A DNA stretch of 63,548 bases, the filler included, from Perkinsus olseni (taxonomy: Eukaryota): the NCBI GenBank assembly GCA_013115125.1. It is 3 parts of 3 records of this genome, joined end to end, with 100 filler letters (N's around TTAATTAATTAA, not from the genome) between each part and the next. Parts side by side here need not be neighbours in the genome. Positions count along the whole stretch, not along the records: positions 21,275 to 42,363 come from JABANN010000560.1; 2 more parts are not named here. The stretch is one strand, 5' to 3'. The position numbers and the translations under genes were made by a program. The notes under the pieces are model-generated. The model was given only the letters and a program-made list of their open reading frames with translations. It was not told where the DNA came from and ran no database searches. Below are positions 1 through 63,548 of the stretch, piece after piece; the stretch's first letter is position 1, and each line of letters begins with the position of its first letter.

Positions 1-36
1 TCTCAGGTTATCCGAAACCCAGGCTCTCGAAACATC

Positions 37-3000
37 TTAACGTGCATTAGTCCGTTTGAAGACGCTACTCTTCAACGATCCACTCCCAGGACTTCGGACC
101 ATATCCCGGGTCCACATGTCGCTCGGGAATGTCCTGAACGCAGGTTGCTTCCCAGTCGCTCTTGCTCCGTCGCGCTTTCCCGAGGTGGCGGTGTGCGGAG
201 CCTTCTTTTCGCCGATCAGGGCCGCCTTCTTAAAGTATTCCGCCATCTTCACCATGCAGCCTCTCTCTCTGGCCCAGTCAACCCAGCGAGCCCAGTCGCC
301 CACAGGATTCGCCGCCAACGTTTTGACGTCCCCAAAAACAACCAACCCTCGTTTGGCTCTCGTCAGCATCACGTTCATTCTCCTAGGGTCCGCCGTGAAA
401 CCTATCTCGCCTTCACGGTTCGACCGAACTGCGCTGAACAGAATGAGTTCTTTCTCGCTGCCTTGGAATGCATCCACTGTATTGATACTCAGTTTGCTGA
501 TACTTTCACGAGACAAACGGTAGTCCGACTCTAACGCCTTTTCGATCTGCGACTTCTGACCATTATACGGCACAACGATCCCGATCGCCTCCGGGTCCAG
601 CCCGGCCTCGACAGCCAACACCATCGCGTCGATCACGGCCTTGGCCTCGGCCCGGTTAGAGAAAGTCGTGCCCACTCTTGTCTCCCCACCGGTCACCGAA
701 TTAGTGTCCACAAGACACACTTGCACGCCTGATGCAGGCCAATACAATCCTGGTATCACCGGCCGCTGCCCGACGGCATCGCTGATTCTCCCTTCATAAA
801 AATTGATATTGGAAAACTCAGCGATGCTAGGGTGCATTCTCCGCTGCACGTCCAACATGTGCAGCCGACCGCCGGACTCGAGAACCCGCTCAAACAGACT
901 CGTACCGAAGCCCCGCTCTAGAGCGGCCGCCGAGCACACCGTAGCCGACAGCTGCTTGTGATCGCCTGAGAGAAAGGAAGGTCAATGGCTCGAGGAAATA
1001 GTCTGCGGAACTCGGCGAGGTTCCGAACTTTCTTCACGAAGTCTGGACAGATTGCATTTGAGCGATAAACATGGTCTCTCAACGGTCCCGAGTTGCCCAA
1101 GTGTACGAGCGGAAAAGTAGAACATCCACTGTTGAAGGGAAAGTGGTCACCGCCAGTACTGAAGTCTGCAGACGGAAAACTGACCACTCGTGGCATATAG
1201 ATTGCTGGCTCTTTCGCTAAAGCCCTGTAGATTATGATATCGCCGATGAGCAGCAGAGCTCACCCAATAGAACACAGCGTTTGGCCCCACGCGCCAATGG
1301 AACCAAAGTTGCGGGCTCAGTCGCTTGAGTGCATTCATCAATGACGACCGAGTCGAACGTGAGCCCATCGAGCATCGGGTGGCCGCTTCCGATACAGGTT
1401 GCGACCAGCACGGGGAACCTGATAGGCCGAATCCATGCCTCCTTCAGCGACCGCACTGATACCGACCTAACCCGTAGCGAAGGTGGACCGGTGACGCGAG
1501 ATGGGAATGCAATCAGGAGTTTTTCGACCGCAACAACTATAACAAGTCCTATGGTGGCTGGCACCAGGCGCGCCTTCCATTGACACCCAAAAAGCAATTC
1601 GAAAGCCACTCGTTCCAATTTCGAGACAGCGTAGTGCTGGCTGTTAGTTATAGAGGCTCTCTACTGATTTCAAAAAGAGCTTTACTAACCTGTTGACTGC
1701 GATCTTGTCCATCTGTGTCCGGAGTGCCGGTAGACGGCGGAGCTGACCTAGCTCTACCGCTTTCTTATACTCCTTCACCAGTGGGTGTCCTGAGAAGCAG
1801 AAGGGAGTCATTTGGCTTCATTCCTGCATGTGGCATCTTTCCATAACAGACCACACAGTCGGGTGGGAGACTGTCCATAGACGACTGCGGTGGTGGAATT
1901 GTGGCCCATAGACACAATGCCCTCAGGAACTTTGGCGCCACCAGAAACTCGTCTTCTGACGGCCTTTCTTCAAACCGTACTCTACGTTGTCCATTCGGCT
2001 TCCCATATGTCGCTCGGAATTACAGGGCATTCAATTACGTATCACAACCGAACGTGTACAGAGAAAACCATGTCCAACTGCTGTTGACCGTTTACCTCTG
2101 AGATAATGCTCCACTGTCTCCGACAGGTCAGGAGCTTGCGAGTCGACCATCCGCCCTACTCTGTAGCACTCGACGCCGTTCTTCTCGAGATGGCCGCGGA
2201 TGTTATCAGCCGCGGCGTTCGAGTCTGCTACGACGAGAACGCGACCTGAGCAGAGTGGCTCGGTACGACTCTACTGCGGCAGGGGTAGGCTTCAGAAGAG
2301 TACCAGTCAGTCAACTTACCCTCATTCTTCTGTAGGAGACCCTTCTGCCTCAATGGGCGGATCTTGTTCCGGACCCAGTGTTTTACAATTGCTACAGCAG
2401 TGTAAGTCTTGCCGGTTCCAGGAGGGCCTTGAATAAGCGTCAACGGAACGTTCCACGATCCATTTATCTGCCAATACCAGTGGCGCGCGCCCGTCCGATT
2501 GATAGTATTATATAAACTATATCCTTACCACGTTTCTCTGGTTGTCAGACAAGGGCATCCCCAGGTCCGGCAGATCCTCCGTGGGGGGCTCGAACGGAGG
2601 GGCAGATCGTAGGAGAGCGTCGCGCATTGACTCGTCGAAACGAAACCTGATAAATATGGCGATGGGAAGGTCTGCTAAACCGACTTCCGTCCACGAGGCG
2701 AGGGAGTTACCCACCTCTCCTTCTGCGAACCTCCCTTCAATTTGACGCCAGGCTTCAATGCGCAAAAGAGGCTGTTGTCACAGTGAGGCACTTCATACAG
2801 CACCCGAAGGGCCTCGCACATCCGGGAATGGCTGAAATGAAGCCGTACTCACGACTCTACTCGGGCCATCGTCTTACCTCACATTACTGTCGTCTAGCGG
2901 GAGGCAGCTCAGCTCAGTATTGGACAAGATGCTGAATTCTCGGGACTTCGACTCGAGCTCGGCTTCCTGGAATCACGACGAGACTCGTCGAGCGAGATAG

Positions 3001-6000
3001 AGAAGCCACCAATCACACGAGGAAAACTTTGCCGAGCAAGCCACCGACTGATCCTCACCCGGCTGGCAAGCGATAGTTTGAAAACGGCATCCTCTTCTGT
3101 CTGGTCAGCATCCACGATAACCGCGAGCACCTGTACGATGTGGCCGTTGATTTGTCGGAAGCCCGGCTGGTGCATCATACCGAGACTAGGTCGCCACTCT
3201 CACTCCGGTAGAAGGCGCCGGGCTCGAAAAGCATCAACAGTGAACCCTCACTCAGGTCATGCCCTTGCGCTTCTTGTGCCGAAACTCGCAGAGTAATTAA
3301 CCTGTGGGTGAAGAGTTTCGGGAGACTGGATATGCGATCAAAACAGATCATCGGTGCTATGGTGTAACGGTTAGCACTCCAGACTCTGAATCTGGCGATC
3401 TGGGTTCAAATCCCGGTAGAACCTATGCCGCTTGTATCCGAAGCAAGAACCCTATGATGATCGGACTACTGTTGTCATTCACCATTCGTGGTTCTATGGT
3501 GTAACGGTTAGCACTCCATACTCTGAATCTGGCGATCTGGGTTCAAATCCCGGTAGAACCTTCTTCAACCGGATTTCGAAAAGTCACTTACGGCGAGCTG
3601 TCGCGGCTGACGGATGCATTGAACGGCCTCGCTCCTGTATCTCTTGACTCCCTCACTGCGTTTTGGATCGCAGTCACTCTCTCTAGACCAATAAGGCCCC
3701 TCCAATGCGCGTAGCTCTCGCCTGATACCATCACAATCTCGCAAGATTGGCCTGATCTGCCTCCTACTGTAGTCGCTGAAGGCCTCGCACTTCACCGCAT
3801 TCAGGAAGCTACACAGGGTACTGGAGGCATACGCATGATCTGATGAACAGTATGGCGATAAAGGGGTGGCCGCCGCCACGAAGTGTTCCTTCGAACACCA
3901 GAAATATTCGCATCCGTACTTAGTTCGGAAGAAGGCATTTAGAGAATTTCCCAACGTCTACATACACCGCGTACCAAATTCTCAGAAGCAATGGTTTTTC
4001 TATCTCGCTTCTTTAACTATTCACAATTCAAACAAGCGCTTCTAGTATACCAGTCTACTTGTGAGCACCGCACGTAGTTCCGATAGTCCCAAATAAATAG
4101 AAGAATAATAAGATAAGAAATAATGAGATGTTCTATAAGAGTAAATTCATCATTTATGCATACAGCAAGGGATGAATTAGCATACCCTACCAAGTCTCAG
4201 CCCGAAACACATCAAACTGAGAGAGAAATTAAAAAAAACGTAATATTCTATTTCAACTTGGAGCCCTGCATATACAAGTCTATATGGGAATATGTGCCAG
4301 AAGTAGTCCCCACGCGTGGAACGCCTTATTATATACGCCTCGGGCAGCACTCACCTGATAAGTTGGCACACTCATCGACCATAGCTTCCCACAGGTACAC
4401 CGGCACGCCACCAGATTTTGCGCTTCCTGAAACCATCAAGATGAGAATGGTCGGCCCTCAAGAGTGCCCTTCCTTGTCGACTACTGCGGCGCAGCTGCTC
4501 TAAAATATCTTCCGTGATAGTCGAGTCGGACGAAGCGAGAACCGAGCGCCACAAAGGCAACAGGAAGAGCGCCAACGCATGCACCTAAGCGCAAGCCTCT
4601 GGGACTGAGCCGCTGTGAATCTCTACCGGGCCACTCCGAATCAGCGGTGTTGCCAGCCGAAGACCTTCCCCTACATCCCCACGATCGAGGGTGGCGTTGA
4701 TGAGCTCGCTTTGTTGCCAGACTCTAGCGGGAAGAGGCTGAACGCTCCCGTACTGTTCCAGCATAGACAGGCCTACAGAGCTCCGGTCGAGCGGACGACA
4801 CACAACTGGCAACCGATTCGGGAAACCGATCCGGGAAGCAACTTGCCATCGTTCTCTACCGAACGCCGATGGACCGATTATTCCCTCACTATAGCCTTAA
4901 CCACACTGAGTACGTCGCTCCGCTTTCCCCCTTCTTGACTTTGTACTCAAGAATGGCTCACAACTGCCCTCCTCGCAGTGAAACGCCCGCCAGCCCTCGG
5001 CCCTCGGGGCATTTCACCCGAGAGCCACGCACCCAGCACCCAATACTCACATGCCACCGCCTTAGCCGCCATTTTAGTGACGCCATCTCCCTTGGCCAGC
5101 AGTGATTCTGAAGTAACAATGGGTCGCAACGGAAAGGTAGTAACCCTGAGTGCAAGACACGCCCACTTTTCTCTCCGTCTTCCGTCCAGGTCCAGGCTAT
5201 CGTGGCTGTTACTCCCGTGACAACATCACCGAAAGTGATATTACTGTCGAGTTTGGTAGTCGCCGAGTCCGCCAATCGAACGCTCTGCAAGGTAGGACAA
5301 GATCACCAAATTTAAGTGCAAAAAACCACGAAACTGTTAAAGCCCTGCTGATAGCACAAAACTCCGTGTTAGCGAACTCCGTGTTTTCGTCTAGGGCGAT
5401 AACACGGAGTTCTCAATTGATGCCAACTACCGGAAATCACCAAATTTCCGCATCACCCTGAGGAGTACTGATCGTCACGCTGGGCTGGACAGCTGACAAC
5501 CCCACCGTCACCAATGGTGACTCACCATAGTACCAGATTGTTATAAGCGATCATCACAGTGCTCGCCTGGCTGCTGCTCAAGACCGGCGCTCCACCCGGA
5601 GTGCTCAAGTAGGTCTCCTCTGCAGTAGGCACCTGAACACCTCGAAAGTGACGGGCCGAGTACGACAACAGGGCGATGAGTCTATCGGCTTGCCAACTTG
5701 CCTCGTCCTCCTCCCCCTCCTTTCCAACATGAGTACCAGTGACCGTCCTGTACATGTCCTCCATCGCCTTCACCTCAGCTTCCTGCTGTGAATCTCCAAT
5801 GCCTAAAATCACGGCAAATGACGTTGAATGACCGGATGCTCCCAGTGCAGGGTAACTCGGAGCGTTTCCACTGACCCCTCCTCCCCCTCACCCGATCCCT
5901 TCCACGTCTTGGCCTCCTTAGAAGATCCAACCCTCTCCCAGACGATATCACAGCGGTGCTTGACACCACCCGCCATCGCGACGGAGTTGGACCTTGACCG

Positions 6001-7021
6001 CACTCCCATTTGCCTCTCGAGGTCCATGCACATCTTCTTCCACATCCAATACATAGTGGGTTGGTCATAGGGCAAGTGCTGTACGATCTGAGAGACAATC
6101 ACTTTTACTCAAGCTCCAGGGACGATCTGGATCGGCTTGACAGAACAGTATGTTAGACAATGGACTTTCACCCGTCATGTGAAAATCTTCACTGTACGAA
6201 TCTCGGGTGGAACTCCAATGATACGGATATCAAAAATTAATTCGAACCACTCGGACCAGTTCCGATTATTTCTCGACAAACTAAATCAAGAGGCTTTGTA
6301 TATCCTTAGTAAATGAGTAATTTTTCAGAGTAAATCAATGAATTTCTAGCACTCAGTTTTTATTTCACTCATAAGGATGAATAATCTTCTCCCCATTTTA
6401 CGCGGTCTGCTCGCAGCAATAAGCTCCAGGACACCGCCCCGCCTTTAGGGTGGAAATGAAACGGCCGCACTTCACGTGAACTCACCTTCCCTATCGCAAG
6501 CTTCTTCGTCCCTCTTTTGCTCGCTCCCTCGGCTTCCACCGTAACCGTGCATCCACTGGGACCTAGCTGCCACGTCAGCGATGATACGTACCTTTTAGTC
6601 CCATTAACAACAGATCAGGAAAAGCCCGCGAAGGTTCGATCCCCAGGCCCGGCACCTCAACTCACCCTCCTCTCGTTTCCCTGAATCTCTCTCCTATTTC
6701 CTTATAACCCTCTAGAGCCCCTTCTCCGTACAGTTCGTATAAGGCCAAGAGGTTATCCTCCTTATACATGTGCTCATGGTGATACGCCGGCATAGACTCA
6801 GGAGTTCCCAATGCCGGGATCGAACCCAGGACCTTTTCCTCGGTCGAGAGAATTGCCAAAGGCTCTACCGCTCGACCACTCGAGGGTAGATTATCAACAG
6901 GCCTTCGATTAACGGGCCTCGGCCATTGCTGCTCGCTCACCTCGAACCGAGGAGCTGCCGTGACACCGGAAAATGGCCTTCGGAGTACCACACCGCTCCG
7001 CCTGGATATTCGCGGCAGCAT
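37..7021 (-). CDS. Multi-exon superfamily-1 (UPF1/DNA2-NAM7-like) helicase with dsRBD-like N-terminal modules and a possible mitochondrial presequence
   Basis: Helicase motifs in successive exons: LIQGPPGTGKT (~2410-2440), VLVVADSNAAADN (~2205-2245), VVIDECTQATEP...LG (1232-1618 ORF), GDHKQL, SLFER, LDVQRRMHPSI, GIVVPYNGQ, NTVDAFQGSEKE, RRMNVMLTRAK (37-939 ORF). Upstream minus-strand exons run to MLPRISRRSGVVLRRPFS (ATG 7021). Joining the 5' exons to the helicase core is an inference. Confidence 0.75.
3353..3424 (+). tRNA. tRNA-Gln(CTG), with one acceptor-stem mismatch
   Basis: GGTGCTATGGTGTAACGGTTAGCACTCCAGA-CTCTGAA-TCTGGCGATCTGGGTTCAAATCCCGGTAGAACCT. Cloverleaf with A/B boxes; position 4 is G where the second copy has T. 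Confidence 0.88.
3490..3561 (+). tRNA. tRNA-Gln(CTG), with one anticodon-stem mismatch
   Basis: Near-identical copy 137 nt downstream. Perfect GGTTCTA/TAGAACC acceptor stem, but the anticodon stem is CCATA/TCTGG. Confidence 0.88.
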
Positions 7022-7322
7022 CAAAAAAATACTTACCACAGAAGAGCGTCAGGAAGAGTTCCTCACGAGAACAGTTGACACCGATAGAACCCGGAATAAC
7101 CGCGAGGGAAGAGATTCCGAGTGAAAAGTACAGCACACTGCGAAGAGCGACTCGAGGATTCTATGTCGCGCGCCACGAAATTGAGCCTACCGTCTACATC
7201 ACAGCCTGGTGAAACATATCGATTTCTCTGCCTCCACTCTATTGACCCACTTAACGCAGCACTAAGTCCCATCAAAACGGTTATCATCAAATTCATCTGC
7301 TGCGACTAAGTATCCTGAACAC

Positions 7323-7949
7323 CTACAACCTGCGCGGAGGGACTCTGGATCCCCCCGGCCTACCCAACCCCTTCCCCCTCCTCACCCCCCTCTTCTCATC
7401 CTCTCGCCTCAACTGCGCTCCTCTATCGACTGGCGATAGATTCACCGCATTCCTGATCATCGCCCGACCCCGCTCGTACTGGTCATCATAGAAATCCTCA
7501 CGTTCACGCTCACGCTCGGCTGAGCGGATCCTTGCGGCCTCAATGGCAGCCGCGCTCGCCCGACGCTCTTCCTCGCGAATCTGTGCCTCCCTTTTCCGCT
7601 GTATCTCAATCTCCCTCTCGTCACGAAGTCTATCTAAATTTTCGGCCGTGCTGCGGCCCAAGTCATCAACTTTAGACAACAAAGTTCTCAGCAAGTTCTT
7701 CACATCCCTTATCTCGCTCAGAGACCGCTCCAACTGCGCCTCAATATCCAATACCTCCGTAGGCGACTCAGCCTCGTAGGCGGCGGCCTCGCTGACTCTT
7801 CTCGCAGGATAGGTCTCAGGTTCGATTCCCACCTCCTCCATCCTTCTCAACCCGTCAGTGCGCCTGTACGGTCCCTCCGTATAACGAGCCCCTCTGCTGC
7901 TCCCACCACTCTCCGCTCTCACAACGTACCCACCGCCATTACGGCTCAT
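7323..7949 (-). CDS. Intronless hypothetical charged coiled-coil protein (~208 aa)
   Basis: Long ORF from MSRNGGGY with heptad-like LERSLSEIRDVKNLLRTLLSKVDDL and an E/R-rich helix; no recognised family. Confidence 0.6.
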   Translation of the reverse strand: MSRNGGGYVVRAESGGSSRGARYTEGPYRRTDGLRRMEEVGIEPETYPARRVSEAAAYEAESPTEVLDIEAQLERSLSEIRDVKNLLRTLLSKVDDLGRSTAENLDRLRDEREIEIQRKREAQIREEERRASAAAIEAARIRSAEREREREDFYDDQYERGRAMIRNAVNLSPVDRGAQLRREDEKRGVRRGKGLGRPGGSRVPPRRL

Positions 7950-9599
7950 GGAAACAGCCGCGCGAAAATACTGCGAACTGAAATCCACTCGCTGCTGATT
8001 CAATCATTATAAAAGAAAACACTTATCGTTCCTTTCTGAAACTAACTACGCTCTTTAATGAAGCTGTTGCATAGTAACGTCTATTAACTTCACGGCCTGT
8101 GCGCACAGCCATGTATCGGCGACAGAATTCGTGATCTCCAGAGCTGAACCTGACAGAATCGACACATTATGTGGACCGCCCAGACCGACAATCTAAAAAA
8201 TGACCTTGACTCAACTTGGCTTGACCAGAGGCTTCGGCGCTGAATTTCTCATACGTCATTTTGTTTCACTGCTGTGTGCATCGGAACTGAACTACTGAGC
8301 TACGTGCTCTCAATTTGATCAGTTTTGAGTCTCGAAAGATGATCAGTCTCCCGCAATATTTCCCGATTTCTCCGAATATTGCGCACCTGTGTCTGAACTG
8401 TGTAAGCACGATCGATATCTCATGAAGGAGAAAACATAATCGAATTGAAGCAACACGTAGAAGCGCATGATGACTAAGTTACTTCTTCTGACCACTTGCA
8501 GCATTGAACATCAAGTTTTGTGGGAAAAATGCCGCATAGCAGATTCCCTCTGTGTGGGGTCTTTCAAAAATCGTGATTGTATCCTCATCTATCAAATCCC
8601 TCGCCCGGAACATCACCCCTCCGCCGCCCTGCTGGCGCCTAGCTCTACCGGGAACCTTCACGCCGCTCGTCAATCAGCCTCTCGCCCAGCCGGCTGGCCC
8701 CTCTAAACACTCGTAGATTCCAAATAGCAAATCTCCATTCGAGCTTCGGAGTACACTATAGTTTGTATCTCCACAATTATGAAGTCTGCTATCCCCTCGG
8801 CAGTCTCTTTCTCCCCAATCTTCAGCGACCGCCCAGAGAAAGGGATCATTTTGTTCGAACCGGCAAGATGTACAGTAAGCACGCAGAGATCATCGGTATG
8901 GCCTTCACTGGGGGAGTCCATGAGTCCATCATTACGCAGAGACTCGAGCGCGGGTTCGGCCAGAAGCGCCACAGACTTTCTGCTGCCAACAAAGAATCCG
9001 CAAGGTTGCACAACAATGAGTAAACCCGGAGCAGATCAATTCTATTATCTACATCTTCAAGACATGCCCCTCGAACACCCTTCAGCTCGTTGCCGAGGAG
9101 AACACGTCCCCTCGCTTTGTCCCCGCCAGTCGAGCACCATCACGAATGCCAAAATCTCCCCATGGCATGGGGCCCATGCCGGTGGCACCGGCCCGGTGCT
9201 GCCGATTATAGCCTTTCGCATCCGAGCGAGTAACAGTATACTCACGCGACGCCAAGGCCGCTGTCAAACAGACGACGATGGAAGATCGCGTTCGTACCCG
9301 AAACTATGCAACCGGGAACTCATGCGATCATGTTCAATGACCTCGAAATCCACTAAAAAGCTGGTTTTGTGGGGAAACACTCTCCATCGTGTGCCGTTCC
9401 CACAAGTCCTGCCCGAATCTCATTTTTTGACCGCGACCCGCATAGTAGATACTCGAGTCGAGTATCCTCTCGAAGAGGGTATTAATTGGACGGAAAAAGT
9501 GAACAGAATCCAGAATGAATGATGGGCTTCCCACTGGCTTTCTCGTGGACATGAGCAGCAAGGGAGAGCCATCAGGTGGGAAAACGACCAAGATCGGCC

Positions 9600-12500
9600 A
9601 GCTTCATGCTCGATGGTCAAAAACTCACACTGCAAACGGTCTCGCAGAAACCGCATCTTCCGAGGGCCACAAAATCTCAGCATCGAAGGTGAGGTGTGGA
9701 CGAAACGGATAAGTTCAAGGCAACAGAGTTCGCCCGACGCTCACCAGTATCGGAGAATCCACAGTTCTCGAGCACCTCTATCGCCTCTCCAAACGGCGCT
9801 ACCCTCTCCATGAACGCCTTATTCGACTTGCTGAGAAAATCAGGGATTAGCCGACGCATTGTCCACAACAATCCTCCAATGCAAAATCATTCCGGAGTTC
9901 TAGGTCTATCAAACTGGAAAGCTCCACCATTATGCCACCATCTTACTTGATCTTGTGATACTTCTTCTCCGTGGGATGATCATGAGCATTCTGTAAATAT
10001 ATCCGCAAAGTCTTCAGACAAGTCTGCAACAAATACGCCGGAAATAACATGCTACTCATCCCTCTAATAAAATAACAGGCTGACCTAGGCCTAACACCTC
10101 CGACCAACCAGACGTGGAGATCTCTACATCTATTTCGTCAAGTCCATTATGGACTGTCCATACATACCCTCGTACGTGCATCACGGAAATCTAGACTCCG
10201 AAAATTCCACGGGAAAAATTCACGCATATCCCACCGCCAGCCGCATGCGACACGGATCGACGTCATCCATGAACCACTGAATTGCAGACCGACTAATTCG
10301 TGGCGCAGCGACTTGCACTCCCTTCTCGGCTCACCATCAGCCCCTGCAAGTTGCTCTCCTTGTACTCCTTCTTCAGGTTTCGCAGGTGATACGCGATCGC
10401 TTCCTTCGGTTTCATCTGGCTCACGTCTGTGCTTTTCTCAAAATAGTCTGCCTGAACACACGAGCATCTCTCCTCATGCTGATCGTCCCTTCCCTGCCGC
10501 GAAAACTGGCGAGCAGAACCGCGCAGGAATCGATCCAACCAGCGCGCCACTCCTCGACTAACCTCGGAGATTTGCCCCTACGCATGTCTAACCGCCATAG
10601 AACTATTGAATACTTTTCTTAGTTCACATGCGACTCTCTCAATTCTTACAATCACGGTCTGGTGATATTCCCTTACCGGAGGGTCCCTTCCGAATCTTCT
10701 CCGATAATCCTCGACCATCTTCTCTCGCAACTCCTGTCTATGCCTTACATGGTCTTCTCTCTCTCTCTGCATTTCCTCCATTTCTGAACGTACTCATCAC
10801 CACCGGAGATAATCACCACCAGAATCACGCATGCCCCAACAATAATCATCATTGCTCCATACCTCATTCACCAAAAAATCAATTCAAAATTTGGAAAAAA
10901 AATTCGGAACAAAAGAAGGCTCGCTGATAAGTTCTTCCCTAAACTTAGCGATCCCCCGCACCCCCTCGCAGCATGCTTCAACCCGAAAGCGATGAGCAAG
11001 CGCGAGAGCTGCTAAACGGATCCCCACCTCTCTTCCGTTTCTCTTCAGCCAAGTGCGCCTGCGTTTCTTGCATCAGCTTAGTATTCTCGATTCGAGCCTT
11101 CTCCTTTTCCCGGGCTTCCTTCTTTTCCCTGAGATATCATTCCCAACGTCATCACACACGTCAAAGATAGGCAGTCGGGTACCTCTCCATCCTGTCCTCT
11201 CGAAGTTTCTTCTGGAGCTCCAGTGCCTTCGCTTGGGCCTCTTCCTTCGACATCTGTGGCTTGGGAGCGGGCAAGGGCTTGTCAATCTAAAGAAATCCAG
11301 AACTCTCCGATTCCGTGAAGGCAAATTCCATCTTACATCTTCGTCATTCTCATGCTCCCCTAGCCACTGCACGGCATTCTCAACGCCAGCATTATCCGAG
11401 TAATACAGCGCCCTTTCCGCTCGAACAAGAGGGAACCCCATGCCTTCAGTCAGCTCCTGAAACAGCCGTCATCATTCACATTTGCTCGAATATTTCCTCA
11501 TTATTCTAATGAAATCCAACCTGTGAGTCCTCAAGGACAGAAAGACATGCACTTCACAGATTCATAGGGCACATTTGAGCGTGGAAGAATCATACGAGAG
11601 ACCCGACTCCCGCAGAATTGGTTGTGTCAATGTCTTCGCGAGTTGTCTGAGGCAGATCTAAAGTGTGAGTATCATTGCATTGTTATCATCACTCATTTCC
11701 ATCATACACAGTAAGCAGGGGAAGCATTTTATCGTGCTATTGCGACCGACTCTGTAACCACAGCGTCCAGAGGTAAAATAGGATATTCCGATTCATTATA
11801 TCCACTCCTCGAAATATAGGGCATTTTTCCACAAGAGGCAAAGCAAAAGATCTCCTACCCGCCTTCTTGCAGCCGACCACCACCATTCCCAGCGGATACT
11901 ACCTTGAGCATATCTTTATTGACCATATCTTTGACATTCTGAGGATTCTCTCCACTATCCGGTACGAGTTGACCATGCTCATCCACATCCATCGGTGTGG
12001 TGGCTCCCTCCGGCAACCGCAGAGGCTCCTTGAAGTCGGGATCATTCTCGTGCTCCTGCACACAATGATATCATCCTCGTATGAAAACTGCCCACCGGAT
12101 GGCAGCCGGGTAAGATTATGGAAATAGCAAGACGCTACTGAGCTCCTAACCCTTATCACAACCTAGGTACGAGTTGGCACTGATCAGTTCAAAAAAATTT
12201 CGCAGCGCTTGCTCCCATGGGGTGTAAACGTTACGTAGCCAGATAAGAATACACCCGTACTAGGGTTCCATTGCTCTACGGACGAATGGTGATAGGAGAC
12301 AGTGCAAGACCTTATGGAAAGATCTGAACCGTGACCCTCCCACCAAGTCTCCTACCGCTATCCACTCTTCAGCTTTCTTCAGGTTGTTGTTGCCAAACCA
12401 CAATGCTTTCTCGGCCACAACGACCGGATATCCTCTGCCTTCGAAGAGAACCTCCACCTTCCTAGAGTCCGCGAAGTCCACCACCTGTAACACAAGTTCC

Positions 12501-13850
12501 GCGCAGGGGCTATGACTCGAATAACAGGGGCGAAATGACACTCAGTTAGAATTCCTGTATTCCGATCGGTCACCCCTCGCGGACGAGATCATCCGAGGGC
12601 AGTACACCACAACCTATTTCTCAAGCCACCGCAACAGTGAATGCATAGGAGCTCATTACCATCAACTTTGCGTCACCCTAAAATACTACTCTGTGCGAAA
12701 ACAACTAGTCACATTACCATTCATAGTGGTTTCTTATATACACTTATGCACACTACGAACCGCTGAATTTACTCACCCCACCACGGAGCAAATTTTCCCA
12801 TAGGCTCTCTTCGATCGCAACCTCAACCTCAACACACACCAAAAAATAACCTCAGCGCCATGACAAGCCCATGCAGCAGCTCAGACATTCCCGTATCCGA
12901 ATGAGAGGGCCTCTCCCGTGTCATAACAGCAACTCACCCGAGGGTCGTTCTGGTGCTGGTTCTGCTTCTGTAAAATCCGATCTCGTAGCTCCGCGACGGT
13001 AATCTGAAACGGAAACGTAAAACAACCGGTTTCCAACACAGCCACGAGAGAATAACTCTCCTTATTCTCGATCAAAAATACGCAGGTGATGCTAGCACTA
13101 CGGGTAGCGTCACCGCGCCGCGAAATTAACATCAACTACCTCCGAGAAGTTCTCAGCTTTCTCGCCGGTCCTCATGCAGAAGCGCTTCACCTCCTCGTCC
13201 GTGAAACAGTACTTTCCCGACACGTTAGATACCATAACTTTGGCATCCGGTGACACCTGCCACAGACAGGGCATTTAGGAAGGACTGCAGGCCGCTCGGG
13301 TAAATCACTCAGCTGGCGAAAATCATTGCCGACTATGCCCTCTTGATAGCGAGCACAAGGAGGCAGGCCACTTTCAGACAGCCGATTCGTGTAGTAGGAA
13401 ATCCGGATGCCTCCGAGAGTATGGGTAACTCCCACTGAACGAGATTGTACCTTCTATCCGGCTCGAGCACGCACGCGATACCCGAAATCAGCGACGATCA
13501 TTAATGTCAAGAGCAACCGTCAACTAACGTATCAGTTTGTAGGGAACACTGAACAACGATAGACTTGGATAAATCTTCGCTGCTGAGACACTATCTCGAG
13601 CCAACTATCGGACTATGAAGATACATACTTTCGCCACGACTACACGACGACGACGACGACGACATACACCAGCGAGCAACTCAGCGCAGGATTTCTGTCA
13701 CGCGCCAATTAATTCGTACTCTACTACCTCTTCGAAGTCCTGGGATCCGATTGCTTTGGCATGGTCTTCAGCATCCTCTGGTGTAAAGAATAGCTGTCCA
13801 GTTTTATTGCAGCGCAGTATCATATTATTGGCCCCTCCTGAGCTGGACAT
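9600..13850 (-). CDS. Multi-exon UBA + coiled-coil + PUB domain protein (p97/ubiquitin adaptor-like); 3' end uncertain
   Basis: N-terminal MSSSGGANNMILRCNKTGQLFFTPEDAEDHAK. Two UBA-like units (GRGYPVVVAEKALWFGNNNLKKAEEWI..EHENDPDF; GMGFPLVRAERALYYSDNAGVENAVQWLGEHENDED). PUB-like CLKTLRIYLQNAHDHPTEKKYHKIK..SNKAFMERVAPFGEAIEVLENCGF. Confidence 0.8.
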
Positions 13851-14368
13851 AGTTTAGTATTTTCTGATAGAAAAACTGACAAAAGGCTATTCATATGACT
13901 CCACCTGATTCCAACCGAGCTCAAGAAGTTCCCTATGCTCCTGCAGAATGGTACGCGTTTATGTGAACACCGATTGCCGTCAATTTTTAATCTTGCAGGC
14001 TTTCTCAGTAGCGTCTAGCGCAATATATTAGATAAGATGTAGCCTAAATTCTAGCTAAGATTATTATCGCCATACTGCACCAAAATAACTCTGAACAGTT
14101 CCCTCAGACTCGGTCATCCTCATTATAATGAGAATAACTAACGTCATAAAGGTGGTGCTATATCAGTGGCAGAAAACTCGCAACTACTTCGTTGTCCAAC
14201 AACCGTTGACACCTCTACCAACCCCAGCCTGGCCCATTCAAAACTCAAGCCCGCTCTCTCGGCGATTGTGCACAATTATTCTGAGTTCAGCCTCCCTGCC
14301 GACCAGAGTGACCCTCGGTCGAAAGAATAGAGAAACTTGAAAGGTGCTGGCGACGAGCCCTTCCAGCT

Positions 14369-17300
14369 TCATCCCAGCTGGGCCTGCAGGGCCGCCAATT
14401 GATCCGCTTCTTCCTGTGTAAGACCACCTGAGAGGGATACGATATGAACACAAGAACGACAATCAGGTAATTTCGAATAGACACTCTCAGCAACACGAAA
14501 TAAAACAGAAAGAGAATACAAATATATGGACAATGTTCAGTGTTTGATAACTCCACTGGGACATCAATATCAAAATGAGATAAACTGTAATCGAGATTTA
14601 CGATCGAATCCCACGAGACGCGGCCGACTGTCTAAACAATGTCAATGTCAATGGAATGGAACAATGTCTAGCTCCGGCGACGAACAAGATTTATTGCTCT
14701 TCTCAGAACAAGATATGTTTCTTCTATGAGCCGTTGGAGCCTTGACGATGCGTAACGATCGACGCCACGCGAAACCCCAGACGTCCTTCGTGCTCACTGG
14801 TTTCAGCTGACGTGCTCGCGTTGGAGTTCGCCCCGGCGCTGACCTTCGGGGCCTTCGCTGGTGCAGCCGCGGGCTGCGCTGCGGTGGGCTCAGTTACCAC
14901 ACCACCACTGGGAGCGGGAACGGCCTGAGGGGAAGCGACAGTTGAACAGCATCACACCGAAGCCTGAGAATTAACTCTATCGTACCACTCCTCCGGTGAA
15001 TGCAGGAGCGTTCACGATTCACAACATACGGAAAATTTGGCAGTTATTAAAGACCCTCTCACAGTTTATTCGACAGTTTATTACATCAACCATTTTCTTG
15101 TCAAGCTCCTCAGCCTCGATCTGATCCAGCTCGTTCAACAACTCATCGTCATCCATGATCTGGTTACCAGAAGATAGGACCTAACACACCAACAATCTCG
15201 CCACCTCGATGCCGATGCTGTCCGTAGGCTAGAATAGGAGAAATCACTGAAGAGATGTTCAGTCGCTAAGGTCCGGTAACCGAGACCGGCCAAGTAGTAC
15301 CACATCTTCCTCCAATCGTAGCGATGTAGTACTATCCGCACATTACTATTCTACTTTATCGAAGTACACTGGATTAACATTGTTTATACTAGGCTATTAT
15401 TGAAGGTGCTACGGGCCAAGTAGTATAAACATTGTTCATTGAGCGGTCTCGGAAAATTCGTTAAGTATCTTTCGGTTTCCGACCTTCTACCAACTCGACA
15501 ACCCTACGTACCTGCGACACCTCATTCTGGAGATCCTGTTGCTCGGCCATATCGTCCATGAGCTCATCAATCTAATCAAAAAACAAAATACTAACAAGCT
15601 TCGCACCGCCTAAAAGTATCCCAGGTGAATCGCACCGCGCGGTACATCAAAACATCCGAAAAATATCGAAAACACGATGCACGGACAAGCGCTTCTCTCC
15701 AAGCATTATTACATTGTCAATATTGAGCTGCTGATTCATCGTCTTCTGCGCGGACACGCCCTGAGCCAAAGCCTGCACCGCTACTGCAGTGGTCTGGCTG
15801 CTCTCAAGCGATAATATCTGCTGCTCCAATGTCATACCTGAACAAATTCTCATCTTGAATCTTCGTCTGGTCGAGGAGAGATACTCGAATTAAGAAATTA
15901 AACTACAATTAAGTACATGGAGGTATAAATATTTATTCCCTCGATTAATTTTGTACCATATCTTCACCTACTAATCGCTATATATAGTTGATAGATATTA
16001 CACCTATATATGTATTTAATGTATTTACAGTCCGGTCGCAAAAGTCGTCCAGAGTTGATCTAAAGCATCCAAGCTGTGAATAATGAAACGATAAGAGCCC
16101 GGCCTCGATCTGAGCAACTTTTCTTCCACCGGACTGTACATTCAACTAATGAGTATCAGAAATATTAGGAAGATACTATACCATTCTATATCTAACCAAA
16201 ATACTCATCAAAGGATACAAAGCCTTCAGCGGAGAGACCCTGCCAGCTTACGAGAGTTCATCAGGGTCTGCAGCTCGGCCTCGTACAACTTCTTCCTTTT
16301 CAAGGCCATCAGCGCTCCTCGCTTGTCCTTTGCAGCAGCTCTGCTACCTGAACCAACGCAAGTCACGACGAAAAACGAGATGAATATCCCAGACGACGGC
16401 GGGGTCGAAAATTTTCCTGCCCATACGCAATCACGACTCAGAAAAAAATATCAGTCTCGATTTCTATTTAGCATATAAAGATTCAGATAAATGATAAATT
16501 ATCATAGCTAGCTGTAGAGATGCCGAATAACGATTCACGAGAAGGCTACAATATCCAAGGTTCGAGCTCGGACTTGAAAATTGCTTGGTGATGCATCAAC
16601 GATCCACGCGCTGATGAAAGGATTCGAAAAGAACGGGCAGAGCCCTGGAGGAGAGCATAGTTGACTGGCAACGATAACTCAGTTGAAGATATTCTACTGA
16701 AATTCCCAATGACGTAGAGGATGAGATGGATGTAGTTGACGCCGTCAACTTGACGGGGCAAGGTAGAAGGAGCATAGTGGGTTTGCCCGCAGCAGAGATG
16801 CTGTGGTCCGTATGACACAGACTGTTCACAACAGCCAAGAACACGAGAGCCGCTCTTGTGTTCGTTGTGCCTGCCAGCTCAACATGAGCCATGATGAGCT
16901 GGTAGCCAAATCGAGCCATAAGGCGGTGGTCGCTGGGGACAGGTGCAAAGGGAAGCTGATGTGGGCCGTATGTCGCAGATTGTACGCAACAGCGCGAAGA
17001 CAAATTCCTCTACTTCCCGACTTTCACTCTCGTCACTCAGTCGCAGTCCATCACTGTCATGAAAATGTAAAACCACATGATGACAAAAAAAATCGGTAGA
17101 GTGGATTTGAACAGTACCACAACAAGCGCCCCCATTACGAGCTTCCTGTTCTTGAATCGCCATCTTCTTCTCAATAAGTTGTTCCCTTTTTTCCAGAGTA
17201 TCGATCGCCTCCTTGTTCTTCATAATAGCGTCGGGTAAATTCTGTTAGGGAAAAACTTATTTATAATTTTGAAGCCACCACGAACTTTTATTCACTCAAC

Positions 17301-17501
17301 TAGTCTACTTTTTCCTGTCTAAAACAGGTACTTATTTTGTCTACTTTTATCACAGTCGGCAACTAAAATTTTTCTCCTTACAGTGCACTCGCCCGTCGAC
17401 AAACAGTCCGGCAACTGAACCGTGGGTCGTTGCCCTACCTGTTGTGGTGGAGGCGACGCTTTCTTCTGCTCCTTCTTTTTAGAACCGAAGAAAAGACGCA
17501 T
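14369..17501 (-). CDS. SNF7: ESCRT-III Snf7/Vps32/CHMP4 homolog, multi-exon
   Basis: Exons MRLFFGSKKKEQ; AIMKNKEAIDTLEKREQLIEKKM; DKRGALMALKRKKLYEAEL; MTLEQQILSLESSQT; IDELMDDMAEQQDLQNEVS; DDDELLNELDQIEAEEL; final GLTQEEADQLAALQAQLG*. Confidence 0.92.
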
Positions 17502-18658
17502 ATTAGAGATATACAAAAATGGAAAACGACTAAAGCAAATCATCGTGCGACTGCCCAGACAAGTTTGTCATTGCAATCAGCATGTAACACGCTGTACGAA
17601 ACACCAGGAGACATATCCCTTACGCATCCATCAGACTGGAAAAAAAGAACCACTATTGATCTATGAGTCGGGATGCCGATTATCTCACAACTGAGTTTCC
17701 TGCAAGCCCCCGTGAACGCCTCTTCGCTGTTAAGAAAACAAGAGTCAACTACATCAACCTACTCTCGCGAGAACAGCAAAATTTATTCCCACTTGCTGCA
17801 AGATGCGCATTTCAGTTTTACCATGACAGTGACAGCCAGCTACACCAGCTCGACACCATCACGGTGTAGGCAACCACTTGTAGGGCCCGGAGGCGGTGAT
17901 GTCTGTCAATGCAGAATCACAACGCGAGTTTTCCTCAACTCACATGAGAGACGAACACGAAGCTAGTAGCACAGTTGGGCTCTAGGGACCGAAAATTCGC
18001 CTCCCGCTGTGCAAGAACCACTTCCCATTGTGAACCATCAGTCATACACGCGTTTCTCACAAACAGACCACAGAAAATACGAATTGCCACATTGTTATCC
18101 TGGATAAACTGAACTGCAAGTTAGCCGATCGATGTTCGCCGCACCCCATACAAGCCTGACTCCGCTGAACACAACTCCACCTTCCTGAAGTGGTTAGTAG
18201 TAGGAACGCTATCATAATGATACTGGCCAGATATCGGCGTCGTGTGGTTCAGTAGTGCAGGATAGACTGTATCAATAGTAGTAGTAGTAATCGCTTGATC
18301 ATAGAGACGAGATGAACTCTTCAAGTAAGTGAGTCTATGTACTTATGTAAGAAACAAACCAATGGCATCCAGAAAACGAAGATTGGAGCATTGGCGTCAT
18401 CCAAGGAGTGAGATCCGCTTGCTTGGTTGGTTCGACCTCGCTGTGGCTCGTGGCCGCAGCACGAGGATTGGGAGCGGATTGGAAGGATCTTCGAAGGAAG
18501 ATCTATTATGAACAACTATAAATAAACAGGATAGCATCAACTTAGTGGAATCTGTGTAAAGAATGACCAGGCACAAACCACGGCATCTCTCAAGCAGATG
18601 AGCGAAACTCGACCTATTCCGTATCTTGCAGGCTAAACCTCGAAGATACCGCTCACAA

Positions 18659-19783
18659 TCAGTTGTTCTCCGCCTGTTGGGCCTTACTGGCCTCGGCAGC
18701 CTTTCTCGCCTTCTTCTCGTTGTACTTCTTGGTAGCATAACCGTAGACGACCACACCGAAAATCGACATGAGAGCCGACGCAAGAGTGATGTCACGTTGC
18801 CAACGATCAAGCGGGAAAAGACAGTACTTCTCGATGTGTGAGCAGTACATAAAGTGAGACAAGAAAATATAGATACCGGTCTTCAAGCCCTTCGCAATGG
18901 CCGTACCAACGTTGCCAATGCGATTCAAGAGCAGGAAGAAACAGGCTGCGTGCAAGAAGTTGCAGAGAATGAATAATATGTACCAGCCCATGACTGTTCC
19001 CACGTCCGAGCCGGCCTCGTCAATTTCGTCCACGATTTGCTCTTGAACTCTCCACGAGTTCCAGCCGATAAAGTAGAAAGCGTAAAGGATGATAGAGTAG
19101 ATACCGATGAGACCGCAGAGTCGGGTGGGTGGGAAGTCGTATTTTTTGATGTAATATTCGTTGATGATGTTAGTAAGGGAATGCATAAAGCAACCGCAGA
19201 GGATGAGGATTGTGCCAACCACAAGTTGGTGAGAGCCGTCCACTGAGTTCACGAAGGACTTCATGGCTACGCCTCCGATAACGATGACGATGGCCGCTAT
19301 TTGCCAGATAGAAAAGCGCTGCTTGAGGAAGATGAAGGAGAGCACCACAGTCCACACGATGCAAGAGTTATACAACATAGTGTAGATCTGGGCGCCAGCC
19401 AGCACGATGCCGAACTGCAGCAGGACTTGTGAAACAATGTCCACAGCAGAGGGGATAGCAGCGCGCTTCCAGTCACACTTCCACAGGGGCTTGGCAGCCG
19501 GTAAAAGGACCACCAATACGTTACCGAGGGCGTTGGCCGCGAAGGTGAGCAGGTGAACCGTCTTCTTGCCGCCTCCGCCGTGATTTCGGATCTGATCTTC
19601 GCAGAGGTTCTGCATGATAGCCGAGGCTACGAAGACTATCATCAAGGGCCAGAAGGCGACGTGCTCGATCCTGTCGGCGACCTTAGTGCTGAAGCGCTTC
19701 AAGGCGGACACCTGCTTGGTGTCTGGCTTAGTGGACAGAGAAGAGGAGCTCGAAGAGTCCATAGACTCAGTGGAGCCCGCCAT
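18659..19783 (-). CDS. Intronless drug/metabolite transporter (DMT/SLC35-like), ~10 TM
   Basis: 374-aa ORF with many hydrophobic helices and DMT-like motifs (PSAVDIVSQVLLQFGI, IYTMLYNSCIVWTVVLSFIFLKQRFS, GTILILCGCFMHSLTNIINE). Confidence 0.85.
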   Translation of the reverse strand: MAGSTESMDSSSSSSLSTKPDTKQVSALKRFSTKVADRIEHVAFWPLMIVFVASAIMQNLCEDQIRNHGGGGKKTVHLLTFAANALGNVLVVLLPAAKPLWKCDWKRAAIPSAVDIVSQVLLQFGIVLAGAQIYTMLYNSCIVWTVVLSFIFLKQRFSIWQIAAIVIVIGGVAMKSFVNSVDGSHQLVVGTILILCGCFMHSLTNIINEYYIKKYDFPPTRLCGLIGIYSIILYAFYFIGWNSWRVQEQIVDEIDEAGSDVGTVMGWYILFILCNFLHAACFFLLLNRIGNVGTAIAKGLKTGIYIFLSHFMYCSHIEKYCLFPLDRWQRDITLASALMSIFGVVVYGYATKKYNEKKARKAAEASKAQQAENN

Positions 19784-21174
19784 AAGAGTAAAGAGGGGAG
19801 AGGAAAGAGGAAACTAGGAGTAATTGTGAGCAAAGATTCCACGCTACTTTCAAATGTCTTAACGTATCCACCTGAGCATCCCCGGGCGATTCAAACGGTG
19901 ATAGGTACTTGAATCCCGAAACTCAAAAAATTGCTCGGGGCCTTAGCATTTCACACGCAGAAATCTATTCCAAGTTGATTAAGACTTATTTTACTGAACG
20001 GGAAGCTGAAAATGCTCTACTGCCATCCCCTGGGAATTCATCAGTTTACCGCACACCTGGTCGATCCCGTTGCGCATCATTTGCAATCACCATATCTTGG
20101 AAAATGACATTTTCAACGCTGAGCTTGAGGGACACTTTTAAGATGTCCCTCTCGCTTCACCCCGTTCAATTTGTCAAAATATAACTACCTGGTTCTCTCA
20201 GTTAGAGTGACCAGCCGAAAAATGCAAAAGGCTAGGGCGAAGAAGTTGAAGAATAGTGAGTATCGGTAAGAGAGCAAGAGAGTGGCTATCGGAATCAGCG
20301 CATGTTTATCCGAACGCGCCCAGAAAAACATCACCGGTGTAGGCCCTTGACCCTTCTCAATTAATAAAATGGCGATGATGATCTCAAATGATTGCTGCCT
20401 CGGCTTCTGTTGTAGTGCGTCGAAAAGCACTGGTAAAGCAACCCAACAGCATCCGACAAGGAAAACAGATTTTTCGCTCCATCATCGTCATGCACGGCAA
20501 TCACCGCTTCTGATGGCTTCGAGCCTTCATTTGCAACCAAGCCACGTACCATCTATTCACGTTCCACCTTAGACGCGCATCAATGCCTTCCATGAATAAG
20601 TACCTGAGTACAGTCAAGAAGCTCAGTTGCCATTGAGAGACCATTCGGTGGTTGTAGCAACCGTAACTCAGTCTTCGTAGCTCAGCGTGATGTTTAAATC
20701 GGAAAATGATTTTTTACAGTGCATTCGCCGATTTCGGCGTTCAAAATCCGATTACCCTTTTCTCCGAGGCGTAAGCTCCCCAGGTCCCTAATGAGCCCCT
20801 GATTCAGATAATTGCAAATTCACGTTGTACTAGTATAAAATTGCGGAGCGAGCGAAGCGAGCGGAGCATCTCTACCTTGCGATAGTACGGATAGTTGGTC
20901 GGTCGCCTAGAATTCCCATTCATGGATGCAATGAGATATGTGGCGCGGATTATGCGATGAGTTCGAACACGCGTTGAATCATTCAACTTGTGGCTCCTCG
21001 TCTTTTAGTGTCGACGTGGTCGAGGTGTTCCGGGTGACCCGGACCGGGTCTAATACGACCATGTTCACGCAGTGTGCGCAACCGCCTCTCATCTGCAGTT
21101 GGCCCAGTCAACGGCGGAAAGCGGCGGCAACATCGCGTGGACTGGCTTCATTGTCAGCCCCAACGGCCGCTGGA

Positions 21175-21274
21175 NNNNNNNNNNNNNNNNNNNNNNNNNN
21201 NNNNNNNNNNNNNNNNNNTTAATTAATTAANNNNNNNNNNNNNNNNNNNNNNNNNNNNNNNNNNNNNNNNNNNN
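21175..21274. other. Artificial contig spacer (N-TTAATTAATTAA-N)
   Basis: 100 nt of N around a six-frame stop linker at 21219-21230. Confidence 0.97.
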
Positions 21275-21300
21275 CGCGAATATCACACTATATCGCGCAG

Positions 21301-21346
21301 CCCTCTCGCACCCTAAGCGAGAATCATACCACTAGACCACACAGCC
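21301..21346 (-). pseudogene. 5' part of tRNA-Pro(AGG), T-arm and 3' acceptor strand missing
   Basis: Minus strand GGCTGTGTGGTCTAGTGGTATGATTCTCGCTTAGGGTGCGAGAGG, followed by unrelated palindromic sequence next to the contig end. Confidence 0.75.
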
Positions 21347-21429
21347 ACACAGAAAACTCCAATGAGTCCCGGGGCCATATAGTCCTTCGAACACCTCCCA
21401 CCAATGGCCTACGTGAATGCAAACTCCCG

Positions 21430-22170
21430 CGCGTTGCCAGCAACAAGCTTGGACCCTATCCATAGCGTTACAGAACCTGAAAAGCTTGATACTTTGGAAC
21501 TTGAAACACCGAAAACTAGGTGGTGCCTATCTGAAACCAGTCCTGCCTAGAATCAACAGATCCGTTGGATAACACAGTCGCTCCCTGTCAACACTCAAAT
21601 CACCACATAATATGCCTATTGAACCTACCCGAGGAGTTTGTAGGCGGCACAGCACACCAGGCTTTTGTATCACTGACGAAATGCACTCCGCTGTCCCCTC
21701 GATTCCCAAAGATGCATACGGGTGGGGATTCAATCTTCTCGACGTGCACGGGGAAATTCACACCCGTGATCCATACCCTGGCTGAATCTCGCGTAGATGC
21801 GTGGTGAGGGCTTACGGCACGGTAGTCAGCAGCCGGTCGAATCAAAATTGCTATCTGATCCGTCTGATAGACGGGCTGCGATAAGGTTTCCAGCCGCAAC
21901 CAAATCGCTCGTGCCGCAAAGCTTCCGGTGAACGGAAGTTTGCACTCCACCGCTGACTCGTTAATAACAACCGCCGCTACGCGATGGCCATCGCCCATCT
22001 TGCATACCAACAGATCAATCCAGTCATCGAAGTACTGGCCCAGTAGGGTGACAATCACAGACCGTGGCGTTGACTCGATCTCGCGCGGCCAAGAAGACCG
22101 GAGTTCGGGCATAAGCGGGGGCTCAGGTGGGAAACGCGTCTCGAATGGTCGAGGGGGCAATAGACCTGCA
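21430..22170 (-). pseudogene. IPT/TIG-domain protein fragment, probably decayed
   Basis: Two IPT-like units (VTLLGQYF...VCKMG...VINESAVECKLP; VSPHHAS...VWITGVNF...CIFG...FVSDTKAWCAVPP); the frame hits several stops after 21600. Confidence 0.6.
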
Positions 22171-23694
22171 ATGAACTGTGATTATTCCTACGCAGCATTA
22201 AAGAGAATGATGCTGTCGGAGAAGTAGTGAGTCGAGCTCTCGCAGCCTAACGTTAAGCGGTTCATAATGAACCGTTCATTACCATGTAACGATACGACGC
22301 TACAGTCGAACTTCGATGAGTTCTCTCCATTCGTTCGTATAGAAGGCCAATCGAGCCAGGTCTACACTTGAATGATTCGCCCGCTCAATTCACCAGGAAT
22401 TTTCACATGACAACCTTGCTAGCTCCAGGGGTGAGGAGAGTGTGCACAGATATTCTAGCGTTTAACTGCGAGCATAAATGAATGGCATATCCCACAATCC
22501 CTCTCCTAGCATTACCGCAGTTTTCCCTCCAGGACTCATAGGCCACTAAGGCGCCCACCAAATTCATAAGCAATAACATCAGCATGTGCCCTATAGGTAT
22601 GAAGGAGTAGCCATTTCTGTAAACTAGCTGAGATCAGATCAGTAAATTCTGTATTCACCAGAGCCTATCAAGAATCCCCCGCTACCTTCTTCTCCATAAC
22701 ACGCACCACATAAACGGGTAATCGCATAAACACAACGGTAACTCGAAGGCCCAGCGCGATGCTTAGTATACTGCTGGCTCATTGACTCGCGCATCTTGCT
22801 AGCAATGGAAGTATTTTGATGAAAGGTCAGCAATCGCTCTTGGACTTTTCACCTGCTCTTACAAACATTAACGCGCAGAACACCTTGAAACGCCACACCC
22901 AAGTAACAACTCAACACGTACTGCAGAAGTAGATAGAATGGCTGGCGCAAAGATTGTTGTGTAGTCAACCGAGGCCACTCAGTCAGGCTGGGCTGCATCA
23001 GCGTGAAAATGAAATCGCCAGCGAAATACGGGAAGGACTCGATTCTAAAAAGGTTCGGCGGTTCACACGCAGTGAAAGATCCTGCGCAGTAAAGCCGCAG
23101 GGGTACGGCGTAGAATTATACTCGCCCGCCCAAAAATCAAAAAGATATATTGAAAGATTGTTTCTTTTCCTGCTGGGGGTCATGACGTGAACAGTTCATT
23201 TCATGGGGATCAATATGAAGGCACTTCATGAGCGCAGAATCTCGAGAATGGGCTTAACGTGTAGAAATCGATTCTGAGTTACAGAATGACTTTACTGAAC
23301 AGGAGGGGCTCCTCATTGACAGTTGGCCATTGAGGAGTCCCCAAGCAGTGGACAGTCTTTCCCTGGCTTCCAAGAGTGCTCCCAGGATGAGTTAGACGCA
23401 TCACATTTACTTCCTCCGATCCTTGCTTGATTGAGTTTGTACGTTACCTTGCCGGGTTCCATGACAGATGACGATGATGAGCCCGGCTGATGCTCACAGA
23501 GTCTGTTACCCAGCTGATTCGTCGTCACCAACCAAAGATAGCACCTCCATGCAACGACATCTACAGGATATCTACTAAATCAACCCTTGGCCTCGTGTGA
23601 TTACCGTTGACTGACCTTCTATCTACAGGGGTTGTGTTCAGTGGCAGCGTCAATCGAGCTGTATCGTCGCCTGAGTTTTCTAATATTCTTCCGT

Positions 23695-26600
23695 ATGCGA
23701 GCAGCCCTCCTCTCCTTGCTCTTTCTAGTAGCAGGTGTCGTAACCGCCCTTCAAACCAACAAGAAGGTGTCAGTGAAAGAAGTTGTACGCAACCGTTTCC
23801 TATCCTCTGGTAACCTCTCCATCCCTCAGGTCTTCGACAGCGCTGTTGCTGATATAATATGGCTTGGCTCGGACAGCAAAATCGTTATCGTTCGAACCAG
23901 CCGAGGCAGGGTCTACAGGTGGGACAAGCCGCTCCTTGCCGCGTACCAGTTCGCTACTCGCAGATCAATCAACGGCGGTGACGTATGGGATGAGATCACG
24001 GATGCTCTTGTCGGAAGCAACTCCGCCAAGTGAGCCTTGAGCCACCTCTGCGTCGCCTAGAGTGTCGACAGGACCTACGCTGACTACAGCAGCTCTGGTA
24101 GCCGTGATTTCTATCTTACCTCGATTGCAGCTAATGACAATGAGAAGAACATGGTCCTGGCTGTATCCAATCACAGAGTATACTCACACCGCTCTATGAT
24201 CGACCCATGATTTATCCCTCAGGTCCACTTCATCAGCGATGATGCTGGTCAGCGCTGGCGTGTCGTGAAGTACAAGGGTATACATTCTTATCTCTTTCAT
24301 CCAGTTCGGCCAAAGTACCCACCACTAGTACCGTCACCACCATTACTTTCGATCTGTCAGGTGGGCCCTCATGTCTACATGGACCGAAGCGTGTGATTCC
24401 CGAACCACTCGAAGCGATGCCGATGTCGATCCTTGCCATCACTCTCTTTTCCTCACCCAGGTATAAGCGATCGACTTGCGAGCTGCTATATCGTAGCATT
24501 CCGTAGAAAGCGTTTCCCCGGAAGCCTTCGTCCTTCATTCGCCATCTACGGCGGTTCGTTTATTACTTTCGTGTCATCCCTACTCGTTAGAGTACTCAAC
24601 CCTGCTTCTTAGGATGGTGGCCGTACCTTCCTTCTTGTACAATCGTATGTTGTCCAGTTCGACTGGGGTGACAGGGCCTTCGGTCAAGAGGATAGAATCT
24701 ATCTAACACATTTTTGGTAAGGGGGATGTACATCCATCACAGTGTTCATGCGCAACAACTTTGCAGGTCCAAGACAGGCGACCAGCCTAAGCTCACTCTG
24801 TGGTCCCCTGGGGTTGACTTCGCCTACAGCGATGATATGGGTAGGGTGACTTTTCTTTTCTGTGCAATGTGGCTCTGTGAACAGCTTTCTCTTACTACAA
24901 AATCCCCCGTGGTCACCCTGAGCATTTTCGAACGATGTTGGTCAGCCTTCTTCTCGGCTCCCTTCAGGCCATACCTTCTATCAGGCTGTATCCCAAGGCA
25001 ATAAGTTCCTCATTAGCAACGGCTTCATTTTTGTAGCCCAACTAGTGGATAAGCGTAGGTTGCCTAGGGCCTATGATGCGTGAATCGCGGTCATCGAGCT
25101 TGCCTGTTCTCCTTGATGCTGTCAAGACCAAGTTGGATTGGAGTGATGTTGTCCTCGTATGGATTAGGTTCTCAGAGCGTGAAGCTCATGGTATCCGCTG
25201 ATGGTGGGGACCGTTTCGAGGCGGCGCGCCTTCCCGTCAAACTCGAGGAGAAAAGTTACACCATACTGGACACCAGCGAAGGTGGATCTGCTGCTGCACT
25301 CCTGCGGTCGGTTAAGGATCCACTTTAGGTGCTGTCATGCTTCACGTTAATCACGAGTCCCCTGGCAGCGGAGGTATCGGCAACGTTTACGTCAGCGACA
25401 AGGACGGTGTCCGATACAGTCTCAGCCTACCTAATAACGTATGTTCGAGGATAAGCCTCGGCAACGAGTGGCCACCATTATATTCGATATCTGTATTTTC
25501 TGACTCTTGTGGCTACCTGTGTATCTTCCCATGCCGAATGAATCCTAGTTCGCTCGGTAGTTTCGGCTATTCGAGTATAACCGTCCAAGCTAAGATGAGC
25601 ATAGTTAATCGTCGTATCCTGTAGCGCCGGGGCATCATCGATGACTCATCAACAATATAGGGAAATGAGTTGACGATATGCATATCCATCCGCTATCATC
25701 TTCATAAGAGATTAAACGACTGAGCTGGCTCGGTGTTCACTTGTCATGTCATCTATTCATCAGGTACGAGGGAGTAACGGTGACTGTGAGTTCGACAAAG
25801 TAGCTTCGCTGGAAGGAGTGTACATGGCCAACTTCATGGACACTGATTTCGACAATGATGGCTACGAGGAGGATATCATGTCCGATGATGTAAGAGCTGG
25901 GCAAGCTACGCCACTATGCTCCGCACGGTGCAGAGTTCTTTCTCCGCTGCTAACGAGCTCGCTCCATTGAAATTGGCTGATGTTCAGGAGTCGGAAGACG
26001 CTAGTTTCGGGATGAGCCGCCATCATGGCCGAGGAAAAAGTGGCAAGGACGAGAGCCTCATACGTGAGAGCCGCCACAGTGCATCGACGCCTTAGGAATG
26101 AGACCCCGGCAGGCACCGTGATATCATTTGATAAGGGTGGCGTGTGGTCCTATCTAATCCCGCCCAGAGTGGATTCTAGAGGCAAGGCAATTGATTGCCC
26201 TAGGGATAGGTACGGGGCTATCTGTAATATGATACGCCTTATCTGGCCATTCCAGGTGTTTTCTCCATTTGCATGGCATCACCAACTTCCACAACTACGC
26301 TCCATTCTACTCATTGGAAACGGCTGTAGGGCTCATCATGGGCACCGGTAATTGACTCACGACTACGTTTGGTGCGCAACTCGGGCGAACAGCCTCGTAA
26401 GATGTATGTGCATCGTCACAAGCCTTCGAGTGGCTCGACTATCTCCGTTCAGTAATGCCAAAAAGGGTAGCTAATTCTTCTAGGCAACGTCGGTCCTTAT
26501 CTTCGGTTCGAGAAGGATGAAGTGAACACTTACCTGTCTCGTGATGGTGGTCTCACTTGGATTGAAGCACACAAAGGTGAGGTTTGCGGTCAGGGGCGAA

Positions 26601-29130
26601 CTGTGTATCATCTCTCCATTCCCTCAACAAGCTACAGGTAGCTCAGTGGATTACCATGCAACATACATCAGTCGGATTAGAATGTTCATAACGAGAAGCC
26701 CTTTGGTTATTGGCAGGTGCATATATATACGAGTTTGGGGATCATGGAGGTCTCGTAGTGATGGCGGATGATATCCAGAAGACTCGTCAAGTGGTGTTCT
26801 CTTGGAATGAGGGTCACAGCTGGTGATGCAACCGTCCTTTCTGGTTCACGGCGAGATGGACATTTTCAGGTACGATTTCGATGTATCAGAACATTCCATG
26901 GCCGTCGATAACATCGTCACGGAGCCCACCTCCACCTCGACAAAGTTCCTGATGCATGGCACAAGGAGTGATGCTGGTAAGCCGCTCACGCGGCAAGGAT
27001 CTAGCAAGCCGTACTTGCCTGATCCAGCAGGGATATTCCTGACCCGTATCGGCAGAGGGCGTTGTTGGTGAAATCTAGTCCGCGATAAATGTCTAGTCCG
27101 TATTGTAGGCGTTGTCCATCCAAATTTTCACCCGCATAGAGCTTCAGATTTGATGTCCTTTGATTGCTTGTCTTGTGGACGCCCGTACGAACGTAACACT
27201 GCGGAGTAGGACGCAATATACTGTGCTAAAGCGTCCGAATCCAGCGTTGGGCGCTGGCACTCACGAAACAGGCGGCAAGGAAGTGGCCACGAGCAAGCCT
27301 GATGGAGTTGGCTCTATTACAGGCCGCTCGAAGGTTCCATCTTCCACTTCAGTACATCTGAGTCACTTGGATGATGCCGTCGGAGCTGAATCCTGTACTC
27401 GCAGCACTCGTCTTCGCAGGTGTTCTCTACCATATCGACTTCGACACCCTGGGGCAACCCCAGTGCCAGGGCGCGTGGGCCGCCGATTCATCAGGCAGCG
27501 ATTATGAGACATGGATACCGAGTGACGGGAGGTAGCCGACATGGTGAGAGGCCCTCTCGCCAGACCAGACTTCTTCAGGACCTCTGGGGATGCGTGCCTG
27601 CTAGGGAGGGTGATGAGCTATGTAAGACGGAAAAAAGACTCAGAGTGCTTCAACGGTAATCACTCGAATCTGGCCCCGTTGCGTCATCTAGATACTCTTG
27701 TTGATTCGTTTTGTGCTGAGATGTAGTGTGGCTGATACAACTCAACCGTGTAATTACAGCGCAGTTATGAAACACAGGGTAGCAAGCGATGTGGTTTAGT
27801 TAACCAGAGTAATTTTGGATTCTTAAATTGTGGCCTGATTTGCCCGTTTGATGTCTAATACATGAGCATATTATATGATGCATATAAGTGTTTCTGATGA
27901 GTTGGCGAAAACTTGGCATGACGATAAATCGAAGTTGAGCTTTATCCGCCGTTGCTAGGTGAGAAGTTCGAGCGTCCTGTTGTACGTCACAACTGTCCCT
28001 GTACCCAAGAGGACTTCGACTGTGAGCTTGGTTTCGCCCGCAAGATTGGCGGTACAGACTGCAAACCAGTGGATATCGATGCCGTAAGCTGAGTGAGGGC
28101 TTGGGCCTCAATGAGTGATGGTCCAGGTACTCACCCCCGCCGAGATGCAGTGCACTTCCTCGGGAGTATTCTTTGCTGATGCTTATAGGAAGGTTGTCGG
28201 AGATACGTGTGAGGGAGGATGGCAACCTCAGAAGGAACGGGTACCGTGTCCGAGCCATAGTCCATTTTCCAGAGGTAACGCTAGGAATGATCTCCGCCGT
28301 AACTCGCACCAGAAGAAGTATTTTTATTCAGGAGCGGTTGCCACTCTACTCGTCATCGGCTTCCTAGTAGCTGTTATGTTCGGTGGGACTTACATCTCTG
28401 GGTCTGAGAGGTGGAAGAATACGATTGGCAACTATGGGTTTGAGACGCTTGAGTAGATCTGACGAGCCACTACTGATTATCACCCTCACTGTGACCCGCG
28501 CAGATACGTGAAATACTCGACTATTGGGCGGAGTGCTAAACTTGCTGTCCGGGCTACTGATGATATGGGACCAAGCGAGTAGTAAGCTATGCCCTATCGC
28601 CTCATGGAATGCAACGCTGACCAATTGACGGGGCATTCAGTGGACCGTGCAGCGCAGTAGTGAGGCTTGTTGACTGCTTTCATTGCAGCTTCGATGATGC
28701 CCCGCAACTTGAGCAATATTCCACGAGTGTTGGCAAGAGTAAGAAGTTCGATGAGAGTGGAGAAGAGCTCAGGGTCGGTTCAAACTTTGAACTTCAAAGC
28801 GCCGGGTGGCGATGCGAGAAAAGACAATTTTCTGTTTCTCTCTCGGTTGTAGAGCATAGAGTCCCCCAGCGGCAGCGAAAGCTCGGGGGGCGGTGGTATC
28901 CCCGATTTGCTCGGAATTGATGGTGAGGACGATGATGCGGCCGACTCGGCAACACAGGTGACTCGGAGCTCCATCGAAAGGGGTTTGTCCGGTTCGAATC
29001 TTATCAGGTTCGGATGCGATCTGGTGGCCTAGCCTCTGCCACGGGGGCCGTGCCTAGGCTGCAGCCTCCACCAGCTGGGCCGAGTAGCAGGCCTTCAAAT
29101 AATGACGGTGATGATGGGCAACTCCTCTAG
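23695..29130 (+). CDS. Sortilin/VPS10-domain receptor, multi-exon
   Basis: Signal peptide [14 protein letters not shown]; Asp-box repeats ([41 protein letters not shown]); 10CC region ([44 protein letters not shown]); TM helix; acidic tail ending DDGQLL*. Confidence 0.93.
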
Positions 29131-29994
29131 CAGAGACTCTACCGAGCATCCGGCTACTTCATGCCGCAGCTGCTGCATCCGTTGCTGGGGATGGATCCTA
29201 TATGTACCATCATACTGTCGTTATGACAGTGCCTCCTGAGTCTCGGGAGCTCCGATGATGGTATGTACATGCTGTAGGCTCAATGCTTCTCGTATGAAAT
29301 GGCGTGTTGTGTCAACGCAGTTTGACAATTTCTGTACTATAAGCAAATCGTTGGTATGCGCCCCGCTCAAGTTCTCTTGCTCAGAGAGCGCGGATGTTTA
29401 TGGAAATGCCTACCACATATCTCAAGTCGCAATCACATTAAGTAGGATGTTTACTCACTCAATGTGTCCTCCCATCGCTTGTGTAGGCAGTGTTACTGCC
29501 GCAGTGATGTTTGACCAACAGCTTGAAGGGAAGATATCTAAACCAGTAGGACGACGGTGCAACGAATTATATCAGCGGACGAGGAACGCCATGACACATC
29601 CGCGATGCGCATTTAGCCTGTGCGAGATCCCATTACCGACCAACATAACCGAAGCGAGAATCTGCTTCGGGCCCTATTCTGTGTTGTGCAGTTGACATAG
29701 CCATGCAGACCATTCCAGCTTCACATTTTATACCTCCTTCTTCGAGCTGTTAGCCTTCCCCAGCAGCGCCGTGCAACGGATTGTTGCGTGTTCCTTCGGG
29801 CGACTTGCTTCTTTGTTCGCCTATTGTTAGGCTAACAATGTTAGCATTCGAGCTCTGAAGAGATTTTGTAGCCTACGAAATCGTACGCGCTAGATTGGTA
29901 GGAAGATCTCCGTTGTGAGGTGCCAATTCCCTGCGCAAGTAGGCAGAATGTAACTCTAATCCTAGCTTCGGTTTTCTCTCTCTGGCGCTGTGTC

Positions 29995-30062
29995 TAGCAG
30001 CTCTTTGCTTCGATCAAGTGACCTTCAGGATATGATCCCAACACGCTCTCCACTGCGCCAAG
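29995..30062 (-). pseudogene. Degenerate initiator tRNA-Met copy
   Basis: Aligns by eye to the intact copy at 31125-31197, with several substitutions and a lost 5' acceptor strand. Confidence 0.7.
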
Positions 30063-30219
30063 AGAGAACGGGTCGCAGTTTGCAGGCCAAGGTCGCAATT
30101 CGCAGGACGCTCTCTGAGGTAGTTGGCAATTGCCTCCGCGAGCAAGTGATTCTCTTTCGTTGGAGGAGCTCGAAATCATCAGAGTGGGCGTCGCGTCCGT
30201 TTTCCACTTGCTGAGACGA

Positions 30220-30258
30220 ATCAGTTTGGCTGAGTGGTCTAAGGCGCCAGAGCTGACA
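30220..30258 (+). pseudogene. Internally deleted tRNA-Leu copy
   Basis: ATCAGTTTGGCTGAGTGGTCTAAGGCGCCAG-AGCTGACA is the 5' and 3' ends of the 30991 gene with the middle removed. Confidence 0.7.
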
Positions 30259-30308
30259 AGTAATAGCCTCTATATATTTCTGTTCTCTTTTTCCGGCGAA
30301 AAAATGAG

Positions 30309-30395
30309 TAGCAGCTCCTTGTTTCGATCAAGGGACCTTTGGGCTTTGAGCCCAACAAGCTGTCCACTGCGCCAACTTGGCGCCGCCAAGCTGCT
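30309..30395 (-). pseudogene. Degenerate initiator tRNA-Met copy
   Basis: Anticodon loop mutated (CTCAAAG) and a short duplication/insertion in the D-arm region. Confidence 0.75.
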
Positions 30396-30472
30396 TTGAT
30401 GGGATAATATGCTTTTGGCACCCGTGAGGAGGTTGCTACTAATAGTTCGAGTGTATGTACGACTGTCGCCTA

Positions 30473-30544
30473 TGCACCGTCCGAGAATTGAACCCTGACT
30501 ATCCGCTTGGAAGGCAGATATCCTAAACATTAGACCAACGGTGC
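30473..30544 (-). tRNA. tRNA-Gly(TCC), full length with T-stem mismatches (possibly non-functional)
   Basis: GCACCGTTGGTCTAATGTTTAGGATATCTGC-CTTCCAA-GCGGATAGTCAGGGTTCAATTCTCGGACGGTGCA. Confidence 0.75.
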
Positions 30545-30622
30545 TCAATTGTATGAGAGTAGATTAGAAGTCTCGCGACTCACTGAGTCACTCACACACC
30601 TTCAGAGAATCATGAGAAATTT

Positions 30623-30695
30623 AGTGGAACCGAGAGCCGAACTTGGGAGCTACTGTGTGTTAGGCATTCGTCATAACCAACTAGACCATTCCAAC
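30623..30695 (-). pseudogene. Degenerate tRNA-Val(AAC)
   Basis: GTTGGAATGGTCTAGTTGGTTATGACGAATGC-CTAACAC-ACAGT...CCAAGTTCGGCTCTCGGTTCCAC; A box intact, stems broken. Confidence 0.65.
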
Positions 30696-30990
30696 TCCAG
30701 CAGGTGAATCATCTCTAACCTGAAACCGCGCTGCTAGTGTTCTTTCGCACGCAATGTGTTCTAGCTTAGCGCCGGATGTGTCACCCCAAGGCACGCCTGA
30801 TTTTTTCCGATCGTTACGGTCTACGCTTCGAAGAGAAAATTTAGGAGGACCTCAATTCGCAAGACGCTCTCTGATTAAGTTGGCAATTGCCTCCGCGAGC
30901 AAATGATTCTCTTTCGTTGGAGGAGCTCGAGATCTTCAGGGCCGGCGTCGGGTCCGTTTTACACTTGCCGAGACGGGTGACCTGTCACGG

Positions 30991-31072
30991 GTCAGTTCGG
31001 CCGAGTGGTCTAAGGCGCCAGACTCAAGTTCTGGTGGAGAAATCCTGGTGGGTTCGAATCCCACAGCTGATA
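30991..31072 (+). tRNA. tRNA-Leu(CAA)
   Basis: GTCAGTTCGGCCGAGTGGTCTAAGGCGCCAGA-CTCAAGT-TCTGG, long variable arm, GTGGGTTCGAATCCCACAGCTGATA. Confidence 0.85.
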
Positions 31073-31124
31073 AGTAATAGTCTGTAATTATATTTCTGTT
31101 CTCCTTTTCTGGCCAAAGAATGAC

Positions 31125-31197
31125 TAGCAGCTCCTTGTTTCGATCAAGGGACCTTTGGGTTATGAGCCCAACACGCTATCCACTGCGCCAAGCTGCT
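31125..31197 (-). tRNA. Initiator tRNA-Met(CAT)
   Basis: AGCAGCTTGGCGCAGTGGATAGCGTGTTGGG-CTCATAA-CCCAAAGGTCCCTTGATCGAAACAAGGAGCTGCTA. Shows A1:U72, GGG/CCC anticodon stem and the ATCGAAA T-loop of eukaryotic initiator tRNA. Confidence 0.93.
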
Positions 31198-31274
31198 TTG
31201 ACGGGATAATATGTTTTTGGCACCCGTAAGGAGGTTTCTGCTGATAGTTCGAGCTCATGTGCGGCTTACGCGTA

Positions 31275-31340
31275 TGCACCGTCCGGGAATTGAACCCGGA
31301 ACATCTGCTTGGAAGGCCGATATCCTAACCATACGACCAA
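31275..31340 (-). pseudogene. tRNA-Gly(TCC) interrupted after nucleotide 6; its first six bases GCACCG lie at 34138-34143
   Basis: The uninterrupted paralog reads gaccaa|cggtgctcaattgtatgag (30533-30557). Here gaccaa ends at 31340 and cggtgctcaattgtatgag resumes at 34138. Confidence 0.9.
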
Positions 31341-34137
31341 TTCTAGGGGAAAAAACCGAGAAAAGGGGAGGGGAAAAAGAGGGAAAGGGAGGGAAAGGGA
31401 GGGAAAAGAAGGAAAAGAAGGAAAAGAAAGAGGGAAAAGGGGAAGGAAGAGAGAAAGAAGAGAGAAAGAAGAGAAAAAGAAGAGAAAAAGAAGAGCAAAG
31501 GAAGAAAAAATGAAGCCAAAAAGGAGAGTATATACGTTTCATTGTATTTTTATTTTTTTCTCTCCGATATCATGTGCCGATGCGTTCTCGAGTGTAGCCA
31601 GCCGGTGAAGAGTGTAACAAGTTATTCTCTGTTAATCACCCCCAGAGCCTCAACTGACAACGCAAGCGAATAACAACGAGAATAAAGGAGATTGTAGACA
31701 GATCATTTGTCTTCAAGTGCATTATCTTGCAGATGAACTACTACTGCGGACCTGAAACAAACCTCGGAGTTCGCCAGGAATCGCTCATCATTACCCCCAG
31801 TCGCCTTCTCATCATTGTAACGTCGGCGCTTGTTGCTGTTGCGACGTTCCTTCTTCTCAGCGCGGCGCTTCTTCAGAACCCTTAAGGTCTCCAACTCATC
31901 AGGCGGCACATTCTCGGCTAGGGGACAGAACCGCACATGCTTCCCTTGTTCATCGGCGAATTGTTCGTGCTTCGGGATCGAGCTTCCATCTAACCCCGTG
32001 ATGACAGCTGTTAGGCGGATACCGCACATGCCACAGCTCCTCCCAACGCCGGACACGGCAACTGTCACACTCTTCGCTCGCTCCCTGGCTCTGGTTCTCA
32101 TCGCTTTCGATTCAGCATCCATACCAGGCCTAGTATCAAGGGGACATCGGCCAAACTTACTGCCGTCGGGCACGTGGCTGTTATATCCATCGACCAGAGG
32201 CTTACTGAAGAAACGGCATATCTTCTTAAGCGGGTCAGGCCGTGGTGTACCGCTTTTTGCTGTCGAGGGCCCTGGGGGAGATCAATGCCGATAGAACTGA
32301 AGCGCGAACTTACTCTCTATGGCTGGGGGCTCGGCAACATCAACACACTCGTTGGACGAATGAGCCGCAGTTCCCCGTGACTGGGACGATGCGATCTCTG
32401 TGGTGGCTTCGTGAGGAGTATGTGCAGTCACTGCACTGCACTGCACTGCAGTGCCTTGGAGAGCCGACCGCTTGACAATGTCGTCAATAACATCAGAACT
32501 AGTGACGGGTGTGGGATCAGTATCGAGAGGAACCGGTGATATCAACCTCTGAGTACCTTGAAGAAATAATGCCACATCGTAACAGGGAGAGTGTCTCTCC
32601 GAGGGACGAGGCTTACCTGGCCGAGGTTCCGGAAAGACGAGTTTCACGGCAGGGCGGAGATCCAACTCCAACCGCGCAGCGGCCTCTTGACCCCTCACTG
32701 TGGCGGGAATGGCAGAGCTGCGAATGTGGTTCAATCGCTTGAGGTATGTCTTCACGTCGTCAAGAGAGATGGAGTGTAGGGAAAGGGGCGCCTTGACTGC
32801 ACAGTCCCTCATTGCAGAGTCGACCTCGTCAAGTACTCTCTTCACATAGAGTCGATAGATGGTCTCGGAGTTTTGATCCGGAACTTGACTTATCAGCTCT
32901 CTCAATACGCTCGTCACATAAGGAGACCAATTTTCGAGTTTAATGATGCAGTTCGTAGCGTGCAGTCCTCGCAGCCGACAGAATTTTCTCCTCGCCTTTC
33001 CCCCCGACCTGATCTCCTCAAAAGCTCCATTTCTTGGCACATCCTCAGCCGATTCCACGTCGAACTCGACGCCCTCTTCTCCGTCACCCGAGGCGTGTTG
33101 GAGGATCTCCCTCTCGAGCTCGGCATCTCCGGTATCTTCCTCTGCATCTAGGTTCAAGCATCCCTCTGCAGCTAGTTTCTCCTCCTCCCACTCCCGGCAG
33201 ATGGCGCTATACCTCTCTTCGTCGATAAGGCGAAGATACTCGTGACCGAAGACGATCTCAGGAGGCTCAGAGCTCACCAGGATCGAGTTTCCTCCCAGAT
33301 TTGCGAGTTGATACTCGCGGCAGCTCAGCGGAATCGGTATGGTCTCCTTCCCGTCTATCTCCCCGCCCAACTTCATTTTCAGCCTCCTATTCGAAAATAT
33401 CATACGCCATAATAGCTTGCAGTCGTACAACTCGCCCGACACTCTCGATGTCTGAGAGAAATCCTTTTTTATGCAGGCATGCCGACATTCGCTTCGGGAG
33501 CTGCCTCGTATGTGACGCAATCCCCCTTGCCCGTCTCTGATGAATGTGACACTGTCCTCGCTATCAGAGACGCAATTACCGTCCACATGAACAAGGACGC
33601 TTCGAAAAGCGGACCAGAATCCTTCCTTCAATAATGGAGCCCCCACGCTGCCAGGGAGTGGTTCACCAGTGGAGTCGTTACGCTGAGATGGGTGGGTGCT
33701 CGCCTCTCCTTCACAGTCTAATTCCCAAAAAGTCCGTACGCATGCCTCTAGCCGGCGCCTCAGCTCGACGGGAGGTGGTATCATGCGCCTCACGTGCCGG
33801 CGGACTTCCTCGCGGGATGCGGGCTTATCCACCAGACCGGCTTTGGCCCGCTCAGCACGGAAAACCGCAACGTCCATATTGTTGTCGACGAAGAAACACC
33901 TTGAGAGGGCCGACGCAAAGCGGGTTTGGCGACTATGATTGTCTGTTGTGTTTCGCAACAGACGAAATATGATATGTAGTGCATCGACTTTGAGCTGAAT
34001 GGAGTTGGGCTCTCTCTCGAGGGCCGCAGCTATCATGGCCCTGTTGTTTGCCCCCGCAGTGCCGCAGCAGTCTCGATCGACATAGATTGTGGGCATATCA
34101 GTGTCTATATTACACTATTACCGATATATTACATTAT
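31341..34137 (-). mobile_element. 5'-truncated Dada-type DNA transposon inserted in tRNA-Gly
   Basis: 2.8-kb insert exactly splitting the tRNA next to its A box; encodes transposase-like ORFs. Confidence 0.8.
31703..34096 (-). CDS. Dada-type DDE transposase, C-terminal part (604-aa ORF 32282-34096 plus a zinc-finger tail in another frame, 31703-~32280)
   Basis: Motifs IYVDRDCC, LKVDALH (DxxH), HVRRMIPPP, RGSSRSECRH (catalytic E region) and C-terminal CGMCG..H..FCP finger resemble Dada transposases as I recall them. The N-terminal catalytic Asp region appears absent. Confidence 0.75.
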
Positions 34138-34164
34138 CGGTGCTCAATTGTATGAGGGTAGATT

Positions 34165-34328
34165 TGCACTGTCTACATAACACAATGGAGCTGTGCTCAT
34201 ACTAGCCTCGCATTATCACTCCATTCTCTCAACTACTCCACCTTTCTATCTGCTCTATCTCGTTCACTATGAGCCCAATCTACTTATGTTGTGTTCTACA
34301 ACTACACCTACTGCAACGAGATAGTGCA
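34165..34328. mobile_element. 164-bp TG...CA insertion (solo LTR or MITE) with GATT target-site duplication
   Basis: Ends TGCACTGTCT / AGATAGTGCA form a 9-of-10 inverted repeat. GATT at 34161-34164 and 34329-34332; the paralogous empty site gtaGATTagaag is at ~30559-30570. Confidence 0.8.
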
Positions 34329-34391
34329 GATTAGAAGTCTCGCGACTCACTGTGAGTCACTCACACACCTTCAGAGAATCATGAGAAATTT

Positions 34392-34464
34392 AGTGGAACC
34401 GAGAGCCGAACTTGGGAGCTACTGTGTGTTAGGCATTCGTCATAACCAACTAGACCATTCCAAC
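34392..34464 (-). pseudogene. Degenerate tRNA-Val(AAC), second copy
   Basis: Identical by eye to 30623-30695. Confidence 0.65.
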
Positions 34465-35249
34465 TCCAGCAGGTGAATCATCTCTAACCTGAAACCGCGC
34501 TGCTAATGTTCTTTCGCATGCAATGTGTTCTAGCTTAGCGCCGGATGTGTCACCCCAAGGCACGCCTGATTTTTTCCGATCGTTACGGTCTACGCTTCGA
34601 AGAGAAAATTTAGGAGGACCTCAATTCGCAAGACGCTGTCTGATAAAACCGAGCTGCTCCCTTCAAGCCAAATAGCGAAACCACAAAATATCTTACATGA
34701 GGACAAAAAAGACATCGTCTTCACCTTAGACATTTGCAGAGAGAAATAGATATCTGGAGGAGACTTTCCTCCGCCGGAGGTATTGGGCTAGCTTGCGTTG
34801 CTAGGTTAAGCCTTACCACACCTAGCAACTCAGCGGCTGGGACGGCGCTACCGCTCAGCACGACTTCGCGCGCAAAGCGTCGCCATCACCTGTCACCACC
34901 GGGAGGGAGGGCGAGGTGAATAAAAAAATAAAATAAACAACGACCGTTGTAAGAGCTACAACTGCATCAGAGTTGAGCTACAATGTTCTCTAGCCTTTTT
35001 ATGTCGCTGAACGTGTCACCTTTGTGCCACGGGCCTCAGGAACGCTCTCGATTTTACGTATGTTAACAAGTTAACTGCGATTATTGTAAGAATTTGTACT
35101 TAAATTAGGGGCGCGCGCACCCGAAGCACAAACGAATTCCTATAAGGTGCGGATGGTTAAGTCCCACTGCTGAGCGGGCAACCCAGCTTCGATTCCTGGG
35201 GTCGTTACCGCCGGAGAACTACAACGGAGATCGGTGGCGATGCCGCCGG

Positions 35250-35332
35250 CGAACTTTTCAATTTGGCATCGCAAAGCGGCTTAGCGATGCCAAATTAAAG
35301 TTCGGTGGACGAAATGAGACATGGATGAGGAA
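35250..35332. repeat. Hairpin-forming dispersed repeat; one arm recurs inverted at ~54355-54404
   Basis: CGAACTTTTCAATTTGGCATCGC...GCGATGCCAAATTAAAGTTCG; 54362-54404 reads CCAAGTCTCATTTCGTCCACCGAACTTTTTAATTGGGCATCGC. Confidence 0.65.
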
Positions 35333-35966
35333 AAACAGGGCAAAATTTGCCCGGCAAATGTATGGGACATGCAAAAAATGGCAGGGGAAGAAGTGAGACT
35401 GAAGTGAGGCTGGTTACCCCGCTCATTATTACATAATGGAACCGTCGATATAATTCAGCCCTAGGCAGACAACGAAGCCGAGGTAGCTTGCTTCAGGAAG
35501 CTACACAAGACGCAGTAATGAGGAATCGTGATGAATGAAGATCACAAAACTTCAACGCATCGTCTTCTCCCGAGAACTCTGTCTGAATTGAACAAGATTG
35601 CTGTTAACGAGTTGGTGCCACACCTCCTCTCAGGGGTTGCATTATTCAACTTCAATAAGCCGTCCTCGTCCCAGCAAAGGACATTTCCCTGTCGGTCTGG
35701 CGATATGCATCAAGAGAGACCCACTGATTGTGGTTTGATGGATGGCCGATAGTGGGTCTCACGCACAGGGTGTGTGCGTCACCTGTCTTTCTGTCTATCT
35801 TTGACCGCTCAGGCGCTTAGTGCGCTTGCGTGCCACCAGGGCACGCGTGCTCTGCTCGGGCCGAGCCATGGCCAGTTTTCATTCGTACAACCAAAGTCTG
35901 AGTCGTAGTAGGCTCCATCGCTATCAAATTTATGCCTTAGTAGTTAGTTATTGACCTTGAGACTCA

Positions 35967-38900
35967 ATGGCATCTCCTGCGAGTCGCGTTCATGAGGCGG
36001 AGCCCGGTCAAACTCTCACATCTGGCTCCGATGCGGGGACCCTTCCGCCTCTGTGCGACATCTTCATTGTCGAGGAGGGCGCCGCTGACCAAGCCCAGGT
36101 TCTGGACGCCCTCTCAACGACCCCCGACCCTGAGGTCGGAGCTGACATCCTCTTCAGGACCTCAAGTTGAGGTGCATAGAGAAAGCCGTTGTCGGAGGAG
36201 GTCCTCCACGGCGGAGACTCCTCGAGCGACTTGCCCGCCACTTGCTCGTCTCTCCTGTCGAGGCGGTCCCCGAAGCGGTGAGGTTGTACCTTGTAGACCT
36301 TTCCCCTGAAGAGCTGCCCCACTATGTGGGGGAGCATCTCAGCTCAGCGTGCAATCGGGCCGCGGTCGGCCTATTGCCGAGCGACACTTGTGTGGCCAGC
36401 CTGCGTTATTAGTGGCCTCACCATGAGCGGGGCGCGAGCTATAAGCCTGATCGATATGAACAGTAGTTGCGTCACGCTCGTTTTTGCTCATTGAATTTTA
36501 CCACTTACCTACCGTGGTCATGTTGAGTTCCCCCAGTGGGCAGGCAACCGTACACACTTCTCGAAAACTCCGCCACCTGCTTCTCCCTATAGTGGTTTGT
36601 GCTGCTCTCCAGAACGAAAGGCTCGCTCGTTTCCCTGAAGCTCAGACCCTCACCCACGTGTACCGTCGCAAGGACCTTTCCTCGCCTCTGGAGCTAAAGA
36701 GCTCTGAAGCAAGCCCTTTCAGCGAGGGTTGGACCGCTCGCCTTCTCCAGCGGAGACGCGAGGAGGCCAGCCAGAGCGCCGGCGGCCCGGCCAGTCCTCA
36801 GCCGGCGGTTCCTGCTCAGCACCTTCGCGGCTTCAATCACCAATCTGCCTCCTCGCCCCCGCGTAGGTCGGTTTCTCGAGAGCGTGGCGAGTTCGCCTCC
36901 GGGCGCTCAACGGTGCCTTCGGGCCCAGCTCTCCCGTCTCACGGATCCCGGGTTACCCTGAGGCCAAACCCTGACGCCATTTCTAACGGGGACCGCAGAG
37001 CGGCCTCTCGAGACGCTGATAAGGCATCCTCAGCCTTCAAGGGCGGTCCCTTCAAAGGCGTGGATGACGAGCGCGGACTCTCGGGTTATGGCGTCAAGTA
37101 GAGTCGTTGGTGGTCCGGCGTGGCTGGGAACTCGGCGGTCCTGAGCATTACTTCCTTCTCACTAACCTCGTCCCGGAGTACACCCTCGAGGAAGCCGTGG
37201 GACGCAAGAATCCCGTGACTCTCGCTGATTTTTCCACCTCCGTTGCTGAGATCCGCTCCGCTCTAGCGGACGAGTGCGGGGGCCATTTCGAGGTCGAGAA
37301 GCTCTCGGCAGAACCCACCGGCCGCTCAAACCAAGAGTCCCTGACGAGCTTCATCGGGCGACTGGATGAGTGGGCCAGACGCTGTGCCCTGGCAGGGGCT
37401 CCTCTCGGTGATGGCCATGTCATTAAGGCGTTCCGTGAGGGCGTCAACGACGAGAGCTGCAAGGAGGCTTCCTATGAGTACCCTGGCCGGTGGCCGCAAT
37501 TTCGGTCTAAAGCACTCACGCGCGCGGCTCGCGCGGATGCTGACCGGTTGGCCAAGTCTGGTGGTCGGTCCTCTACCCCATCGTCCTCCGGCAGGGGGGC
37601 ACCGCATTCAAGTCGTTCAACGCCGTCGTCTAAGGTAGAACTGTGCCGTAACTCTCTCCGCGGGCGATGTCAGCGAGGAGACACGTGCATCTATCGGCAC
37701 CTTGGGCCCAACGACTGCCGGCAGTGGGGCCCACTGCCGGCCCACTGAGTGGGCTGCCGAGGGTAAGTGCCGTTTCGTCAAAGACTGTAAGTATCGGCAC
37801 GGTAGCGCGGACGAGAAGAACGCGCATGGTGGAGGACCACCATCTCGTCAGCCGACATCATCGAACAGGGACCTGAAGGCCATTTCCGCGTCTGATGCGA
37901 GCGGACACCCGGCGAGGCCGCCGGCGATAGCCATCCCGATTCTCCGGAGGAGGACCTCCAGATACTGTGGGCCGTCCAAGAGACCGCGGACGGAGCGCCT
38001 GCGAAGCAGGCGGGTCCCACGCTCATCCTGTATCCTTCTGGGGGGCAGTCCCCTTTCACGGCTCTTCTGGATTCTGGTGCTGTTCGAAACTACGTCAGTC
38101 ATGAAATGGCTGTCGCAAGGGGTTGGAAGATCAGCGCATGCTCGACCTCTGCCAATCTCGCTAACGGCGCGGTCGTCAAGCTTCGCGGCACCACTGAGGT
38201 TGCGGTGAGCCGTGACGGTCGAAATCATGAGCTGACATTTTTTGTTCTCCCTGGAAGCGGCGCTTCCAGAGGCGTAGACGGGTCCACGTGCATCCTCGGC
38301 GTCCAATCCATGTGCGCACTTAAAATCTCCCTGTGCTTCTATGAGGTCTCGGGTTCACGCCAGCCTGGCGATGACCTGGCGTCGCCAGGCCATCTGCAGT
38401 ACGTGGCGCTTGCAGAGGAGGACCTTCCTATCACCGTTGTTGAAGAACGTGAAAACGTTGTGTTCCGCTGCGACAAAGGCATCGATCAGCTCCCGGCTGT
38501 GGGTGGACCCGCTCAGGAGGGTGCGCGCGTCGGACGCGCGGGGAGGCTGGATGTGCAGTGGCGTCAGGCTAAGGGCCTTAACTTAAGGCTGCTCCGGATT
38601 ACTCCATCCGCTTGAGACCTCTCGCCGGAGGCGAGACAAAGGATTGCCCTACTCAAAGTCATACAGTCGAGGTTCGGTGGTCGTCGTCGCCGCTGGCGCG
38701 GCAAGGGCCTGTACACGACTATTCTCGATCCCTCTTCGCCGCGCTATCCTCCTTCCAACAACAGTCGTACCTTGAGGAGCTCGACCGCTTCCAGGAGCGC
38801 GGTTGGTGGGAGCCTCTGCCCTCGGAGGGCACTGAGGACCACTCTTGCCTTCCTGAGGCGATCGCCTTTCCGGTGGTGCAGGGAGAGAAGGTACGACCCT

Positions 38901-39075
38901 GTGTCGACCTTAGGCGCGGGAACGCTACATCACCGCCGAGCTCATACCCTGAGGACTCCTGTGCCACGGTTCTCGCGCAGGTGCGCGTTGCTATCGCGGG
39001 TATTTCGCGCCGTGCGCGCGGTGAAGGACAAGCTTCGTCTCGTCGGTTGGCCTTTTATACACTTGATGCGGCCAC
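35967..39075 (+). mobile_element. Decayed LTR retrotransposon gag-protease-RT (3'-truncated, with frameshifts and stops)
   Basis: Gag-like QESLTSFIGRLDEWARRC..VIKAFREGV; two CCCH fingers; aspartic protease ALLDSGAVRNYVS..CILG (~38055-38330); RT start ELDRFQERGWW..FPVVQGEKVRPCVDLRRGN..FYTLDAAT. Confidence 0.85.
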
Positions 39076-39099
39076 GGTGCGCCGTACGCCCCGAGGTCA

Positions 39100-40694
39100 C
39101 TTCAAGTAGTCACTGGGAAAACTCGATGAGAATCTTTATCAACTCGGCAGTACTATCAAAACGGAGACAGTAAATGCGAGACACAGACGCAAATGACAGC
39201 TGATCCATCCACTGGTAGAGTTTAAGAGATATGTCAGCAGCAATCAAAGCAGTCTCTACATTCGACGTAATAATACTACTTGAGCATCCAGTATCGACTT
39301 CAACAACGAAATCAGACAACTGAGGCACCCTAAGTGTACTATTCTCAGACACATGATCACTACAGAAGTTCGCAGTAGAATTAACCTGTTTGGAGTCGAT
39401 CTTGCCGTTAGTCGTCGTAGGTAACAGGGTCGAACCAGTAGTAGAAGCAGAAGCAGTAGTAGTATCAATAGCAGCGTCACCCACAGATCTTTTCTTAGAA
39501 CCCATTTCACCACGCACATCCTCATTGAGGATTCCTCAATGGGAGCGTGAGTACAACGACACATTGGGGAACGAGTAGGTTTAATACTCTTCATATAATC
39601 ATACCAAGCAAATATATCAGCTGAAGTCTTCTTCTTATCAGTAAACATCTCTTCGCACTTGTCAGCGAATTCGTCATCAGTAACATATCGTAGAAGGTGA
39701 ACTTCCTCGTTCTCTACACGGTGTAGACTACACCAAAAGCTTGAGCAATCTGCAAACCGATAGAATTCATCGAGGAGTCGGGCGACGGGTTCTCCACCAT
39801 GTTAACCATCGGGAAACTCAAGTCAATGGTTTAGTGGAATCCTGAGATTCTGCCAATAATAACACTGATAAAGTCATCAACTAGCGTCAGGCTAGGCTTA
39901 GGAGCCATAGTTGTGCACTTGCACAACTACACTTGTGGACTGGAATCTTTGGATATCTGGCTCCCCTGTGGAAGAGTTGTAAAGAGTGAACCGGATGTCG
40001 ACAGCAGATTGGAGTCCGGCTGGAGAATTCTCGCTTTTACTAAGCAAGGCGTCAGGGCGAGAACGACCAAGATGGCGAGTAGAGCAGTTGAGGAAGAGTA
40101 CATTGATAGGTTACAAAGTTGTCGCTAACATGGTGGAAGCTATTATAAAATCTCGCCGATCACGAGGGCCTCGAATCAGTTTCAGCTAGTGGCAGAGTCG
40201 AGAATGGTTGTCCCCGGTTTCAGATTTGGCATTGGTGGTCTACGCTGATCGTTGTGTTCTATGCTTGATCATAAGAGAGCTGCTCATAAGGAGAGTCGTT
40301 ATTGTTCTAAGCCGACTAGCAGTTTACTATGTTCATAATGTTCGAGCTTGAGTTCGTCGTTTACTGCCGCTGTGCGCTATTGTGCCGTCCTCGCGTGAAG
40401 ACTATTCCACCTTCACTCCTGGCAGGGAGGAGCTAGCAAGCTTCTCTGTTCACTCGAGCTTGAGTCTGTTACGGGATTCTGCACACATCCATGTGCTTGC
40501 GTGCAGCCTAGGATCCATAGCTAATTGTTGTGGTTGTTGGTCGCCCTGCGTGCGCTGCCCTAACTCTACTCTACAGTCACTCCCTTAAGTCTCCGTAGCT
40601 CAGCTACTTCTACAAGTTCACTAGTTATTGCGTTACCGAGTTCCAGTCGATACGACCACACCCTCTACAGTTACATTCACTCGAACCCGTTACA
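39100..40694 (-). mobile_element. Second LTR retrotransposon relic: putative 5' LTR (39800-40694), PBS, internally deleted gag/protease
   Basis: Minus strand TGTAACGGG...GGTTAACA is followed directly by TGGTGGAGAACCCG; protease motif VEVDTGCSSSII in the 39110-39517 ORF. Confidence 0.7.
39786..39799 (-). promoter_or_regulatory. Primer-binding site complementary to a tRNA-Ala-type 3' end (..CTCCACCA)
   Basis: Plus strand cgggttctccacca abuts tgttaac, the putative LTR terminus. Confidence 0.65.
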
Positions 40695-40824
40695 AGTCAT
40701 TTGCACGATAACTCAGCATAGTGTGGCTCTTTGAGACGGAGCTCAAAGAAAGGTGAAACCGGACTCAGGACGAGTTCGGGAAAACTGATTTAAATTTAGT
40801 TGTTGGATTTATGGTGAATGTATG

Positions 40825-40945
40825 TTCCATAGCATGACGAGGAACGCACGTGTTCACTGGGACGAACGTACGTACCACGAGCAAAGGCGCACAAAGAGCA
40901 AGGTGGGTACGTAGCAGCAATGAAGGTAGTTGTTACTATGGTGCA
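40825..40945. repeat. ~120-bp dispersed repeat, copy 1 (copy 2 at 59219-59339)
   Basis: TTCCATAGCATGACGAGGAACGCACGTGTT...GCAGCAATGAAGGTAGTTGT shared with few mismatches between two contigs. Confidence 0.85.
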
Positions 40946-40980
40946 TCTGTCACTCTCGTTCTGTTCATCTGCCACATAAA

Positions 40981-41490
40981 ATGCCTCGCGTCACATACCT
41001 GCTGCTTTGCCTGCTGATATCCCTCGATAATGGTAACGCCAGTTTCTCTGGCTGGTTCTCTAAGCATGACGAGTATGTCATGCTGCACGATGAAGATCAG
41101 GTAGAGGAACCCCCGCTCGAGACACCGAACCCGGATGAGAAGAAGCAGGATGAGCAGAAGCAGGATAAGCAGAAGCCAGATGTGCAACAGGAGCCACATC
41201 AGGATCATCAGGAACAGCATCGAGAGCAGCATCAAGAACAGCATGGAGACCGGCGTGAGCAAGGGCAGCATCCGGAACAGCTGCCGCAACCCGTTGAGCA
41301 GCTACCTGTTGAGCAGCTACCTGTTGAGCAGCTACCTGTTGAGCAGCAGCCTGTTGAGCAACAACAACAACATCCTCATCAGCTGCATCGTGCTGCCGTC
41401 GTTGAAAATCTGGCTGAGATTGGCGATGACTCGTCAGATTCTGGTTACAGCAGCTTAAAACGTAGAACTTCAGAGGTGACTGCTTTGTGA
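40981..41490 (+). CDS. Putative secreted Gln/Glu/His-rich repeat protein
   Basis: Signal-like MPRVTYLLLCLLISLDNGNA; 15-bp tandem repeat GTTGAGCAGCTACCT encoding (VEQLP)n; 3' end ambiguous. Confidence 0.65.
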   Translation: MPRVTYLLLCLLISLDNGNASFSGWFSKHDEYVMLHDEDQVEEPPLETPNPDEKKQDEQKQDKQKPDVQQEPHQDHQEQHREQHQEQHGDRREQGQHPEQLPQPVEQLPVEQLPVEQLPVEQQPVEQQQQHPHQLHRAAVVENLAEIGDDSSDSGYSSLKRRTSEVTAL

Positions 41491-42363
41491 GGCCTGACAC
41501 CCTGGGAGCTCACCGACGGTCGAGATTATTGTAGAAGATTTTTCGAGCAATCACAGTATTATCGGTGTTCTAGTGATGCTGGATCGTTGTTGATGACATG
41601 CGAGAATCGATGCAAATGGAAGGACTACAGCGGCGATTGGTGGTTAGTAGTCTGCCCATTGAGAATCCTACTCTTGTTTAAATTTGACATGGACAACCGT
41701 ACTGTTCGAAGTGGATGTAACAGTAACAGTTACCGAGTTACTCGGTCCCGGATCTATCATTGCATAATGAAAGCGTCGGTATAGTTCAGCGCTAGAGAGA
41801 CAACATAGTTGGGGCGCGATACTGAGTAATCGTGAGGATAGAAGATCACAACACTACAATCGCGTTCTACTTACGTAGATAATGAATCCTGTAAAGGACA
41901 CTTCGGACGAACAATTTCGTAACGACTTTAGTAGAAATGCTTTCGTGCAGATGGAATCTGATCGATGATCCGTCCCTGTCGTTTGTGTAGACCTTCCGGA
42001 CGGACCATCCAGAGAGAATACTAAATTTGGAGAAGCATCGGCACCTTTTCTCGTAAACGCCGATGAATGCGGCCTCGCTGTTAAAGCTTGATGGCACTAT
42101 CACCAGTCTACCCTTTGCTTCAGCTTCTGATTCGCCATTTTTGGTAAAGATTGGTTAGTCTTCTGTTCTGCGGGATAAACCGGAGATACGATCCACAATC
42201 TTGCCGATCTTTTGAACAATCTCAGACGATCTCAAACCTGTGTGGGGGAAGATTTTGATCGAGAAAGAGAATACTCAATGCTTCTGGTAATCAGATTGAA
42301 ACGTTCCTTAATAACGAGCAATACATGAATTAGTCATCACGTCTTCCTGCTCTAAGGCTTCGA

Positions 42364-42463
42364 NNNNNNNNNNNNNNNNNNNNNNNNNNNNNNNNNNNNN
42401 NNNNNNNTTAATTAATTAANNNNNNNNNNNNNNNNNNNNNNNNNNNNNNNNNNNNNNNNNNNN
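42364..42463. other. Artificial contig spacer (N-TTAATTAATTAA-N)
   Basis: 100 nt of N around a six-frame stop linker at 42408-42419. Confidence 0.97.
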
Positions 42464-42683
42464 GATTTTCACTCTCATTACCAGTACACCTTTCAAAGAT
42501 CATTGATAAACTCTTCTTATTGAGCAAGTTACCTCAAAAATGGTGATTTGCATAACGGTTTGGTTCGCACTGTAGTTGCGTTGCCCAGTGACCGGCACAA
42601 CACAAAATGGCAAGCATTTATCACTTCGCTCCGCTGTGCGACGCTTTTTCATAACGTCGGCGTGTCCGTTAGGTTGGCCGAAT

Positions 42684-44832
42684 ATGGGGTTGTTTGGACG
42701 TGTCAGTAAATCAAGATCACCTTCGAAGAGCGTAGGAGAGTCCACCAATCGGCCTGGAGGTGATGCGGTGTCCGTCGGAGGGGCTGGTGAACGGTGAGCG
42801 GGCCGCCAAGCCCAGCAGTGTACTCGTCATAACGTGGCAGGCGAGGAAGGAGCGATGCTGCTGCTGGTAGTAGAGGAGTGACTACCGTGAACGACTTCGT
42901 AGCACGCAGTAAAATGAACCAGAAGCAAGGGCTTAAGCCTAGCGGGCCGGAGCTGGTGGCTTATGCGAAGTGGGCGGTGCCACCAGCGCCGTCCATCGGA
43001 TGCAGCCTTCGAGTGCAGATACCTCGGAGTTGACCCTATGGCAGATGGGGACCTCTTGTGGATTGCCGAGGAGGCCATCCTGGCGCCGTTGCCGGGTACT
43101 CCTGGCCTTGCAGGGCTTATTGTGTGTGGAATGGAGTGTTCTGCTAGGGGAGTGGACGGAGCACTTCGACTCAAACGACAGGATATTCTATTACAACTCG
43201 GAGACTCGTTCTTCCACTTGGACACACCCTTTAGAGGGCCTCTACAGGGACGCGTAGTACTACTGGGGATTTAGAGTCATCAGCATCATCACTCAGGCAG
43301 CTATCGTTAGATACAAGGCACTCGCGGCCATCAGGGATTCTAATACCCAACCAGACCGAAAGTAGCGTCGCACTCTGGACTTCTGTGGTAGGAGGCCTCC
43401 CTCTCTCTGCTACAGGTTAGACTTAATAAGGACCTGGCAGGAGGAGGTCACCTGCCTAGAACGAGAGGTGGGAGCTCATTCAGGGTTGGGTAGCCCGCTG
43501 GACGCCCAATCGAGGCGATGCCTATCAGAGAGAGCTGCCTCATCAGTCCATCAGTGTGGTGCAGGTCCAGAATGCGCTGCTTGACTGGGGTGAGCATGTT
43601 GACGATGCGGGCAACAAGTTCTACGCCAATAAGGAGACTGGCAAGAGTACCTGGACGGATCCCAGGACAGCTCTATGCCACTCCTACCAGTTGAAGAGCA
43701 AGGTCCTAAAGATGATGTGCGCAAATGCTGGTATTGGGATAAGTACCAGGGATCTGGACCGTATGGTATCCATCCACAAGGTGTTAAGTATCCCCCGGAT
43801 GCTGCCAGTCTACGGGCGAAAGAAGCGCTGCCACCCATGGTTGCATCAGCGTCGGCGGGGCCGTCCTCGAGGTCATCCCGTAGGCAGTTGCGGCCATCGA
43901 GGTCGCCGCGAGAGGACCACCGGCAGGAGGTGGAGGGGGTAGTAGGGGATTGGCTAATAGCCAATGGCTATGGCCCGAGGGAAGAGCATCGGATGTATTC
44001 AGAGGGGAAGGTCAGAGTGGGGGGGCGCGGAGGAGACCCCACCGGCTGGGGCTGTAGAAGCAGCTGGCTCAGCACACCTCACGGGAGAAGCTCTGGTAGT
44101 AACTGGTCGGAATGTTCCGTTTCTGGGCGGATGCCGGGATTGAGCCTGGGCGACTCGGTTGGAAATTAGAGAAGCATTCAGATAGGATTGAATTATTTGG
44201 TAGAGTTACGTATGACTATTGAATAGCTGAGCATAGAGACGCGGCAGTAGAAGGGAAAACAACTTGCCCTGCCGGCCTCTCGCCCTTGAGGCTTTGTGTA
44301 CTTATGAGAAGTAGACGACATCCTGGGAGTTAGGGACATCCTTACGGTCATAGCGGAATTGCGATGACGATCGCTGCCGTCGAATGGATGTCGTTTGAAG
44401 GTGGGGAATGATGGGTCACCGAAATCGAGGGGTGTCGAAGAGACAACTGAACAGACTGTGGTGAAAAAGAAGAAAAAGAAAAAGAAACACAAAAAGGATC
44501 ACCAGCACCGTGCGTCCTCACTAGTGGCGGAAGAGGAGATCACTTCGTCGCCGGATAAAGCCAGTACGTGGTGCTGTCTACCTCTCCACTGGGTACCTGT
44601 GCTCCCAGGTGCAGCGGCCCTAGGACCGCCACCACGCCCTGGATTGGGGCACCTGCCACCTGCTAACACTACTGGGGTGTTGAGGGACGGCCCTCTGGCA
44701 GAAATAGGGGCTCCCAAGTAAGGTGGCTGTTCCCCGGCGACAAGTTATCGGTGCCACGTTCAGGATGAGGACGGCGGGCATCCGTCTAGAGCCTCTGCGA
44801 CTCGAACCCAGGAACTATCAGGGCCAAGCTGA
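42684..44832 (+). CDS. Multi-exon WW-domain protein with CEP164-like N-terminal module
   Basis: RYLGVDPMADGDLLWIAEEAILAPLP|EWTEHFDSNDRIFYYNSETRSSTWTHPLE; second WW DWGEHVDDAGNKFYANKETGKSTWTDP; poly-Lys tract; start MGLFGRVSKS is inferred. Confidence 0.75.
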
Positions 44833-45021
44833 AGAGACGCCATGATTTGTACATGCGTGCTAATTGCGTGTATGGAAAGGTTCCCATGCCAGGCTTGTAC
44901 CACATTTCCTTCAACTCGTCGCTCCTCCGCGTTGGGTCCAGCTCGAGGTCCCTATCCCCGTTCAGAGCTCTTGTTATGTTGTATGTCTTTGAACCGCCTA
45001 CCGCTGCCGTCTCTTAGCCTG

Positions 45022-45329
45022 ATGAAGGCAGCTGTCCCCCGCTGGCTGGTGACGATGATGCTGATAGTGATGCCGGCTGTTGTGGTCGCCGATGAGGGTG
45101 CGGGATGCCTTATAAACTGGAAAATAGCAGAATTCATCGTTCGAGATGAGCAGGGTAAGGCCACCGAGATGTCCACATATCAGCCCTCTTTCTTTTAGGT
45201 AACATCGCCAGAGTTGATAATGATGTAGACGCCTGCCTTGTCCTCTCCGGTGTGACCTTCCTTAATATCTTCGCCTTCTACGCTCTGTTTTGGTTCATGA
45301 TTCGCACCTTGATGCTCTCTACTCAATGA
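45022..45329 (+). CDS. Small two-exon protein (~87 aa) with signal peptide and one TM helix
   Basis: MKAAVPRWLVTMMLIVMPAVVVADEGAGC...; GT-AG intron 45155-45198 gives in-frame GNIARVDNDVDACLVLSGVTFLNIFAFYALFWFMIRTLMLSTQ*. Confidence 0.6.
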
Positions 45330-45456
45330 CTTCTATCTTCATCAACCTTGTTGTCTCTTTCCAATTCGAGTCTGTCCTTATGTACATAAAAGGTGTCCCA
45401 CTCTGAAGTTCTCTCGAGTTCAGTGGCAGGAAAGGCAGAGTCCCTCAGTAGTTGAC

Positions 45457-46794
45457 ATGGTACGAGCTAGTAGTCCTGGGCGAGCCGAGTCCTTGGAGGA
45501 GCTGGCTCAGAGGCGACTAGAGGAAGTCCAGGCCGCAGTAGGGAAGGCAGAGCCCGACAGGTTCTACGTCTACGATACCTTTGACCCTACCACCATCAGA
45601 CGCAGGCCGATCAACAAGTGAGCTTGGACTATGAGAGAACACCGCTTGTGAAGGGTGGTTTACCAGGGCCCCTCCAGCTGCGAGTACTCCTTCCCCGCCG
45701 GATGCCCAGGACGATCCGGTGGCGGCGCACAAACGACAGAAGATAGACAATGAGGCATTCGAGTCTCGATCTAAGGATGAGTTCCTTAAGGTTGGAGAGT
45801 CTGATGGTCTGGGAAGAGGGAGAGAGCAGTTCAAGAGCGATGAGGAGTTTATCAAGTATGGCTGATGTGGATGGGTTGGGCGAGTAGCGTTGTGTTCCAT
45901 TAGGTCGTCTATTCTGTACCTGGTTGGCGTGTGGAAACACAAAAGCGAGGAAACTAAGTGGAAGGGTAATAAGAAGGGTTGGAGCAGGAAGTGTGGTAAC
46001 CACGATACTCTGTTGCTGACCACTATTTATGGTCATCGGGCGCCGACCTCGGGTATTAGGAGGGGTTGGAGTAGCCACTGTGATGACCACTGCATTGAAT
46101 ATAATAATAAAGATATTTCCTAAAATTTTGATAAACTGCAAATTAAGATATCTAACAGTGATGTTACAAGATACTATATTGACGAATATGAACAAAGACG
46201 CCTTAATAGTCGCTCATGTATCGCCTTGCGCCCAGGTACCATAGTTGGCAAGACAAAGACGTATCTGGATACAGTGGATAGGATGCGGCCGTTGGTGGCA
46301 CTACTGGAGCATGTTGAGAAGGCTGCTCCCGGTAGGTTGGATTGATGACCTCTGCATTGAACTGCGGACTCCTGATTGTCAGAGGACCAGCATAGGGTTC
46401 CTCCAGCTGTTGTGGACGTCCTTAAGGGAGTGTTCGAGGAAATCATCAAGAGAGAGTAACGCCAGATAAAGGAGGGTTACCATAGAAGGCGACTCCTTTA
46501 GGTACGTTGAAGCCAACAAGCTCTACCTCGATATGACAGTGGGAAATCAATTATGGCCGATGGGCGGCATCAACCTAGGTGGGCTGCCGTTCATGATGAT
46601 TCTGCGGGTACTAGTACGACCGACGCCTTACTACGATAGGTGTGGTACAGCAAGTGTGCCGACGGGTTGAAGAGAAGTCCCATCTTCTGGATGATGTCGA
46701 GGTTAAAAGATACGTACAGGGTATCAAGAGGCTCATAACAGTAGCGATGACGATGTGGCCCAATCAAGACGAAAGCAAGAACTTTCAGCCTTAG
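45457..46794 (+). CDS. PRP18: Pre-mRNA splicing factor Prp18, multi-exon
   Basis: YVEANKLYLDMTVGNQLWPMGG and SHLLDDVEVKRYVQGIKRLITVAMTMWP match the Prp18 domain (AN..YL....GN..WP.G / H.L.D...R.Y.Q.IKRL.T). Confidence 0.85.
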
Positions 46795-46863
46795 AATCTG
46801 CGGAGTCGTGTTCTTCGCCACTCGCTGGGGTTCCCGACTAGTTTTTGGGATGTCTCAGCAGCG

Positions 46864-48969
46864 ATGCAGCAGATGACAGTAGTCCCCCGAGTGTCGGAGG
46901 CCGTCCTCAAGCCTAGTCAGCTGGCCTTCAAGATCACCCAGGCGGCGGCTGCGGGGAAGCAGGAGCTCCTTCGGGAGGACTTAGCAAGCGGCATCATCGA
47001 ACAGGTGAGGGCTGGGTGAGAGACCATCCAGCGTACGGAGCGATGGCAGATGTCCGAGAACTCCGGAAGGTGGTCGCCATCCCGCCTGTGCCCAGTGCTC
47101 TTCCAAGTCTCTCAAGTAGCCCCTGGTAGTACTCTGCTGCGGGATATGGTCATGGCTGCTCGACACGATCTAGAGAAGGTACGGTACTATAAGCCCGCTG
47201 AAATCGGCCGTAGTATGCAATGCGTCGCTGCGTAATCGCTCCCCTCAACTGGAGGGTATGCTTTTCTCTGTCGCACCGGTCGGGTCCCTTCTGGACTCCC
47301 TTGTCCTTCCATAGGCCCTGGACACGGCAGGGAGACGGACCTCCGGTGCTGCTGCTAAGGAACTGTCCGAGGTCGCTATGGTGATGCGTCGAATCCCATC
47401 CTCACCCGAAAATGAAGAGTAAGGGGGTGACAGCGTCTGCTCATCAGCCGTCTGAGCCCTCTCGTTCAGGGTGGAGCGGCGGCTGTGGTCTCTCGTTGGG
47501 AGCCACATACCGGGGGTTGGATCCGAAATGGAACTGCTGGATCTAGCTTATGTTGGGATAGCCCTACAGGATTGCCCGGACAAGTTGCGGACGTAACGCT
47601 AGGGGAAGGAGTCCGGGGCCCGGACTGCTCTTGGCCTGCTGCTCCGTGTTACTCGCATCCCGGGCACTGTGTTCTCGTCAGGGATAGCGTGAACTTAGCA
47701 TCGAAGTGGATAGCAGAGGAACTGAGTACGAGGTTTCTTGCCTCTTCACAAAGCGACCACCCCCTCAACACGAAAGGGGCTATCCTGGCGATAGGGGTGT
47801 AAGGTGGGGATCATTGATCTACCGTGGGAAGCTGAGGACAAGCATACTCCGGTCGCAACATTTGCCCGTCAGAATTGGAAGGAGCCTCCAACAGATCGAA
47901 GATCCGAGCCAGATCCTAGGGGCCTTACCCTTCCTCGTTGTGGACATCGCCACCAGGGTGCCTACCCTACAGGTCCCGAGCTCTGCACAACGTGCGAAAG
48001 AAGCAGACTACGTTGTTTTAGTCCCTCCTAGCGCTCAGTCGGTCCCTTGGTGAGTTCCCGCAACGAACAGCGCCTCAGACTGTAGCCGCACTGACCCCTA
48101 TAGTGAGCATACTGCAGAGAATGGCCAATCCCCAGATGTAACGTGGATGGGCTGGTCTTGTCGTCCTGGTTGAGGAACGGTCGTCCATCAGGATGTCGTC
48201 CCCGGGCGTAGTCTCGGATGCCTTGGAGGTGATAACTCTACTTGTACGGCACCACAAGAGAACCATGAAGGCCGAGCATCGTGATGCGGTGCGCAGTCTC
48301 TTGGAGAGGATGGGGCGAGAGGTTCGGTCGTGGCCGCCTACACCTCGTCAACTGCTGCTTCTGCTCTTCAGGTCCTATTGCCAGTGCATGCTCAGCATCC
48401 CTTCAACTTGCATCAAGTTCTTCTGGTATGTCGCGGTTACAGGGCCATGGACCTGCGGTTGCCAGCTTTGTCCAAGTTCATCAGGCTGGCAGTGAAAGTT
48501 GAGCACACCTCCAACAGGCTGGCTCTCGCTGAGGTAGCCCCACTGACTCGAGCCCGGTACCTGCTGCCTTACTGGCCAGGTTATGGAACATTGCGTGGCT
48601 CTCGGCTTCCACCAACCAACCACCGTAAGCTAGCCGCACTCTCTCCTCAGCACCTGTGTCACCTCAGTTCTTCGTTCCCATAGTAGACGCTGTCTCGAAG
48701 GAAAGGAAATATTCGAGGACGGGTAAAAAGCTTCGGGAAATGCTCCGGAAGATCGAGAAGGAGTCCACCAAGAGCCGTTCCTCCTTCCACGAGATTTCAT
48801 GAGCTTACTGGCAGCCTCGTTTCTGCGTGCGAGTGGGCGTTGCGTAGAGGTTCTTCTCATCCGGTTGGACTTGTTGTTACCCGTTGGGCTCGGTCCAAAG
48901 GCCATCTTCGCGATATCCCTGACGGCGGTCGTGGTCCCTGCAGGCTCTGTAGGGGGTCTGTGGCGCTAG
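46864..48969 (+). CDS. Hypothetical multi-exon alpha-helical protein
   Basis: Chain of GT-AG flanked exons (MQQMTVVPRVSEAVLKPSQLAFKI...; VSDALEVITLLVRHHKR...; RDFMSLLAASFLRASGRCVEVLLIRL...); family not recognised. Confidence 0.5.
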
Positions 48970-49147
48970 CTTCGAATATGTTACCTAGGGCGAGATTGCT
49001 CTTCCTGCGTGGAGACAGCTGTCGGCCTTGGACCAGTAGTCTGGGGTGTGGGGTCCCTTTCAACAACCTCGTCTCAGCAGGCTTCACGCAACTTCGAAGT
49101 TCCATTCTCTCGTGACTCTGCCTTCTAGTTACCAATTGTTGTTTCTG

Positions 49148-49730
49148 ATGTCAGCCGACATCGTGGTAGTAATTGTGATCTTCCTCACAGCACTAGGGGC
49201 CCTGCACCTCCTCTATAAGGCGGCCGTGATGACATTCCGCACTGCACTGGACCGACTGGAGAAGCGACTCGCCAAAGTGCAACAGGAGGCCAAGGCCTGC
49301 TCTGCTACGGCTGAGGGGCGCCAGGAAAAGGTCGTGGCTCAGATAAATGAGAGAATAGAGGTCAGTCTGCTCCTGATGATGCAGCCGACGGGAGCCGCTG
49401 CACTCAGGCGGTATCCAGTCAGCTGGCGACTCTCGAAAGCCAGCAGAGTGTCGTTCTGAGAGCCCTCACGCAAGTGCAGCAAGACCACAAGGCCTTCCAG
49501 AATGACAAGGCACAGATTATGATAGATTTGGTGGAGCAACGGAGTGGGGGGGGGCTCGGATACGCGGTTAGTGGCAGACATACTGCATGCTTGCGTCCTT
49601 AGGGACATTGCAGCAGTATGTTACTAGAATGAAGGAAGCACGGAAGCTGAAACGTAAAGATGCTGCTCCGGTTGATACAGAGGAGAGGCGAGGTGGGAAG
49701 GCGGATAGGTCCAATGACCGTTGCAAGTGA
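49148..49730 (+). CDS. N-terminally anchored coiled-coil protein, three exons
   Basis: MSADIVVVIVIFLTALGALHLLY, then coiled coil LDRLEKRLAKVQQE, ending TLQQYVTRMKEARKLKRK...RCK*. Confidence 0.55.
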
Positions 49731-50069
49731 GCTAAGGGTCATCATCATCGTGTTCAATAGAGCCTCGCCTCAGATGCCTTCAGATGGCCAGCCTTGGTCA
49801 GCTTTGCCCGTACTGTAAGAGTCTCGAGTCCGATAGCTCCAAGCCTGGCAACCGAGTTAAACAGGACCCGACCGGCCCTCCTCGGAGGATCCCGCCGCCG
49901 AAGCCCCAACAGTATGTCTGATGCCGCTTGGCGATGCGTAAAGCATGAGTGAATGTTTCATGTTCCCTGCTTTCATTCCGAGTTAAACTTTGCGCTTGAT
50001 CCCTCAAGTGCCAGTCGGTAGTTTTTCAAACTTGAAACCAGCCAGCCGAGGCTTGGTGCTGCGGCTGCC

Positions 50070-52833
50070 ATGGCTGAGCCGACTACCCAATCTTCCGCAA
50101 CTTCCATTCGAACCACCACCGGTGTTGACTCTTCGAGCAGCGATTCTGCAGCCCCAGATGATGATTCAATCGAGGGCATTATCCGTAGGAGGTCGATGGC
50201 ACGCTGGGGCCTCGGCAAGAACGTAAGGAGCCTCTTGCATGCAGACCTGCCGGTTCTCGTACTGCTCTCTCCCCTCCTAGTTGTACGTCCCGCTGTCGTC
50301 GGCCAACGAAGGGGCTGAGTCAGTTGGACTAGATGTTTCCAAGCACATGCTTGAGTCCTTGGTGCAGTGGAGGTCCAATATCGGAAGGGACAGGCCCCTC
50401 GGCATGAATGAGGAGCAGAAGGATGGGCTAGTCAGCCTGCTTAGTAATAAGGGCTTCAAGATTCGATATGCTATCCGCATGGACTGAATCTGCTCTACGT
50501 CAGGCTTTGATTTCAGCTTCATCGTTTTTCGTTCATCATGTTCGTCTTGTGGTCTATCTTTGCTATCCTTGCCTCTCCTCAGCCTCGCTCATCTCCCTCC
50601 ACCGCTCCCTGGCGGCGAGGCTACGGGCGTCTTCTGCATCAATAGATGCTCAGTTCTTTTGCTGTGATTCCCCAGACTCCGCCAGGGACTCTCAACCGTT
50701 GACAGTCCTCGCTCCTGAAGGCATAGTAGGTTGATGATACTGCCGCACCGTCGTCAAGCGTTGATGCTGTTTCCGCTCAGACGGCCCTTCTGCTGGGAGG
50801 CGATGAGCCGTACATGGAGCCTCGCTCTCCGATAGCCACAGTGAGCTACTTCGACAGCTCCCAAAGGAGTCAGGCCTTAGAGAGCATCGGCTACGGCCCT
50901 TATCCTAGTACTACTGCTGCAGAGGGTGGTGGGGACGTCGAGGACAGCAGTAGGGCGCCGGAAGCATGTCTCATTTGTACTTTATCGAGGGTCGCATGTA
51001 GATGAGGGTGCACCGGTAAACACCTCGGCAGCAAGCTCTACGACCATTGAAGAGCTCTGGGATAAGGTACAGGGCCCGAGCTATCATGCCCGGCACGCAG
51101 CCACCTCTCGCTTGCCCTGTCAGGTCCTCCACGACACGCTGTATTTGGATATTGTGGGGGCAACTAACGCCTGTAACAGCCTTATGGTCCATCCCAATGC
51201 TGACGATTATCAAGTTGCTCTGAGCAATCGGATGGGGTTGGTCCTTACCGCAGTCACCAGCGTTACTTTGGAAGGGTGAGCATTGGGGACCAGGGTGTAT
51301 CATGGACAGGCGTGCACCCGTCTGCCTCAGGGTTACCTGCGTGCAAGGCCGCAGTGGTAGCATCTCAATCTCGGAATTTTCTCTCAATACCACCTCTGTG
51401 GAGCCTGGCGCCCCTCAGTATGTGCCGCTTTCTCCGCCATTCTTAAATCTCCCATGTGCTTAGAATCAACAGTGAGTATCTCAAGATTGCCCTGACGTCC
51501 TGCGAGGCGGCCACAGCGGCCCTGGAGAACATCGCTAGTCGTGCAAGAGGTTATCTATACCGCATAGGGGACATTCTACTAGCGGCCCAAGTGCTTACCC
51601 ATGTACGGCCTTTTCGGGTCGAGTTCTCTTCTCACTTCTCATGGTCATAGGTCGTCAAAGCTGGCGTTGCCGGAGCTTCCAATTCGGCTGACACGCACGC
51701 AATTTCTGAGCAGTTCAAGATGGACTTGGATGCCTCCCTCTCACGGACTGAGAAAATCGTCGACGGTGCAGCAGGAGGAGGAAAGACTCCAAGTCAGTCG
51801 GTCAGGCACTCTGAGGTGTCGCACTACGGCTCTGCGGCAGGTCCCTCGATTCTGTACAGACTCGCCATGGCCTTGCGGTATCTGTGGGTTGGCCGAGTCC
51901 ACGAGCTGTTGGAGTCCTCCTTGCAGAGCGCATTGTCTACGGGCTTGCTAGACAGTCTACTTGTGTGCGGTGGAGGGGACTCGCATGCAGCCGTTTTCGC
52001 TGATATTATCAAAAAGTGGGTCTGGCCTAGTTAGTGATTAGTGGTCACCCGCCCACTTCCTAGGTATACCGAGGCAACCCATGGCGACATTCAGTCGGTC
52101 GCTCTCATTTTCTGTCACGTACCGTTATTAGCCTCCTCAGCACACACGAGATCCCTGTCCGACGGGATTGTCAACCAGTAAGAACCGCTCCCTCGTTTCC
52201 TCGTGTTCACCCCTTGCTTTTTGAGGTACTTCTCTATGCTCAACCGGTGGCGACTGTGGTCTTTGCGGTCCGAGCTAGAGCAATACCGACAGCTCAATTC
52301 TCCTACAGGATACGCACCTGCTCAACAGATAGTATGTTGTTATTATTGTGGAGGCAACCTCACAGGTAATTCAGAGAAGCACATGACCGTACGATGATAA
52401 TCCGTACATGGGCCTCACAGTACGTCGACGTTACACATGATAATCTCTTATCAGGTCAACCCTCCAGAGGTCAGCAGGGCATGTCTTCTCTGATCATGGA
52501 CAATACTCGGGATCCATTCACTTGGAGGTGTCCTTACGCGAGGTGCCACAAGCCAGTTCCTAATTGCGCCCTTTGTTTAATGCCGATAACCATTGTTAAT
52601 CAAGGTGCAAGGAAACGGTAAGGTAGCCGAGACTCTCGCTGCCTCCAGTCCTTCCTCGCAGGAATGCCGCTCATCGACTTCCGCTAAACGAGTGGGTAAC
52701 GTGGTGCAGTACATGCCATCACGGAGGTCATCTCAAGCACGTTACAGAGTGGTTTGCGCATCACGACGAGTGTCCAGTGGCTGGATGTGGCTGTTGTTGC
52801 AACTCGATCGACGCGCACGATTCTGATGGATAG
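50070..52833 (+). CDS. MIOS: GATOR2/SEA subunit MIOS/Sea4-like protein (solenoid + zinc finger/RING), multi-exon
   Basis: IEGIIRRRSMARWGL; GDIQSVAL; YFSMLNRWRLWSLRSE; CYYCG; CPYARCHKPVPNCALCL; WCSTCHHGGHLKHVTEWFAHHDECPVAGCGCCC. Confidence 0.85.
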
Positions 52834-53169
52834 TTCCTGTACATTGCTGAATACGAGCCCGACGTTGCGTTGGGTTTGCCAAGGCAGTCGTCTCTCGCTC
52901 GTTTCCGTTCGTCTTGGATAATTCCTTGCTCAGGAGTCGCAGGAATCCTCATGTGGTCTATTGTGCGTACAAATTCGAAAAATGGCGATATTAGGATGAA
53001 TTTTGAGTCCCAATCTCCATAATTCCCACTATGAAATGCTCTTATAGTATGAAGACAAATATATACTAGTAAACACGAATCGATCGCCGTTCCATTACAT
53101 CATGGCCATTAAGGTTTTGAATTCCAATCACACATATGGAGCAGAAACAGGGGCTCACCGACGATGAGC

Positions 53170-53760
53170 GTGCGCAGGTGGTGCGCATGCTCGCATAGGG
53201 GAATACGACATATCAAGTTGGCCTGAAAAAGGCTGATTCCCCCAGAGGGAGGCTGTAGCGAAAATGACTCACCCAAGACGCAGCTGCCTCCTGCCGAGAC
53301 ACCCCTCTTGCCACGAATGCGAGTAGAGCCGCCCCGGCTCCACTCTGCGAGAGGTCACCCGGCTCAGCCGGGTGATCGACCTCCGGAAGGACTGTTGGTA
53401 AAGAAGGTTCAAGTCGCCAAGTGTATCTGAATAGGACCAACGCCTAGTCAGTCATGAGAAACTATCCTTACGGATCCGCTCGTGCCGAACCCGAGGCTAC
53501 CTCGTCTCATCTCCGACCCAGCAGGTCATATCATTCACGAGCGCTCGCGTGCCATGGCGAGCAAATACGAGAACGCGCTCCTAGCTGCTACAGTAGAGAG
53601 TGATCCGAGAAGACTCAGTGCTGCTGCCTTTATTAGGAGCTAAGTGGGATAAGCTACTACCAAACTAGAGGAATATTCCTTACTAGAATGTAGGATAACT
53701 ACTCAGTTTACGGACACAACACAACGACGTAGTATCAACAAGGCACCTAGCGTCATCATA
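53170..53760 (-). pseudogene. Histidine acid phosphatase paralog relic (5' part only)
   Basis: ERVLVFARHGTRALVNDMTCWVGDETR exon, followed by frameshifted, truncated homologous sequence. Confidence 0.7.
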
Positions 53761-54909
53761 GCTAAGCTGAGCCTAGCCCAAGGTCTTGGGCTCCTCGCGG
53801 ATGGGAACAAAGAGATGTTGAAGTGTGGGATTGAAACGCAAACGCTCTCGCAAGCGAGCGTCGGTACATGGCTGGGAGCACGGCTGTCAAGCCGGTACTG
53901 CTGTAATGGAGTATTCATGATCTCTCTAGTGGCTTGGTAACTCCCATCTTCATGTTTCTTTCTCCATCAAACCCGCTTCATTCATAACGGAATAGTGGCA
54001 TCCGTCGAGGCTATCGACGGAAGACTCCACCGGGTTAGTGCAATGAATCTTATTCACTCTGAACCTGGTGACAATGTGACCGTCGAAGAGTCCATGTGAT
54101 GTGTGAAGTGGACTCTGCTGGTCCTCTACTCCATTACGGCGGCTCTTGCTCGTCATGTTTCAGCGGCAAAGCAGGTGGGCCAAGTCCGCGAGCTGCACCC
54201 TCGGGCTCGCTAGGAGCGGTTGGGAAGATGTGAGCGGTCAAACAGTCCTGAACACCTCAAGAGTGTCGGACAGACAGTGGCCGAGGGGGCTGCTTACATA
54301 AAGCGGTTGTAGCTAATAAGATGCGTCACTTTTCCCATTAATTCGCACGGTTGTTTTCCGTCCAAGTCTCATTTCGTCCACCGAACTTTTTAATTGGGCA
54401 TCGCGAAGTCGCTCCACGGCCTCGAAGAATCTGCATCATCAACGAAAAACCGGTCTCATGATGAGACTCTCATCACATTCCTTCTCCAAGAGGGTTGACC
54501 CTCAGTAAAACTCGACTGTTTTCTTAAGCAGCAGAAGCCTGGGCAGTATTAAGTGGGAGAGAGTCAGGGCTGGTGAAAGTTATTTTCGCGTGACTAGCAG
54601 CCGCAGAGGCTTCCCAGTGAGAGGTTCCCCCTCAGAAAGGTTCTATGCGAACTTTGTCGGTTCATTCGGTGACTCCGTCCCGGGAACAAGACTCGAGGAT
54701 TCCATGAGCGTCCTGAGGACGGAAAATGACTCCAATAGCTTATTGTGTATCTTGTAAAAACTCATAAGTTAACTAATACGGTATTAGTAATACCTATTGA
54801 CTATAGCCGTTTCAGGAGGCGAAAGGGTCTTCGAAGCACAGCTTGTGGGTTATACGATAGAAAGAGCGAAAAAAAGAGGGAGTGCTGAGTCAGCACTGCT
54901 AACCATCGT

Positions 54910-57023
54910 TCATTCATATTTAATCTTGGTACCCCTGCACTCGCGCTCGCTCGGCACTAGACTCTTAAGAAACTGGACGATCGCCTCGTAGCTGCAGAGG
55001 GCCCTGATAAGTATGGAAGGGGATATGACATCAATGAACGAGAAGGCTGTCCTTCCCTCTGTTCAATAAGCAGATGTAACGAGAGCAACTCACTTGCCGC
55101 TGCATTCTTTGATGTTCTCTACGGATGCCACTCTGCCGTTATAAATGAAACGGACCTTCTTGTCGGTGTAAATCTCCATCATCAGCATAGCGCCGAATGG
55201 AGGCAAGATGCTAGCACATCGATTACCAGAATCCATCCCTGATAATAGGGGGGTACAAAGATCACACCGACGCATCACATCCTCCTACAGGTCAACTGGA
55301 GTGGGTCTATAACAGAGTTGGCCGGACCAAAATCGTGACCCATGTACACCGATAAACGTCGCCTGTCTTCCTTCAAATCTTCCAGTAAATCCTGAGGAGA
55401 CGTGCACCATACAGAAGGCCTTACATCCCGTCAGAGGATCAGGCAGCTGGTCAACCCGCTGACCGGGTCAGCCTGACCCGAACACTCCGCGGCCTACTTC
55501 AATGAATGGTCCGTACGCAAGTCTCCGCAGCTTACTGGAGGTACTATAACGGTTGTTCACCCAGTACCTAATGATGGCACAGCAAGAGAACTCGAGGCTA
55601 AGCGCGTAATTGTCCTACGCAGCCTCCCTCTGGATACTCCTCATGAGACCCTCGTCAAATTCTGGGGGTACAGCCTTCGGCGAGCTGGGAACGGTTGGGC
55701 ATGCGTGAGCCACCCAACATTCCTGAAGATTGATGCAGCGTGGCGATCACAGTAGGATCGATAAGCGCCTTACAGTTGGAAAAGTATAAAGGTTATACAT
55801 TTGTTTTGGGTCATCGGTACGATAGATTGGAGAATAACCAGTAGTTTTCCCGATAATTTCACGGAGGCTGGACCCCCACTCTGCACGCTCCTTAGCCTCT
55901 GCAGACTCATAGAACTCATCGAGAGCTTCCTCTAGACCAGGGCACACCTGAGAAGTGACAAGTAATAGCCGCCCGAAAGAACGAAGGAGTACAAGCTACA
56001 GATGTTGAGCTGAGTCGAAGTGAACATCACGCTTTTTCGATCGACACTCACCGTGTCGCTGGGTTTCATACTATCGCTTCTTTCGTCAACGACGGTGATG
56101 TCCATCACGTCAGCTGGATCCTCTGAAATCGTACGAATGGACTACCACGGCCGAAGACAACTTGCAAATATCTGATACATCTCACCATTCGTGAGCTCCG
56201 GGAACATCCCCCAGGCGAAAGCCGCAGCGCTTTCGTATACCCGCGGGACATCAGTCGAGCGGAACATCACCTTGGGCTCCTTCGGGATCTAATAGAAGGA
56301 GTCCGCATCACGGCCAGGCGCAATACAAAAACGGGAAGTAGACAAGGAATGACCGTTGTAGGAGACGTACATGAGCCAAATCCAAGGCAGTACCATAAAT
56401 ATCGCGGAGCTGCATTCCAGTATTCAGGAGCATCTGAACCCCCGACTCGGTAAGTTGACCTGAGAAAGACCGATAATCGGTCACCGATTGCCCCAGGGAA
56501 GGGTGCGGCAAGAGGGACTGACCCGCTAAACAGCTGTCTCCTGCCAACACGCCCCTTTTGCCGCGAACGCGATTGAAGCTGGGCGAGCGGCGTCCGGAAC
56601 GACTGTTGACGAAGCCAAAGAAGCTCTCGATCTCACAAGTGTAACTGAACAAGACCATAGGTCCTTGGAAGGGACCAGTCAGCAACGAGAAGCGGGCCCC
56701 ATGCACCTGTTTGTGCACTGAGCCGACAGCTACCTTAGCTCAGATCCGGGCCAGCAGGGATAGTTGAACGCGAGCGTTCGAGCGCCATGACGCCCAAATA
56801 CAGCAACCCGTGCCTGGGAAGGAGGAAGGTGAAATGCAGAGAGATGAGCCAAAAGGGGCGGCCTTGCCAGTTGAGCTCCAGAGTCGTCCTGCCGTGGCGG
56901 AGGATCGTCCCACTTCATTGCGGAGTTGCAAGTGTAGGCAGCTTTATCTTCGGGGAACAGCTGCGCTTGTGCTCCGCCGAGGGCCATCAATGCGCCAAGG
57001 AAGGTGGGTACGAGGATTCTCAT
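54910..57023 (-). CDS. Secreted/lysosomal histidine acid phosphatase (branch 2), multi-exon
   Basis: Signal peptide MRILVPTFLGALMALGGAQA; RHGART; GQLTESG; FRSTDVPRVYESA; YMGHD; PPFGAMLMMEIY..VRFIYNG; stop at 54910-54912. Confidence 0.9.
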
Positions 57024-58779
57024 TGGGAGTAGATGAGGTCTGAAGCGGGGGAGGAACCCGGGGCAACCGAGACACCGACAAAGTGATGCTGAGTACAGCA
57101 AGCTCTAAGCGCTAGGCATTGTCGGGGGCGGAGGGGGGGGGGGGTCGTAGGAGCACTAACGATAGTATGACCAGTCCGCGATTGACGGACAGGATAGGCC
57201 GGAAAGAGTCAATATATGAAAAGGGGCAACTTACGAGAATAGCTAACTCGTGAAGATCGATCAACTTCATATGTGTACGCATAAGCATTAACGCGCCGAA
57301 CCTGGGCGGCTCTGCTAACAACTCTAACAGGCATATGATTGAAGCGATAGTAGCCGTTGAATCAAACTCGAGCTAACTAACGATATGATAAGTATGGACT
57401 AGGAAAGGTGTGGTGATAAGCTAATCTCATCTACCTTAGCGAGTGGACTTAAGCACGAAGGTTGTACGCATACTCACATTCTTAGGTGGACCGTGGTGAC
57501 GGCGTCACCGTGACGCTCCAGGTCTAGAAGACATTGTCTTCATGTGAAAAATCCGGGAAGGTCAGGAACCTTCATAATAGACTCGTACAACAGACCGACA
57601 GGCACGCGTCACAGCGAGGCCGTGTGGTGAGCTTTATATTCCTTCGCTCCGCTCATATTGGTGTAATGGTCAATGCCCTGCCTTTGGGTGAGCGACGTGA
57701 GGGGCTGAGTTGATCGGGTGCGAGGTTCTCGCTGAGAGCCAATAAGTGCGTCTTCATCATATTTCCTCCATGACTTCCCATTTGCGTTCCCCCAGTGCAA
57801 TAGAGAACCACCATTACATGACTCCGATGCGGGAGCTTGAGGCTCTACTGTTGAATTGGGTGGGGACACACGTGTCCCACACAAGTTACGTTGGGACACG
57901 CGGACCGCGTGACGTGGGCGGCGGCTCGCGTGAGGTGCTCCAAGAGCTGCCTCCTCGCGGCGATATTGGTATTGAAGGTGAATATCTAGAGCGAGTCTCT
58001 TCGACGGACTTTTTGGGCTGACCCTCCGGAATTGAAGTCTGCTTATATTACCTTCTGGGGTTTCGCTCACTCAGGGAGTTGGGCTCTATTCTTCGCCGTA
58101 TTGGTCTCGAGCTTCGCGTGATAACGGAGCATCTAGTGTTGACGGTGAAGCATTTGATCCTCCCCACAGCGAACGGCCCCGTCAGAATACACGTTCACGA
58201 CGGTTTGATGTGAAGCCGATGGTGTGCCCTCCCATTTTACATTCTGGTCTTGGAGCTCGTGGTGGTGATTACGAAGTTATTCGCAAAGATGCGAGTCGTA
58301 TTCGTGGGGACGCTGATGCCATGGCGATTGCTGATAGATCCTCACCGTGGTATTGCGGATGAGGGACCCTTCTCTGTGTGGCCTGGTTGCCTGCACTGGA
58401 ACGCCAGGAAGGACGGGATCTCAGGTGACTCTGTTGCCCTCCATTATTGACAATAATTTATTGTGTCGTGGCTGGTGTTGGTGACGCTCTGCTTTCTTAA
58501 GTGCAACCCCGTGCCCCGGGTCTTGGTTCGAGTTTTTGCCCTTCTTGATGGAGGCGATACGTATAATACGTAAGGTATTCTTGGCTACATCCGAGGGAAT
58601 ACTGCTGTTTTGTCATCGGAGGTGTTACGGTGGAACTCTAAGGAGGGGCCCTGCTTGGCAGGCGTTCGCTACTTTTGAGCAAGGCAGCTCTGAGTGTGTC
58701 TTTCATCTCTTGCACATGTACGAGAGTGGTATGATCGATCTCGAGAGGCTCTTTAATCTCCCCATTCCTGACTATAAGA

Positions 58780-59060
58780 TCCCTCAAGAGGCATATATCC
58801 AGAGGACCTCCAGTGACGGAATACTCCCGTGGCGAGGGTTTCAGTGCTTTCGTATACTCGCCGGACATCAGTTGGACGGAACATCACCTCGGTCACCCGG
58901 TTGGGTATCTCATCGAACAACTCACCAAGAACACAGTTCTCTCCAGGCAACACACCCTTCTTGTCGCGAACATGAGAAAAACTGGGAGAGCGACCCCCGA
59001 TAGCCACCACCGACCACGGCCGAGACTCGCGACCGTTGTTCGTCTTGACCCCGGTCACCG
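58780..59060 (-). pseudogene. Acid phosphatase fragment, internally deleted and without introns
   Basis: GGRSPSFSHVRDKKGVLPGENCVLGELFDEIPNRVTEVMFRPTDVRRVYESTETLATGVF joins two non-adjacent exons of the paralogs. Confidence 0.7.
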
Positions 59061-59218
59061 GGTCCCGGTGAGCCCCGGAAGTGTAAGAGGCTGGTGAGGT
59101 ACACTCATATCTCGATGGACTACAAAGCTTCTCGGCAGATCGTTGAGCTGAGCCGGAGCCTTATGAAGACCTCCTATTGAAGACATCAAAGAGAATTATG
59201 ATGGAATTATGAGAAATA

Positions 59219-59339
59219 TTCCATAGCATGACGAGGAACGCACGTGTTTGCTGGGACGAACGTACGTATAACGAGCAAAGGCGCACAAAGAGCAAGGTGG
59301 GTACGTAGCAGCAATGAAGGTAGTTGTCACTACAGTGCA
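59219..59339. repeat. ~120-bp dispersed repeat, copy 2
   Basis: Matches 40825-40945. Confidence 0.85.
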
Positions 59340-59760
59340 CAAGCCTGGACTAGCACGCGTAAGATCCGACAAAAGCGTGACCTGTCCCGGTGCATTCGAC
59401 CGCCTAGTTTGAAGCGGTTTCGGTATGAGACGGTTTCTACGCATACTTGGTGGAGACTGCGGAGAGTCTGCATCACTCGTACGCTATCGTGTGCTGACTA
59501 CGATGTATGTCGTCTAACTGTATGAACCCCCTCTCACTCGGCGCTTGAGACTGCGTGAACTCAAAATCCGACTGTAGTTTAAATAAGTGAGTAGAACTCA
59601 TCGACTCATCGAGGAGCTCTAACATAGATCAACAGCTCAGATAACTCTGTACGTTCATATTTACGAGTGACAGTGAGCATTCCGCGTAGATGCGGACTCT
59701 GAAGTGCTGCTTCATCGGACTTCCGCAATACTAGTTGTTATCTTCTGCACGAATCAACGC

Positions 59761-61767
59761 TCAACTACGAAGGCTTCTCTGAGCGACGATGCCCTTGCAC
59801 TCGAGTTCACTTGGCACAACTTCCGCGAGATGTTGGGACAGCATCTCGTAATTGCACAGAGACCTGATACCAGAGCAGCATGGAGTCGCTCGGAGACATA
59901 GGGAAATAGACCTAGCCACGGGTCAAGTGCAAGAACTCCTCACCTGCCACGGCACTCTTCGATGGCCTCGACGAATGCCACTCTGCCGTTATAAATAAAA
60001 CGGACATTCTTGTCGGAGTAAATCTCCATTATGAGCATAGCGCCGAATGGAGGCCAGGTCTTAGCACACTCATTACCAGAATCCATCCCTAATAATAGGG
60101 GGGGGGGGTGCAAAGATCACACCGACGCATCACATCCTCCTACAGGTCAACTGGAGTGTATCCATAATAGAGATCGCCGGGCCAGTGTCATGACCGAGGT
60201 ACACGGATAAACGTCTGCCGCGGACGGTCAAATCCTCAAGTAAATCCTGGGAGAGTTCGAGTTATTCGGCAGTATCGCAGTTCCATCGGAGGGTCGAGCA
60301 GACCACCGCGTCCACAAAGAGCCCGAAAGCCTACTCCAATGAAAGGTCCAAAGGCGAGCTTCCGCATCTTATCAGAATGACCGTAACGATTGATGAACCA
60401 GAACCTGACGATTAGCAGGCGGCGGATATCTCAATCGGCTAGGGTTACAGGCCCTCCTGCTCAACATGTTTGAACACCGGAGCCGACGGACCGAGTCCCG
60501 AAGGCACATCCTTGGGCTCGCTAGGGACGGTAGAGCAAACATGAGTGGTCATGCAGTCCTGAAAAGGGAGGAGTGACTACAGCTGAAGCGGATCGCTATT
60601 AGTAGAGACCCACAAAGAGCGAGTCGTAAATACTGAGCATATCCCTCGTGTCATTAGTATTAAACTCCTCAGAGCGTCCGGTGATCCGTCCGAGAACCGC
60701 CCGCTCAGCGCTCGTCTGCTTCGCACGCCTCTTAGCGCCGGGCGCATCGTGAAACTCGTTGAGAGCATTCTTGAGCCGGGGGCACACCTGAAGCGAGACA
60801 GATGTTGAATGAGCATGTACTATCGAGCATGTTATTCCACCTTAACACAATGCGACTACTCACTGTGGCGCTGGGCGTCATGGGGTCGCTCTGTCTGTCA
60901 GGGATAATGATCGTCAGGTTCGATGGATCCACTGAGGAAATCAAGATGCTGTCTGGCGGGGTGAGAAGAGGATCATATATCAAGATATCTCACCATTGAC
61001 GATCTCCGGGAACATCCCCATGGCAAGGGCTTCAGCGCTTTGGTATACTCGAGGGACATCAGTCGAGCGGAACATGACCTCGGGCTCGCTTGGGATCTGA
61101 TGGAAGGACAGAGGCGATAGGAAGAGAGGGAATTGACGAGGATGAGACAATTGGCGATGACGTACCTCACCCAAACCCAAGGCAGCTTTGTAGGCAGCCC
61201 CAAGCTGCTTCCCATTAGCCAGATGCATCTGAACTCCTGAATGGACGAGTTGGCCTGAGGAGGAAGGCTGGCTACTCCAGAGAAGGCTGTGGGAGGGACA
61301 ACTCACCCAAGACGCAGCTGCCACCTGCCAACACGCCTCTCTTCCCACGAATCCGAGTGAAGCCGGGGGAGCGGCCTCCGGACGGACTGTGCGTGAAGCC
61401 CTGGAAGGCCCGAGTCGAGCATTTGTACCTGAACAAATGCGACTTGCTGGCAGAGACGAGCTGGCGCCGTCGAATACGGAGACGCTCCATCTAGGGCACC
61501 TTGTTTCATCGCCGATCCAGCAGGTCCTCTCAGCCCACGGCATTCGAGTACCATGACGCGCGAAAACGAGAACCCGTTCCTGGAAAGAACAGAATCCGAT
61601 GGGACTAGTCATAGGTAGCAACTGACCAGTTCTGCTCCGGAGCCGTCCTGTCGTGGAGGGACATCTGGCCACCTCATTTCTGAGTTACAATAGTAGATAG
61701 ATTCCTCTTCCGGAAAGCGATAAGCTTTCGCGGCAAATAGCAGCCCGAGGAGTGTCTCTGCCCACAT
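59761..61767 (-). CDS. Histidine acid phosphatase paralog, multi-exon
   Basis: MWAETLLGLLFAAKAYRFPEEE; RHGTR; GQLVHSG; FRSTDVPRVYQSA; YLGHD; PPFGAMLIMEIY; same exon structure as 54910-57023. Confidence 0.88.
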
Positions 61768-62738
61768 CCGCCAGGAGTAATAGTAGCCTACAAAGACAAC
61801 TCGTTAGGGAAAGTCTCGATAAAACTGGGTAGGCTGGGTGAAGACCCTTTCCCAAGGAGCAACCCCCTGGGGGAGGCAGTGCGAGGTGACCACGGGGCAA
61901 GCGTTGAAGTATCAGTGTCTCACAAATATCTGACGCCCCTCCGAAAACTATATCTCTCCGAAGCATATATTTTTCCACTACTGGGCGTGGTAGAGCACGC
62001 CGCACGAAAGAAGGCGCGAGCTTCGGTTTCGCTTGGATCGCGCGGCTTACTCGCGAACACGCGCTTAGCACAACGCGAGTGGCGTGACGTAACTCGGCTC
62101 ACGTCACCACGAATGGTCACAGAGCGTTGCCCTTGCCAGCTCCTGCTGCGTTGTGGCATTCGGGTGCATCAGCTGACATGGGACGCAACACACAGGGAGA
62201 GGTGTGCTAAGCCATTTATTCCATGGTGGAAGTGGTCTCGTCTCGAGCACAGCGGAGCGAAGCGCACCATGCTGTTTCATTTCGGCCACGACAGCAGCAT
62301 GCATGCTCGTGTTCATTCCCGAGACGCAGTGACGCACCCCCGAATTCTGTCGGGGGGAGCAGACGCTGTCACTATCTTCACACGCGCATCACTTACTCTT
62401 TTTTTGCTGGCTCTTTTCGCGCCGCGCGTGCATCTTTTTGCCGCCTCTCGATGGGCTAATTGCCTTGTTGGGTTGCTTGTCTCGGCACTGATCTCATCTT
62501 CGCGGCGGTTGGAAACAACCCATCTTTGGCGCCTCGTCCACTACCGGTAAACTCCTCGTCATTGCCATTACGAGAATGACTGACGTCCTCCAGCCAGATT
62601 CTCACGACGTGAATGAGAGCCGTACCCATAACGTGAACATGAGAATTCGGGAACTATGGATCAGGCTGGTCACATAACCCGAGGGAGACATCGCTGAGGA
62701 TTTGCCGCCCTCACTCAGCCGAAGCTCGCCGTCCACTC

Positions 62739-63045
62739 TCATTCGTCACTTTCAATCTTCCCCTCACCCAATAACAACAAGTTATTGTCTATAACGTGTA
62801 ACACCGTACGTCGTCGGCCTCTCCGTGATCTCGTACTAGAGAGACTGCAGATGAGAGCAGTAGAGCAGGCAATCGAGATGACGATTAACGGCACAAGAAG
62901 CATTGGAGTTAGCAGCAAACCCGACTTATGGTACGGGAAACACTGGTAGATGCTAAGAGTAGTCAGATGTATGGTAGTCAGCTGAGACACGAACGCCGCT
63001 GCCGCCGCCTCTCTGAGATCACATCCATCCTCCGCTTATAATACC
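62739..63045 (-). CDS. Probable last exon of a hypothetical membrane protein
   Basis: Open frame after an AG acceptor (~63045) with hydrophobic GLLLTPMLLVPLIVISIACSTALIC followed by a basic stretch; upstream exons unresolved. Confidence 0.35.
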
Positions 63046-63548
63046 TGAGGAAACTCAAGTGTCAGTACAGTCACTCCATTTACCGTACCGTCTCTCGCTT
63101 GAATTGTGAGCTTGCCGGGCACGGTACCAACAACTCATCCATTCACCAAGATCGTCGGCATCTTCGGCTGAGAACCTGATCAGCCAGGCGACGCGGTTAA
63201 CTCACTCTCAGTATACTAGCTCAGTTTACCTCCAGTGCAAAAGGGCGTATCTTTTGTGCGACTCCCACCAAGTTTCGTGTGGGAAGGAGACATCGTCACG
63301 ATGACGCCACTGGATGCTGAAAGAAATGTCACACGCCTCACACCAATGTCTCACTCAATGTCACGTGCCTTCTACACCTTCTCCCGAGCAAATAAAATGT
63401 TTTTTCATTTGATTTAAAAGGGCACGGAAAATCGAATTTCATTTTAAAAAAGTTTTTATCCACTTTAAATACTTGAGCAAATTTAAAATACTTGTGTCAC
63501 GCATATTAAATCTCACTTTCCATGCAATTTAGAATGCTCTACAGTAGT

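Follow-up and report, generated by a model that had tools for sequence, protein, structure and literature searches.

Among the retroelements that lie upstream of tRNA genes, DGLT-A of Dictyostelium discoideum is given tRNA distances of 13 to 33 bp for 18 of the 20 copies tabulated in PMC5006619 (Table 1), and Ty3 is described as requiring A and B boxes that are intact (PMC5911963). In Perkinsus, Dada families use the inside of tRNA genes, tRNA-Gly included, as insertion sites, and the account in PMC3706591 names Dada-tG from P. marinus among them. TRIMs are characterized in PMC6934838 and PMC10886601 by terminal repeats of 100 to 250 bp, a primer site, a purine tract, no coding capacity, and a total length below 1,000 bp. 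Here, we set beside these systems a 164-bp insert in a tRNA cluster of Perkinsus olseni, located in a window of 63,548 nucleotides (the whole stretch of DNA analysed, filler between its parts included). The original prediction saw in it a solo LTR or a MITE of a Pol III-targeting element and considered the array a landing site for two tRNA-targeting strategies. We think it very likely that a TRIM-like family, mobilized in trans by a helper of the Gypsy order, gave rise to this recent solo LTR, which landed by chance and without guidance by Pol III factors.

As read from the window sequence, the insert (34165-34328, plus strand) runs from TGCAC to GTGCA over 164 bp and is bordered by two copies of GATT, at 34161-34164 on the left and 34329-34332 on the right, to which no strand is assigned. 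The expected TG..CA element with its target-site duplication is therefore borne out, and the 10-bp terminal inverted repeat is present as well, albeit with one mismatch (9 of 10 positions paired). The surrounding unit is duplicated, 30561-30878 and 34328-34647 being 98.1% identical and 3.6 to 3.8 kb apart. The empty paralogue (30473-30565, minus strand) consists of an unsplit tRNA-Gly(TCC) at 30473-30544 and a single GATT at 30562-30565, in agreement with the claim that the element is absent from the paralogous unit; a third paralogue, on contig C1438 (L080), is also empty and has GATT once. Contigs of two of four public runs (X2 and X5), at about single-copy depth, skip exactly 168 nt at the insert, equal to the 164-bp element plus one GATT, and most simply represent the empty paralogue. 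Since GATT is single in two paralogues and the skip measures 168 nt, we are dealing with an insertion and not with a deletion from the paralogues, so that this part of the original prediction holds too.

The predicted distance of 21 nt upstream of tRNA-Gly is correct when counted from the first base of the gene, at 34143, with 4 of the 21 nt belonging to the duplication. The tRNA at this place, however, is only a 6-nt 5' stump of a split tRNA-Gly(TCC) (34138-34143, minus strand) that no A box or B box adjoins. Neither ARAGORN nor Rfam makes a call at the stump, because just 6 nt of the tRNA-Gly are there. The 3' part, 66 nt at 31275-31340 on the minus strand, is matched by Rfam at 31282-31340 and differs from the common gene at 4 of 66 bases; a 2.8-kb insertion separates the two pieces. 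Of the 72 bases of the unsplit tRNA-Gly in the empty paralogue, 5 depart from the common gene, one of them in the D-loop GG, and a decayed tRNA-Val(AAC) copy (34391-34464, minus strand), the 3' end of which lies 62 nt from the LTR, differs at 8 of 74. The tRNA cluster around the insert is thus decaying throughout. At 29959-31340, Leu-Met-Gly tRNA units are duplicated in tandem and alternate in orientation, and several of the copies have decayed.

The sequence between the tRNA-Gly pieces is mostly a DNA transposon remnant (31341-34113, ends approximate, minus strand) with a 610-aa stop-to-stop frame at 32282-34114. Its host, its target, and a DxxH motif recognized by eye lead us to take it as a putative Dada-type element. 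Pfam had no match in this transposase frame, which shares 97% identity with a protein annotated as Perkinsus olseni. The frame matches residues 443-614 of a longer Perkinsus olseni protein, P0003, that extends about 440 residues further at the N terminus, and a contig of run X7 departs from the window sequence at 34113; from these two observations we conclude that the window copy has lost its 5' part. At the deletion junction, a 24-nt filler (34114-34137, minus strand) composed of short stretches copied from both flanks, in direct and inverted orientation, resembles a product of templated end joining. Contigs starting in the remnant reach 29 to 30 nt into the LTR in X2, X5, and X10, the bridging rule being 31 nt; no such contig is among the X7 records listed, and its absence from that run is thereby unproven. 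In X10, a record of 111 nt identical to the LTR (34165-34275) has a depth of 584.7, compared with 5.4 at the Dada junction, and the tRNA-Val copy, which is very deep in X2, X5, and X7, has no cover. If X10 is an RNA library, this would be a weak hint that the young LTR is transcribed. Elsewhere in the assembly, Dada-like transposase frames on G000:C2617 (L093, L108) and C882 (L118) have a pyrimidine-rich terminal tract leading into tRNA-Gly or tRNA-Phe, the latter being absent from the Perkinsus Dada targets listed in PMC3706591. The window also carries, at 36460-39100 on the plus strand, a decayed retroelement resembling gag, protease, and RT, with an aspartyl protease match at 37896-38612.

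The nature of the insert is revealed by a paired element on contig C7. At C7:669-1729, two identical LTRs of 164 bp enclose 733 bp (1,061 bp in total), with GATG at both sides, and the window LTR is 100% identical to both of them and to a solo copy on C1604. The first LTR on C7 is followed by ACG and then by 15 nt, all 15 of which are complementary to the 3' end of the window tRNA-Met(CAT), so that the primer site begins 3 nt past the LTR and is without TGG; a polypurine tract precedes the second LTR. The orientation given above for the window copy derives from these two signals. Junctions of a polypurine tract with the LTR occur at four places (C7, C1059, C1204, and C2772; control, 0), and junctions of the LTR with a primer site on C7 and C289 and, decayed, on C2772. 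Hence, the pairing on C7, the primer site, the polypurine tract, the duplications, and the noncoding interior together identify the insert as the solo LTR of a small nonautonomous LTR element. The pair of copies to be looked for exists, but the gag-pol to be sought between them was not found on C7: the C7 element has no frame of at least 200 aa and no match from six pol proteins of the genome. A few bases past the primer site, 7 to 8 nt are complementary to the 5' end of tRNA-iMet (L031:1535-1562 on C7; L048:229-256 on C289) and may form a two-part primer site with the main one.

Copies of this LTR are dispersed. A genome search with the LTR gave 41 matches from the 40 candidates scored out of 109, and a search for the end patterns gave 61 left and 54 right ends (controls, 1 and 0). 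A perfect 4-bp duplication borders 15 of the 31 elements having both ends and one with a single mismatch another 10, compared with 0.69 for shuffled flanks; no duplication of 3, 5, or 7 bp and one of 6 bp was found in the same 31. The copy at G000:C2742:20571-20734 (L012) has a perfect 6-bp duplication in place of the 4-bp one. In the left flanks (n = 61), position 1 is C or G in 48 cases, position 2 is A in 24, position 3 is T in 29, and position 4 is G or C in 41; the family thus loosely favours targets of the form S-A-T-G, and GATT matches three of the four commonest choices. This bias is a modest sequence preference of the integrase, for which a host factor is not needed. Six insertions are young, with 99 to 100% identity (C2858, C1604, C7, C2821, C78, and C2292). 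The young allele at LTR position 43 amounts to about 10 single-copy depths in X2 and X5 (a rough figure, as depth is not copy number) and to 11 matches in the fetched loci; given this agreement, a large hidden pool of young copies is not apparent. We regard these sequences as a dispersed Perkinsus LTR-retroelement family that is seen whole solely as short, noncoding, TRIM-like forms, in a genome rich in LTR elements (99 integrase matches). In the literature searched on Perkinsus retrotransposons and alveolate TRIMs, a description of the family was not found; it is apparently unnamed, and Repbase may already catalogue it.

Whether a family of this kind targets tRNA genes should be evident from its other copies. 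The BLAST survey of LTR copies and their tRNA distances proposed with the original prediction was run on 80 non-redundant loci, 79 of which have a BLAST match to the LTR (78 excluding the window). Dropped before the count were L004, a duplicate of L003, and L159, an end-pattern match without a BLAST match; the end-pattern match C3297:57231 lies outside the set. Flanks extended about 600 to 1,500 nt, with five loci having less than 400 nt on one side. Within the flanks fetched, Rfam at the gathering score found no tRNA at any of the 78 other loci, nor did ARAGORN (-ps95), short-word BLAST, or a profile made from 42 tRNA genes of the same genome find a credible one; as a positive control, the profile recovered the window tRNA-Val copy with an E value of 4.9e-10. 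Adjoining tRNA is therefore found at 0 of 78 other LTR loci (upper 95% bound, 3.8%), and tRNA-like sequence solely at the window locus among the 79. Nor was a Dada transposase, which could hide a split tRNA, found at the 78. Among the six young, near-identical insertions, the only one by a tRNA is that of the window. The reverse survey, of tRNA and Dada loci (L078-L120, 43 in all; 67 tRNA calls, often redundant), revealed no copy of the LTR except the one in the window. Some further calls were set aside: ARAGORN at -ps80 made 120 calls in 65 of 80 loci, which we discarded as noise; at -ps90, calls at L015, L043, and L075 went beyond the control, each at least 600 nt from the LTR and without Rfam support; and partial profile matches with E values of 0.02 to 0.075 (L020, L025, and L141) all lay more than 33 nt from an LTR end. 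Because the assembly is fragmented, copies inside collapsed tRNA arrays could have been missed.

These data bear unequally on the possible explanations. An element of the Ty3 or DGLT-A type, with TFIIIB or TFIIIC directing it to Pol III start sites, would account for the 21 nt from the first base of the tRNA, within the 13 to 33 bp listed for DGLT-A (PMC5006619), and would be in keeping with the 4-bp duplication and with the Gypsy-order relatives present in the genome. Yet none of the 78 other loci lies by a tRNA, in contrast to the 18 of 20 copies tabulated for Dd_DGLT-A; the young insertions and the reverse survey point the same way, and the A and B boxes that Ty3 needs, by the account in PMC5911963, lie 2.8 kb off, no intact ones now being near the insert site. 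Pol III targeting as a rule of the family is refuted by the flank survey, which also disposes of the notion of an array exposed to two tRNA-targeting strategies, and guidance of this one insertion by Pol III factors seems to us extremely improbable. Equally hard to credit is a MITE, that is, a nonautonomous DNA transposon with the 10-bp inverted repeats as its ends. The inverted repeat, the shortness, and the many copies would suit it, but short inverted ends are usual for LTRs, and a single strand of the insert is not predicted to fold end to end. On C7, two direct copies bound one element with a primer site, a purine tract, and a common duplication, and the primer-site and purine-tract junctions recur on further contigs. 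The C7 structure refutes the MITE reading, since the insert is one of two direct repeats in a larger element; of the two identities originally offered, the solo LTR stands.

A less extreme possibility is that the element inserts mostly at random but leans weakly to Pol III-transcribed or open chromatin, and that it arrived before the Dada transposon split the gene. Under an assumed 300 to 3,000 tRNA genes (63 of 3,889 tRNA candidates were scored), one match among 79 loci in a 21-bp window would occur by chance with a probability of only about 1 to 12%, and either the LTR or the Dada transposon may have arrived first. The chance figure overstates the surprise, however, since this single event was selected after the fact for its adjoining tRNA. 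In addition, the LTR is identical to the C7 pair at 164 of 164 positions amid tRNA pieces that have all decayed, which suggests that it was inserted late, and the counts of the young allele leave little room for a large unseen set of recent copies. A weak leaning of this kind thus appears unlikely, if somewhat less so than directed targeting, and the place next to a tRNA looks like chance.

For the favoured reading, a chance landing of a TRIM-like solo LTR, we envisage the following history. A family copy would have been transcribed from an LTR, with reverse transcription and integration provided in trans by a Gypsy-order helper. Integration would have produced the 4-bp GATT duplication, and recombination between the LTRs would then have removed the interior, leaving the solo LTR. 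Pol III factors would not have guided the insertion; landing in a decaying, duplicated tRNA cluster would have been fortuitous, helped at most by the local sequence preference.

An autonomous or coding copy with the same LTR was not found in the interiors on C7, C1059, and C2772 or by pol searches. The C7 interior matched just 140 nt, on C289, and that on C1059 only noncoding pieces on other contigs. C2772 proved to be two separate decayed LTRs without pol and not a paired coding copy, and a gag frame near C1059 was rejected as a gene of the family, being on the opposite strand. A search by the pattern of the LTR-primer junction turned up several elements with gag. Among these, G000:C3231:911-6056 (L210) is a complete, apparently young Gypsy-order element with 155-bp LTRs that are 99.4% alike, start with TGCAC, and are bordered by a 4-bp duplication. 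It has a single frame of 1,589 aa and a purine tract similar to that of the C7 family, and no tRNA was found in the 9 kb fetched. RT precedes integrase in this frame, and the Ty3/Gypsy pol order (integrase after RT and RNase H) is seen only in this look-alike. Its LTR is no closer to the window LTR than shuffled sequences are (47 of 200 score as high). C3231 therefore illustrates the kind of helper and is not itself the helper.

The primer sites form a second point of similarity. TGG is given as the usual primer-site signature (PMC5006619), whereas sites for tRNA-iMet without it occur in G000 at C7:1548-1569, C289:7121-7142, C594:365-383, C746:332-353, C2623:35272-35293, C103:2429-2447, C3194:4414-4435, and C3231:1062-1083, a form common to the C7 family and to the gag-bearing elements on C594, C746, C2623/C103, C3194, and C3231. 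In each, two variable bases come after the LTR end, then a G, then the tRNA-iMet complement from the discriminator base onward, the triplet after the LTR being ACG, TAG, GCG, GAG, or TCG. A pattern permitting TGG gave nine matches, none with TGG; the match on C1991 is not followed by gag and may be fortuitous. At 30 loci with the same iMet complement, we counted 17 with TGG, 2 with a one-base variant, 8 tRNA genes, and 3 without TGG. Pairing with C74 of the CCA end is possible for the retained G. The two variable bases before it cannot pair with C75 and match the usual 2-nt spacer. A primer ending at C74 would be the simplest mechanistic reading of these sites. Judged from sequence, a Perkinsus Gypsy-order clade that includes the LTR family may thus prime with tRNA-iMet lacking its last two bases, a proposal we make only tentatively; the primer may instead be of full length and mispaired, or a different RNA. 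In the literature searched, a description of such TGG-less sites was not found, and PMC10886601 cites 3'-truncated primers in plants for some Copia lineages only.

In itself, a small LTR family in an LTR-rich genome matters little, although its young copies may be usable as strain markers. Its analysis does remove a false lead, in that the array shows no second tRNA-targeting strategy. The one lead that reaches further is the lack of TGG in the primer site, a trait found in intact relatives as well. Should a trimmed tRNA prove to be the primer, a Gypsy-order lineage would be priming with a tRNA devoid of its CA, an unusual route.

Among known systems, the family resembles the Perkinsus Ty3/Gypsy (Metaviridae-type) element on C3231, with which it shares the TGCAC start, the LTR size (155 versus 164 bp), the 4-bp duplication, the form of the primer site, and the purine tract. 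LTR similarity is confined to the ends, however, and C3231 encodes RT and integrase, whereas the C7-type copies encode nothing that we found. TRIMs, as described in the sources cited at the outset, are resembled in the direct terminal repeats of 164 bp, the primer site, the polypurine tract, the lack of a coding frame, and the many solo repeats, as well as in the lack of any partner found to share the LTR. In contrast, the sole intact copy, on C7, measures 1,061 bp, just above the 1,000-bp limit, for which reason we file the family as TRIM-like and not as TRIM. The primer site without TGG also sets the family apart, as does the alveolate host, the non-plant TRIMs listed in PMC10886601 coming from insects, cestodes, and bivalves, plus fungi and other animals. 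Dada-tG of Perkinsus marinus (PMC3706591) shares the insertion in tRNA-Gly and accounts for the neighbour of the insert; it is a DNA transposon unrelated to the LTR, and the window holds a Dada copy devoid of its 5' part. With yeast Ty3 and Dictyostelium DGLT-A, finally, the window copy has in common its distance upstream of the first base of a tRNA (PMC5006619, PMC6101501, and PMC5911963). In these accounts, Ty3 and DGLT-A regularly occupy sites upstream of tRNA genes, whereas for the Perkinsus LTR family this holds at 1 of 79 loci, where all that adjoins the LTR is a 6-nt stump.
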